A DNA stretch of 63,728 bases, filler included, from Hyphochytrium catenoides (Eukaryota > Protista > Hyphochytriomycota): the NCBI GenBank assembly GCA_900088475.1. It is 10 parts of 10 records of this genome, joined end to end, with 100 filler letters (N's around TTAATTAATTAA, not from the genome) between each part and the next. Parts side by side here need not be neighbours in the genome. Positions count along the whole stretch, not along the records: positions 26,714 to 41,107 come from FLMG01001251.1; 9 more parts are not named here. One strand, given 5' to 3'. The notes under the pieces are model-generated. The model was not told the origin of the DNA. It saw only the letters and a list, made by a program, of their open reading frames with translations, and searched no databases. Shown here piece by piece: positions 1 through 63,728 of this stretch. Made by a program: the position numbers and the translations under genes. Numbering within the stretch: the stretch's first letter is position 1; each line of letters opens with the position of its first letter.

Positions 1-1234
1 CTCCCGTCCCTCCCGATGCAGATCTGACAGAGTTTCTCTCCGAGAGCTCAAGTGATGAGGAGGAAGAGGAAGGAGAAGAGAGAAAGAGAAATGAAGCAGG
101 AGAGGGAGAAGAGGTATGATGGAGCTTGAGTTTCTCCTCACTGATGTCTCTCTCTTTTTCCTTCTTTCTCTCTCTCTATAAATTATTCCATCTCTCTCTT
201 TTCCCATCTCTGTTTGTCCTTGTCCCTCTGACTCCTGTGTCTCCCTCTCTTCCTTTTTTCTCTGACTCCTTTCCTTGTCTCTCTCTCTCTCCCTCTCTCT
301 TTGCCTCTGTGTCTCTCGTTCTCCCTCTCTCTTCTTGTGTCTCTCCCTCCTCCTTTGCCTCTATGGGACCTATTTCTCTCATGGCTAACCTTTCCTCTTC
401 GCTTTTTCGTTTGGTAGGAAGAATCCCTCATCGCGACGTCTGCCCAATTTTCTGTCTTTCAGAACGAGAAGGACAGAGTTAAGGTTAGTGACTGCTGCGC
501 GGAGAAAAGGGAGAGAGAGATGAGAGAGACACAGAAGGAGACATAGAGAGAGAAAGACAGATATATATCTGGGAGAGAGAGAGAGAAAGAAGGAGGGGGA
601 GAGAGGATGGAAGGGAGAGAACACTTAGGCAAGAGTTACACTTCCAGATAAATCTTCTTTTGCAGATCTCGCTCTCCGTCTCTTACTCCCTCTGTCTCTC
701 TCTCTCTCTCTCTTCTTCTCCTTCTCTCTATTCATACCCCCCTCTCCTCCCCTGACCTCTCTCTGTCTTTCTCTCTCTCATTTTGCGCTCTTCCAGCTAT
801 TCAATCAGGTGCTTGGTATCAAGTCTGGGGCGTCAGTGGAAGAGGCAGAGAAGGCTTTACAAGGCCTCCTAACCTCGAGGTACCTCCACTTGCTGGTCTC
901 TCTCTGCTGGTCTTTTCCGAGACCTCTCGTCCTTCCTTCCCCCGATGCTCTCTCTTACGTGCTTTCTCTCTCTCTTCAAGATGACCTATTACTCTTCTTC
1001 GCACTCTGACTCGTTCTTTCTGGCGTTGCTTCTCTCCATGGTACACTTCCCTCTCCGTCTTTGTCTCTCTCTCTCTTTCTCTCTTACTTTCATTGTACCA
1101 GCTTCAAGTGTGCGGTCATCCTTATGCGAAGCGGAAGATTTGCCGCTGGTATCTTTGAGAGGAACTCACTCCTTTGCCACAAGACATTTCAGAGGTAAAA
1201 GTAGCACGCGGAAGTTCTCTNNNNNNNNNNNNNN

Positions 1235-1280
<46 letters not shown>

Positions 1281-3758
1281 AGGCGCAAAGTCGTAAGAGA
1301 GAGAAAGGGACAAGAAGTATAAGAGGGGGCTACAAGGGACGGGGTTATCAGAAAGATTAGCACTATGGAAAGATTGGACGGAGCACCCATGAGAGGAAAG
1401 ACGACAAGTAAGAAAGATGGCATGAAAGTTGGCCATCTCATTCTCTCAGTCCGCCTGTCTCTTCTCATCGCTGACAGCCAGGTCGTTCAATCTGTGCCTC
1501 TCAATTGCTTTTTCTCTCTCTCTTTCTTTTCCTTCTCTCTTCTCAAACAAGGTACACGACCAGAAGAAAGCAAGGGGGCTCTCAGTCTGCTCATGACGCT
1601 GCTGGACGTGCAGCGAAGTCCGCCGGTGCATCGCTGAGGCGATACAACGAGGCAGCTCTCAATGAAGGTCAGTTGGAGAAAAGGAAGGTGTATCGAAGAG
1701 AGAGAGACAGAAGAAGAGAGAGAGAATGAGAGAGAGAGAGTGGGTGAAAGACAAGAGAGAGAGAAAAGTGAAAGAGAGAAAAATCAAGTAGGGCGGAGCA
1801 GATTGGTGTTTGAGGATCCACAGACCGTCATCTTTGCTTGGTGAGCAGATCCTTCGTTTGCTCCTCTTTTCTTATCCAGCCTCTCTCTCTTTTCTCTTCT
1901 CTTCCACACCACAGAGGTGTCACAGCTCCTCCAAAGCTGGGCTGCGGAGCTGCTGGCCTGCGATCTCGTCTTCCTCAGTGTCTCAAAGAGGAACAGGACT
2001 ACGCTGCTCAATGAGGCTAAGTCCCCTCTCCACAAGAGTAAGAGACTCTTTCTACTCTGTTTCTCTTTGGCTCAACCCGCTGGTTCCATTCTTCTTCATT
2101 TGGACTTCCTTCTTTTTCTTCTACGGCAGACTTATTACTCTCTCTCTCTCTCTCTTTCTCTCTTTATTTCTCCCTCTCTCCCTCTAGCCTAACTAATTGC
2201 TCTAGTTTTCCGGATCTATTCAGTAGCTTCCCTTCTCCTGGTCCTTCTTTGTCTCTCCACTAAGCTTCCTCTCTCCTCTTTTTGGCTCTCTCTCTTCTTG
2301 CCTTTCTTCATCTCTTCAAATCGCATTCATCCAGATGATCCTCGCATTCGCTCTGTTCCTTTCGCCACGCGGCGCCCTACAATGGAGGAGGTGAAGGCTA
2401 CGCATCAGAGGCTGCTCAGGGTGACACTCGAGCCAGTAGAGAAGAAGGAGAAGAGAGAGGAAGACCGCGCACAGTCCACCATGGTAGAAGAAGGAGCCTT
2501 CTCCCTCTCTCTCTCTCGCTTCTTCTCTATCCTCCGCTTTGGATGTTGCCGTTGCTGACTGAACCTACCATCCCTTACAGGTAGAGGCAGAGAACGGAAT
2601 GCTTGCGCTTACTGTCCAAGGAGATGCATCCCTCTCATTAGAACAGGGTGAGGAAGAACAAGAGGAAGAAGAACAGACGGAAGATAAAGCTGAAGAAGAG
2701 ACAGAGCTCTTCCGCGCAATCCGAGAGAATGATCTCAAGACAGTGACAACTTTGCTTCAGACGCTAGGAGAAGAGGAGATTAACGAGAGGACTCAAGATG
2801 CAGAAGGTAGGATAAAGGAAAGAAGGGCGATCCGCTTCAGGAGAGAGAGGGATAAAGGAGAGAAGGAAAACGGATGTGGAAAGAGAGTGTAAGAGAGGAG
2901 AGAGAAAGGCCTCTTCTCTGTAGCATTAGCATGTCGTAGGATTCACTCTAGTGTCTGCCTTTCTCCTTGAATCCTCCCCTTCAATTAAGTTATTGTCAGC
3001 TTTCGCATTACTCTCTCTCCCTCTCAGCTTTCGCTCGGTTTCCTTTCCACATACTCCTTCTGTCTTGCACCCTGGGCACAACTTCCCTGCTGGTACCTTC
3101 AAATAACTCTCTCTCCCCCTCTCTCCCTCTTGTTTCTTCTCTAGGCCTGACAGCCCTACATGTCGCTGCACAGCTAGGACACGCCAAGCTTGTCTCTCTC
3201 CTCCTACATTCGGGAGCAAGTCCTCAGCTCCTGGACTTTCGAGAGAGACCGCCGTACTTTCTCTCTAAAAACCAACCGACAAGAGATGCGTTTAGGCGCT
3301 TCTACGGAGAGTTTCCAACTAAATATAACTATGGCTTAGCAGGCATCAGCTCTGCGCTCACAGAAGAGATGGAAGAGAAGAGAAGGCAAAAGCAACGAGA
3401 AAAGAGAAAGAGAGCAAAGGAGAGGAAGAAAGAAGGGAAAGCTGCAGCAGAGGAAGAAGAGGAAGACGCTGATAAAGAGGAAGAGGAAGACGGGGAGACG
3501 AAGCAGCAAGAGGAGGAGAGAGAGAGAAGACCCTACTCTACTTCTACCAAGGGAGGAAAGAGAGCCAACGCTGCAATGCGGAGCCAGATATTAAGCGGAG
3601 GAGGAAGGAAAATGGCACCTCCTCTTTCCATTCCTATTCGCGGTGGGGAAGAGACGGGGGAAAGAGAGAGACCACGGCCGTCTGTCCCCCAGCCTACTCC
3701 TGAGGAGAAGAGACGGCTCATGCTAGAGGCAGCGATGAAGCGTCTAGGACAGTCGTAG
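1..3758 (+). CDS. ANKZF1: Vms1/ANKZF1-like protein (VLRF1 domain, ankyrin repeats, C-terminal VIM); multi-exon, 5' end truncated by window edge
   Basis: Spliced exons give FKCAVILMRSGRFAAGIFERNSLLCHKTFQR (~1101-1194) | YTTRRKQGGSQSAHDAAGRAAKSAGASLRRYNEAALNE (~1552-1667), the VLRF1 signature with GSQ. Then EVSQLLQSWAAELLACDLVF (~1914-2037), DDPRIRSVPFATRRPT (~2334-2483), ankyrin GLTALHVAAQLGHAKLVSLLLHSGASP (~3144 on), and terminal RRLMLEAAMKRL (VCP-interacting RxxxxxAAxxR). GT-AG boundaries. Confidence 0.93.
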
Positions 3759-3906
3759 ACACGATGAGAAGAACGATATCCTTGGTAGTCGTGAGGAAGA
3801 CATTGTATCCTCCTCTCCCTGGCCTTGCAGACGCTGCCGCTCTCTCTCTTTCTCTCTTTTCTTCTCCCGGCAGTAAGTTCCCAACCGCTAGCTGAATCTG
3901 GCGCTG

Positions 3907-5333
3907 TCACCCAGTGACGGCCGTAAGATTAGCTTTGTACATCTCTGGAAGCCCAGAGGGAAGAGGGATAAGGCTGTCCCGCCTTCTCGTGAAGTACTTA
4001 CTGGGAGTTTCTTCTTCCATTTCCTCTCCTCTACTCGCTTTCTCCGCTGATCCTCTGGACTGAGAGCAGCCTCCCATCTCTCTCTTCAGTGAGGAAACGT
4101 TTGTATGAAGTGAAGGAGACCTTGGAGGAAGAGGAGAAGAGATTCTACTTCCTCTCCGAAGCGGTGAAGGAGAAATAGTGTGGGAAGAAGAAGCAAGGGA
4201 AGATCTTGAGGTTGAGAAGCTTGATGTCTTCCTCTCTCTTCTTCCTAGGGGAGAAACGCGAGATGCAGAAGGTCGAACAGCCACTTTCTGGCTCTTGAGC
4301 TTATTCTCTGCGAGGAGTAGTTGCTTCTTCAGCTCTCTGAAAGAGGCGGAGCAACGAGAGAGAAAGAGAGAAACAATAGAGTCGCAGAAAGTAACCTGGT
4401 CAGATATCTAATGTTCTAAGACTTACGAAGTGCCCGTCAAAGCAAAATAAGGAAGCGAAAGCTCCGACCGTTGGGCCATTGCATATTCAGTCATAGAGAG
4501 AAGCAGAACGATGGTTGAGAGAAAAGGTTGCAAAGAGGAGAGAGAGAGAGACAGAGAGTCAGGCAAGAGGGAGAGAGACTCTTACGCTATCTCCTTGCTC
4601 TTGGCAGTTTTCTCCGTATTCAGGGCAGCTTTTCCGGCTTTTTCTTCTTGGAGTTGTGAGGAGACGTGGTCCAGCTAGGCGCAAAGAATAGGGCGAAAGA
4701 GGAATATTGGATTGGAAGCTCAGATCGAGGGAGTAAAGACAGAGTCTCTCTTACCGTGCTGCCTCTTTTCTCTCTTGCTCTCTCTCTGTTTCTCCCCCAT
4801 TTACAACTCTAACTTCACGTAGACTGAGTATATCTCTCCTTGGTCTTTATAACCTCCTCTTCATTCCTCTTCTCTCTGTCTGTCTCTCTTTTCTCTCTCC
4901 GGTGCTCCGTCATCTCTCTCTCTCTTGTCTGAGTACCTTGCGCTGAGCCTTCGCAGCGTTATCCTCAAGTCGTGCCGACTTCTTCTCTAGTTGGGCTCGA
5001 GCCTCCTCCGCCTCCTTCTGAACTTTAGCTGCTTCTTTCTTAGAGAAGAAAGGAAAAGAAGAGAGACACGAAGGAGAGGGAATTAAAGTCAAACCCCATG
5101 AAAGATAGGAAAGGCCAGACGATTATTTATGCAAGAAGGGAGAGAGACAGACTGAGAGAAACAGAAGTGTGAAAGTGGACAAAAGAGAAGCTTTATGTTT
5201 ATGAGAAGGTGGAAAGAGAACAGGTCAGAGACACAAAGGATGATCTAGCAATTAGGCAACGTGGGGAGACAGACAAAATATGAGACTAATGGAGAAAGGA
5301 ATAAACAGAGGGAGAGAGAGGAAGCGTAGGATC

Positions 5334-5374
<41 letters not shown>

Positions 5375-6254
5375 AAGTCTTGTTGACAAGAGAAACAAAG
5401 CTCATAAGCTTTTGTCACACTCCCCGCTTTATCTCTGTTTTTAACTTTTTGTCCCTTTCTCTCATTCTCTCTCTTACCTTGAGCCTATCATTTTCTTCTT
5501 CCAGTTCTCCTATCTCCTCAGATAACCTACTAATCTGCAAGAGATAGGCGGAGTTGGCACAGGAGAGAGAGCGATTCTCTGCTTCAAGTCTGTCTCTCTC
5601 TTTCTGCTTTTGAAGAAGAAAGCGTTGGGAGGAGCGGAGATGCTTGCACTCCAGGGAAAGCTGTAGGAGGTCCACGAGTGAGTGGGAGGCAGGTAGGTCA
5701 GCGATGATTAAGGCGACAGCGGCAAAGTAGAAGTGAGAGGAAAAGCAGAGAAAAGAGAAAGACAGCAAAGGACAGAAAAGTGAGGAGAGAATCGCAGAGT
5801 AGGCGACTGAAAGTAGGGGAGAAAAGGAACGAAGAGCGAGAGAAGAGAGAAAAACGAGAGAGAGACAAGGATAGGAGAAAAGGAGGGAGCGAGAGAAAGA
5901 GGAGAGCGAGAGAAGTGGAGCCTATAGAATAACTGTTATCCTTTGAGAGCTGTGCTTGCGGTTACTTTCCATAGCAAGCACACCAAAAAAGAGAGAGGAG
6001 ACACAAAAACAACGACTGGGAAGAGAGAGAGAGAGAAGGAGAAATAAAGGGAGGCACACAGAAGAGAAAGACGGTTTGCTAGTCACAAACCATTGGAGTG
6101 GGAGAAGGACAAAAGAGAGAGAAGCATCGCCTGCTTAGAAGACGGAAAGAGTAAGTCGTGCTCTTACTGCCTTGACTTCCATCACCAACTGCAGGATAAT
6201 TTTGGCAGTGACATCATCCGGAAGAGAAGAGAGAAAGAGGGCTGCAAAGACAGG

Positions 6255-6307
<53 letters not shown>

Positions 6308-7027
6308 CAGAGCACGTGAGCAGAGAGATGGAGAGTGGTGGAGTACAGAATTAAGTTAACGTCCTCAGTCCAAGGTGCATCTCGAACCAGGGAAAATGAG
6401 AGCAAAGAAGCAGTCCGTACGAAGGGCAAAAGAGAGAAAATTTGATGGCAAAAGACAAAATTTGAGAGAGAAAGAGAAAGAGCGGGAGAAACGTAGAAGG
6501 AGATGACTCTAAAGATAAGGTGGGAGAGAGAAGGTGACAGAGACACAGCAAAAGGCCAAAGAAGGGGGGAAGGGATTTATATAGACGAAAGTGCAGCGAG
6601 AGAGAAGAGAGGGAAACGGATAAGCGAGAGAGAAGAGAGGGAAAGAGAGAGGAGACAGAGAGAGAGAGAGAGAGAGAGCAAAGAGAGAGAGAGAAAGGAA
6701 GGAAAAAGCAGAACAACAGGGAGAGAGAGCTAGAAAGACGTTTAGGAAGAAGGGAGAGAGAGGTTGCCCAACTGGCGAGAAGAGGGAGAGAGATCGAAAA
6801 ATTCGGGAGGAGAGAGATTAGGAAAGAGAGGAACAGGGAGCACTAACAGACCAGCCTGCCCCTTGCGGCAAATAAAGAGCCTTACCCTGCTGCTCTGGCT
6901 GTGAGAAGATCCCTTGAATCTTATTCGCATCCATTGACGAGATGATCAGCTTCAAACAGCTGCAGACAAGAGAGACAAGAGATCATTCCTCGCCTTCTAT
7001 AATTTTAATGATTAACCAGAAGGCACC

Positions 7028-7064
<37 letters not shown>

Positions 7065-7877
7065 ACAAGCAAAACCGCGAGAAAGAGAGGGGCACTGACC
7101 AGGGAAAGCGAGAGAGAGGGCGCCCCAAAAGAGAGAGAGTGACAGAGAGAGAGAGCACGCGAGAAAGAAAAAGATAGCACTAGATATATGGGGAGAGAAG
7201 GGACCCAAAAGAGACAAGAAATGTAAAGAGCGGACTGCTATACAGAGAGAGCAGTAACGAGAAACAAGGAAAGAGACACAAGGCAAGACTCTGGTCTCAG
7301 TCTTACAGCTGCAGGAGAGAAGGAATCTTCTTTGGCTTCATCTTCTTCCCTTGTCCCTGAGCTTCATTGCTTTCTGCAGGCGCCGCGCTAGGCTCTGGGA
7401 TGAGAACTATGAAGAGCAAAGAGCTATGAGAAGAGAAAACGGAAGAGGGAAGAGAAGGGTAAGGAGAAAAGAAAGACTAAACGAAGTGGGAGAGGACATC
7501 ATAATACAGAGATAAAAGGAAGAGAGAGCTGGAAAAAAGAGGAAGAGAAGAAGTTTAAAGAGAAGAGAAAGCGTCTTACGTGTTCTGCATCTGTTGATAT
7601 GGATGCCTATGGATCTAGAGCCGTACTCCTGGTGACAGTGAGGGCACTGATGCATACGAGGCCTCCTCCGTGTGACATCTTCGTGTCTTTCTCTCTCTCT
7701 CTCTCCCTCTCTCTCTCCCTCTCTCTCTCCCTCTCTCCCTCTCCGTCCGCTGGACCTAGCGCTACCATGGGCCCTGGGAGGAGGAGTCATGTCTATCTCC
7801 CAGGCATGGACGAGCTCCCCTCCCCGATGTACTGGACGAGGCTGAACGTCATCAAGAGAGACACTGAAGGGAAACAT
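3907..7877 (-). CDS. Multi-exon coiled-coil protein with an N-terminal C2HC-type zinc finger, function unknown
   Basis: HQCPHCHQEYGSRSIGIHINRCRT (~7580-7660), then coiled-coil exons (LSLECKHLRSSQRFLLQKQKERDRLEAENRSL ~5478-5660; KEAAKVQKEAEEARAQLEKKSARLEDNAAKAQRK ~4937-5040) and a Ser/Pro-rich last exon ending at 3907. Exons are flanked by GT/AG on the minus strand. Confidence 0.55.
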
Positions 7878-8008
7878 GGCCTTCTTTCTCTTTCCTGATC
7901 TTGTCCACTGCTAGCACTTTTTCCGCCACGCGACGACGATCGTGTCTTTCTCGCTTTCCTCTGANNNNNNNNNNNNNNNNNNNNNNNNNNNNNNNNNNNN
8001 NNNNNNNN

Positions 8009-8020
8009 TTAATTAATTAA
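8009..8020. other. Artificial scaffold linker TTAATTAATTAA within N runs; also at 14641, 16137, 20566, 22515, 26658, 41152, 45129, 46743
   Basis: The same 12-mer, with stops in all six frames, is flanked by ~44 N on each side and occurs nine times. Genes are truncated at these points. Confidence 0.97.
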
Positions 8021-8064
8021 NNNNNNNNNNNNNNNNNNNNNNNNNNNNNNNNNNNNNNNNNNNN

Positions 8065-8536
8065 CAGAGCGTTCAGCCTCTGCTGAAGCAACTCCGCGTC
8101 CCTGCCAATGTCAGGGGAGACGGAGCTCTGCGTTGGGAACCAAAAGGTGCAGCATTGCTGAGGCACCAAGAAAGGAAGAAGCAGAGAGAGTGCGCGAGGG
8201 CGAGACAGCGGAGCGGGAGAGATTGCGAGACCGGAGAGCGAGAGAGACAATGAAAGACAGAGAGAGAGGTAGAGGTAGAAAGAGAGACGGAGAGCGACGG
8301 AGGAAGAGCGCAAAGGGATTGTAAGTGCAAAGTAGGAAGAGAGAGTCACCTGGCAATCCCGCTCGACAGAGAACGGAGACAGCGAAAGGCAGGATAGCCG
8401 AGGACAGACGGTGCCCGAGAGGAGACATTCACAGACACAGCGACTAGAGACTGGCACAGCAAAAAGAATAAGAGATAGAGAGGAAAGAAGAAGTAATAGA
8501 CAGAGGCGAGCTCCACCATTTCCCCCCAACATGCTT

Positions 8537-8582
<46 letters not shown>

Positions 8583-9085
8583 NNNNNNNNNNNNNNNNNN
8601 NNNNNNNNNNNNNNNTCTCTCTCTCTCTCTTTCCTCTCTATCTCTTATTCTTTCTTGCTGTCCCAGTCTCTAATCGCTGTGTCTTTGAATGTCTCCTCTC
8701 GGGCACCGTCTGTTCTCGGCTATCCTGCCTTTCGCTGTCTTCCTTCTCTGTCGAGCGGGATTGCCAGGTGACTCTCTCTTCCTACTTTTCACTTACAATC
8801 CCTTTGCGCTCTTCCTCCGTCGCTCTCCGTCTCTCTTTCTACCTCTACCTCTCTCTCTGTCTTTCATTGTCTCTCTCGCTCTCCGGTCTCGCAATCTCTC
8901 CCGCTCCGCTGTCTCGCCCTCGCGCTCTCTCTCTGCTTCTTCCTCCATTTCTCTATGTCTCGCCACTCTCTCTCTCTTTCTTGGTGCCGTAGCAATGCTG
9001 CACCTTTTGGTTCCCAACGCAGAGCTCCGTCTCCCCTGAGATTGGCAGGGACGCGGAGTTGCTTCAGCAGAGGCTGAACGCTCTG
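8065..9085. repeat. ~420-450 bp inverted duplication (8065-~8488 vs ~8625-9085) containing a TruA exon and its upstream intron
   Basis: The left arm is the reverse complement of the right arm, with scattered substitutions and a ~30-bp indel. Both encode QCCTFWFPTQSSVSP[D/E]IGRDAELLQQRLNAL. Confidence 0.9.
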
Positions 9086-10768
9086 TAAGTGTCATAATGC
9101 CACGTTGTTCTCCCTCTCCTCTGTCCACCTTTTCATACTCTCTCTCTCTCTTTCTCGGCGTTCTTCGTGGTTCTCTCTTCCCTTCCCTCTTCTTCCTATG
9201 GGTGTACTGGGAGGCAGTGGTTTCTCTCCCTCCTGCGGGTGCTCTGTCTCTCTTTCTCCCATGTCTTTTTAAAGGGTGCTGCACCTGCGCGGTCGTCTCC
9301 TCCTTGCTTCTTCCTCCCTTTGCCGGTTTATGTTGTCTGGTGACCGTAGACTGCCCCTCGATCCCGCATGCTCTCTCTCTCTCTCTCTTCACCTCTTTCA
9401 CACACACACTCTCTCTCTCTCTCTGTCTCTCTCTACCTGTCTCTCCGTCTGTCTGTCTGTCTCGCTTTGATCCTTTCTGTATCTTCTTGCAACTCTGACT
9501 GACCACCAACTGACTCTTGTCTTGGATCCTATTCTCCTTATCCTTTCTCTCTCCGTCTCTCTCATTGTCTTTCTCTCTCTCCTGTGCCTCTCCCTCCTGT
9601 TAAATCTCTCATTTCTTTCCAGCTTCTCTCCCTCTCAGCTTCGCTTCACCTCTCTCTCTCCCCTGCCGCGGTGGCCTCATGAGGGAACGCGGGCGGCTTA
9701 TAAACAGTACAAATTCTTCGTCCAGCAGGGCCCAGCCTACCTTCCTAGCCTCCGTGCCCACTGCTGGTACGTCAAGAAAGAGCTGAACGTGACGAAGCTA
9801 AGAGGCGCGCTCAGGTAAGACAAGAGGAGGGAGAAAGGGAGAGATAGAGAGAGAAAGAGCTACTCAGACAGAGAGACAGAGAGATCCAGAGATGTAAGGC
9901 GAGGAAAAGAGAGAGACAAAGGGAACAAAGAGAGAAGGAAGGGAGTAGGGGAAGAGAACTGGAAAGCATAAAGAGCGACGCATATTGCAAAGTTTCTCTC
10001 AGTTGTTGGTGGGATCCAAACTCTCTTCGCAACCTCTCTAGCTCTCTTCAGATCTTCCTCTCTCTCACCCCTTTTCTTCCCTGCCTTTCTCTGTCTATCT
10101 CCACTTTTTAACCTCTCTAACTCTCTTTAGATCTCTCTCTGCTCTCCCTTCCGATTCCCCCCTTTCTCAATCTCTCTCTCTCTCTCTCATTCTTCTTCTC
10201 CTGTAGAAGCCATCTTTGCTTACTTGCCTTTCCTTGCGCTCTCTTTCCCGGCGATATTCAGTTTCTTACTCGGGGAGCATGATTTTAGAGGCTTTGGCTG
10301 CCACAACCGGCCGGGGCAGCGTACTGTCTACACGATGGTAGAAGCCAGTCTCTCCGTCATGAGGTGGGAATACCTTAAGGACTTCCCGTCCCCTTCTCGT
10401 CTCCCGAATGCCTCTGCTTTTCCCTGTCCCTCTGTCTGTCTCTCCCTCTCTGTGCCGCTCTCTCTCCCCCCACTTTTCCCCCCTCCACCTCTCTCTTTTT
10501 CTGTGTGTGTGTGTCGCCTTGTCTCTGTGGCTCCTCTCTATTTCTCTTTCTTGCTCTCTCTCTCCCCTGCCTCTCTTTCTAGTCTGCCCTCGTCCCTCAA
10601 TCTCTCTCTTGTTCTGGCTCTGTGTCTTTCTCTTTCGGTTACTCTCTCTCTTCACTGTTTTCTTCTCTCTACCTCTCTCTCGTGGTCCCAGTCTCTATAT
10701 TTGTCTCCCTCTCTTCCTATGCCATTATTAGCTCTGTTATGTGTCCCTCTCGATCTCTCTCTTCTTCT

Positions 10769-10802
<34 letters not shown>

Positions 10803-11427
10803 CCCTCCTTCTCTCTGTGGCGTTCATGGTCCATACTCTTCTCTCCTCTCCCCCGGCGTTTGAGCTTCTTTTTCTCTTTTAATGGAATCGATAGAAATCA
10901 GGTGTCCCCAGAGTGGCCTAACATTCGCTTGACTATTCACCATCAGGGAAGTGGACTTCTCACTCGATCCAAGAACCGCCTGCACGGGACCAGAGCTGAC
11001 AGAGGAAGAGCTAGAGAGAGCAAGAAAGCAGATGCGGAGCGCAGACCAGAATTGGGATAAGAGGGAAGGCGACGGAGAGAGAGAGAGACACACACAAGCG
11101 CTCTTAGGTCCATCCTCGTCACACATTCTCTGCTTTTCCTTCACTGCTACGGGCTTTATAACACATATGATTCGCCGCATCATGGGCACTCTGCGCTGGG
11201 TCGGAGAAGGCAGAGAAGACGCAGAGATCGTCAGCAGAGTACTGAGAGGAGAAGACAGAGCGGGACCCGCCGCGCCAGCCCGAGGGCTCTGGCTCTATCG
11301 CGTTTGGCTAACTGAGGAAGACTTCAAAAGCAGAGATAGACTGACGGTGCCAGAGCGGGCCGACAATGAGGTGCAACGAAGACACAATGAAACGAAAGAC
11401 GCAGTCGAAGACCACCGGCAACAGTGA
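8992..11427 (+). CDS. truA: tRNA pseudouridine(38-40) synthase, TruA family; N-terminal catalytic RTD exon not visible
   Basis: Exons QCCTFWFP..LLQQRLNAL (8992-9084), RAAYKQYKFFVQQGPAYLPSLRAHCWYVKKELNVTKLRGAL (~9640-9814), FLLGEHDFRGFGCHNRPGQRTVYT (~10262-10363) and FSFTATGFITHMIRRIMGTLRWVGEG..AGPAAPARGLWLYRVW (10946-11427) match the TruA motifs GxHDF, gFLxxMVRxxxG and APAxGLxL. Confidence 0.88.
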
Positions 11428-11760
11428 GCAGGAACGTGGTGGTCATTGGCAAGAGGAAACATAAGAGATGCGGTCAAACCTCTCTGTCTCCTCTCTCTCT
11501 CTCTTCGGTGCCAAGCTAGCGAAGGGTGGCTAGAAGTTTATTTATGCCGTTGCCTGGGGTCGCGGACTGGGGATCCGCGCCAGGAGCTAACTATTTACAG
11601 AATAATATCTATGCTTCTTCCACTCTTTCTGCTTCCTCGTCCTCTCCCTTCCAAATTTAGCCCTTCTTCTTTTCTATCTCTGTTTCGCTTGCCTCTCCTG
11701 ATGTACAATAGCCACCCGATACTAGTGTGAGGTGCCCGCGCTCTGTCTCCCCCGTTAATT

Positions 11761-12408
11761 TCAGCCAAAGGAAAGAGCTCTGCTTCTTTCAAGCGCTTGA
11801 CTGGCTTGCCTGTCACTGTCAAGGCTTCCCTGTGCGGTCTGCAGGTAGTCGTCCTGCACGGTGGAGAAGAACTGAAGCAAAGTATGTGCTTGCCTGTACT
11901 TCGCTGCTAAAATAAACCGAGCCACGGCGCGCATCTTTAGCCCCGCGATTGCCCAGAGCTTCTTGCCCGTCCGCAATGGCTTTGGCTGTGGTTTGGAGCT
12001 CTGGTCCGTTTGATGTGGATCGCGTTCAAGCTTGGTGACAACGATGCCACGTTTGACGTCCACAAGGAAGGTGCTTGGACGAAGAACAATGCCATTAGAA
12101 GGAAAAGTGATGGGAGTGAGGACGCTCAGCTTTCTGCGCTTGTTTACTGGGCTCAGCTGGTTCTGATGCTGTGGAGACAAGCTGAGAGATGGCTGACGAA
12201 TAGCCTGCTTTACCCGCAAACCAGAAGGAGAAGCTGCTGGGTGCGTTGGCCAAGCGTGATTTAAGTCCCTGTGTGATGGAGTTGTCGCCATGGGACTCTG
12301 AGAGCCCAACGTTGCTGATGAACCTTTCTTCGTAACACCGTCTGGGTCAGAGAAAGGCCCGCAAAGGACTGCAGGAGGTTGCATGGTCTTCTTCTTGAAG
12401 GCAGCCAT
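11761..12408 (-). CDS. Hypothetical protein (probable last exon; upstream exons possibly to ~12900)
   Basis: 215-aa ORF of ordinary composition with no microsatellite. No family recognised. Confidence 0.4.
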   Translation of the reverse strand: MAAFKKKTMQPPAVLCGPFSDPDGVTKKGSSATLGSQSPMATTPSHRDLNHAWPTHPAASPSGLRVKQAIRQPSLSLSPQHQNQLSPVNKRRKLSVLTPITFPSNGIVLRPSTFLVDVKRGIVVTKLERDPHQTDQSSKPQPKPLRTGKKLWAIAGLKMRAVARFILAAKYRQAHTLLQFFSTVQDDYLQTAQGSLDSDRQASQALERSRALSFG

Positions 12409-13712
12409 GATGACTTGTGAGCAAGTTAAAAGTGAGGCTGGGTTCCGCGACCTTGGCTAGTGCTATTATCTCGACTGGGTTAACTCTAATATGATAGGCA
12501 AGAGATCGCCCTACTGCTGAGCTTTCTGATCTGAAGACCTGACTGCGAAGGACGTTGGAGATGCAGATGGAGCTTCTGAAGCTTCAGAGCTCTGTGAAGC
12601 TTGGTCTGCCAGGACGGCGCTGACATCTGAAGCTGCGCGGCGAAGAGCTGCCGCAGCGCTTTTGGACCTTCAACCTCGGCTGTGCCCTTTGTCCCTTTGA
12701 ACCCAAACATATACCGCTGTGACAGACTATTAGCACTAGCTAGAGGTCTAGAAAATATGCCTTGGCACATTGTGCATGTTGGATAAATGAGTCAAATGTC
12801 CTGATCGTATGCCGCTGGAGAGGATACTAGGTTATTTCCTACAACCTGATCCTTCGCCGCCTCACAGACACGAAAGGAAAGTTCGCATCCCCATCCATTA
12901 AATGAAGGAGACTGTCCCCATAGGTCAGAGGCGGTTGTAACACCAAACATCACTCAGAAAACTGTGGAAGGGGAAGGATATGGAGGTGGTACTCAGACCA
13001 GGTGAGCGAGGGCACTCACCACTCTACTTCACATCCACCCTCCAGAGAGATCAGAACATCTCGAGATGGAAAAGAATGACGAATAATTCAAGATGAATCC
13101 TTTCAATCACCTTCCCAGCCCTTACATATTTGAAAAAAAAAGCTTCAGGAACGGGGAGTCTTTCATGTCAGAAATTGCACAACAACCTCCACAGCAAGCC
13201 GCTAACGCCTATTCGATCCGTTTTTCTCTCTGTGCGTTGAGTGTCTGTGGGCAGTTGAAGTCGCGGCGGGAGACGGAGAAACTGGTGAACCTGACGGCCG
13301 AGCGGCTCGGGACCGTCCGGGAGCGGCCCCGAAGGACGGGACCAGGACGCTGTCCTTCCTTCTGATCAGCCAAGATGCTGGCTGGGCGGATGAAGGGCGG
13401 CAGGGGATGGGAACGCAGGCGGCCGTAGAGGCCGATGTCCTGCTAAGTAGTGGAGGTCAGAGGCGATGTGCTGCCAATGATCGGAGATAAAGGCCTTGCT
13501 GCGCTGAGGACGAGCTCCATGACCTGTCTGTCCATCATCCCTGCTTGCTAGTGTCTGACGATTAGCCTGTGGAGTGGTTCCAACGCCACGCTCCTGGAAG
13601 ATAGTGTCTTCTGACGACGGAATCAGGTCTATAACAGCGGAAGTAGAGCTCTAGACTCCGACAGTCGATCTTATCGCTAGCTTCGTATCGCACAAAGGGG
13701 AGCGAGAGCCCC

Positions 13713-14596
13713 ATGGCAGGCGGCCTGATAGAAAAGATGACCGCAGGCTGGGAGGCGCCGCTTTGGGCTGAGGTCATTCTCCTCCCGGTCCTCGTTGCTG
13801 TCGTCCTGCGGTACTCGGCATATGGCATCGTAGCGAGGTAGTACCACTTTCTTAAGATTGCCTCTGTTGGATTATTCCTGTCTCCCCACTCCTTGCCCTG
13901 TCCACCTCCTTGGCAGCCTCCCTCCCTCCTATTCCGCTGCCTCTCTATCTCCTCATCTCCCTTCCCTTCGTCACCCTTTCTCTGAAAGTGCGAAGGCTCC
14001 ACGTCCCCCGGTTAACCTGCCTGCCGCTCTCCCTCAGGCTGTTACGCCTCGTGATGTGGACTTACTTCCGCAGGATTGACATTGAGGGCATCTCACACTT
14101 GCCAAAGACAGGTAAGGCGGCCCTTCCCCGCCTCCTGAGGCAGTGATCGCCACCTTACTCCTCTCTGTTTGCCTCCTGTGCTTCATTCGCTTCTTTTCTT
14201 TACCCTTAAGGTCCACTTCTCTTCCCTCTAACATTTGTCCCAGTGGCTTTTATTTCTCGCTCTCTCGCCCTCCCGTTCCCGCGTCCACCAGCAACTCCGC
14301 ACACAGAACCTCTCTCCCTCTCTCTTTCTTCTCTCTCTCTCCATCTTTTCTTCGTCTTTTCCCTGTTCCGCCTCTCTTATCTCTCACAAACATTCACGCA
14401 CTCTTATCTCCCCCTTACTGTTACGTTCTCTCTCTCTCTCTCTTTCATTCTCCGTGTCTCTCTCTCTCTCCATCTCTTTCTCTCCCTCCCCTTCCTTCCC
14501 TCTGTCTCTGTCTCTCTCTTTCTCTCTGTCTCTCTCTCTCCTACTCCCTCTTTTCACTCTCTGCATACAGGCCCAGTGATTGTATGTCCGAACCAT
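13713..14596 (+). CDS. Glycerol-3-phosphate/lysophospholipid acyltransferase (PlsC-like), N-terminal fragment cut by scaffold end
   Basis: Exons 13713-13837, 14038-14111 and 14571-14596 splice in frame to MAGGLIEK..(TM)..RLLRLVMWTYFRRIDIEGISHLPKTGPVIVCPNH, the typical F..I.vxGxxnlPxxGPvi.vxNH lead-in to the NHxxxxD motif. Confidence 0.8.
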
Positions 14597-14696
14597 NNNN
14601 NNNNNNNNNNNNNNNNNNNNNNNNNNNNNNNNNNNNNNNNTTAATTAATTAANNNNNNNNNNNNNNNNNNNNNNNNNNNNNNNNNNNNNNNNNNNN

Positions 14697-15437
14697 TGGT
14701 TCTCTCTCCTGATCTTGCACATTCTTTCTTCCTCTGTCATGCTTCTCTGCATCTCTGTCCTGGTTGTCCCTTACTTCTACTGCTATCGCCGCTCTTTCTT
14801 TGACCTTTGCTTCAGGATCAACCTCATCGCTTCTCTCCCCAGCATTCTCTCTTCCTTCCTGCTCCTCATCATCATGAGAGAGAGAGACCTAGCCACTCTC
14901 TCTGCTTTCTTCTTTGGATCCTTTCTATGGTCTCTCTCTGTTCTCTTCTCTCTCTTTCATGGCTGGTTCTCTCCTAATATCAGAGAGGCGTACCTCTGGC
15001 ACTTGCGCCAGTTTGCTCTTTCCTGGAGCTTCCCTGTGTTAAAGACAGTCATCACGCACGGGATCCTCTTCCGATTCACTGACGAAGGCGTTAAGCCTAA
15101 GGATTATTATGGAGGCACGCTCTGGATGGCGCTCGGGCTGTCCATCGCGATAGGAGAATGGCTTGCGATTCCTTGTCTGCTCCAGAAGTATGGCGCTAAA
15201 TTAGAGGCTGCAGACGAGAGGAGGAGGAAGAGAGACTCCTCCTTGGGAGAGGAGAAAGAGGTTGAGGAAGAGAGAGACGGAATGGACAGCTACGAAGAAG
15301 GCGAAAAGGACGGAGAAGAGAGACGGCCGTCTCTGACCTCTGTCGTCCAGCCGCTAGGAACATCAAGTGTCTTACTATACAGAAGCACTAGCCCCACCGC
15401 CATAGGGAAGAGACTGAGCACCTCAGCTGTATCTTGA
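14697..15437 (+). CDS. Multi-pass membrane protein, C-terminal part (weak DUF2306-like pattern)
   Basis: Long open frame with about five hydrophobic segments, AYLWHLRQFALSW and WMALGLSIAIGEW, then a charged tail. The family call is by eye only. Confidence 0.5.
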   Translation, partial: WFSLLILHILSSSVMLLCISVLVVPYFYCYRRSFFDLCFRINLIASLPSILSSFLLLIIMRERDLATLSAFFFGSFLWSLSVLFSLFHGWFSPNIREAYLWHLRQFALSWSFPVLKTVITHGILFRFTDEGVKPKDYYGGTLWMALGLSIAIGEWLAIPCLLQKYGAKLEAADERRRKRDSSLGEEKEVEEERDGMDSYEEGEKDGEERRPSLTSVVQPLGTSSVLLYRSTSPTAIGKRLSTSAVS

Positions 15438-16570
15438 GCCTCTCTCTCACTCTCTCTCTCAAAATGAGAATCAAGGGACAACGCTCTCTCTCTCTCTCTC
15501 TCTTTAAAAAGGAGGATCAAGGTACATGCCAGTTTTTAACTTCAAGGCAGGATCTGCACGCTGCGTAGTAAGCAGAGAGGGTAACTGGCGGCAGCGGGGA
15601 AGGGACCAACTGAGGAGGAAAAGCACACTTGAGAGAAAGAGAAAAGAAGAGAGGAGACGTAAGCTACTATGGACTCTGGGTATTGTTTTAGAGCTCTAAG
15701 GAAGGGTTTTAGAGAGAGAAGGAAAGGGAGAGAAAGAGAGAGAGAGGATATGTGGAAAGAGGGAGAGGGAAAGGAGGAACCATTTGGCATCATCCCGTAT
15801 CAGCAGCCTTTCGTCAGTAGCCATCACAGGCAAAACTCTCTCTCTCTCTCTCTTAGTGGAAGGTCCAAGCGAGAGGAGAGAGGAAGGAGAGGCAAAGAGA
15901 CAGACACCCGAAAGCTGAGAGTGGGAGATTGCAAGAAATGCCTGCAGATCATGACATCGATGCAGGAGAGAAGGAGTCTCTCCCGAGCTCTCAATTCACG
16001 CTGATTATAGACTCTTTCTCTCTCTCTCTTCTTAGCTCTCTCTCTCTCTCTCTTTTGTCCTTGTATGCCTCACGCTCTAGACATGGCACCTTNNNNNNNN
16101 NNNNNNNNNNNNNNNNNNNNNNNNNNNNNNNNNNNNTTAATTAATTAANNNNNNNNNNNNNNNNNNNNNNNNNNNNNNNNNNNNNNNNNNNNGACAGAGA
16201 GAGAGAGAGAGAGAGAGGGAGAAAGGGAGACCAGAGAGAAAGGGAGACCAGAGAGAAAGAGAACGGAAGAGAGAGAGAGTCAGGCAAGCGACAGAAGGAC
16301 ATAATAATGGGTTAAACAGGGGAGGTGGGAGAGAGAGAGAGAGAGGGAAAAGGAAGAGAGAGAGAGGGAAAGAGAGAGAGAGAGAGAGAAAGAAAAAAGG
16401 AAGTGAGAGAAAGGTTTAAAGAGGAGAAGAAAGAGAGCACCAGTTCCTTTATTGAGAAAGTAGCACGTTAAGGGAGCGAGAGAAAAAAGAAATGCCAGGA
16501 GCTAGAAAACGAAAGAGGGGAGAAAGAGAGCTGAAAAAGAGCGAGATGGGTTGAGAGAGACACATAGAAA

Positions 16571-16601
<31 letters not shown>

Positions 16602-16773
16602 CAAGAATAAAGTAATACTCCTCCTTCTGAGACAAAGGGGGGCCCATATATACCAACAAGCAGACACGAAATGACGTAAAATGAGAGAAAGAGACAAAGG
16701 AAAAGAGAGAAAACAAACGGGAAAGAGAAAGACAGATAAAGAAAAAGAAAGAAGAGAGAGAGAGAGAGATTAC

Positions 16774-17171
16774 CCTTTTCACTTCAGACCGTAAAAGTCC
16801 ATTGAAAAGCTTACTAACAGGAGATTGAAGTTGGGGAGAGAGCTCCGGACGTGGATTGTTTAGCACTTTCTTCTGTCCTCTTCTCCCTATTTCTTCCCAT
16901 TCTTCCTCTTCTTCTCTCTCTCTCTCTCCCTCTCTCTCTCTCTCGGAGAGAGAAGAGCGAACAGGAGAGAGTTGAAGAAAGTCGTTGTGTAGTCTGTCTA
17001 ACAGATACTCTAAGAACTCCTGAGCATCCTCCTGAGGAGACCACATCAGGGAGAAAGAGAGAGAGAGAGAGACAATAAGAGAGAGAGAAAGAGAAAGAAA
17101 GAAAGAAAGAGAAGAAGAGAGAGAAGAAGAGAGAGAGGGGGGAGAAGAGAGAGGAGGAAAGAGAGAGAAGA

Positions 17172-17202
<31 letters not shown>

Positions 17203-17228
17203 GAGAAAATGAGAGGGAGAGAAGAGAG

Positions 17229-17267
<39 letters not shown>

Positions 17268-18168
17268 AAGAATGAGAAGAGAGAGAGAGAAGAGAAGAGA
17301 GCGAAAACACGAGAGGGATGGAGAGGGGTCAGATCCAGAGGGGAGGAGAGAAAGACCTAGTCATGTAGAGTGATAGAGAGAGAGACAGAGGTGTCAGAAT
17401 CAGAAGAAGAGGATAGTCCTAGAGAGAAAGATTCGAAGGACAGGCAAGAGAAAGAGGGAGAGAGAGAGAGCTCAGAGCCAAGGAGAGGAAACGTTTAAAG
17501 CTTGGGAGGGCAAGAGAGAGAGAGAGAAAAAGAGAGAGACAGAAAGAGAGAGACATACTACTAGCAGTGTGGGGAAGTGACAACGAAGAAGAGAGAGAGA
17601 GAGAGAGACAAGCGAAGCGAGAGAGAGTCAGCGATGTAAAAGAAAGGGAGAGAAAGAGAGGCAGAAGGAAGGATGAGGGAAAAAGCGACTGAGAAGGAAA
17701 GAGAGAGAGAGAAGAAGTGCGAATCAGGTAATAAGGAGATAGAGCAAAGAACAAACGAAACGACGGAGGAGAACTGGAGAAAGAGCCAGAAAGTGAGAGA
17801 GAGAGCAGAGAGAGAGAGGAGAGGGAAGAAAGAGAGAGAGAGAGAGAGATAAGAGAGAGAGAGAGAGAAAGTAGAGAGAACAAGTAGAACCTGCTGGCCG
17901 ACGCGTGTCTTTTGGAAACGTTGCAGTTCCTGTGTCAGAGCAGAGGAAAGAGCGAGAGACGGAAATCCTCCCGGCCGTTCTAGGGCCAAACCAAAGCGAA
18001 AAGTGACAGAGAGAGAGAGAGAGAGAGAGAGAAAGAAAGAGAGAGGGGAGAGAGAGAGAACAGAGGGAACATTAACGTAATACGAGAAGAGAAAGGGAGA
18101 AAGAGTGAACCCCTCCGGCAAGGAGGATGACAGAGAGACTCAGGTGTGACTCTGTTGATAGAGAAAAC

Positions 18169-18205
<37 letters not shown>

Positions 18206-18783
18206 AAGAGTGGACAAAGAAGAGAGAGAAAAGAGATGAGAGAGAGAGAGAGAGAGGAGAGAACGTAGCATGAAAAGTGAGAAAGTCAAGAATACCTCCG
18301 AGTGCAGGGAATGGTCCTCCTCGTCCGTTTGTGCCTAGAGAGAAACATTACACAGTCATTAGAACAAGAGAGAAGGTAAGAAGAAAGAAAGAAAGAAAGA
18401 GGAAAAGGAATGAAAGAAAGAGCAGACACCAAGAGAAGAAGAGGAGAGAGAGAAGAGGCAGAGTGAGAGAAAGAGAAAGAAAGAGAGAGCGAAGGAGAGA
18501 GAGAGAAAGAGAGAGGGAGAGGGAGAGAGAGAAAAAGAGAGAGGGAGACAGAGAGAAAGACAGAGAGAGAGAGAGACAAAGAAGATAGAGTACGTAATCA
18601 GGTGCAAAACAAGTCATGCACCGGAAGATAGTAATAGGGAAGAAAGAGGGAGAGAGAGCAAGAGAGAGACAGGGAGCAAGAGAAAGAGGGAGAAATTAAG
18701 ACAAAAGGGACATGTACACCAAGGAATAATACAAATGCAGCGAAACCAGGGAGGGAAAGAGAGAGAGGGTAAGAGAGCGAGAG

Positions 18784-18820
<37 letters not shown>

Positions 18821-19415
18821 CATACCAAGAGAAGGCTCTGAAAATTGAGAGGAGAAGTCGGCCAAGTGTTTCCAGATATTCTTCTCTAGGTCGCTTAAGT
18901 CCTTTGATGCCTCTGCAAGAAGAAAGAGCGAGAGAGAGAGAGAGCGAGAGAGAGAGAAGATTGAGAGAGAGAAGAGTGAGAGAGCAAATAGTGAGAGAGA
19001 GCGCGAGTGAGAAAGAAAGCGCAGGAATAGGTTGGCGAGAAGACTTCCAGAGAGAGGATTGGGAGAACGAAGGAGAGAAAAACGAGCGTAGGAAAGAGAG
19101 AGAGAGAGAAAGAATTGAGAATGAGGGAATGGTAAGAGAGAAAGGAAGAGAGAGAGAGAGAGAGAAAAAAAGAGCGCGAAGGAGCGAGGGCGGAAAGGAG
19201 AGAGAGTCCAGATCTGTGAAAGAGACCGATCACCAGGAAGAAAGCAGAGAAGAGAAAGGAAACAAGATAGAGAGAGGAAAGGAGAGAGAAAAAGAGGGAG
19301 AGAGGTTATGGCTGTTCATACCGGGAGTGCTCAAGAGCTGCCTGATCTGTTCTAACACGCTAGCAACAGGGAGAGAGAAGTCAGGGTAAAAAGGAACCCG
19401 CGACAAAGAGAGAGA

Positions 19416-19460
<45 letters not shown>

Positions 19461-19557
19461 CAGAACTTACCTAAAGAAGGGGGCACAGGAGAAAAGAGAT
19501 TGTATGACTACATTCTGAAAGCAAGTGTTGCCCTGGTTCTTAAGCCCTCTGATCTCA

Positions 19558-19644
<87 letters not shown>

Positions 19645-19942
19645 AAAGGAGGGAAAAAGAGACACAAAAAAGGGAGAAAGAGAGAGGGAGAGGTTATTGC
19701 TGATCAAATAATGGAACCTTTCAAGTTTTCTCTTTAACTAAGCAGATGTCTCTCTCTCTCCGCCTGCCAATTTCACACCCACCACCTCCCTCCCTCCCTC
19801 ACTCCACTGTGCTTCTCTCTCTCTTTCTCTCTCTCCCTCCTTCCATGACTCCCGCTCTCATTTCATCTTCTCCTGTGCCGAGCTTCTCTCTTCTTTCGTC
19901 CTCTTCTCTCTCTCTCTCTCATGATTCTCTCTCTCTCTCATG

Positions 19943-19987
<45 letters not shown>

Positions 19988-20118
19988 GTCTCTCCCTCTC
20001 TCTCCCCCCTCTCTCTCTTCTCTCTTTCTCTCTCACCTTCTAAGAGGGTCGGAGTCACTTCTACTACTTTCACTAAGGTTCTCAAGAAACTTTGCCAGCT
20101 TCTGTTGAGTGCGATTCC
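16774..20118 (-). CDS. USP10: Ubiquitin C-terminal hydrolase, USP10/Ubp3-like, internal fragment
   Basis: Cys box IRGLKNQGNTCFQNVVIQSLFSCAPFFR (~19470-19558); ELQRFQKTRVGQQ|EDAQEFLEYLLDRLHNDF (QQDA box); EEEEEWEEIGRRGQK..SPVSKLFNGLLRSEV, typical of USP10. Confidence 0.85.
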
Positions 20119-20151
20119 TGAGGAAAAAGAGAAAGAAGAGAGAGAGAGAGA

Positions 20152-20185
<34 letters not shown>

Positions 20186-20621
20186 AAGCAGAAGAACAAA
20201 AGAAGCAGGACAAGAGAGAAAGGAAGAACGAGCATGAGAGCTTTTAATGAGGTGAAAACATGAAGACCTAAGTACCTTTTGAGTGAAAGAGAGAGAGAAC
20301 AGAGAGAGAGAGAGAGAGAACAGAGAGAGAGAGAAAGAAACAGGGGCAAAATTAGAGAGAAAAGAAAGAGAGATGACGATAGCGAGGGACCACGGAAGAG
20401 AGAGAGAGAGAGAAACAAGCGCAAAGACAGAAAGGAAAGCGAGAGAGATCGCGATAAGAGAGACAGCGAGAGAGCGACCGAGGGAGAGAAGAAGGAGGGA
20501 GAGAGAGAGAGAGAGAGAGAGNNNNNNNNNNNNNNNNNNNNNNNNNNNNNNNNNNNNNNNNNNNNTTAATTAATTAANNNNNNNNNNNNNNNNNNNNNNN
20601 NNNNNNNNNNNNNNNNNNNNN

Positions 20622-22470
20622 AGCCTCGCTTCCACTTGGACAAGCTGCCGGCGTCACAACTGTCAACAGTAGGCCATGGTGAACAACTTAGTGCCTTGTT
20701 AGCTGCTCTCCTATCCTCCTCCTCTTCTTCTCCCGGAGGAGCTCAAACTAATGAACTGGGATTAGCCAACCAGTATACAAAGTCTTCTGTCTCTGGTGAA
20801 TCCCTTACCCTAGCTTCTATCCAGCAGGCTGCAGCGAACGCGAAAGCCGTCCAGAGTAGCCACAAAATGGCTGCTAGACAGCGGATGCTCCAGTCACATT
20901 ACTGGAGATCGATCACTCTTTCTCTCTTTCACTTCTATTGACCCTCTTCCTCTCTTTACCGCTGACAACCGGCCAGTCTTTGCCGTGGGAAAGGGAAGCA
21001 TACTTATGCCTGCTGCCAATAGAGCTACCGCCCCTCTCTACCTGCCTAATGTGCTTTATGCACCAGGCTTTCCAAAGCATCTTCCATCTATTGGACAATA
21101 CATCCAAGACTCCTCTGGTGAAGCAGTGTTGTTTACCTCGAATGGAGCTTACACTCTCAGTCCTTCATTGGTCAAGGACATTGCAAAGTTGAGCTCACAA
21201 GAACAAGTGAGACGTGTTGGTTTGACAAATGAAACCGTCTATTACTCCTCGGACACTGACGATGCACGGGGACAAAGTGACCCTTCTATTCCAAGAAGAC
21301 TAGCCGCAGCTACCCGCAAGCAAGAGCCTATCACCCTGTGGCACAAACGCCTTCATCATCTTAACCACACAGATATTCGAAGACTAGCCCTGCAGGCTTC
21401 CGGCATAGCCCTTGATAGAGCTTCTCAGCAGCTCTGTCTTTGCTAGACCTGCATTCTTGCGAAGCTAACTCGTAAGCCTTACCACGCTCAGCCCCGTAAG
21501 ACAACAAGACTGCTGGAACTTCTGCACGCCGACGTTGGCATTGTCAATACTCGTAGCTATCAAGGCTATGTACATTTTCTGCTCGTGGTGGATGATCACT
21601 CTCGGAGGTGCTTTGTGCAATTTCTTCGGAGCAAAGGAGAAGCAGAAGCTAAGTTGGAGGAGCTCATTCTTTTCATCATGGAGAACCAGACGGGTGAGCG
21701 CGTGAAGGAGAGTTCGTTAGCAGTGCTGCACACAAAGTGTGCTCTCGCCGCGGCATCCTGCACTCTCCGACACCTGCTTATCGCCCTTTAGCAACGGCAG
21801 TTGTGAACGCTGGATGAGAACTGTCATGCAGGCTACGAGATGCCTTCTGATTGCTACTGACCTACCTTGTTTTTTTTGGCAGATGCATTGGCCTCCGCAG
21901 TTCATGTGATCAATCGCTGTCCTACTGCTTCACTCGATGGCTCTACCCCCTACGAAAAGTTGTATGGCAAGCCGCCTGATGTTGGTCATCTACGCGTCTT
22001 TGGTTCATTTGCGTATGCTTTAAAGCCGTCGACGATGCTGCGAAAGCTTGATGCGCGGAGCTCTCGGTATAACTTTGTAGGGTATGACTCTGGCACCCAT
22101 TGCTATCGACTGTATGATCATCTGACCAAGAGAATCTCTGTGCGGCGTGATGTGGTTATCGACGAGTCTCGCTCTGAGGCATTTCTACTCAAACAGGCAA
22201 AAAGGCAGCAACATTATGAGTATGTCTCTTTGTTTCCCATCATAGGGAGCGAAGAAGCAACTGCCGCTGAAGCAGCGCAAGTAAGTGGTGAAGCGAGTGC
22301 AGCGCGACAAGCAGAAAAAGGAAGTGAACCTTCTGCTGACGAAGCAAGTCCAGAGGAACCCACGAATGATTGTCTGGGGCCGGGGCCAGAGAGCAACGTT
22401 ACTGATGGCACGGAGACGAGCGAGCTTGACGAAAACGAGGATCATCCCGCAGCTTCTTCTCCCTCCTCTC
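20622..22470 (+). mobile_element. Degenerate Ty1/copia LTR retrotransposon pol fragment (protease, GAG-pre-integrase, integrase, SH3-like region)
   Basis: Protease WLLDSGCSSHITGD (~20868); LWHKRLHHLN; LELLHADVG..LVVDDHSRRCFVQFLRSKGEA; NGSCERWMRT; TPYEKLYGKPPDVGHLRVFGS..KLDARS..FVGYD..YRLYD..VRRDVVIDE. There is an in-frame TAG at 21444-21446 and frameshifts. Confidence 0.93.
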
Positions 22471-22570
22471 NNNNNNNNNNNNNNNNNNNNNNNNNNNNNN
22501 NNNNNNNNNNNNNNTTAATTAATTAANNNNNNNNNNNNNNNNNNNNNNNNNNNNNNNNNNNNNNNNNNNN

Positions 22571-22869
22571 CTGGACATCGGCTCACTTGTAACGCTAGCC
22601 ATGCCACTTGTACTGTTTGTCTGAGAGGCCTCGATATCGCTACTATCAAGGCTTGTTCTGGCGTTAACCATAGCGTCCCCCATGTCCAAGGAGTCAAAAG
22701 ACAGGTCCGTCATAATAAGGGTAGAGATGAAGATTATCAACTCAGTTAGAGCCCAGAGGATGCGGAAGAGAATCCATCTTTTCCTGATGGACGACACGAT
22801 CGCCCGCACAGGCGTCACTCGCTGCTCTCCGTTGTGTTCCGTTTTATGCTTGACGAACCTCGATTTCAT
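22571..22869 (-). CDS. Possible N-terminus of a hypothetical membrane-anchored protein, cut by scaffold end
   Basis: ATG-started frame with a hydrophobic stretch (WILFRILWALTELIIFISTLIM) and a Ser/Thr-rich region running into the gap. Confidence 0.3.
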
Positions 22870-24150
22870 TGCCTCTATGGAGCCGATCCTCTCACGAAAG
22901 AAGGATTGTGCTATTCCCTCTACTTAGAGTTGAACAGTGCTTGGTGTTGTTAAGACTCAGGAGTTGAGGTACTTCCGCTCAGGAATAGTAGTTGGGGCCT
23001 TTCGCGTCCTTCTTCCTAGGAGGCGCAAGTGCCACGGAAGTGCCCGCTGTCAGTCTCAACGAAAAAGATGGTCGTCTGCCTGAGTGTGGAGGCATCTAGC
23101 TGTTAATCCCTTGTCAACGTCCCCATGGACATCTCTAAGAGGTCAGTTGTGCCTGCTCGGGGGTAGTCGTACTAGCCCGTTGGTGATCCTATAGAGAAAA
23201 AGGTGAGAAACTAGCGACTCTCATCTTCCATAATAGGCCGCCTGGTGCCTGGCAAGCTTATTAAAGTATTACTGAGTGAGACGACCGACGTCGTGCCAAA
23301 TGACGGCCCCGCCCCGTCTGGTTTGCCACTAGCAAGAGCCGACAAGAGACAGAGTGGGCAAGGCAAGGCTGCGCTCCAGGTTTTAGGTGTGGCCAAGGAG
23401 GGCGAACGGAGAAGATAGCATGATAAGGGCTAATGATGCTGGAGGACAGAGATTACGAAAGAGGGAGATGACGCGGAGATTTGTGCATGTCGACGGCAAT
23501 ATGCAGGTGCTTTCACAGCGCAAAAGGCTATTTTTGCTAGGGCGATGAATGATGGAGAATTCAGATGCTGATCATCACTATCCACCACCCGCCAGCACAT
23601 CAGCTACTAAGCCATATCATTTATTTAGGAGTCGGTAGGGAACCGGGGCTGCAGAAGGACAGAGGAATAAGTAGTCTGACCACGAACAAAACGACAACAA
23701 AGACTCATCACCAGTAGCCAACCAATAACAAACCGCCAAATGCAAGTAGGGGAGACCAAAGGAAGGCAAAGAAGGACACAAGGACGACCACGGTCGTAGT
23801 TGCCCGAAGGGAGATACCTCTATGAATATGACATAAAGAAGAAGGTTCCGCCATGATGCAACGAATGAACGGTGGTAGTTAGGAGGAGCGAGCAGCAGCA
23901 GATAGAAGCAGCAGCCGGCGTCAGAAGAACACCAGGGTGAACAGCAGCACCAGCAGCAGCAGGCAGGAGCGGCCCTAGTAAGTATCCCTCCTCATACGTC
24001 TTTCCTTCCTCTTACATCCATCCTACGTCTTTCTTGCCCAGCAGCACCGCGACGAGGGCAGGCAGCAGCAGCAGGTAGCAATGCACTCATCATCTCCATC
24101 ACCAGCATCATGCTCGTCGGGAGACGGAACAGCCCTCTTCTACTTGTTCC

Positions 24151-24188
24151 CTAATAATAAAACGGCTCACTAATAATAAAACGGCTCA
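24151..24188. repeat. Perfect 19-bp tandem duplication
   Basis: CTAATAATAAAACGGCTCA x2. Confidence 0.9.
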
Positions 24189-27171
24189 CAGGATCGTTTC
24201 AGCTCCGTCAAACTCAACTGATTACTGCTAGGAACCAGTGGTAGATAACCAGAAGGTTAGGCTTATCAGTAACCGGAATGACATTGAGAACCTCTTCTAA
24301 GATTATTACAGGGCATTTACAGTAGGAAGTGCTTAGAAAGTGCTCATGGACAATCGGCTCCCTTAGCAGTCTCTTCATAGTCTTTTTCATTATATCTTGT
24401 AAAGGGTAGAAGTTCTACAGCGGAGATCTAGAGAAGAAGAGAAGGGCAATGTTCTTCTCAGAGAGAGGCCCTCATAGTTTCTTCTTGTAGACCAAACGAA
24501 TCTGCCTGCTAAGTATGGCCCGGTGTGGTGTCACCCAGACTGAAGACGGAAACTGAAAAATCAGCGGGGTTTTGCCCTGCTACTACTACTATTTATGTCA
24601 GTTTGTCATCATTCGCTTGGCCTTACAAAGTGTTGTTGTCCTGCCAAAGAGAGGACGGGGTTGTAAGAAGAAGGAGGTCTGCTATCGCGAACAACGAGTA
24701 GTCAAAGTCTTCTAGCAGCAGCAGCAGACTACGAGAGAAGATAGACGAGTCAGATGAGACTTGCCATAATAAAGGCAACGAAGAGGAGAAGATACAAACG
24801 ATTCTCGACCACGACAGGAAGGAGGGCAAAGAACTGCAAAATTATAGTTGACAGCAAGCAGCTGCATTATTGATCCACGTCGAGTCTAATAAGTTGGAGT
24901 CCTCTCTTTTATAAGTAGTGCTCTTAAGGTTGCGCGGGGGAGGAGGGAGAGGATTAACTTCTGTGAGGGATGCTTCTAGAAGAAGACAGTGGTGTGACTC
25001 TGAGGGCCTCCTCCTGAAGAAGTACTGGGCGTGGACGACTCCTCTGTAAAAGCTGTGTTTGCCAGTTTGTTAGAGCTGCTTGGATCAGTTAGTCTCACAA
25101 ATACTGCTCGCCTGACAGGCGCACTTGTGACTCAGAAAAAAGGCTTGTTCCAGAATGAGCAGTCTCTGAGTAACAATGCAGAGCAGAGACGGTCAGCTCA
25201 CTCTTCCAACAGAAGCCTTAGCTGAGAGAAGGTCGTGACTTGCTACTAGTAGGCTCAGCATAGGACTGGTAAAGGACGGAGCGATAATGACACACTCCAT
25301 CCACCAACAAAGACCCTTTGGGTGCTGTTTAGAAATCCAGCTCTTCCCTTTCTTCTTCATTGAAGCTAAGGAAAAGAGGTACGTATACCACTGGACTTCC
25401 ACAAGAAGGAAGTGTATAATAAGTCTCAAAGCCGCTGCTCAGCTAGAGATGATAGTCTACGGGCATCTTTCACTCTCTAGGTAGGAAGAAGAAGAGACGG
25501 AGGTGAAAAGGCGCAGGCCCTCAATCATCAGATGTCATCAATGGACTTAAGGTGTAGGACTCCTAGACTGCTCCATCCAGAAGCGTTGACAATGATAGAG
25601 GCACAACTCCCATCCATCGCAGCAGCAGATAGAGAGTTACGTCCCTTGTGCACATGATGGCATCAAGGCATCAAGGTTTACTCATAGAACGAGGAATAAA
25701 GGCAAATTCTATGGGGAAGGAAAGGCTGCTGGTGTGTTGTTGCGGGCATGAATGACGTCAGTTGCGCGGGGCGGTACCGGAAATGTCAATTATCCCGTCA
25801 ATCAATCCTTTATTTACTTTGATGAATAAAGACTGTCAATTTGGCGTGTTCTCCTTGAGATTTACACGGAAAGTGTAGTGCAGCTGACATTAAATTTGGC
25901 AAGTATTTGACAGGTTGGCGTGGTGGCGGGTTGGGTGATGTGAGGATCAGATGGGGTTGTGGGCAGTTAGAGGCACACACAGGCGAGGGATCAGAAGCGG
26001 CATGGTGGTGATGACCGGACACTTTCTGGTACACTTCCTCCGCCGGCTGCTGTGTCTTCAATCTTCAAGGAGATAGATGGCCCGTGTGTCGTTCACTAGC
26101 AGCAGCCGCGCTATCTCCTGCTTGACGCAAGCAGCAACACCTTGTCCTTCCCCGGCATCTCGGTTGCTGCTATCGCGCGGTACAGCCCAGACGACCAAAC
26201 CGAAGCGAAGCACGGTGGTACCAGTGTAGCACAACCAATTTCGGAAGCACAAGTCCATCGTTGGTCGGACTGGTTGTTAGTGGTCTGGTTATAAAAGTGG
26301 GCGGCAAACAAGCGTCCGTTAAGCTGCCAGAGCAAACAGTCCAAGCTGGTATAATGACGGTATGCGCTTCACCTACTAGTTGCAATGGCATCTGTGCGAC
26401 TCTAACTCGAGACAACTGTCCTTCAATAACAGATGAGAGACATGGTGGATGCTACCAACGAGACTTATGAGAGCTTTCGCTTGCAATATGGTGAAGCGCC
26501 GATGCTGGTACTGACTCTATCACTCTTCCTTTTAGAGCTGTTTGATGCGCTTACGTCACCTCTTTCTGTGACAAGAACCACACACAGCAACAGTTCCAGA
26601 TCGAGCTATCATCNNNNNNNNNNNNNNNNNNNNNNNNNNNNNNNNNNNNNNNNNNNNTTAATTAATTAANNNNNNNNNNNNNNNNNNNNNNNNNNNNNNN
26701 NNNNNNNNNNNNNATTTTAAAGATAAAGTTTCGTTTACAGTGTCCCGGTGCAGTTGCTCTAAGAACTAGTAGTAGAGCCACCAGGAGGAAGATAATAACA
26801 GCAGCAAACGACCCCACGAAAACCTCTTCGTCGTCCTCCCCACAACCCCATAGTCTTGTTCTTGGATTATTTTCGGGTACGTCTAATTCGTACTAAATAA
26901 CGAAAGTAGATCGAATATGGACCCTCAACGTATTTATTCTCGGTAGTACGTGCCGAATTTAATCCGTTTCACATCTCTTCCTGTATTTCACTGAGAAGAG
27001 GAAGAAGGAGACCTCAAACAAGAGATTGGCCGAATGTAAAACTTCCTGCTCTAGAATTAGCACTACTGTTTTATACCTGGAGCTGGCCTAGTAGTAGCAG
27101 AGGAAAGAGAGACGGACCGCGAAGGAATGGTGAGAGAAAGAGCAGAAGAAAGCTAACAAGCATGCACTGGG

Positions 27172-27228
<57 letters not shown>

Positions 27229-28117
27229 CGGAGAGACAGCCGCTAGCCGGATGACCCGAGCGGGAAAGGAGAAGTGAAAGAGAGAGAAAGAAAGGACAGG
27301 AGAAGTGCGGAGCAGGGAGGAACAACTCTCACCGTCAGTAGTCAGTACATTCTTCTAGGGAAAGAAGGAGGGAGGAAGAAGGTCTATCCTTATGGTACCG
27401 TGGCGTGGCATGACAATCTTCCTAACATACGCTATGGCGGTGGAGGAGGAGGCACCGCTGTCTGAGCTGCTAAGGATTTGGCGCCTGGGGCTGGGACATT
27501 AGCTCATCAACAGTGGAGAGTCTGTGTCGTTCCCAGAAGGGTTCTCTCCAAGCCGTATGATGAGCCGCCAACAGGGAAAGGAAGCGAGGAAGATGGGGCT
27601 AGACCGTACACTACGTAGCTAGAGATGCTGTTTATGGATTGAAAGAAGATGAGGGCAGCGGTTCTAAGAGAAAGTTCCATAAGGAAAGAAACAGACGACA
27701 GCCAAGCCTGTTGCCTTCTTATCAGCAGAGTGGTCCCACATGGCTACTTCCGCTTTTATTGCTTCTTCCTTGCCAGGACAAACGGTAAGAAAGAGTAGCC
27801 AGAAGAGAAGGTACAGAGATCTAAGACACTTTCTATGGCGCATTCTCCTCGTTTTAACTCGGAAATGAGTGTTTCCCCTTATCTTCCTCCCCGCCAACAA
27901 GCAGGAGAAAGGATTGAAAGGAACTCTCTCTCATTCGCTCGTGGAGACCATAGAAGCGTCCTGAAGAAGACATGATGACAGAGGACGAGGGACCTCAATC
28001 GCCTTCAAACTTATCGTCCACAGGAGTCTTCATAGTCAGATCTCCAGCTTACTTCTTGCATCGCCAACGCAATTCCTCGCTTCCCCCGGCCAGTAGCTGC
28101 CTGATAGCTTATCGACG

Positions 28118-28849
28118 ATGAAGCTCCAGAACCCCATTAACCTTCTGTCATTTGTTCTTCTGAGTACTTGCGCCACATTGACAGCGGCAGCAGAAGCAAG
28201 CGCCCCATTCCTTGCAGCTGCAACTTCAGGAGGCAGCTCAGAATTATTGGCCCCGTCAAGAGCTACTCCGGACTGTGTTTGCCCTGAATATTACTCTCCT
28301 GTGTGCTACGAGGGCAAGACATACGGCAATAAGGTTTGTCTCCAGTGCTCCTTGGCGGGACAAGTGGATGAGACAAAGATCATTCCAGGAGAATGCCCAG
28401 AGAAAGCCATCCCTCTGCTGCCAGTCGGAGGGCGAAAAGGAGGCAGCTCAGAATTATTGGCCCCGTTAAGAGCTACTCCGGGCTGTGCTTGCCCTGAATA
28501 TTACTCTCCTGTGTGCTACGAGGGCAAGACGTACTCTAATAAGGTTTGTCTCCAGTGCTCCTTGGCGGGACAAGTGGATGAGACGAAGATCATTCCGGGA
28601 GAATGCCCAGAGGAGGCCATCCCTCTGCTGCCAGTCGGAGGGCGAAATGGGAGGTTTGGCCCGAGACGATGCATGTGCCCTATGGACTATAAGCCTGTTT
28701 GCTATCAGGCGCAGACCTATGGCAACGTTTGCCAGTTAATGTGCTATGTTGACGGTCCAGAGAAGGAAAAACGTCGCCGTGAAGCGATTAGCGGCCCATG
28801 TGTTGGACCGAATAGCCCATTGTCACCAGTCCGTCAATCATTTGCCTAA
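28118..28849 (+). CDS. Secreted three-domain Kazal-type serine protease inhibitor (intronless)
   Basis: Signal peptide MKLQNPINLLSFVLLSTCATLTAAA; three domains of pattern CxCPxxYxPVC....TY.N..C..C...G.C. Domains 1 and 2 are a 210-bp near-identical tandem duplication (28229 and 28439). Confidence 0.92.
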   Translation: MKLQNPINLLSFVLLSTCATLTAAAEASAPFLAAATSGGSSELLAPSRATPDCVCPEYYSPVCYEGKTYGNKVCLQCSLAGQVDETKIIPGECPEKAIPLLPVGGRKGGSSELLAPLRATPGCACPEYYSPVCYEGKTYSNKVCLQCSLAGQVDETKIIPGECPEEAIPLLPVGGRNGRFGPRRCMCPMDYKPVCYQAQTYGNVCQLMCYVDGPEKEKRRREAISGPCVGPNSPLSPVRQSFA

Positions 28850-28923
28850 TTAGAACTATGACTCTGTCGAATAGTAGCGACGGCAACTGAAGAGCGAGAG
28901 ATTAACCAGGAGGGAAAGAGGAC

Positions 28924-28966
<43 letters not shown>

Positions 28967-29301
28967 TTGACTGAGCTCCTGTTGATATGCCCTACCAAGA
29001 ATGGGAAGGCTTACTTAGAAGAATCCCTGCCCGTCTAGCGTTCCTCTAAAGATGTGCACCTATCATTTGCTCTTCAGCTGTGGCTCACTCCTCTCTACTC
29101 TCCTCATCCTTGCACAACCGGTGGGCCCTCCTATTATAGATGATAGAGGCCTCAGTTATAAGGACAGAAGGACATTCAGGACGAGCTGAGTGTGTCGTCC
29201 TCTTTGTTCGCTGGCTTTTCTCTCTCCTCACGCTCTACTAGGAGATCGAAGACTCAAACGGCCAGCACTCTTTGAACTCTCCCCTGCCTTTGCCCTGTAT
29301 T

Positions 29302-29336
<35 letters not shown>

Positions 29337-29616
29337 CTCTCTCTTCCTCAATCTTTCTCTCTCTCTCTCTCTCTCCTACATCCGTACATTTGGTCTTATC
29401 CGCGGAACAGCGTTCTCTTCCGCGGAAAAGTAGGCCATAAGCAGAGCGAAGAATCACATACGAGGAGAACTAGTTATTAGAGGGAGAGGCAGTAGAACGG
29501 GGTGATAAGAGAGACTTCTAGGACGTCTGGAAGGCAGCAATGGCTATCGACGAGAGAGAGAAAGCATGTCATTAGCGCTGTACAAAGTCTATTAACTTAG
29601 AGGATGTGATAGATGG

Positions 29617-30078
29617 TTACATGGCAGGCCAACTCTCTGTCCCGCACTCTCCTTCTCTAGCTTCTCTGATCATCTTCTCTCTCTCCTGCTGGTCTGTGAC
29701 GCCACAGGTGAGCCTGCAGGTATTGGTATAGGTCGTGCCCTTGTAGCAGACAGGGCGATAAAGAGCTGGGCAGATGCAGGGAAGTGGACGAGGCAAGGAA
29801 GGCTCCTCCTCCTCCGCCACGAGCTCCTCCGGCTCAGGGCAGATTCCTTCTTTGACTTCTTTCTCATTGACATCCTCTTCGGCGCAGCGTAAGCAGGCGC
29901 GGTTAGAGTACGTCTTTCCTCTGTAGCAGACAGGGTCGAAGACAGCGGTGCAGACACAGTTCTGCTGTTGCAGTCCACGGAGGCTGGAAGTAGCTGCTGC
30001 CTCTGGAGCCGCAGCAGCGGATGCTGCACATGCAGCGAGGGCTGAGGCCACGAACAAGAAAGGCGTTGTGAGCTTCAT
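29617..30078 (-). CDS. Secreted two-domain Kazal-type serine protease inhibitor (intronless)
   Basis: Signal peptide MKLTTPFLFVASALAACAASAAA from ATG 30078; domains CVCTAVFDPVCYRGKTYSNRACLRC..GIC and CICPALYRPVCYKGTTYTNTCRLTC..GEC. Confidence 0.92.
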   Translation of the reverse strand: MKLTTPFLFVASALAACAASAAAAPEAAATSSLRGLQQQNCVCTAVFDPVCYRGKTYSNRACLRCAEEDVNEKEVKEGICPEPEELVAEEEEPSLPRPLPCICPALYRPVCYKGTTYTNTCRLTCGVTDQQEREKMIREAREGECGTESWPAM

Positions 30079-32533
30079 ATTGCCTTGGTAGCTTGTAGGA
30101 AATGATAGCAAGGTCAAGCTCTGGTGGAAAGGGGCGTTGGCCGTTAAGATAACGAAGACTGCAGGAGAGAAGGGCTTGCTACCGAGGTGGGAGAGGATGA
30201 TGATGTTGCTTGGGCTGGGCTTTGGAAGTTGATGACTGAAGACTTGTGCCCTGACTTCCTCAGCAGCATCCAACTCAGCTCCCTTCTCTCAATCGCGCTT
30301 AATTCTCTTCCTTTCTGCATGAGATGTCCGTCCAGTGGCAGACAGCGACAGAGACAACTCTTCTTGGCACTGGCAAACAACGCGAGAAAGAGAGTAACAA
30401 AAGGCTGTTGGCTTGTCGGTCATGAGGGATGGGCAGAGCGAGGAGGACGAGAGCGACAACCAGTGCTAGATCTCTCGAACAGTTCCTTCAGGCAAAGTGG
30501 CTGTTATTAGCCGCCTCACCCTTGGTCATTCCGAACGGGAAACATCGGACGTAAAGCTGGAAGAGAGACAAGGAAAGGGAAGAAAAGATAGCTCAGCAGA
30601 TTTCCCAGGTCGCGGGAGCTGCGTAAGGCTCATCAATCCTAAGATCTCTCTTAGGCCAGCAGCCATCCGCAGAGGAGGACAATAGGCAGAGAGTTCTACA
30701 GAGGAGGAGAAGGATCGTAGCTGTTCACGTTCTTAGTCTTCTCTAAGTGATAGTAGAACGACTGGTTCGTGCACCTCTCTTCTGTCTCTTCTCTCTCTCT
30801 CTCTCTCTCTCTCGTGCACTCCTTCTCTCTAGCTCGCACACTGGCTCTGGCTCTTGGAACTCCTTTCTCTTCTATCTCACTTCCTTCTCTCTTTGTCTCA
30901 CTCCTCGGTCTTCGATCGTGCCTGTCTCTCAGGTCCTTGAGCAAACCAGACGGAGCTCTTTCTGCGGCACTCTGTCTCTTCAAACTCTCTTGCTCTTCCT
31001 TCTCTTCATTCCTCATTTGGCTAAGAAAAAGCATCTGTCATTCTTCGATGGAGATCTGACTCTTTCTTAATGTCCCAGATCTTTGATGTCTCATTTTTTT
31101 TTTGCTTACTTGTCACCACCTGCCTGCCAGATAGACAGACGATCGGCTGCGTGACCTCTTCTTCATTGATCATGCACTTTCTAAGAGAGACGACTGAAGA
31201 GGCCAGAGAAAGTGACGGCTCTATGGGAGCCCCGGCCCGTCGTTCCTAAAGAGTATGCGCCTAGGAAATCCAGTCGTTGCCAGCTAAAGAACGGAATGAA
31301 GCCCGTACTCTGAGGGTTATGAGGGACACTATCACGGCAGGAGGAAGAGTAATGCAGCTTTCGATAGGGAAGCTGCATGGCTCGGACGCACGCCGGTGGA
31401 CGCCAAAGTCGTAGAGACAAAGGAGAATCCTTTGCGCGGAGAATGTTTGGAGGTCCTGTCGCACAAACGTATCGCAGAAGAGGCGGAGGAAGATCCTTAA
31501 AACTCTTCATAGCTTGCTATAGCCAGCGCTTGACAGCGCGGGCTTGCCGACGTCGAGGGAATTTAGGTAGACAGCGCTTGTTGTCTCCCTCTTGCTTTGT
31601 TCAATGTATGACACTTTCCTGCCCTCCTCTTCCCGATAGCGCTCGTCGCGCGAGTCAACCTGCTGCCCCTGGATCCTATCTGGCCATTGCGCTGGGTTGG
31701 TTTCAAGGAAAGGACCGCAAGCGGCCAGGCTGCCGCATTGCTGGTTGACGCTGACTCTCACCGCGGCCATGACACCTTCTATTGGCCATGCTTACCCGCA
31801 AACGCGGGCGTTCATGTGTCACTTTACATCTTTCCCCTGTACTTGAAGGGGGCGACCAACAAGGCAGCGTGCTCATCATGCGGGCGAGCCACCGAAGGAA
31901 ACTACCTGCCTCAGAAAAGCATGTCTCCTCAGCTGTGGCAGCAGTGGTCATAAGATGGTCAACAAGGAAGGCTGTCGCTTTCAATAGGTAGACCGTCGAT
32001 CTCGAGCTTTTGCTGGTAGCCAAAGGTTCCAAATCTCCCTCACTGAGAGGCATGTGACTCTATCTACTTGGTCCCAGTGGATTAGGGATACTGGCGCTTC
32101 TTGACCGTCACTGTGTCCCCTTCAGTGCCCGGTAGATCGTCAATGCCTGACCGAGGACCTTCCCTGAGCTATGTCGCATCATTCTTCAACGTCCGGGTGT
32201 ACCAGTTCCTGACTTCATGGAACTACTAGGATGGAGGGAGACTTGGGCTTGCCATCAGCACGAGAGACGAGGAAAGAGAAAGATTCACAAGTTTACTATT
32301 AGAAGTCACACGTATAAAGTACATTGCTGGTCCTTATCAATGGACAATACAGAGTAATGTACAATTAGCCTTGACATCAGGCACGACTGGACGGATAGAC
32401 TGCGACTGCCATGAGCAGCAGCAGGACAAACGGGTGAGACACAGAGAGACAAAGAGACTATAAAAGCGCCAGAACTCATCGCGCTGAGCATTCGTCGTAG
32501 GACTCTCCCAGGTACGGGGAGAGCTTGCCACTT

Positions 32534-34098
32534 TTAGAAGTGAGAGCGGATTGTGTTCATTGTGATGTGGATGAGGACGCCTGTCAGTATGCCTAGCTTC
32601 TGTTTCCGAGGAACTGAGCGTTCCCATAGCTACCGGAGGCCAGATCAGAGAGCACGAGCGATAGAGAAAGGGAACAATAAAGAAAGAGAGAGAGAGAGAG
32701 ACGAGTTAGCACTCAGCCATCAGGATGCTGCCAGGATATAGTGTCAGAGATGGAAGGCTAGTGAATTTATGAGAGCAACCAAGAGGGCAGTCCAAGAAGG
32801 TAGAGAAAATGGATAGAAACATAGAGGAGTCGCATATCTGGCGCAGAAGGATGGCGATTGCTGGTGCTCTTTGACGTACCCAGAAGAGTAGGATCACGCC
32901 CAGAATGGCGCCCATGAAGACTCCCCATACAAAGTCTAAGATGGAGCCGTCCGCTGCAGGTGCATCGTCGTCATAAGAGGAGAAGTCTATTCTTCTATCG
33001 CTATTTAACGGGCGAACATTGAGGGCAAACTCTGAGTTGGGACCCTGCGCGTCCATCCACTCTTCCTCTACCCTGTAGATTCGCTCTTCAGGTGTCTCTC
33101 CTGTGAAGCAGGGAGATAGGAGGCGCACAGCGCAAGGAGAACAAAGAAGGGAGAGATACAGAAGCACGTAGGTCAGTATCGGAGCAATGACAACCGCAAT
33201 CAGCTAATGCGGTGTACCTTCTCTAGCAGTGTCCTGCTCTAACAACGCTGATATCTGAGGGAAGAAGTAGAGTCGTAGCGCTTGGACTTCTTCCATAGAG
33301 ACATTAGCACTTCGAAGACGGTCAAAGCCTCGTCTGTTATTGTCAGTGCAGGCGTCAGGATCCTAACGAAGGGCGGTAGGAAGGGAAAGAATTTGGATGC
33401 TGCTTAGCTCTCGAACGATATGACACCCGAAGAGTCCATGACTTACGTGCTGGACTACTGTTTGGGGCTGCTGGAGCTTCTCCGAGATGGCGCAGTGGAT
33501 ATATCCTCGGTCTCCGATCTTACATTCAGCCAGAGTGGCGTCATCGCTGGAGAGAAGCTTGCCTTGGTAGATGAGCCGCAGATATTTGCCTATAGCCTCC
33601 GCCTTCAGAGACAAACAAGTCAGTCTCTGTCTTAGACCTTTCCTCTCTTCTTCAACTGTCCCTGTCTTTAGCCCTCTCAAACACCGTCAACCGCCAACCA
33701 GTCTCTCCGGCTCAATCTCCCTTCCCTGTCTCTTCTTTTAGCGGCCTCTCTGCGTACCTTCTTCTGAATAAGAGACTTCAGCTCTGATATAGTGGTCGTG
33801 TCTGTGACGTTGAACTCTAGAGGCACTTCGCTTCTTGTCTTCACGAAGATTCTAAGGTTGTGGCTGTCAGGTTGTGGCTCTACATCTGGTTCTACCGCGT
33901 CTAATGTGCTATCGACCCAAGCCACTCCTGCTGGGTTCTCTAGATCAGGATAGCTGAGGTCTACCTCGCTTGAAGGCACTTTCTGCAAGAGCTGGGCAGC
34001 CCAAGAAGGGTAAGTAAGAGCTATCGGACATCAAAATGAGAGACTAACTAATGACCTTACCGCTGACTGCTCCTCTGACTGGTCAAAGAGCACCATCA
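32534..34098 (-). CDS. Dsc3-like (DUF2407) protein: ubiquitin-like domain, RGFDRL helical region and C-terminal TM pair
   Basis: Exons LRIFVKTRSEVPLEFNVTDTTTISELKSLI | YLRLIYQGKLLSSDDATLAECKIGDRGYIHCAIS | RRGFDRLRSANVSMEEVQALRLYF | EERIYRVEEEWMD..DFVWGVFMGAILGVILLFW | LWERSVPRKQKLGILTGVLIHITMNTIRSHF*. This matches the architecture of DSC E3 ligase subunit 3. Start codon uncertain. Confidence 0.8.
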
Positions 34099-37000
34099 TC
34101 TTCTGTGCGCAGAGGATGTCTCTACTTTCCAAGGTGTACGTACTGGCTATCGAGAGAGTATAAGTGAATGAGCAAGGATAGCCCGTTCGGTCACAGGCCC
34201 TTCCACTTCTGCCCGCCTAGGCTCTGTTGATCTCTGGTGCTGGCCCTAGCTTTCTGGTCGGTGCGGGGAACTTATCTTATGAAACGCTATCTGAGTCTCT
34301 GTATAAGATGAAAAGTGACTGAGNNNNNNNNNNNNNNNNNNNNNNNNNNNNNNNNNNNNCTCTTTCTCTCTCTCTCTCTCTCTCTGCCGTCCCTGTGTCT
34401 CTGTCTCCTGTAAAGGTCATCTTTTGGTCTTGGGCCCAGGTTTTGGCTTTTGGTCGCGGATGTGGAAGATTTCGAGGTGACCAGAGGTCTCACTAAACCA
34501 ATGTCTTCGGGATAGTTACGCCTATCTCTGGAATTAGTACCAACTTATGACACTAAATTTAGAATTCGTTGGGTATTTGATGCTAAAGGGCAAAAGAGAC
34601 GGACCTGTCACTCAACCATTTAATGAAATAGAGGAGGAGAGAGATGGAACAGAGGCTAAAGATATTTTCACAGAGCGAGGTTGTAACATCTGCATAGAAG
34701 ACAGAGAAAGAAGTGGCAAGACAGAATGCAAAGAGAGATCGGGACAAAAGATGCGGCCATAGAAAATGGAAGAATGGCATGACGTTACGAACTTGAAGTG
34801 AGAAAGGACTGAACAGCTCCCTAACTACCTAAACTTAACTAGGGGATACGGTGGTGCTCGACTAACATCGTCGTACAGCTCAGTGTTCTTATCAGAGTCT
34901 CAGATTCTAACCTTGATAGTTTCTACCTGACATCCCCTCGGAGATAAGCAGATAACCAGCAGCAGAAGCAAGACTGTGTTCGAAATCTTCCTCAGAAACT
35001 ATGGAAAGATTGGAGCATTCACTATGTAAAGGACCATATTGTATCTTTCGAAGGTTTCGTGTTGTAATGGGCATGTTAGGAAATATGCAAAAGCTGAGCT
35101 CGTTATGCAGACGAAGGAAGGACAAAGGCGCGGAGCTTCTTCGGATCTCTTTCCAGATGCTGACGAAGCTTCATAATTCATGAGGCAGGAGGCAGGCTCA
35201 GGTGGCGAAAGGAAGCTGGGGCTCAGCTATGAAGGAGTCTGATGGAGTCATATCGCTAAGATGGACGACATTGCGGCTTCCAAGGCCATCAGGCGTAACG
35301 ACGCAGGAAGGATCACCAATGAAGAGCTAAAGATGAAGGGCTGAAGGAAGGAGAATATGTTAAGAGAGGGTGAGGCGGTCGAGAAAGTGCTATTTGATGG
35401 GTCTCTCGTTTTGGCAACACTACGCTCGGGCGCCGTCTGGCCCTCCGAGCAGTAGAGGAACTCCCTAGAACTAGTTACTATGCGCCTGAGGAGCCAGCGA
35501 GTATGTACAATAAACTGGGCCACTAGGGAGGCTCCGATTAAGAGACGACGACCACTGAAAGCGACACAGCAAGCAGCGAAAGGGAGAAAGAGAAAGGGAG
35601 GGGGGGCTTCCTAGTACAATCTCCTTTTTGACAATCCCGTTGCAGAAGAGACCGTATAAGAGGAGGGATGCAGTCTGTCACCTCGTCGTTGATCAAGTTG
35701 GTCCTTTCCCCTCATGCCTTTGATGCATCGAGACACCTATCATGTCCCTTCTAGACTAGGCATTGTTGGAGCTTATCCCCTTTTGGCCTCTCACTGTTAA
35801 CCACGGGGTCTGCTGGTAGCGTGTGAAGGCATGCCCCCATGAATGCTCATCATCAAGAGCACTTTGTCAAATAAAAAGTACTTGCGTTCGTTCAACTATG
35901 GAGAGACAGAAAGAATCCTCTACATTCCTCCCCCTTCGAGAGGACGAGAATACCCTCACGCCCTCATGCCTCACTTACAAGTGCCTGCACAGCAGAGGAG
36001 ATCACTGTCGGCCGGAGCCCCAGAATGGTTCAACGGAATGCGGGGAAGCCATCTCAAGTAGTATCATGTGTCTCCTCATCTGAGGTTGGCGGGTTTAGTA
36101 GCATGGATGAGAGGTGAGGGTAAGTACATGGAGTCTACCGTTAGTTCCAAGCAAGGAGCCAGACCATAGTCGGTCTACCATGCTCACTCGGTCTGCCATG
36201 CACACCTTGTTTGCGAACCATGAATAGAAGAGGTGCTCGAGCTCCGCCTCGGTTCGGCCAGGGTGTGGATCTCAATGAAGGAGAGTCGCGGTCGCAGCCA
36301 GGTAAGTGTTTGATCTGACTGGGTCTGGACACCCTTTCTACAAGTATCTGCACTCCGGTAAGGCCCTGATCTCCTCCTCCCTCCTCCTTCACTTGTCCGA
36401 GTCTTCGCTTTACCCTAAGCCTTCAAGCGTGCTATTACAGAGCCGAATGGTGATTCTTGGCCCGTAAGAGGCCATTCTACTGGTTAATACTGGTTACCAA
36501 CTCAAGCAGCCTTCGTTAGAAGAAGGTCCTGAGCATGCGAAGTAAGCAAATAGCAGAAAAGTAGCCCCCCGGACGGCAAGGAAGAGGCCATTGCTCTGCA
36601 AGAAGAAAGCGGCATAGTAGCACATGAGATAGACCTAACTTACAGCCCTTTTTGCTACTTCTTCTTGGTCGGACCTGACCCCAAGAGTGTCTGCTGGTCC
36701 ACACTGCTCTAGCATAGTGCCAAACCCTGTTGGGCTGGATGGTCGTAGGGGAATTGTGAGGAATGACATTCGTCGTAATAGCTGAGGGTCTACGATCAGG
36801 CGGGGAGCTTTCTTCAATCAAAGAGAATAGCCGAAGTGTGGGGTTGCTAGGTTTCCTGAGCCCGTAGTAGGAGGATGTAGCCTCCCGATCACGTCCAAAG
36901 TAGCTCAGGTCAACACTAGCCTCAGAGCCAGACAAAGATAGTAGCAATAACTCTGACGCTAATGCTGTTGGCCGCGTGGGTCCGCAGCATCTATACTCGT

Positions 37001-38062
37001 TCACTCTTCTTCTCTTCCTTGGCATCTACCTCAGCACAAAGTGCTGTGGAGTTTGGTGTCACCTCACTAGCCTCGTTTCTCCTGCTCCTCCGCAGATCCA
37101 AGCCCTGTGTCATCCAAGGACAACTCAGCCCGTTGCTCTACAGGTAGAGGACCTTGACCTCTGAGACAGCGGGCGAAGGGCGTGGCCTAATACCCAGAAC
37201 GCGAGGCAGTGGCTATAAGCTGTCCCTCATTCTAGAATGAAGATAGCCCACCCCAGTCTCTTGGCCACGAAAATGCAAAAGCCTCCTCGGGGCCAAGCCG
37301 TAGCCTAGCGCTTTGTCAGAACTATCTTCGTATACATTGAAGTGAGCTCCGTGGTGTTCGCTTTCTTGAGCTCGCGCTAAGGGAAGAGAGAGGTCAAACC
37401 TGAGAGAAATGAAACCAACTGAAAGCCATTGCATGATGAGGCTCCACCTACAATCCCCTTATAAGACCCTTGCATGACTCATAAGCTTCCTAGAACTATT
37501 GGGAGGAGACAATGAATGACTTGTGGCTTCGCGTCATGCTCTTCTTCAAGGAGAAATTATGATGGCAAGAGCGGCACGGCCATCGGGCGCGCCAATCACC
37601 TAGAGTTTTTCTATAAACAATCGCCGGCAAGTAGCGGAACGTACAGCACAAGAACTACAGGGAAAGAGAGCCGCAAACGGCAGGAGCTTCGTGATGCTTG
37701 GCTGATCTCTGTTCAGCTGTCAAAAGGGAAGCTTCAAGAGCTCCAGGAAGGGCACCAGGGATCACGCCGACGGGGCAAGCGGATGATGGACAGCCTTCAA
37801 ACAGGCCAAGCAAGCTCGTTCATTATCCCCTTTGTGATGCTAGGCAGAAGGCAGGAGCAGTCTGGCCAGACCGACGGAGCTTCGAAAGACGTAGCGCTCC
37901 TCTTCTCTGGCAGTCGGCAGCCACACCCTTCCTTGGTCAGTGCTACGGCGCGGCACCGGGCACTATGCCCCCTCTGAAGAGGCTTGATCAAGGACTGATC
38001 CCGTTGTGACCCATCGAGCTCCTTAAGTCGGGTGCCAAGAATTGTCGCATCTGCCACTCACA

Positions 38063-41000
38063 ATGCCCAGCAGGGCCACTGTGAATGCATGTCTTGGAGG
38101 GATGGCTGGCCGAGCTTACCACTGTGGGAAATGGACTAAGGCGACCACTGGTAGGATGACATCACGGGCTGTCAGGAGGCCCCACTGCATCAGAGCGTAC
38201 ACCGAGCTCACGAGTCTTTTGGGTTGGAGCTCTACCAGGGAAAGATGCACAGGCCAACGGGTGGACCCATCGAGAGAACTCTGTCAGCGGACATTTGCAA
38301 CAGCACTGGCTAGGACGAAGATGAGAGGCGCCCGTACCTCTGCGCTGCAGCACACGAAGGATTCGCCGGCTACGGATCGAGTTCACTTACCATCAGTTGG
38401 GGCCCTTATTGAACTGATCGCCAAGTATGGCGCTCAGAAAAATATTCGGGCCATTGAGAATGTTTTATACAAGCGCATGCCTGAGGCTGGCGTGGAGCCC
38501 AGCGAGATCATCTGTTCTGAGGTTCTGAAGGCGTACATCAAGGCCGGTAAGCTTGAGNNNNNNNNNNNNNNNNNNNNNNNNNNNNNNNNNNNNNNNNNNN
38601 NNNNNNNNNNNNNNNNNNNNNNNNNNNNNNNNNNNNNNNNNNNNNNNNNNNACAAGCGCATACCAGAGGCTGGTGTGAAGCCCAGTGATATCACCTGCTC
38701 TGAGGTTCTGAAGGCGTACATCAAGGCCGGGGAGCTCGAGAAGGCAGAGACGTTTTTGCGTGACGGAATGCTCTCTTTAGGAGTAAAGCTGAGTGCTACT
38801 CACTTCACCCAGCTCCTGGGAGGCTATGGTTCTCTGGGTAAGTTGCAGGCAATGGAGGAGATCCTGTACAAGCGCATGCCTGAGGCTGGTGTGAAGCCCA
38901 ATGGGATCAGCTGCTCTGAGGTACTGAAGGCGTACATCAAGGCCAGAGACCTCGAGAGGGCAGATGTATTTCTACGTGAGGGAATGCTGTCGCTAGGAGT
39001 AAAGCCAAGTGCTATTCACTTCACCCAGCTCCTGGGAGGCTACGCTTCTGTGGGTAAGTGGCAGGCTATGGAGGACATTCTTTACAAGCGCATGCCTGAG
39101 GCTGGCGTGAAGCCGAATGAGATCACCTGCTCTGAGGTTCTGAAGGCGTACCTAAAGGGTGAACAATTCGAAAGGGCAGAGACATTTCTGCGCGACGAAA
39201 TGCTGTCCCTAGGAGTAAAGCCAAGTGCTTTTCACTTCACCCAGCTCCTGGGAGGCTACGCTTCTGTGGGTAAGTGGCAGGCGGTGGAGGGAATCCTGCA
39301 CAAGCGCATACCTGAGGCTGGTGTGAAGCCGAATGAGATCACCTGCTCTGAGGTTCTGAAGGCGTACCTAAATGGTGAACAATTCGAAAGGGCAGAGACA
39401 TTTCTGCGTGACGAAATGCTGTCGTTAGGAGTAAAGCCAACTGGGTTCCACTTCACCCAGCTCCTGGGAGGCTATGGTTCTGTGGGTAAGTGGCAGGCTA
39501 TGGAGAATATCCTGTACAAGCGCATGCCTGAGGCTGGTGTGAAGCCCAGTGATATCACCTGCTCTGAGGTTCTGAAGGCGTACATCAAGGCCGGTAAGCT
39601 TGAGAGGGCCGAGGCATTTCTACGNNNNNNNNNNNNNNNNNNNNNNNNNNNNNNNNNNNNNNNNNNNNNNNNNNNNNNACAAGCGCATGCCTCAGGCTGG
39701 TGTGAAGCCCAATGATATCATCTGCTCTGAGGTTCTGAAGGCGTACATCAAGGCCGGGGAGCTCGAGAAGGCAGAGACGTTTTTGCGTGACGGAATGCTC
39801 TCGTTAGGAGTAAAGCTGAGTGCTACTCACTTCACCCAGCTCCTGGGAGGCTATGGTTCTCTGGGTAAGTTGCAGGCTATGGAGGAGATCCTGTACAAGC
39901 GCATGCCTGAGGCTGGTGTGAAGCCCAATGGGATCAGCTGCTCTGAGGTTCTGAAGGCGTACATCAAGGCTGGTGAGCTCGAGAGGGCCGAGACATTTCT
40001 GGATGACAGAATGCTGTCACTAGGAATAAAGCCAACTGCTATTCACTTCACCCAGCTTCTGGGAGACTACGCTTCTGTGGGTAAGTGGCAGGCGGTGGAG
40101 GGAATCCTGCACAAGCGCATGCCTGAGGCTGGTGTGAAGCCCAATGAGATCACCCGCTCCGAGCTACTGAAGGCGTACATCAAGGCTGGAGAGCTCGAGA
40201 GGGCAGAGGCATTTCTGCGTGAAGGAATGCTGTCGCTAGGAGTAAAGCCAACTGTTATTCACTTCAACCTGCTCCTAGGAGGCTATGGTTCTGTGGGTAG
40301 GTGGCAGGTTATGGAGGACATTCTTTACAAGCGCATGCCTGAGGCTGGCGTGAAGCCCGACGAGATCAGCTGCTCTGAGGTACTGAAGGCGTACATCAAG
40401 GGTGGAGAGCTCCAGAAGGCAGAGGCATTTCTACGTGACGGAATGCTGTCGCTAGAAGTAAAGCCAAATGCTTTTCACTTTACCCAGCTGCTGGGAGGCT
40501 ACGGTTCGCGGGGTAAGTGGCAGGCTATGGAGGAGATCCTGTACAAGAGAATGCCTGAGGCTGGCGTGAAGCCCGATGAGATCAGCTGCTTGGAGGTACT
40601 GAAGGCGTACACCAAGGCTGGTGAGCTTGAGAGGGCCGAGATATTTCTGCGTGAAGGAATGCTGGCGGTAGGAGTAAAGCCTAATGCTTTCCACTTTACC
40701 CAGCTCCTGGAAGGCTACGGTTCTATGGGTAAGTGGCAGGCTATGGAGGAGATCCTGTACAAGAGAATGCCTGAGGCTGGTGTGAAGCCCAATGGGATCA
40801 GCTGCTCTGAGGTACTGGAGGCGTTTCTCAAGGCCGGTGAGCTGGAGAGGGCAGAGACATTTCTGCGTGACGAAATGCTGTCTCTAGGAGTAAAGCCAGA
40901 TGCTATTCACTTCAACCTGCTCCTGGAAGGCTATGGTTCTGTGGGTAAGTGGCATACAATGGAGGAGATCCTGTGTAAGCGCATGCCTGAGGCTGGTGTG

Positions 41001-41107
41001 AAGCCCGATGAGATTAGCTGGTCTGAGGTACTGAAGGCGTACATTAAGGCGGGAGAGCTCAAAAGGGGCGAGACATTTCTGCGTGAGGGAATGCTGGCGC
41101 TAGGAGG
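38063..41107 (+). CDS. Intronless pentatricopeptide-repeat (PPR) protein built of 216-bp tandem units; 3' end truncated
   Basis: Alternating motifs EITCSEVLKAYIKAGELERAETFLRDGMLSLGVKPx and AIHFTQLLGGYGSVGKWQAMEEILYKRMPEAGVKPx fit the PPR consensus. Unit starts 38654, 38870, 39086, 39302, 39518 (period 216). At least 20 complete motifs are visible. The frame change at 39625-39678 lies in an N gap. Confidence 0.93.
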
Positions 41108-41207
41108 NNNNNNNNNNNNNNNNNNNNNNNNNNNNNNNNNNNNNNNNNNNNTTAATTAATTAANNNNNNNNNNNNNNNNNNNNNNNNNNNNNNNNNNNNN
41201 NNNNNNN

Positions 41208-44200
41208 TGCCTTTCGAGGAGAATCCACATCGTAACAAGAGAGGAAAGACGGTGCGGGATATCGCCTGTCTAAAAGTGCGACAGCACGCCCAAATGATAG
41301 CTGACCCGCAGTGATATCTTCGAAGGGAGAGGGAGAATTTCCTATCGCAGGTCTGACACAAAGGAGTCAGCTCATCCCTGAGCCTCACTGGCGCCGCCGA
41401 GAGGTTCTCCAACATGATCAGCACCAGGTCAAAAGAATTCATCGTTTCTGCGACTCTGATAGGCGTTCTTCCTGCTGCATCAGGCTGATAGAGTATTGAC
41501 TGTGGGCACATGAAGATCCACCCTCGCAGGATTTAGCAGATCCACAACTTACAATGTGGACGAATGCGCCGTGCCTCACCAGGGCCAGAGCTAGGGCCCT
41601 ATGCCCACTACTGATAGCCAGATGAAGGGAGGTGCTCCCATCAGCAGCTCTCGTGTTCAACTCCGCTCCATGACTTTTAAAGAGAGATATTATCGACTCC
41701 GGCGCGTCGTGGTTAAGGCAGAACAGATGCAGAGGAGTGTAGCCTGTTCGCTGTGATCAGCAAGATATAGTAGCCTTGAAGGTCATAGGACGAAGATCGA
41801 AGCTATAGGTCCTCCTTTTAATTGGGAATGAGATAGGGAAGCCATTCAAGATGGGCAAGCAATGATAGGGAGCGAATGGAGCGACAGTTTATGCTGCTCA
41901 CCTACCAAGCATATTTCGCTTATTGGGATCAGCACCAGCTTCTAGCAGCACCTGGACAGTCTTTTCACAGGATGTAACGTCACATTGCACGGCGTTATGC
42001 AAGCACGTGTTTCCCTTCATGTCGTCTGCTTCCAATAGCCGCTCATATATTCTCGAGGAGTCGCTAAGAGGTTGTCCTGGCTCAAGGACTTGGTCGTCTA
42101 GGTCTTCGGCTGCCTTCAAAAGCATCAATAGTACAGCGGAATGCCCTTCTGCCGCCGCCAATAGTAATGCTGTGCTGCCCTAAGCGTGACAATCATGTGT
42201 TAGCTCCTACCCTGCCTACCACAGGACAGCGCTAGAGAGACCTGGTCATCCCTCGCCAACAGCTGAGGTTGTGGCTGTGTCCTTAAAAGAGCAGAAACTA
42301 CGCCGACTAGTCCCCTTTCAGAGGCAACATGCAAAGGAGTTTGAGCTCGACAATTAGCAATATTCGAGTCTGCTCCAAAAGCTAGAAGCTCTTCTGCCAT
42401 TCCCTAATGATAAGAAAATAACGGTAGCCAAGTTAGCCTCTCTTTGAGCACCACTTCTACGTGACCCACAAACAAACGTCTACCTGTTCTTCTATCAAGT
42501 GCAGCGGGGAGTTGCCGTCAAGGTCTTGCAAGTTCACTAGGCTCTTAGAAATGCGCGTTTTTCTAACGAAGTCTACTCTGCCAAACTCTGCCACCAGATG
42601 TAATACTGTCCGCTTCTTAGGCCCAAAGAAATGACTTCCTGAAGAAGAAAAGGAGAGGGTGTCAAGAGCTGTAGGGATCCTGAGCCTGCTCCCTATGAAG
42701 CTCACCGAAGTCTCTGATTGTCCAAAGAGCGAGAACATTGTCAATGGAGCCAACGGCCAGTGCCAATAAGAAGACGCTTTCAAGGAAGGTTATGCTCGTA
42801 AGATCCTCATCAGCGGCCACTGCCTTCAGACAAGTAGCGATGGCCTCAGCAACTCTCTCGGACAACTTGGCATCGGACAACGCCTCGCCTTTTAGCACAG
42901 TAGCGATGATATTGACGTCTCTTGTTTTAACTGCGATACACAACGGTAGGATGTCTTCCTCGTCTGTAACGGGAGGAGTGGAGATCGAACTCAGAGATTT
43001 CTTCAATGTTAATTAGGGCATTCAAGTACACAAACCACTTTCGTTGACTTTGGCGCCACGTGCCAAAAAATGCTCGACGAGCTCCAAGCTTTTCATCTTG
43101 ATGGACTCAATCAGTGGTGTTGAAGAGCGTTCTTTCACTAAGACGGCCTAAGAAAACAAGTGTTTGGGTTCACGACGAGCAAGAGTATTTGTCTAACAGC
43201 GGAAGACCGAATAAAGAGCACGCCAACCGAGACTATAATGGGCGGGCACGTAGTACGAACAATTAGACCTAACCTTCCGTTCTAAGCCCAGCGATGAGGA
43301 GGAATCCCTCAGCAGGTCCCAGACAGCTGAACTGTCCACTCCACGGAGCTGCTCCAGGCACTTCTTCTGGACTTGTCTGGTGAACATTAATGCTCGCCTT
43401 TCAGGGGTAGTATTTCCCTCTCCAGCACCAATCTGCCCAATGCCGTCCGGAGCTGGGTCCTCGACGCCCACAATGCGGTCCACAACACCAAGCACGAGAG
43501 AAAGATGCTCCGTATTCACCCCTTTCTGGAGTCGCTCCGCGCAACGGATGCAGAGATCTGGTATGCCTACATGGAACGTCACGTCATGGTAGAGCTAATG
43601 GACTTATAGCTTTCGCAAAGGCCTCTGGATACCATAGGCGTATGAGGCTTCAAGAAGCTCCAGTTGGAAGCGCGTGGTTCCTGTCCGTCCTCTCGCTGCC
43701 TCTAGCACGTCAAAACAGTGCTGGCGGGTAAGAAATGGGGGCTTTTCCAATACAGTAACTGGCTTGAAAAGTGTTGAGCTCCTAGAAGGATTAAGATGGA
43801 TGTTTATCAAATGCATCATCCCACGAAAAGGATAGGCACTGCCTCACCCATCTTCTCTACTAGGGAGCTCCGTCCTCTTTGTATAGAGAAAGAGCAGCAA
43901 AGTCAAGAAGACTTCCAGCGGCACATTAGTGACCGGGATCTGCAGGAGAGGTATTGGGCCTAAGTAGGACGCTGAAGAGCTAAGACTATCCGCCTCTGCA
44001 CGTAGGAAAGCCAGTCTGTAGCGCGTGGAGCTGTTTGTTAAGGGCAATTACGTACTTTAGAGGACTAGTTTCTGGGTTGTAACCCTACCGAAAGGCATCG
44101 CTATTTAGAGCCAAGACAAATCTGTGAGCTGGCACAAGGACCTGCTGACCCTCCGAAGAATCGTTTCTCTCCTCGTTGCTCTTAGGTTTCTCCTCTCTGC

Positions 44201-44912
44201 AAGCATGGTGTTAATACCTCACTAGAAGCTTCATACGCCGCAAGAGAGAACCTGGACTCTTCCTGAAAGGATTGCTGCTGTCGGCAGACAAATACTACAT
44301 CACTGAGATAAGGATTAAATAGCAGACCCTGAGCCTTGGCATCCAAAGAGCCCTCCACGAGTGGAGCTAGTTCCATGCTCTTGACACCCTTCTCTGCTGC
44401 TGTTATTGCGCCATATTGCCTCTGAAGCAGACCTCCCAGACGGAGGAAGAAGAGTAATGGAAGATGCGGACGGGTGACACAGGCAGACGGAGCTCCGTCT
44501 CCACTGTTGATGAAAGCCGATTCTGATCCCTCTTCCTTCAAGTACAAGTACCAGTTCATCTCGCATAGATCTACTTAACTTAGTGGAAGCTCACAAACGA
44601 CCAAAGAAAGACGGGTTACAGAGTAACCAAACAAGTATCTGTTTGTTCTTGGAATTGTACTTTATAAAAATAAACTGTCAATGAAGATTGGACTTGAAGG
44701 TTGAAGATTGGTGGAGCCTCCTCAAAACCCAAGGCGAAAGCTTTCTCATCTGGACGTTCAAGGCTGCAGAGAATCTTCGTGCGCCGCTTGGGGAGAGGTC
44801 GCGTCTTGCATTTCGCGACATTGCCCACAAAGCCCCTTTCCGTGATTAGTTGGTCTATTGGAAGGCCAACGTTCTGTCTTCCACCAATGTGTGCTGATGG
44901 CAGCCTGGGCAC
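41208..44912 (-). CDS. BTB/POZ, ankyrin repeat and FYVE-like zinc finger protein (rabankyrin-5/ANKFY1-like architecture), partial
   Basis: BTB: LLFNPYLSDVVFVC and VTNVPLEVFLTLLLFLYT. Ankyrins: DGNSPLHL, AQTPLHVASERG, GNTCLHNAV..LLEAGADPNKRN, DGSTSLHLAISSGH. FYVE-like CQTCDRKFSLSLRRYHC near 41310-41360. Confidence 0.78.
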
Positions 44913-46798
44913 GGTCTACGTAAGACAGTTAGGCAACGGGCTAGTGCAGATGTATTAGAGGAGAGACTACGGCGCCGGTCTTATGACGGGAAGATGCCTC
45001 AGCGCCTCTTTCGCCCAAAAAGAAGTGAGCAAAGAGTTTGTAGAACATTCTCTGTTCGTACTAGGGAGGAAGGGTTCAATGACCNNNNNNNNNNNNNNNN
45101 NNNNNNNNNNNNNNNNNNNNNNNNNNNNTTAATTAATTAANNNNNNNNNNNNNNNNNNNNNNNNNNNNNNNNNNNNNNNNNNNNTGAGGCGACGGTCATT
45201 GTCTCTGTTGGATGCGCAAGTTGAAGCGGTAAGAAGGGAGGTCAAGCGAAATATGCAAAGCTCAAAGCCTGGCCTACGCCGTGAGCAGCTCGACTTACCC
45301 TGCGCGAGGGCTCGCAGTGCCTTCACGCTGGAGAGAGCTGCGTGACTTGGGCTTCGCGGGAGAGGAGTCCTCGCGGCCGCTGCTATCCTCGGAATCACTG
45401 CGAGGCATGGCAAGCAGCGCAGTCACTTCCTTCCAAGCTAAATCCACCCGTTGCAATAACGTGAGCCGAACAGGCCAGTAGCTCTTGTGCCGTCTACGGT
45501 GCTGCCGCGCGGATCTCTGTCTCCTCGCCCTAAGTCCAGGCCCGCGATGTCCGATGAGGAGAAAGAGGAAGAAGAGACAGTGCACTTGCATGCCCGCGGG
45601 CATCGCTCTCCTGCTGTCTCGGACCTTCCGCTCTTCGCCTGTAACGGACACTTCTCTCTCTCCCAACCCGTTAAAGCCCGTTATTACAAATAGCATCATC
45701 CACAATGAAGGCTATCGCTGATATAATGATCTTTATGGAGAATGCGGGCCTTGAAGCTCCATCCTTAAATTTTGGAGAAAACTTTTTCTCTTTCCAGATC
45801 TTCTGCAGATTTTAGCTGTGGAGCTTGCCAAGCGGGAGGAAGAGAGACCAAAGTGCGACGCAGGACAGATGGGAGAGGCCCAAGAAGAAGAGAGAGCAAG
45901 AGAGAGAGAGGAAAGAGAGAGTCTACTCTTAGATGGAGGCTTTTTGTAGGCTGTTACGCCAGGATAAGAAGAGGATGGACGAAGGTCTTTTTCAGTTGCA
46001 TCTCTTTTGCCAATGGCGGGAACGGGACCTTTGCCCTTTACCATCGAAGTTCCTGCTTGATGTCTCAGTTCTAGCTTAGTAGGAAGGAACAACGGGAAGG
46101 AAAGACTGGGATCATTGAGAGTCCTCAGCAGTTGGCATATCGGCCTAGGTGCTGGAGCTGCGACCTCCGATTTGCTACGAAATCGCGCAGCTTGTTAGTT
46201 GTTTTGTGTCACTTGACTTGCTTGGTGCACGTGATATCTATCTTTAGGACGGTATGCTAAGCTGCATCTGTAACCCTACTCTCAGCGCGATCTCCAGCTC
46301 TTTACCTTCTCACCACTAAGTTATTGTTCTCTTTTAACGGAAGTGGGCGAACCAGCTGGTCACAGTCACCGCACGCTTTAGCAGCTAGAGAGGAAGTCAC
46401 GCTCGGCAATTGATTTAGTCATTCTCTTATGTTAAGAGACGTTGCTTGTAGACCCGTGGCCAAGAGCAGAGGTGGCATCAGACACGTCCACTCGATGGCG
46501 GAGATTCTATAAATACGAAGCTTATAAATATTGTACGTCCTTGACTTTTCAAAGAGACCAGGACGAGCCCTGAGTTATTGCAGACAACGGTAGAGTCTGA
46601 TACATCTCATCGCCTGTGCCCCAAGCAGTGCTTGAGATGAAGAGAAGTGCAGATCCATGACTGCTCCCTCAGGGGACGGCAGCTTGCATAACACAGAGNN
46701 NNNNNNNNNNNNNNNNNNNNNNNNNNNNNNNNNNNNNNNNNNTTAATTAATTAANNNNNNNNNNNNNNNNNNNNNNNNNNNNNNNNNNNNNNNNNNNN

Positions 46799-47600
46799 CT
46801 ATAGTATTGCCACGCCACGGCCCACGGTTATTGGGATCAACAATAAAAATCTCTCTCCTTCACTTCTTCTGAAAACTCAATTCTAAAGACTCAGCACCGT
46901 CATCCTCCAACTATAGTATTGCCACGCCACGGCCCACGGTTATTGGGTTTATTGTCCGATAAAAATCTCTCTCCTTCAAATCTGAAGTCTCAATTCTGAA
47001 GACTCAGCACCGTCATCCTCTAACTATAGTATTGCCACGCCACGGCCCACGGTTATTGGGATCAACAATAAAAATCTCTCTCCTTCACTTCTGAAAACTC
47101 AATTCTAAAGACTCAGCACCGTCATCCTCTAACTATAATATTGCCACACCACGGCCCACGGTTATTGGGTTTATTGTCCGATAGAAAACCTCTGTCCTTC
47201 AATTCTGAAGACTCAGCGCCTTCATCCTGTAACTTATTATTGCCACGCCGCCACGGCCCATGATATTATTGAAGACTCCCGCACCGTCATCGCCTACCCT
47301 CCTAACCGTGCCTCGGGCTATGATTGCATCGCGGGCTCCTGAAGCCGCAACACCGTCACCATCTATTTGAATAATATAGCCCGTGGTTGAAATATAGCCA
47401 CGCCACGGGCTACGTCATCGCCTACTCCTATCGCAATGCCACCGCGATTAGATTGAAGACTCAACAATGCGCCATCATCCATCTCATTGCCACGTCACGG
47501 CCAATAATCCTATGATTGCATCGCAGGCTCATCAAGACGGAGAGTCAAGCACCGTCATCATCTATCTAACAGCCACGCCACGTTCTATAATTGCATCAAC
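46799..47600. repeat. ~100-113 bp tandem satellite with alternating A/B units that decays rightward
   Basis: Units start at 46799, 46911, 47024, 47133 and 47233 with CTATAGTATTGCCACGCCACGGCCCACGGTTATTGGG. Units 1 and 3 continue ATCAACAATAAAA; units 2 and 4 continue TTTATTGTCCGATA. Fragments GCCACGCCACG and GAAGACTC..CACCGTCATC persist to ~47585. Confidence 0.92.
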
Positions 47601-48436
47601 GCCGGCTTTTGCGGGTAGAAGCCGCCGTTGCAGCGGTCCTTAGTCCTTAGTGGCTGCATTGCCAGGTCTATTCATGAGCCATCTTCCTAGTAGCAGCCAA
47701 ATTCTTGCTCCTGCTCATGTGCTGAACTGCGCTTCTCTGGCTCAAAGACAAGGGAAACTTCTCGGCACTGGGCAGCATCGTGTCCCCGTCTTCTCTCTCT
47801 TTCCGCGCTTGTAACCAGAGCGGCGGGGTCTTTTCTCTCTTGTGAGTCACACTATCGTCTCTCTCTCGTTTTGGTGGCTTCTACTCTTGGCGGTAGGAGG
47901 TCTGAGTGGCGTGAACTGTTCATCTCCGTCTCCTCTTTCTATTGGCTCTGTCTCTCTCTCTCCTCGAAATCAGCACTCTTCTCTCTTCCAAAGGAGAGAG
48001 AGAGACACACACAGGTCCCTTATGAAGCCTAAACAAAAGAGAGAAGAAACAAAGACCGCAATATCACACTGGTCGAAGACGAAAGAAGAAAATAGCTGAG
48101 CAAATAAGAGAAACTTGGGCGAGAATCAGAAAGGAATAGAGCCAGAGGCCAGGAGGAGTGACCAGACAGAGGGAGAGAGAGGGAGAGAGAGAGAGAGCGA
48201 GAGACGCAGAAAAGGAGCTCTCTCTCTCTTCTACTTATCGCTCATTTGTTTTTCTCTAACTTCACAAAGAAACCTTGCTCACAACCAACTCTATCCATAA
48301 AGTTGGCCGCGTAGGGCCCAGAGAGAGAGAGAGCGGATCCCTTTTGTCCCGGTCTCTCCCCCTGCCGCTCTCCTCCTTGCACTCTTGTCCCTGTCTCCGC
48401 AATCCTATTGTTGACAATCCACTTGCTCTCTCTCCA

Positions 48437-48483
<47 letters not shown>

Positions 48484-48708
48484 CTCTTTCTTGCTCCATC
48501 TCTCTCTCTCTACTCTGTCTATTCGTTTGGGTCCCAGGGTTAGAGGAAGGTTACGGAGTGTCAAAAAAGCTTGTGAGATCCATTTAAGGCTGACAATAAC
48601 TCTCAGAATAAGTTCGAGCAACTCTGACCCACAGAGAGAGTCACTCCTCTCTTCTTTCTCTCTTCCAATGCTTCTCCACAGCTTTGCTCAAGAGCAGAAG
48701 GAGCTCTT

Positions 48709-48775
<67 letters not shown>

Positions 48776-48789
48776 TTGCGGTCGCCATA

Positions 48790-48876
48790 CTACTCTTGCA
48801 GATATTCTCGTACAGAGCTGTGACGAGGGAGGCAGGCAGGTAGGAAAAATGTAAGAGGCAACGAGCGACAGAGAGA

Positions 48877-48921
<45 letters not shown>

Positions 48922-49290
48922 GTTTTACCTTGCAATGGAGGCTCTTGAGGGCGTCTGGCTCGTTCGACCTTGCATCTGTGCTTGTTCCAGGAGGTAGCAG
49001 GTCAGCTGTTGGTTGATGGCGGTAGAATAGGTCTTTTTGACAGCCACGGAAAGTCGAGAAAGAGAGAGAGAAAGAGAGAAGAGAGAGAAGAAAAGAGGTA
49101 ATGCCGGGCAGAGAGGGAGAGATGTGAGATGAGTCTAAAGAAAAACGTCAGGATGTGGGCAGTAGGTTAAATGAGCCAGAAGAGACATTGCCAAGAGATG
49201 GGAAACCGGAAGTGACGAGGACACTGCGACAGGCGAGAGAGAGAGAAATATGGGCCGAAGAAAACAAAAGTTGATTAAAGAGTGACGCGA

Positions 49291-49323
<33 letters not shown>

Positions 49324-50185
49324 GGTGTGGAAGACTTGCCTAGATGGAGGTAATATATCCGATTAAGAGAAAGAGACGACAACGGTGAGGGAGGAATAGT
49401 GAGAGCGAGAGAGAGCGAAAGAATTATAAGAGAGAGAGAGACTGCAGCTTACATTCATAAAGATCTCACAGATGAAGTATGTTTGCAGCGCCACCAGCAA
49501 GAAAGAGACAAGAGGGAAGGCCAAGGGCTGCAGCAAGAACCAGGACACTGCTAACGTGACCGTGAGCACTGTTAGCTTTCCCTACAAGGGAGAGAGGAGC
49601 AAAAGAGAGAGAGAGAGAGAAAAAGAGAGAGAGAGACTTTAGCGATTAGTTCATTCAATACATTTGAAGGCTGCTCTTACCACGAAGACAGCAGAATCTC
49701 CCACTTCTTCGAGCGACACAATGTTAGCAAGGTCCAAATAGATCAGGCGGCTGGCAACCTAGCGACAGGGGGAAGAGAAGAAAGAGATTTATCTAAAAGG
49801 TCAGAAGAGAGAGAGAGAGAGATGGGAGAAAGAGAGCGAGGCAGAGAGAAAGAGAGAGAGAAAGGGAAGGTAGACAGCAAAATGCGATCTTTCAGACTGA
49901 GGAAGAGTGACGGATAGATGTTGATTCTTGAAAGGCAGCGGGTGTCAAGAGACCACGAGAGGAAGCGAGGATAAGGAGAAAGAGAGGGAGGGAGGAAGAG
50001 AGAGAAAGAGAGAGAGAGTCCATCTTGTGTCTAACCTCTGCGGATCTCAGATAATGTGTGCCATGTATGGCGGTGATATAATATGCGCCACGCGTCACGT
50101 AGGTTCCGAAAACCGTGAAGCAGAAGGTGCAGCACTGCCATGTAGATAAGAGAATGTAGGCGGTGGAAAAGACACGAGAGAGAGA

Positions 50186-50224
<39 letters not shown>

Positions 50225-50708
50225 AGAGAGAGAGAAACAGAGAGAGAGAAACAGAGAGAGAGAGACAGAGTTAAGGAGATGGAGGGCATCTAAAAGCACG
50301 GGTTGAATGAAAGCAGAGGCCGTTGGAATAAGAGAAGGTGACAGTCATGAGCAAACCTTCTCTTTCAGAAGAGAAGGGGAGAGAGAGAGAGAGAGAGTGA
50401 GTGCGAGGGAAAGAGAGAAACAGAAGGAGAGGAGATTGAAGAGAGTGTCCGGAGAGGAGCTTGGCTAACACAAAAGAGAGAGAGAGACAGACAGAGAGAG
50501 AGAGAGAGAGAGAGCAAACAGTACCGATATTATAGAGAGCAGTATCTTTAGTGCCGTGTTAGTGGTTGTCTCGTAGATGTGAGAGAGAAGAAGGAGAGGG
50601 CGTCTGAAGGGAGAGAGAAGAGGAAGGAGAAAGGACCCGAACGCCACGGTCCCCATATGATAACGGAAGACCAAGGACGTGGAGAGACCTGTGCTGGACT
50701 GGAAAGGA

Positions 50709-50746
<38 letters not shown>

Positions 50747-51038
50747 GAGAACAGCGTCAATAAGAAAGTTGATTCGAAGAGGAGACAAAGAGGAGAGACT
50801 ACAATCTCAAAGAGAAAGCCTAGAGTAGTACAGGGTCAACTACTACTCTGTAGCGCTAACCTACGTGGAAAGTAGGAGACAGAGAGGGAGGCTAGAAGAA
50901 AGAATAAGAAAGAAGAGAGACGGAGACTAAACAGGAAATTTCTCTCTCTTTCTCTCTCTCTCTGTCTGGAAGGAGACAGAGCGTGAGGCTAGAAGAAAGA
51001 ATAAGAAAGAGGAGAGACGGAGACTAAACAGGGCATTT

Positions 51039-51090
<52 letters not shown>

Positions 51091-51516
51091 TTCGTTTCCC
51101 CTCTCGCTCGTTTCTCAGAGTTCTTTACCTTCTCTTCTCTCCCTGGTGGCGCGGCAGCAACTGCATCTTTCCCTTCCTGAAAGTACTCGATGGCGACTGT
51201 GGTCGCGAGGAGCAGCTCTTCCGTGTGAAGAATGAAGTTTCCGAGCCATAGCAGCGCGAGACAGTGGACCAGAAAGAAGAGAAAGAACGTCCGAGAAGGT
51301 TGCCAAGACAGTCCCCGCACAGGGACTAACGAGTAAGAGGAAGAGAGAGAGAATCGGCGCAAAATGGAGAGAGAAAGAGAGGGAGAAAAACGATATGAGA
51401 GCGGGAGAAAGAGGGAGAGAATGGAATGCATTCAAAGCGTGAGGGTGGTGACAACAAGAGAGAGAGACAGAGGATGAGAGAGATTCCCGGAGGAAAAAAA
51501 TATGAGGGACAGAGGG

Positions 51517-51560
<44 letters not shown>

Positions 51561-51751
51561 ACAGAGAGTGAAAAAGAGAGATAAAGAGGTCGATGCAGCA
51601 ACAGAAAGACGGTTAGTCGAGTGAGGTGAGAGGTAAGAGAAGAGAGCAAACAGAGAAAGAAAGAGACAAAGAAGGGCTAAAGATGGAGGAAAAGAGATGA
51701 TGGTTGATCGAAGAGGATGGAGAGACAGGGATCAGGAGATCTAAAAGGGAG

Positions 51752-51793
<42 letters not shown>

Positions 51794-51931
51794 ATCACCT
51801 ACCGACGGCTGGGTCCTCAGCCCTAATCCTATAATACATCGGCTCTGTGCTGCCCGTGGACGTGTAGCAGACCAGACCGAACAGCCACCAGCACCAGAAG
51901 ACAGCGAAAGCAAGGAAGGTTACCTGGCAGC

Positions 51932-51975
<44 letters not shown>

Positions 51976-52746
51976 NNNNNNNNNNNNNNNNNNNNNNNNN
52001 NNNNNNNNNNNNNAGAGAAAGACGCTAAAGGGGAGAGAGAGAGAGACGCTGAAGGAGAGAGAGAGAAAGCGAGACGCTGAAGAAGAGAGAGAGAGAGGGA
52101 GAGACTGGCTTCCGCCCGGAGCGTCGATCAATACAAGTTGATTGTTAGTCAGAGGCATAGAGAGGCGGTGAAAGAGAGACAAAAGTCCCAGAGAGAGTGC
52201 GCGAGAGACAGAGAGAAAGACTGTCCCAGCGCAAGCAACTCACTCACTTACCAAAGGAACCAGCAGAAGTCGCGCCTGCTGTTTCAGGGCAATGTTTCCT
52301 TGTTGGATAAAGCGGCGCGACCGCAATAGCTCTGAGAGATTAGAGGAAGCCAGTGAGAAGAGAGAGGAGAGAGAGACAAAAACGGGTGATGGGACGGCAC
52401 TATGGAACGGACACCTCACAAAAGAAGTTGATCAGAAACTCTAAAAAACAGAAGCGAGAGCAGAAAACAAGAAGTCAACCACGAGACAGCGCGAGAGAGA
52501 AGAGAGAGGGAGAGAGAGAGAATGAGAGACAGAAAGAGAAAGTAGAGGAGAGACAGAGAGAGCACCAGACACCAAGCCCGGGAGTGCAAATATAATCCCT
52601 TACGTTGTCTATTGAACCAAACAATGACGAGAAAGAGAAGCGCCCAAACGCCAAGAAAGATGGCCATGGACTTGACACTCAGCTTCTGCTTATAGTCAGG
52701 CAGCAGATCGGGACGCTGCTGATGCAAGAAATATCCCACAATCCCT
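48790..52746 (-). CDS. Choline transporter-like (CTL/SLC44/Pns1) membrane protein; 5' part missing at N gap
   Basis: Exons FIQQGNIALKQQARLLLVPL; VTFLAFAVFWCWWLFGLVCYTS; LLWLGNFILHTEELLLATTVAIEYF; FRYHMGTVAFGSFLLPLLSPFRR; YVTRGAYYITAIHGTHYLRSAE; GKLTVLTVT..FICEIFMN|TYSTAINQQLTCYLLEQ..SSVREYLQE* (stop 48790-48792). Confidence 0.87.
50874..51060. repeat. ~97-bp imperfect tandem duplication inside a CTL intron
   Basis: GAGGCTAGAAGAAAGAATAAGAAA..GAGAGACGGAGACTAAACAGG occurs at ~50889 and ~50985. Confidence 0.8.
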
Positions 52747-53132
52747 GACAAGAAGAGAAGAGAAGAGTCGCAAAGGAAGAGAAAGAAAGAGAGAAGGGAA
52801 AGAAGAAGAGAGTAAAATGGGAGCAAGAAATGATGGGGCATCATGGGGGGACATACCAAGGACAAGAAAGAGAAGGAAGAAAGAAGAGAGAGAGAGAGAA
52901 AAAGATGGAGAGAGAAAAGAGAGAGNNNNNNNNNNNNNNNNNNNNNNNNNNNNNNNNNNNNNNNNNNNNNNNNNNNNNNNNNNNNNNNNNNNNNNNNNNN
53001 NNNNNNNNNNNNNNNNNNNNNNNNNNNNNNNNNNNNNNNNNNNNNNNNNNNNNNNNNNNNNNNNNNNNNNNNNNNNNNNNNNNNNCATGTGAGATAGAGA
53101 CTGTGTGTGTGAGAGAGAGAGAGAGTAAGAGA

Positions 53133-53170
<38 letters not shown>

Positions 53171-53277
53171 TTATAGCTGAGATGCTAGAACAAACAGGAG
53201 TGAAGAAAGAGAATAGAGAAAGAAGAGAAGACAACGGCCGAACCCTCATCAGAGAGACTAGACGGAGAGCCGGTCAC

Positions 53278-54240
53278 CTTTATCCCTGTTACGGTCTCGC
53301 CAAGAAGAAAGCGTGCTCCATTCTCCCTCATCACGTGCATGAGGAAGGCCACCATTTCACGGTCCGCGAAGTCTAAGAGCTACAGCGACAACCGCAAGAG
53401 CGGTAAGCGAAACTAATATGATGAGAAACATAGAAAGGGACAATAATCGCGAGACACAGATGATTGGCAACGAAGCTTAGAACTATCGGAGGGAAGAAAT
53501 AAGGGGAGAGAGAGAGAGACAGGATAGCTGCGGTTCAAGGAAGGCGGGAAGGAGAGAGAAGAAGGGCGGACTACAAGGAAGTGGCGGAGACAAAGCACCA
53601 CCTTGGTCCTGCTGTCAATGATCGTCACGTTTGACCCAGGAAGAATGTTCACCATAGATGCATACTCTAGGCCTAAGAGAGGAGACAAAAGGAGAGAGAG
53701 AATAAGAGAGAGAGAGAAGGGAGATAGAGATAAAGAGAGGGGGTGAGGGGAGAGGAATGAAAATAGAAAGAGACAGAGCGAGCGAGCGAGAGAGAGAGAG
53801 AGAGAGAGAAAAAGAAAAGGAGGTTGAAAAGAGATGGTGGAAAGAGGAATGAGAAGTTACTCTGTAAAGACGTTCCGAGAAGAAGCAAAGCGTGGGAGGA
53901 AGCCGAAAAAATCAAAGAGACGGAGAAAGTATCGGGAGCGGTCTGCACAGAGAATTTTGGACTAGCTGGGTCCACTGAAGAAGATCCCTCGTGTCTGTCT
54001 GTCTGCCTCTCTCTCCACCCCTCTCTTCCTCTTGCACCCAGTTGGTCTCTCCTCACCTAGCACTCCGGCGCCTATAACAACCATGTGACGAGGCGCATCC
54101 TTGGCTCCTTTTGTGTGGAACTGATCGGTATCGAAAATGCGTTCTCCGTCTATAGGCATTCCTAAGGAAGGTGTACAGGTGATAAGCAAGGGCAAGAAAA
54201 GCCGAGACAAAAGGAAAGAAGGGCCACAGTGCTCAAGAAC

Positions 54241-54296
<56 letters not shown>

Positions 54297-56445
54297 GAAA
54301 ATAGAGAGTGTAACCCGAGATGTGGACTTAAGGAACCGGCGAGAGAGAACGATTGAGAGAAAGACAGAGAGAAAGAGACACTTAGGGGCCAGATACAGCG
54401 GTCGAAAAAGGAGCTAGAGAGTAGGCAAAGAGGAGGTCGCGAAGATGACCCACCTGATCGATGAGTTGGCGTGGTTCCGACACCGATGAAAAAGTTATGG
54501 GCCCGCAGTGTCGTCCTAGAAGGCACTTCGTAGGTAAAACAGAGAGAGAGGTCCCCGTCCTTTGACACTCTTCGAAGTTCTCCGGCATCATTCTCTCTCC
54601 TGATGAACAGGTCACGCTATTCTCTGCCTCTTGCCCACCTCACCGTCCTCATGTCACTGCCCTGTTCTTAGCGCGTGTTCCTCGAATGTGTTTGCCTTCC
54701 TGTTCTCTCTCTCTCTTTCTATCCTGTTGCTCTCTTTTCTCTCATCTGTTCGCTTCCTCTGCATCTAATCCCACGTCAGGCTTGTCCAGCCTCCATCAGC
54801 TACGCTCGCCATTGACTCACTTACGTCTTTGCCTGCTTCTCTTGTTCATCTCCCTTGTCTCCATCTCCTCCAGCCACCAGAAGCTCGTTTAGCCCAACAA
54901 ACTCTGCAGTCCCTCGTAGTACTAAATGGAGAAATGCGGCGGAGAGAGAAGACAAAGACGCGATGAGGAAAGGAGAGAGAGACCCGACCCCACAAATTCA
55001 ACCGGACCTGAGTACGGGTGCATGAAGACGCGAATGGAAGAAAGAGAGAAGACAAGAGAGCAAAAGAGAAAGACGCGAGAGGGGAGATGAGAGCCGCAGA
55101 GAGGAATGAAAGAGAGAGAGAGAGAGGTTAAAAAAGAGAGAGAGAAGCCTTACACTCAATCTTGTTTCTACTCAGAATCTGATGGACTGTCTCTGTTTGC
55201 GTCTCTATGACCCTATTGACTCTGTATATCACGTCTTGAAGTGCGATTTGCTTGTCATAGAACTTGGTGGGCTTGCCAAAGCTATTTAGGCGGTTTGAGA
55301 AGAGAGAGGGGCAGATAGAGACAAAAGAGAAGGAGATAGACGGTAGAAAAGAGAGGAAGAGATAGATAGAGAGTTTTTGTGTGAGAGAGAGAGAGCGCGA
55401 GGGAGAGAGTAGAAGACGAAAAAGGAGAGGACAATGTGATGGAGTCAAGGGAGATAATAGTACAAAGTGCGAGAGAAAGAGGGCTGTGAAGGTTAGACTG
55501 ATAGATTGAGAATACAAGGAGAAGCTGAGACAGAGGAACTCGTAGGACCTCTTAAGAAGACGCCAGGTAGACCAACAACAGGACGAGTCCTTATATCTTG
55601 GAGAAAGCACAGAGAGAGAAAGTTGGAGAGNNNNNNNNNNNNNNNNNNNNNNNNNNNNNNNNNNNNNNNNNNNNNNNNNNNNNNNNNNNNNNNNNNNNNN
55701 NNNNNNNNNNNNNNNNNNNNNNNNNNNNNNNNNNNAGAAGAGAACTGCTTCTCTGAAGGTCTTGGAAGGGATAGTCCCGCTGTGAATGCAGACACCGCCC
55801 AGCCATTGCGGACGCTCTACGAGGGCGACCTTCTTTCCTCTCTTTGCAGAGTCAACTGCACATGCCACCGCCGAAGGTCCAGAGCCTGTCCATGAGAATA
55901 TGAGAGAGAGTGAGAGTGAGAGAGACAGAGAGAGAAGAGAGAGAGAGAGGAACAGAAGCAGCGCAAGCCAGCAGGATGGACAAAGAGAGAGATTGAGGCA
56001 GAGGTATAGGAATATCGTATACTAAGCGAGGGGTCATTTCCTAGCCCTTAACCAAAAGGCTGAACCGACAGAGGAAGGCCAAAGAGACAGGAAGCAGACT
56101 CTGCGTGTTTGAGAGAGAGATAGCTGGAGGAAGAGAAGAGACAGAGAGACAGAGAGACAGAGAGAGAGAGAGAGAGAGAAACAGAGAGAGAGAGAGAGAG
56201 AGAGAAGAAGAGTGAGAGTGGAACTAGGGAAAGGAAAGGCTCCTGAGCGAGACCTATGCAAACCAGGTCATATTCCAGCGCATGTCCTGCAGGAGAAGGG
56301 TCAACCAGAGATGAGCACCCAGAGCAGGGAAACGCAGACCAGAACAGAAGCACAGACCTTCGTTAGCAGCACTGGTGGCCCCTCTCGTTAGCAAGGACCC
56401 TGCGGCCCATCGTCTCTGGTGACCCCGTCGCAGCGCGCTGATCAT
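53278..56445 (-). CDS. sthA: Soluble pyridine nucleotide transhydrogenase (SthA/UdhA family), spliced; C-terminal half missing at N gap
   Basis: Exons [16 protein letters not shown]..; EYDLVCIG|[49 protein letters not shown]; [29 protein letters not shown]; [10 protein letters not shown]; [14 protein letters not shown]; [21 protein letters not shown]|GLEYASMVN; [26 protein letters not shown]. CxxxGTIPSK with the second redox Cys replaced by Thr is diagnostic of STH. Confidence 0.88.
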
Positions 56446-56823
56446 ATTCCCAGAGGAAAGGCCCTGGCAAGCCTTGGTGAGAGCAGGACGAAAAGTTTGG
56501 AAAGAGATCCTTAGGCGGCCGCGGAAAGGAAGGGACAGCTACTGGGAGTTCAGCTGGCCCACGCCGCAACAGGGCAAGCTCAAGCAGCTCTGGGACTGTG
56601 AAGAACTGGGCGAAGCACCGCACAGTTAGAAGCTGGAAGAGGGAGCCACCGCTAGAAGTATCTAAAAGAGGACGAGGGCTGCAGGAGAGAACAAAGGGGG
56701 AGGGCAAGAGGAAGGTGGGAGAGCTGATTCTTCTGTAAAGACTCTCGCGCGGCGGCGAGCGAGGGATTGAATGTGTGTGTGAGAGAGAGAGAGACAGCGC
56801 TCGAGCGAGCGAGCGAGCGAGCA

Positions 56824-56825
<2 letters not shown>

Positions 56826-56892
<67 letters not shown>
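56826..56892. repeat. Representative (GA)n microsatellite; dozens of similar GA/CT tracts occur throughout the introns
   Basis: Long pure GA run. Other examples at 1235-1277, 5338-5370, 27177-27224, 48712-48771 and 51043-51084. Confidence 0.95.
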
Positions 56893-56894
<2 letters not shown>

Positions 56895-57154
56895 ACTCGT
56901 AGGAGGCCAGCATCATCATCAACGTACCGTAGCTTCGATCCATCAGGACATCCTACAAGTACAGGTAGAAAACCTTTCTTGTTAGAAAATAATCGAGTTT
57001 TCATTACAATCGATAACCAAAGAGCTGTAGGGATTGCGGATTGAGGCAGGAGAAACAGGAGATGATCGATGAGAGAGAGAGGAGACAGAGTATAGAGAGA
57101 CACCACTTTCACGGGCACAAGAGGAGAGACAGAGAGAAAGAAAAGGAAGAGACA

Positions 57155-57186
<32 letters not shown>

Positions 57187-57543
57187 AAGAGAAAAACGAG
57201 AAAGAGAAAATTACATTGAAAAAGAGACTTCGCCAGGTCAAAAGAATCAGAAAGAGAAAGAGCTCACTCTTTTCTATTTTGAGACTCCATCTACGGCTCC
57301 ATTATCTTTTCTCGATCACGGGCTTGTCTCACAGCAGCCTGAGGACAGAGTCTCTCCTTCAAGCTCTTTGCTCCCTCTGCTGCTACTCTCTCCCGAGCGA
57401 GCGAAGCAAAAGCCCATCAAAAGATCAGCATCAGGCGAGCTACAGACGACCCAGAAGGGCGACACAGACAGAGGGAGAGAGAGAAAAAGAGAGAGAGAGA
57501 GGTAGAGAGGATTGAATAGTAGCGTTCTCAAGGGTTTCACAGA

Positions 57544-60276
57544 ATGGCGGAAGAGAGTCTTAGTGAGCTTGTGGAGAAGCTAGCGACCTTTCGGGAGCAG
57601 TTGGAGCAGATCGAAGGACTGCTGGCCGGTGATCCGACCAATGAGGCGCTGATCAAGCTGAAGGAGGACCTGCTTGTCGTCATCAACCTGACAACTGACC
57701 TCGTAGGAAGCAGCATCGCTTTTCTTCTCTGCCTTCTCTCTCTCTATACTCTCTCTCTCTTTAGCTTTTCTCTTCTCTTTTTCTCTCTCTTTTTTGCGCT
57801 AGTAACCCGTGGGCCTATCTTCCGTACCTTGTTCAGATCTCCCTACTCTTCTGCTCCATGAATCTCTACTCGTCTCTCTCCGTCTCTCTCTCTCTTTTCT
57901 CCTGCTCTCGTCCTCTCTCTTTTTCTGATACTGAGCTTCCCTATCTTACATAGGTTAACATCAAGAAGGCAGAGGAGGAAGGCACTCAAGATAAGCATGA
58001 CGCTGGTGCTAAAGGTGACAACTCAATCTGCATTTCCCCAAATGAGTGCCCTCTCTCTCTCTCTCTCTGCCTCTCTCTTTCGCCTACTCCTCTCTTTGTC
58101 TTTGTCTTTCTCTCTCTCTTTTTGGTCTTACTCTCTCTCCGGCCCGGTTCACCACTCACTTTCTCTCTCTCTCTTGCTTCACCTATCTCTCTCCCGCCCT
58201 ACTCTTGCTCTCTCTACGTCTCTGCCAGTTCTCTCTCCTTTCTGCTAAACCTAAGCTCTTGCCTTGCTACTGACTAACTCCAGTCCTTTCCCCCTTCCCT
58301 GCTCCTTACGTCCAGCACCTCCACCTCCCCCAAGACAGAGAGAGAAAGAGAGAAGCGATGAAGAGGAGAGAGTAGGAGAGAGAGCGGCTCCTCCTGAAGA
58401 CACTTCTCTCCTAGAGGACCTAGAACTCTACTCCGTAGGCTCGATATATGAGACTAAGTTTGAAGGCTCCTGGTTCCCGGTTTACATCGAGAGTGCGACC
58501 TCTGATGGGCAGTACAATGTTATCTTCCTCGGCTATCGGAACACGGCCACGGTGCCGAGCAATGATCTGAGAGAGATAAAGGCACCAGAGGTAGGAGAGA
58601 GACCTCACTGCTCACTTGCTTCCTCTCTACTATGTTGAAAGATTCTCTCTCTTTTTGCCGAGGGTTCATCCTCGAATGCCCGATCCTGACTTTGGGCTAT
58701 GAATCTTCTGCCTCCTTCTCCCATGTGTTGCCTCTCTTTCTCTTGATGTCACGGCTGCAGCTCTCAGAGGTCTCTCGCAAACTCTCTTTCTCTTTCGACT
58801 CTTCTCTCTACGCTTGTAGAGGACACTAGATCCTATAGAAGTGGTCGAGGGCATGGAATGTGTGGCGAAGTACGCAGTGGACGGGAAGTACTATCCTGGT
58901 GTCATCAAGAGACAGACAGAGTACGGGTAAGGCAAAGGAAAACGAGTAGAGATGGCGGTGACAGCTGAAGCAATTCTTCGGACTTTTCCCTATTTCAGGA
59001 ATTCTACTCTCCTCTCTATGACGGTTCTCATTCTCTCTCTCTCTTGCCCGCGCTCACAGACTTATCTTCTTTGACGAGGCTTGACTACGTTTTGGCACTT
59101 GCTCTCATTCCGCTCCCTCTATCGGCTTGATTCCTCTCCCTTTCTCTCTCTCTTTCTGCTCTGTTGATTGGTCTATCTTTATGGACGCGCTAGGGCTCGT
59201 CTCCCTCTCTCTTTCTCTCTTTTATCCTATCCTTCCTGAGATCAACTCCCTTAACTCCTCCTTTCCTTCTGATGCCGCAGATTCATTGTAAAATTCACTG
59301 AATATGGTAACGAGGATGAAGTTCCAGCAGAGTACCTCGCGTACGTTCACTGAGTCTTCGGAAGAGCACATCTCACTGGAGTTCTTGTGACCTTTGCAAG
59401 GCCCTTGAGTTTATTCTTCTCGTCTCTTCTGTGCTATCATTCAAGCAACCTCGATGTTCAGCTCTGCAAATGACACGGTGACAAGTCGTTGTTACTCTCC
59501 TCTGTTCTTATCTCATCTTGCGAGGGCTTGGAACGCTGCCGCTAACGTTCTCTACTCTTTCTCTGCAGTCCGAAGAGCGCTGCAGTGGCTCTTTCGGCGC
59601 CCAAGCCAGTGGCTACTGCCCCTGTGAAGCCTGTCAAGGTAAGTGCACCGATACTCACTAGCGCTCACTAATGCTTCAGATCGGTATCTCTCTCTCTCTC
59701 TCTCTCACGGTCTTTCTCACGTCTTACATGTCCTCTTCCGTGGTCTATTGCTCTCATAGCCATTTGAGATCCCGGAGAATTTGAAGCCGCTGCCTACCGA
59801 CACAGAGGAAGAGAGAGAGAGAAAGAGAAAGAAGATCAAGGCGATCAAGAAGCGTCATAGAGAAATGGCATTAGATAGGTAAGCAGAAGAACACGATATG
59901 CAGCTGGTAGTGATCCAAAGAGAGACGAGGAAAGGAAAAAGACATAGAGAGACACCGTGGTAGCTTTATTGGGGCGCTTGAAACGGCGATCTCTCCTGTA
60001 CGTCTAGCTTCCCTCTTCACTGAGCGTCTTTCGGCGTCACTCTCATCTCTCATTCCTTGTCCCTCTCTGTGCAGTGAAAGTAAAGCCAAACAGAGCTCAT
60101 GGCAAAACTTCGCGACCAGTAAGAAGAAAGCAAAGAGCGGCTTCGTGTCCACAATGAAGAGAGAAAAGAGCATCTTCGCCTCTCCAGAAGGAGTCGAGGG
60201 AAAAGTAGGAGTAATCAACAGTGGGAAAGGGATGACCCAGTTTGATGACACAAGGAAGAGATATGTGTTAAAGTAG
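57544..60276 (+). CDS. SMNDC1: Survival of motor neuron-related splicing factor 30 (SPF30/SMNDC1) with two Tudor domains
   Basis: N-terminus LATFREQLEQIEGLLAGDPTNEALIKLKEDLLVVINLTTDL; Tudors at ~58430-58590 and ~58820-59340; EIPENLKPLPTDTEEERERKRKKIKAIK; KQSSWQNF..KSIFASPEGVEGKVGVINSGKGMTQF; stop 60274-60276. Confidence 0.92.
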
Positions 60277-60649
60277 CAAAGAGACGTCATAGCCTTTCTT
60301 TCCGCGCCAAGAGCAATTGCTCTTCCCTTCCTCGTCCCTTTCCTCTAGCAACTTCTCCTCCTACACGCTATCCACGGGACAAATAGACACAAAGGAGGCC
60401 CAAAGAGATGACCTGATGGGGTTGTGCTGAAGAGGAGTGTGTCCTCGTGCTAAAGGGCAGACAACAGAGAGTTCTTGTTCTGCAGTGGTTATGGGTGGCG
60501 AGGAAGAGAGCCGGGAGAGAGATACGTTTTCAAAGCCTAATCTCTTCTAGCGCATCTGCCCCATCGACTGAGCGACCTCTTCGTCGAGCCAGCTCCGCTG
60601 TTAGAGACAATAGAGTGGACGCGACAGGTAGAGTTGAGTTCTACGGAGA

Positions 60650-61974
60650 CTAGTGATGACAAAAGAACGAGGAAACAGGACAAGTCTGAGGAAGAAAGGA
60701 CAGAATTGGCTGCCCGGGCTGATAGTGAGCGAAAGCCAAGGACATATTTCGCTGAGAGAGAGCTGGGAGCGAGGAGAGAGTGTTTCCTATACCTGATCGT
60801 GGTGATAAAGCCTGAAGAGACGGAGAGGAAGATGGAGAAAAAGCTCTTCTCCTGTGCTCATCTTCTTCTTGGCCTCTCTCTCTCAAAGGAGAGAGCTCAT
60901 CCGTTCTCTCTTCCTCTTCTCCCCTGTTCAGTTCGGTCCCTCCTCTATCCTGTCCGCCTTCGTTGTGAGTGTCTCCTTCGTCTTGTCTTGGACCAACGGC
61001 CGCTTCATGCTCTGCCTCCACTCTTTCTCGGTCACTGCCCTGCCGTCGTCCTCTCTCTTCCAGATCTGTCATGAGTTGAAGGATGAAGTTCTGAAGCCTG
61101 ACTTGCATTCTTTCTTCGGTCGCTGCTCGTTCTAGATCCTCCTGCATCTATCAGCAGCAGAGCCACCCAAGTCAACCAAAAGGAGAGAGACACACACACA
61201 GATAACAATCGAAGCGAGCTGAGAGAGAAAGCAAGAATCCCAACCAAAGGAAGAAAAGTCATGATGGAAGAGGCTTGTTACGAAGGTGACCCTAGAGACA
61301 GAGAGAAGTTTGAAAGGAAGCGAGTCGGCACTGGCAGAGAATAGAGCGACCCAAGGGAAGCAGAAAGAAAGAGAGCCACGAACAAGCGTGGACAGGACTG
61401 AGGGCAAGGACTGACACCTTCCATGTTGGAAGAGGGGAAGAAAGGCTTTATGAATAACAGCGAAGAGACCAAGACACACCCAGTAAAGGGAGAAAGGGAT
61501 AGAGATTCATTGTATGTGAGCGCGTGAAAGGGGAGAGATGGATGAGGAGAGAGGCCGCGCGCGCGCGAGAGAGAGAGAGAGGAAGAGAGATTAGAGGAGC
61601 CGCATCGGCTGGGAATATGTGGGTACCTTGTCTATCCGCAGTTGCGCTGTAACACCTGCAAAGACAGCGAGTATGGCGCCCGCGCTGCAGAGAGAGAACG
61701 AAGGGCCCAGTGTATAGCAGTTCCCCAGAGATTCGCATTCGAGAGAGTTGAAGCCCAGCTTGAGATTAAGGAACAGCTTCGCCCAGAGAAGCATGCAGAC
61801 GCAGCCCCAGAGTCCTACCAATGGGTGAGAGGCAAAGCGCCAGGTCAATAATGCGAAGGAGAGAAGAAAAAGAAGAGGAGCAGCAAACGCTGCGGTCGCG
61901 ACAAGAGAGAAAAGGCACGCCATAAACGCCAGCAGATGACCAGATAAGCCCAAGAGTGAGCAGCAACTGCCCAT
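60650..61974 (-). CDS. Two-exon hypothetical membrane protein with a charged C-terminal tail
   Basis: Hydrophobic exon 61974-~61626 ends ..QLRIDK|gtacc and joins in phase at gatag|ATGCAGGAG (61147) to MQEDLERAATEERMQVRLQNFILQLM. Confidence 0.55.
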
Positions 61975-63728
61975 TTTTTTGTTATCTTTCCTGCTACCAC
62001 AGCTGCGTACTATCCCTCTCTTTCCTACTGTCTCTCTCTCTCTCTCTCTATCTATCTATCCTACACACTCACACCCGCAAATAGGCGCTCTGTCGCGTAC
62101 ACAGAGCGTTCTCGCTACCTCTCTCTCTCTCTATCACTCTCTTCCTTCCTACTCTCTTTCCTTTCATTCTCCGTCGCTGGCTCTTACCGGCAAAAAAAGC
62201 GAATCGAACAGCTCGTTTTCCTCTGTTAAAACTGAGCGAGTTGGCTCTGGTGAGGGAAAAGTGTGCCAGAGTCGCAAAGACAAATATGCTTGCGACGGTG
62301 GCTAAGAGCTGGACAAAGAGCGTCATCTGCAGAACGACAACAAGCAGATGATAAGGACCCAGAGAGAAGAAAGGAAAAGGGCAAGCAATAGCGGAGAAAT
62401 CACAGTTTCTACCGTTGTCCTCACTATAACGTCTCGTTCTCCTTCCCTTTAGCAAAGTTACCGGAGGAGCCTCTCTCCTTCTCTATCTCTCCTTCCCCTA
62501 TGTCTTCTCTATTCAAGTGCGCTTTTCTCTCTTTCTCCCTCTCTCGTCTCGCTCACGTATTTCTTCCTTTCTTTCTATCTTTCTCTCATTCGTTCTCTCT
62601 TTCCATCACTTTCTTTCCTTTCTCTCTAATCTCAAGTCCGAGAGTACTTCTCCAGCACCTATCACGGTCTCAATCAACGAATCATTGTGTCTCTCTTTCT
62701 CTCTCTCTCTTCTTCTTCCCACCTGCAGGTAAAGACCACATAGCATCTCAGTGGCGAGACACTGGTAATATTGACTCTTTCCTGTCTCGAGTTCACAGCT
62801 GCTAGAGTAGAACCGGTCTCCTCCCAGTGAGTAATCCTTGGCAGAGCTAATGAGGACGAGAGAGAGAGAGAGAGGAAGGGTAGAGGTGATTCACAAGCGA
62901 AGAGGAAGTGAGAGACCAGAGAGCCGGAAGCCACATATAAAGGAAAAGGGAGAGACAAAAGGAAGGAGCCAGACATTTAGAGGAGAGAGTGAGAGAGAGA
63001 GAGAGAGAGAGAGTGGCAGGAACACACTACCGAGGCAGTGAACTGACCACAGAGGGACAGACAGAGAGAGAACGAGGTAGAGAAGGAGACTGAAGGAACC
63101 AACTTGGATCGTCTTGAAAGGGGGAGAAGAGCTAGTCGAGACTGCTTAAATGCAAAAAGGCAGACCACAGAGTGGCTGCTCCTTTCCTCCCACCCTTCCT
63201 CTTCTCTCTCTCCCTTGTCTCTCTCCTTGTCGGACTCTCTCTCTCCGTATCTCTATAGAAACCTGTTTTTCACGCCGGGGCTCGTTTCCTGCCTTCCTTG
63301 TGCCCTCGAAAGCTTCCTTTTATAACTACCAGGTCCATTGTTTTCTTCGTTTTTATGCGTTTTAACGTCTCTCTCTCTTTCTATCTCTCTCTCTCTCTTC
63401 TCTCTCTCTCCCTCTCTCTTCCTCCAATCTCCCCTCCTCACTCTAACTCTCTTCTCCTTACCAGGCCGGAGCGTCTTTCCATCCATTGATACTTCTCTCT
63501 CCTGTCTGAAGATCAAGCCTGACATAACCCCAGAGTCCGATTTGGAGCTGCGGCACCTCGGCGTGGAGGGAGGAGGAAGAGAGAGCCCAGCGTGGGAGAA
63601 GAGTGGAGAGAAGGAAGGCTACCATGGACCCAGTCGCATAGATTAACACTACACGAGGAACATTGAGGGAGCCGGCGAGCGAGGAGAGGAGAGAGTGAGA
63701 GACAAAGAGAGGGAAGAGAGAGAGAGAG

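What the first reader, a model, noticed from the sequence alone, without database searches (positions are those of the whole stretch)
38654..41107. TALE-like PPR array: near-identical repeats with recurring variation at the RNA-recognition code residues
Seen: the 216-bp units are highly similar in DNA, yet the last residue of each motif cycles among N/S/T/D and residue 5 of motif B switches T/N. The 5th/last pairs in 39681-41107 are A:SS, B:TN, A:ST, B:TN, A:ST, B:ND, A:SN, B:TD, A:LN, B:TN, A:SD, B:ND. The first block has SS, TN, SS, TN, SS, TN, ST, TS. Both N5 motifs pair with a final D. Established: plant PPR code TN/SN=A, TD/SD=G, ND=U. Inference: a natural designer-like PPR, re-programmable by unequal crossover or conversion of homogeneous units, with a purine-rich predicted target roughly xAxAxUAGxAGU. 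Most natural PPRs have very degenerate repeats, so this could be a rapidly diversifying RNA-recognition family (organelle RNA control, restorer-like, or defence). Other positions also vary, so enrichment at the code sites needs testing.
Basis: partly seen in the sequence, partly recalled or inferred. Interest (0 to 1): 0.78.

Follow-up and report, generated by a model that had tools for sequence, protein, structure and literature searches.

The report
Repetitive PPR RNA-binding gene fragment
This is a real but incompletely assembled gene for a pentatricopeptide-repeat (PPR) RNA-binding protein built from at least 13 similar 72-residue units; one of its two RNA-code positions is among the fastest-changing sites, but the pattern is much less clean than the TALE-like picture first proposed.

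Summary
A 216-bp unit (72 aa, made of two 36-aa PPR motifs, A and B) is repeated at least 13 times on the + strand from about 38411 to the contig end at 41107. The family call is solid: Pfam and TIGR PPR models pass, the fold model is an alpha-solenoid, and the best solved matches are designer PPRs. "Near-identical" overstates it. Units are 77-92% identical in DNA, with one pair at 97%. Motifs are 73% (A) and 81% (B) identical in protein. The last residue of both motifs ranks 1st and 8th of 72 in variability (permutation p=0.004). The 5th residue is not enriched (p=0.46). Nine codons change at about the synonymous rate, so neutral drift at exposed sites is not excluded. Overall pN/pS is 0.44, which indicates a working gene. 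Both gaps fall inside units. Gap 2 as written (54 N) breaks the frame. Lengths of 127 and 107 nt (+216n) would restore both register and frame. Unit order is unverified. Similar homogeneous PPR arrays turned up among the search hits, in a dinoflagellate, in unnamed metagenome contigs and in bacterial NLR-like proteins. This is therefore a new member of a known kind.

The parts
38063..38410 (+). Putative start codon and N-terminal non-repeat region (116 aa), possibly an organelle presequence
   Evidence: It is the first ATG of the ORF that runs into the array. The region has 20 basic against 6 acidic residues, with no acidic residue in the first 46. No PPR unit lies upstream in any frame. The start codon and targeting role are inferred.
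38411..38557 (+). First degenerate B-like motif plus the first 29 codons of a unit (p1.2), ending at gap 1
   Evidence: The unit HMM matches 38471-38560 (E 1.3e-14), with a weak match at 38411-38470. p1.2 is 93% identical in DNA to p2.5.
38558..38651 (.). Assembly gap 1 (94 N), inside a unit
   Evidence: Restoring register needs 127 nt (+216n). As written the gap is in frame but 11 codons short of a unit.
38652..39624 (+). Array block 2: 4.5 units (A and B motifs of units p2.1-p2.4, plus the first half of the p2.5 A motif)
   Evidence: TRF period 216. Pfam PPR_3 E 1.2e-33 and PPR_2 E 3.5e-27. The code pairs are SS TN SS TN SS TN ST TS.
39625..39678 (.). Assembly gap 2 (54 N), inside a unit
   Evidence: As written it shifts the frame by +1. 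Restoring register and frame needs 107 nt (+216n). A contig from run X1 continues 20 nt past 39624 in frame and in register (table 7).
39679..41107 (+). Array block 3: 6.6 units (13 motifs), cut by the contig end, so the C-terminus is unknown
   Evidence: TRF period 216. Pfam PPR_3 E 3e-46, PPR_2 E 2.4e-40 and TIGR00756 E 9.4e-63. AF2 mean pLDDT is 86 with regular helix pairs. The Foldseek top hit is 5i9f dPPR-U10, E 3.7e-13. The code pairs are SS TN ST TN ST ND SN TD LN TN SD ND.

Best explanation
This is the 5' two-thirds or less of a nuclear gene of an unidentified eukaryote, encoding a long PPR protein without a PLS pattern. After a basic N-terminal region of about 116 residues, the protein consists of a 72-residue unit repeated at least 13 times. 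Each unit holds two 36-residue PPR motifs of different subtype. Motif A has S at the 5th position. Motif B has T or N at the 5th position and a conserved GKW.

The array probably grew by unequal crossing-over of the two-motif unit, and short conversion or duplication tracts keep parts of it alike. Purifying selection holds the scaffold.

By analogy with solved PPR-RNA complexes, the solenoid should bind single-stranded RNA one nucleotide per motif through the 5th and last residues. Under the plant code, the visible motifs read a purine-rich, mostly A tract followed by U A G ? A G U. The last residue of both motifs, the residues just after it, and the 2nd residue of motif B change about as fast as synonymous sites. 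Specificity is therefore free to drift or is being diversified.

What is shown: the repeat anatomy, PPR membership, the fold model, the constraint, and the uneven spread of variation. What is inferred: RNA binding, the target string, organelle targeting, and the crossover mechanism.
For: - Period-216 arrays without indels.
- 970 stop-free codons across the three pieces.
- PPR profiles pass their cut-offs by a wide margin.
- The best solved-structure sequence matches are designer PPRs and PPR10, in residue-level register.
- The AF2 model has pLDDT 86, and all top Foldseek hits are PPR proteins.
- pN/pS among units is 0.44, bootstrap 95% CI 0.32-0.60.
- The last residues rank 1st and 8th of 72 codons in entropy (p=0.004). 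The a-priori set of 2nd/5th/last gives p=0.02 and 0.009.
- 22 of 23 fifth residues and 23 of 23 last residues belong to the canonical code alphabet.
- A 228-nt tract, 38695-38922 against 39722-39949, has 2-3 mismatches and is flanked by about 80-85% identity. Motif-level mosaics are also present: p2.3B/p3.2B are 95% identical while p2.3A/p3.2A are 81%.
- Unit-specific read contigs sit at about the depth of the unique flank in two samples, with no mismatches in X2 (table 8).
- The code assignments TN, SN and TS = A, SS and ST = weak A, TD and SD = G, and ND = U come from PMC6468296.
Against: - No RNA run holds the locus, so expression is unknown.
- The C-terminus is missing, and the start codon is only the first ATG of the ORF.
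- Unit order rests on an assembly that broke twice at the same unit position. The read contigs I could lay are at most 229 nt within the array and cannot link units.
- The 5th residue shows no excess variation.
- Four of the nine fast codons lie away from the motif start where the code residues sit, in the turn or second-helix part of the motif by position. Plain relaxed constraint therefore explains much of the pattern.
- Whether the plant code holds in this organism is not known.
- Half of the motifs carry SS or ST, which bound only weakly in designer-PPR assays.
Confidence: 0.6

Rival explanations
1. The gene is the same, but the code-site variation is neutral. A young tandem array drifts at weakly constrained, exposed positions, and the last residue is simply one of these. 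The protein binds A-rich or generic RNA with low specificity, or serves as a structural PPR, for example in a ribosome or polymerase complex. Nothing is being 're-programmed'.
For: - Nine codons, not two, run at 1.0-1.5 times the synonymous rate. They include sites in the turn and second-helix part of the motif (idx 33, 38, 61, 69).
- The 5th residue is conserved (p=0.46).
- S, N and D at the last position are linked by transitions only (AGT, AAT, GAT).
- Per-site ratios of 1.1-1.45 are not above neutrality.
- Many motifs carry SS or ST, which are weak binders.
Against: - Five of the nine fast codons fall in the eight codons from the last residue to residue 3, the stretch holding two of the three code positions (post hoc hypergeometric p=4e-4).
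- In other homogeneous PPR arrays found here, the 5th and/or last residue is again among the more variable columns (P0111, P0123, P0183, P0184, P0104; weaker in P0164).
- Glycine, which is also one transition away from S and D, never appears at the last position in 23 motifs.
Confidence: 0.3
2. The ordered array is partly an assembly construct. The units are real, but their number and order, and hence the code string, are wrong, because near-identical stretches were collapsed, duplicated or mis-joined during scaffolding.
For: - Both post-gap pieces start at exactly the same unit position, in the most conserved stretch.
- The flanks of the two gaps resemble each other. p1.2/p2.5 are 93% identical and p2.1/p3.1 are 97%, with 228 nt almost identical.
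- Gap lengths as written do not fit the register.
- Read contigs contain unit variants absent from the window: loose ends at 39537, 39881 and 39916, and joints at 39435>40264 and 40288>40512. Summed word depth over conserved stretches is 5-100 times the flank.
- Window base 40003 (A) is G in both runs (table 3).
Against: - Unit-specific contigs lie at about the flank's depth: 22-54 against 30 in X1, and 223-639 against 382 in X2. In X2 they match the window exactly (table 8).
- The register-restoring gap sizes (127 and 107 nt) are close to the estimates (94 and 54).
- The contig entering gap 2 continues in frame.
- This rival concerns order and copy number only. It does not touch the per-site statistics.
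Confidence: 0.35
3. It is a decaying pseudogene or a satellite-like repeat that merely keeps an open frame.
For: There is no expression evidence. The gene is truncated by the contig end. No close homologue exists among 1.84 billion representatives.
Against: The three pieces hold 970 codons without a stop, while the other frames and the opposite strand are closed. pN/pS is 0.44, with an upper bootstrap bound of 0.60. The structural core residues of the motif are invariant. There are no indels among units.
Confidence: 0.05

Closest known systems
Designer / consensus PPR proteins (dPPR-U10 and relatives, PDB 5i9f, 5i9g, 5i9h, 5i9d; cPPR 5orm, 4wn4; dPPR10 6een)
   Same: These are the best sequence matches among solved structures (E 7e-62 to 1e-35) and the best fold matches. 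They share the helix-hairpin solenoid. The residues at the 5th and last positions align one to one. The repeats are much more alike than in ordinary natural PPRs.
   Different: Identity to them is only 27-31%. The motifs are 36 aa, not 35, with one extra residue at the start of the second helix. Two alternating motif subtypes form a 72-aa unit. The repeats differ at many non-code sites.
Restorer-of-fertility-like (RFL) P-class PPR genes of flowering plants
   Same: These are PPR genes in which base-recognising residues show high diversity, and in which unequal crossing-over and gene conversion add, remove and shuffle motifs (PMC5075784).
   Different: There is no close kinship: the plant PPRs in the word-indexed search were 20-30% identical. 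RFL diversity is seen between paralogues and alleles in gene clusters. Here I could only compare repeats within one gene. The 5th residue is not variable here. Selection was not demonstrated.
Multi-repeat 'SACEK' PPRs of dinoflagellates and other algae with complex plastids (review PMC12787238; example hit P0164, Symbiodinium sp.)
   Same: Both have runs of consecutive, very similar PPR motifs. P0164 shows 88% self-identity at lag 70. They share the pattern G-x-W-Q ... M-P-E/A-A-G-V-x-P-D/N-x-I-S. Identity to the window is 33% over 433 residues. Trp sits at motif position 17 in motif B.
   Different: The defining SACEK at positions 9-13 is absent. The window has KAYIK in motif A and GGYGS in motif B. 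The motifs are 36 aa, and the A and B motifs are only 28% identical to each other.
Maize PPR10 (PDB 4m57, 4m59), a natural P-class PPR with a solved RNA complex
   Same: The sequence match is E 2.5e-51 over more than 320 residues, and the fold match is E 1.4e-10. It is the reference for one-motif-one-nucleotide binding through residues 5 and 35.
   Different: By established knowledge, not tested here, PPR10 repeats are degenerate; the 244 PPR hits I sampled (PPR10 not among them) have a median best self-identity of 0.28. The window reaches 0.78-0.82.
NLR-type proteins with highly internally conserved repeat sensors: fungal HNWD genes (my own recollection) and bacterial STAND conflict proteins (PMC10907252, abstract seen)
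   Same: From my own knowledge of the family, not read here, the evolutionary mode is the same: similar tandem repeats, variation focused on a few positions, and reshuffling by unequal recombination. P0111 and P0123, found here, are PPR versions of this architecture.
   Different: The window protein shows no NTPase or effector domain in the part available, has a presequence-like N-terminus, and is eukaryotic.

Membership tests
PPR proteins (Pfam clan TPR; PF01535, PF13041, PF13812; TIGR00756) | Tandem helix-hairpin motifs of about 35 aa that match the PPR profiles above the curated cut-offs | tested here: met
   Block 3 scores PPR_3 155.8 bits (cut-off 25), PPR_2 136.8 (30), PPR 81.3 (25) and TIGR00756 204.7 (20). 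Block 2 also passes.
PPR proteins | Right-handed alpha-solenoid fold like solved PPRs | tested here: met
   The AF2 single-sequence model has mean pLDDT 86.3 and 26 regular helices. Foldseek ranks 1-22 are all PPR proteins, with 5i9f best at E 3.7e-13. Global TM is only 0.3-0.5; I attribute this to superhelix pitch, which was not tested.
PPR proteins | Polar code residues at the 5th (N/S/T) and last (D/N/S/T) positions | tested here: met
   The 5th position holds S in 12 of 13 A motifs (one L), and T in 8 and N in 2 of 10 B motifs. The last position holds S, T, N or D in 23 of 23 motifs. The register is confirmed by alignment to dPPR.
PPR proteins | Sequence-specific binding of single-stranded RNA | not testable with these tools
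   This needs EMSA or RNA Bind-n-Seq with recombinant protein.
PPR proteins | Import into mitochondria or plastids | tested here: inconclusive
   The N-terminal 116 aa are rich in R, S, T and A, with no acidic residue in the first 46. The start codon is unverified, no predictor was available, and the organism is unknown.
P-class PPR (as opposed to PLS class) | Only P-type motifs, no P-L-S triplets and no E/DYW extension | tested here: inconclusive
   There is no 31-32 aa S motif and no triplet period. The period is two motifs of 36 aa each. The C-terminus is cut off at 41107, so C-terminal domains cannot be excluded.
TALE-like architecture (used as an analogy) | Repeats nearly identical except at the specificity residues | tested here: not met
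   Mean motif identity is 73% (A) and 81% (B). Nine codons are fast, of which only three are code sites. By contrast, P0111 meets this test: only positions 5, 18 and last vary.
RFL-type rapidly evolving PPRs | Excess nonsynonymous change at the base-recognising residues | tested here: inconclusive
   The last residue is enriched (p=0.004) and the 5th is not (p=0.46). The combined a-priori set gives p=0.02 and 0.009. Per-site ratios of 1.1-1.45 are not distinguishable from neutrality.
RFL-type rapidly evolving PPRs | Membership of the angiosperm RFL clade; clustered paralogues | tested here: not met
   No plant PPR in the word-indexed search is more than about 30% identical, and no representative is above 37%.
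SACEK-type multi-repeat PPRs | Ser-Ala-Cys-Glu-Lys at motif positions 9-13 | tested here: not met
   Positions 9-13 read KAYIK (A) and GGYGS (B). The definition is taken from PMC12787238.

The most novel reading that the evidence does not exclude
The locus is a naturally re-programmable RNA binder. A scaffold evolving in concert is reshuffled by unequal recombination of 72-residue units. Its specificity-determining residues (the last, the 2nd, and to a lesser degree the 5th) are kept diverse by selection. The code string and unit number differ between strains and among hidden paralogues, tracking a changing organellar or foreign RNA target. That would be a protist counterpart of plant restorer-like PPRs, with repeats regular enough to serve as a natural 36-residue design scaffold.
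Probability: 0.15. Interest if true: 0.7.

Novelty: new member of a known kind. Interest (0 to 1): 0.35.

Why it matters
If the array really evolves by shuffling regular units with variable code residues, it would show that programmable PPR recognition arose naturally outside plants. It would also offer a second natural scaffold (36-aa motifs in an A/B pair) for RNA-targeting tools. On the present evidence it is mainly a well-behaved example of a wider, little-described class: PPR proteins with homogeneous repeats. Among 244 PPR hits retrieved here, 15 others reach 60% or more self-identity over 216 residues, and in several of these the 5th and/or last residue is among the most variable columns. 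That class, especially its bacterial NLR-like members, may deserve a study of its own.

Tried and rejected
- **Close relatives.** The word-indexed protein search with block 3 gave only 20-32% identical PPRs and no self hit. The exhaustive search of 1.84 billion representatives gave nothing above 37% identity. An exact-pattern scan of metagenome contigs with the most conserved 29-mer found nothing.\n- **Organism identity.** Run names are coded. The Kazal neighbour found only distant fish ovoinhibitors. The Dsc3-like exon found nothing. Exact-protein look-ups of the Kazal ORF and of a 62-aa unit fragment found no contig. There are no tRNA or Rfam hits in the piece. The Atlas search returned only generic protist PPR clusters. 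A PLS class pattern was rejected because there are no S motifs.
Full report
**Anatomy.** The usable piece is 26714-41107. N runs lie at 34324-34359, 38558-38651 (94 N) and 39625-39678 (54 N). Tandem Repeats Finder reports two arrays of period 216 without indels: 38652-39621 (4.5 copies) and 39679-41106 (6.6 copies). An ORF enters the array from 38042, with its first ATG at 38063. The three pieces 38042-38557, 38654-39622 and 39681-41105 together give 970 codons without a stop, while the other frames and the opposite strand are closed. A profile built from the ten complete units finds a partial unit at 38471-38557 and a weak, degenerate motif at 38411-38470. It finds nothing else in any frame of the piece. 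The array therefore starts about 250 bp upstream of the finding and runs off the contig end. The C-terminus is unknown.

**Gaps, tested first.** Counting from the unit start (the K of KRMPEAGVKP), 107 nt of a unit precede gap 2, and the sequence resumes 2 nt before the next unit start. Register requires 107 nt (+216n), which would also keep the frame. The 54 N as written shift the frame by +1. That is why the ORF list shows the block-2 frame running into nonsense after the gap. Gap 1 needs 127 nt (+216n). Its 94 N happen to keep the frame but leave the unit 11 codons short. The needed sizes are close to the estimates.

Contigs of two public DNA runs of the same species were laid on 37900-41107 (3,208 letters). 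One contig of run X1 continues 20 nt beyond 39624, and this reads on in frame and in register as the next residues of a unit (table 7). Continuity is therefore plausible but not shown.

Both post-gap pieces begin at the identical unit position, inside the most conserved stretch. The flanks of the two gaps also resemble each other: p1.2/p2.5 are 93% identical and p2.1/p3.1 are 97%. A 228-nt tract (38695-38922 against 39722-39949) carries only 2-3 mismatches before identity drops to 76-91% per 54-nt window, mostly 80-87%. This is what a recent internal duplication or conversion tract would look like. It is also exactly where an assembler would fail.

**What the reads add.**
- Unit-specific contigs lie at about the depth of the unique flank. 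In X1 they are at 22-54 against 30, and in X2 at 223-639 against 382.
- In X2 these contigs match the window without a mismatch. The individual units are therefore real, single-copy sequences in two samples (table 8).
- X1 differs by a few SNPs. Three lie in the N-terminal region. One changes Q to L next to a 5th residue, at 40486.
- Window base 40003 is G in both runs.
- Contigs also carry unit variants that are not in the window. These show as loose ends after 39537 and 39916 and before 39881, and as two joints with foreign letters.
- Summed word depth over conserved stretches is 5-100 times the flank.
- The tool warns that this depth is not a copy number. It still shows that more units exist, in the gaps, beyond the contig end, or at other loci.
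- The contigs are too short (229 nt at most inside the array) to confirm unit order.

**Family.** Pfam PPR_3, PPR_2, PPR and PPR_1, and TIGR00756, all pass their cut-offs by a wide margin in both blocks. Against solved structures, the best sequence matches are the designer proteins dPPR-U8C2, U8A2, U8G2 and U10 (E 7e-62 to 2e-55), followed by maize PPR10 (E 2.5e-51). The printed alignment fixes the register. Our motif has one extra residue near the start of the second helix, hence 36 aa. A single-sequence AF2 model has mean pLDDT 86.3 and a regular series of helix pairs. Its Foldseek hits are PPR proteins throughout, with 5i9f best.

Each unit holds two motifs. Motif A runs from ..ITCSEVLKAY.. 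to ..GVKP-x. Motif B runs from ..IHFTQLLGGYGSVGKW.. to ..MPEAGVKP-x. A and B are 28% identical to each other.

**The observation.** 'Near-identical' is too strong:
- Units are 77-92% identical in DNA, with 97% for p2.1/p3.1.
- 57% of nucleotide columns are invariant.
- A motifs average 73% protein identity and B motifs 81%.

The two N5 motifs share the same double change (AAC CTG for ACC CAG) and the following D. They are probably one event that was copied, not independent recurrences.

**Is variation concentrated at the code sites?** I aligned the 13 units by codon and computed entropy and Nei-Gojobori nonsynonymous and synonymous differences per codon. Unit index (idx) counts codons 1-72 from the unit start.

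| Set tested | Codons (idx) | Result |
|---|---|---|
| Last residues | 47, 11 | entropy ranks 1 and 8 of 72; permutation p=0.004 |
| 5th residues | 16, 52 | ranks 46 and 27; p=0.46 |
| 2nd residues | 13, 49 | one invariant, one rank 6 |

Overall pN/pS is 0.44, with a bootstrap 95% CI of 0.32-0.60. The array is therefore under purifying selection. Nine codons run at 1.0-1.5 times the synonymous rate: idx 11, 12, 14, 33, 38, 47, 49, 61 and 69. Five of these lie in the eight codons from the last residue to residue 3. That stretch holds two of the three a-priori code positions (last and 2nd). The post hoc hypergeometric p is 4e-4. By their position in the motif the other four lie in the turn or second helix.

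The enrichment is therefore real but modest. It concerns the last residue and its neighbours, not the 5th. Per-site ratios near 1.1-1.45 cannot separate diversifying selection from loss of constraint. The alphabet argument is also weak. S (AGT), N (AAT) and D (GAT) are connected by transitions only, so drift would visit the same residues. The absence of G (GGT) in 23 motifs is the only hint of a filter. The permutation test also treats related units as independent.

**Predicted target.** According to designer-PPR assays, TN, SN and TS recognise A, SS and ST give smeared A binding, TD and SD recognise G, and ND recognises U (PMC6468296, read). Block 2 then reads a run of eight A or weak-A positions. 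Block 3 reads a A a A a U A G ? The ? is an LN motif with no known specificity. The string is an inference resting on three things: the plant code, an unverified unit order, and two motifs hidden in each gap.

**Context among other PPRs.** No protein among 1.84 billion representatives is more than 37% identical. The word-indexed search gave only 20-32%. The unit is a new sequence type. Homogeneous PPR arrays as such are not unique, however. For 244 retrieved PPR hits I computed the best self-identity over any 216 residues at lags 28-119. The median is 0.28, the window scores 0.78-0.82, and 15 other proteins reach 0.6 or more.

These include:
- a Symbiodinium protein, P0164, with 88% self-identity at lag 70 and 33% identity to the window;
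- two proteins from unnamed contigs (P0183 and P0184; P0184 is also held by NCBI) and the metagenomic P0104;
- two proteins, P0111 and P0123, with N-terminal CHAT or TIR domains, a central region I read as an NTPase (not among the Pfam hits), and 32-aa PPR repeats. P0111 sits next to an integrase gene on a 17,970-bp ENA contig. The N-terminus of P0123 matches Thoeris ThsB-type TIR.

In most of these arrays the 5th and/or last residue is among the more variable columns; in P0164 only the last is, and modestly. In P0111 the only variable columns are the 5th, position 18 and the last. It also shows what a truly TALE-like PPR looks like, and the window array is not that clean. A recent review notes runs of consecutive conserved 'SACEK' PPR motifs in dinoflagellates and related algae (PMC12787238). 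The window's motif B shares the G-x-W-Q and M-P-E-A-G-V pattern with these but lacks SACEK itself.

**Mechanism proposed.** Shown: a constrained PPR solenoid gene made of amplified two-motif units, with mosaic similarity between units. Inferred:
- growth and partial homogenisation by unequal crossing-over and conversion, as described for restorer-like PPR genes (PMC5075784);
- one-motif-one-nucleotide binding of a long, purine-rich single-stranded RNA;
- import into an organelle, suggested by a basic N-terminus free of acidic residues.

I put about 0.6 on this overall reading. I put about 0.15 on the stronger claim that selection keeps the code residues diverse and that the locus is being re-programmed between strains.

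**Verdict.** The feature is a genuine PPR gene with unusually regular repeats. It is a new member of a known kind and of moderate interest. The main caveats are the broken assembly, the missing 3' end, the unknown organism and the lack of expression data.

Noticed in passing
L001:2285-5746 (protein P0111); also protein P0123: These are probably prokaryotic NLR-like proteins, carrying an N-terminal CHAT (P0111) or ThsB-like TIR (P0123) domain, a central region I read as an NTPase (not among the Pfam hits), and 10-14 PPR repeats of 32 aa. In P0111 the repeats are identical except at the 5th residue (N/S), position 18 (E/Q) and the last residue (D/N), which is a true repeat-variable-diresidue pattern. 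P0111 lies next to a phage-type integrase gene. They look like candidate defence proteins with a sensor built from PPR repeats.
   Followed up: partly
proteins P0164, P0183, P0184, P0104, P0117, P0154 (hits): Other natural PPR or PPR-like proteins have very homogeneous repeats, with 0.8-1.0 self-identity over 216 aa. They include a Symbiodinium protein with a 70-aa double unit, and a Closterium gene model with 25 identical 93-aa units that may be an annotation or assembly artefact. In P0183, P0184 and P0104 the 5th and last residues are among the most variable columns.
   Followed up: partly
window 28118-28849 (+) and 29617-30273 (-): Two neighbouring genes encode secreted proteins with Kazal-type protease-inhibitor domains (Pfam PF00050). 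The first contains a 210-bp internal tandem duplication at 94% identity (28228-28647). Both ORFs begin with a hydrophobic, signal-peptide-like stretch (my reading of the translations; no predictor run). The closest database relatives are only distant (33-40% identical fish ovoinhibitors).
   Followed up: partly
window 32706-33988 (-): Three ORF fragments on the minus strand match ubiquitin-like and Dsc3 (DSC E3 ligase subunit 3) N- and C-terminal domains. This is probably one gene split by introns. No close homologue was found for the C-terminal exon.
   Followed up: partly
window 40003: The window has A here (codon GAT, Asp, at unit position 36 of unit p3.2). All contigs of both public runs have G (GGT, Gly). 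This is either an error in the assembly or a strain difference.
   Followed up: no
window 39537, 39881, 39916 (read contigs): Contigs of the public runs leave the window sequence at these places and continue with other letters. For example, after the conserved GCTGG some continue ATTGCAGCTGAAGTTTGAC. These are unit variants, or the end of the array, and are not present in the window.
   Followed up: no
window 38837-40944, nine sites: Nine of the units carry an in-frame GGTAAGT (the codons for G-K-W), a perfect splice-donor-like heptamer. The hexamer GTAAGT occurs only 3 times in the other 11.7 kb of the piece. Splicing to the next in-register CAG would break the frame, so this is probably coincidental to the G-K-W codons.
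   Followed up: partly
window 27174-27236, 28926-28964, 29302-29376, 30775-30813: AG/GA and CT/TCTC microsatellites of 20-32 copies lie in the intergenic DNA around the Kazal genes.
   Followed up: no
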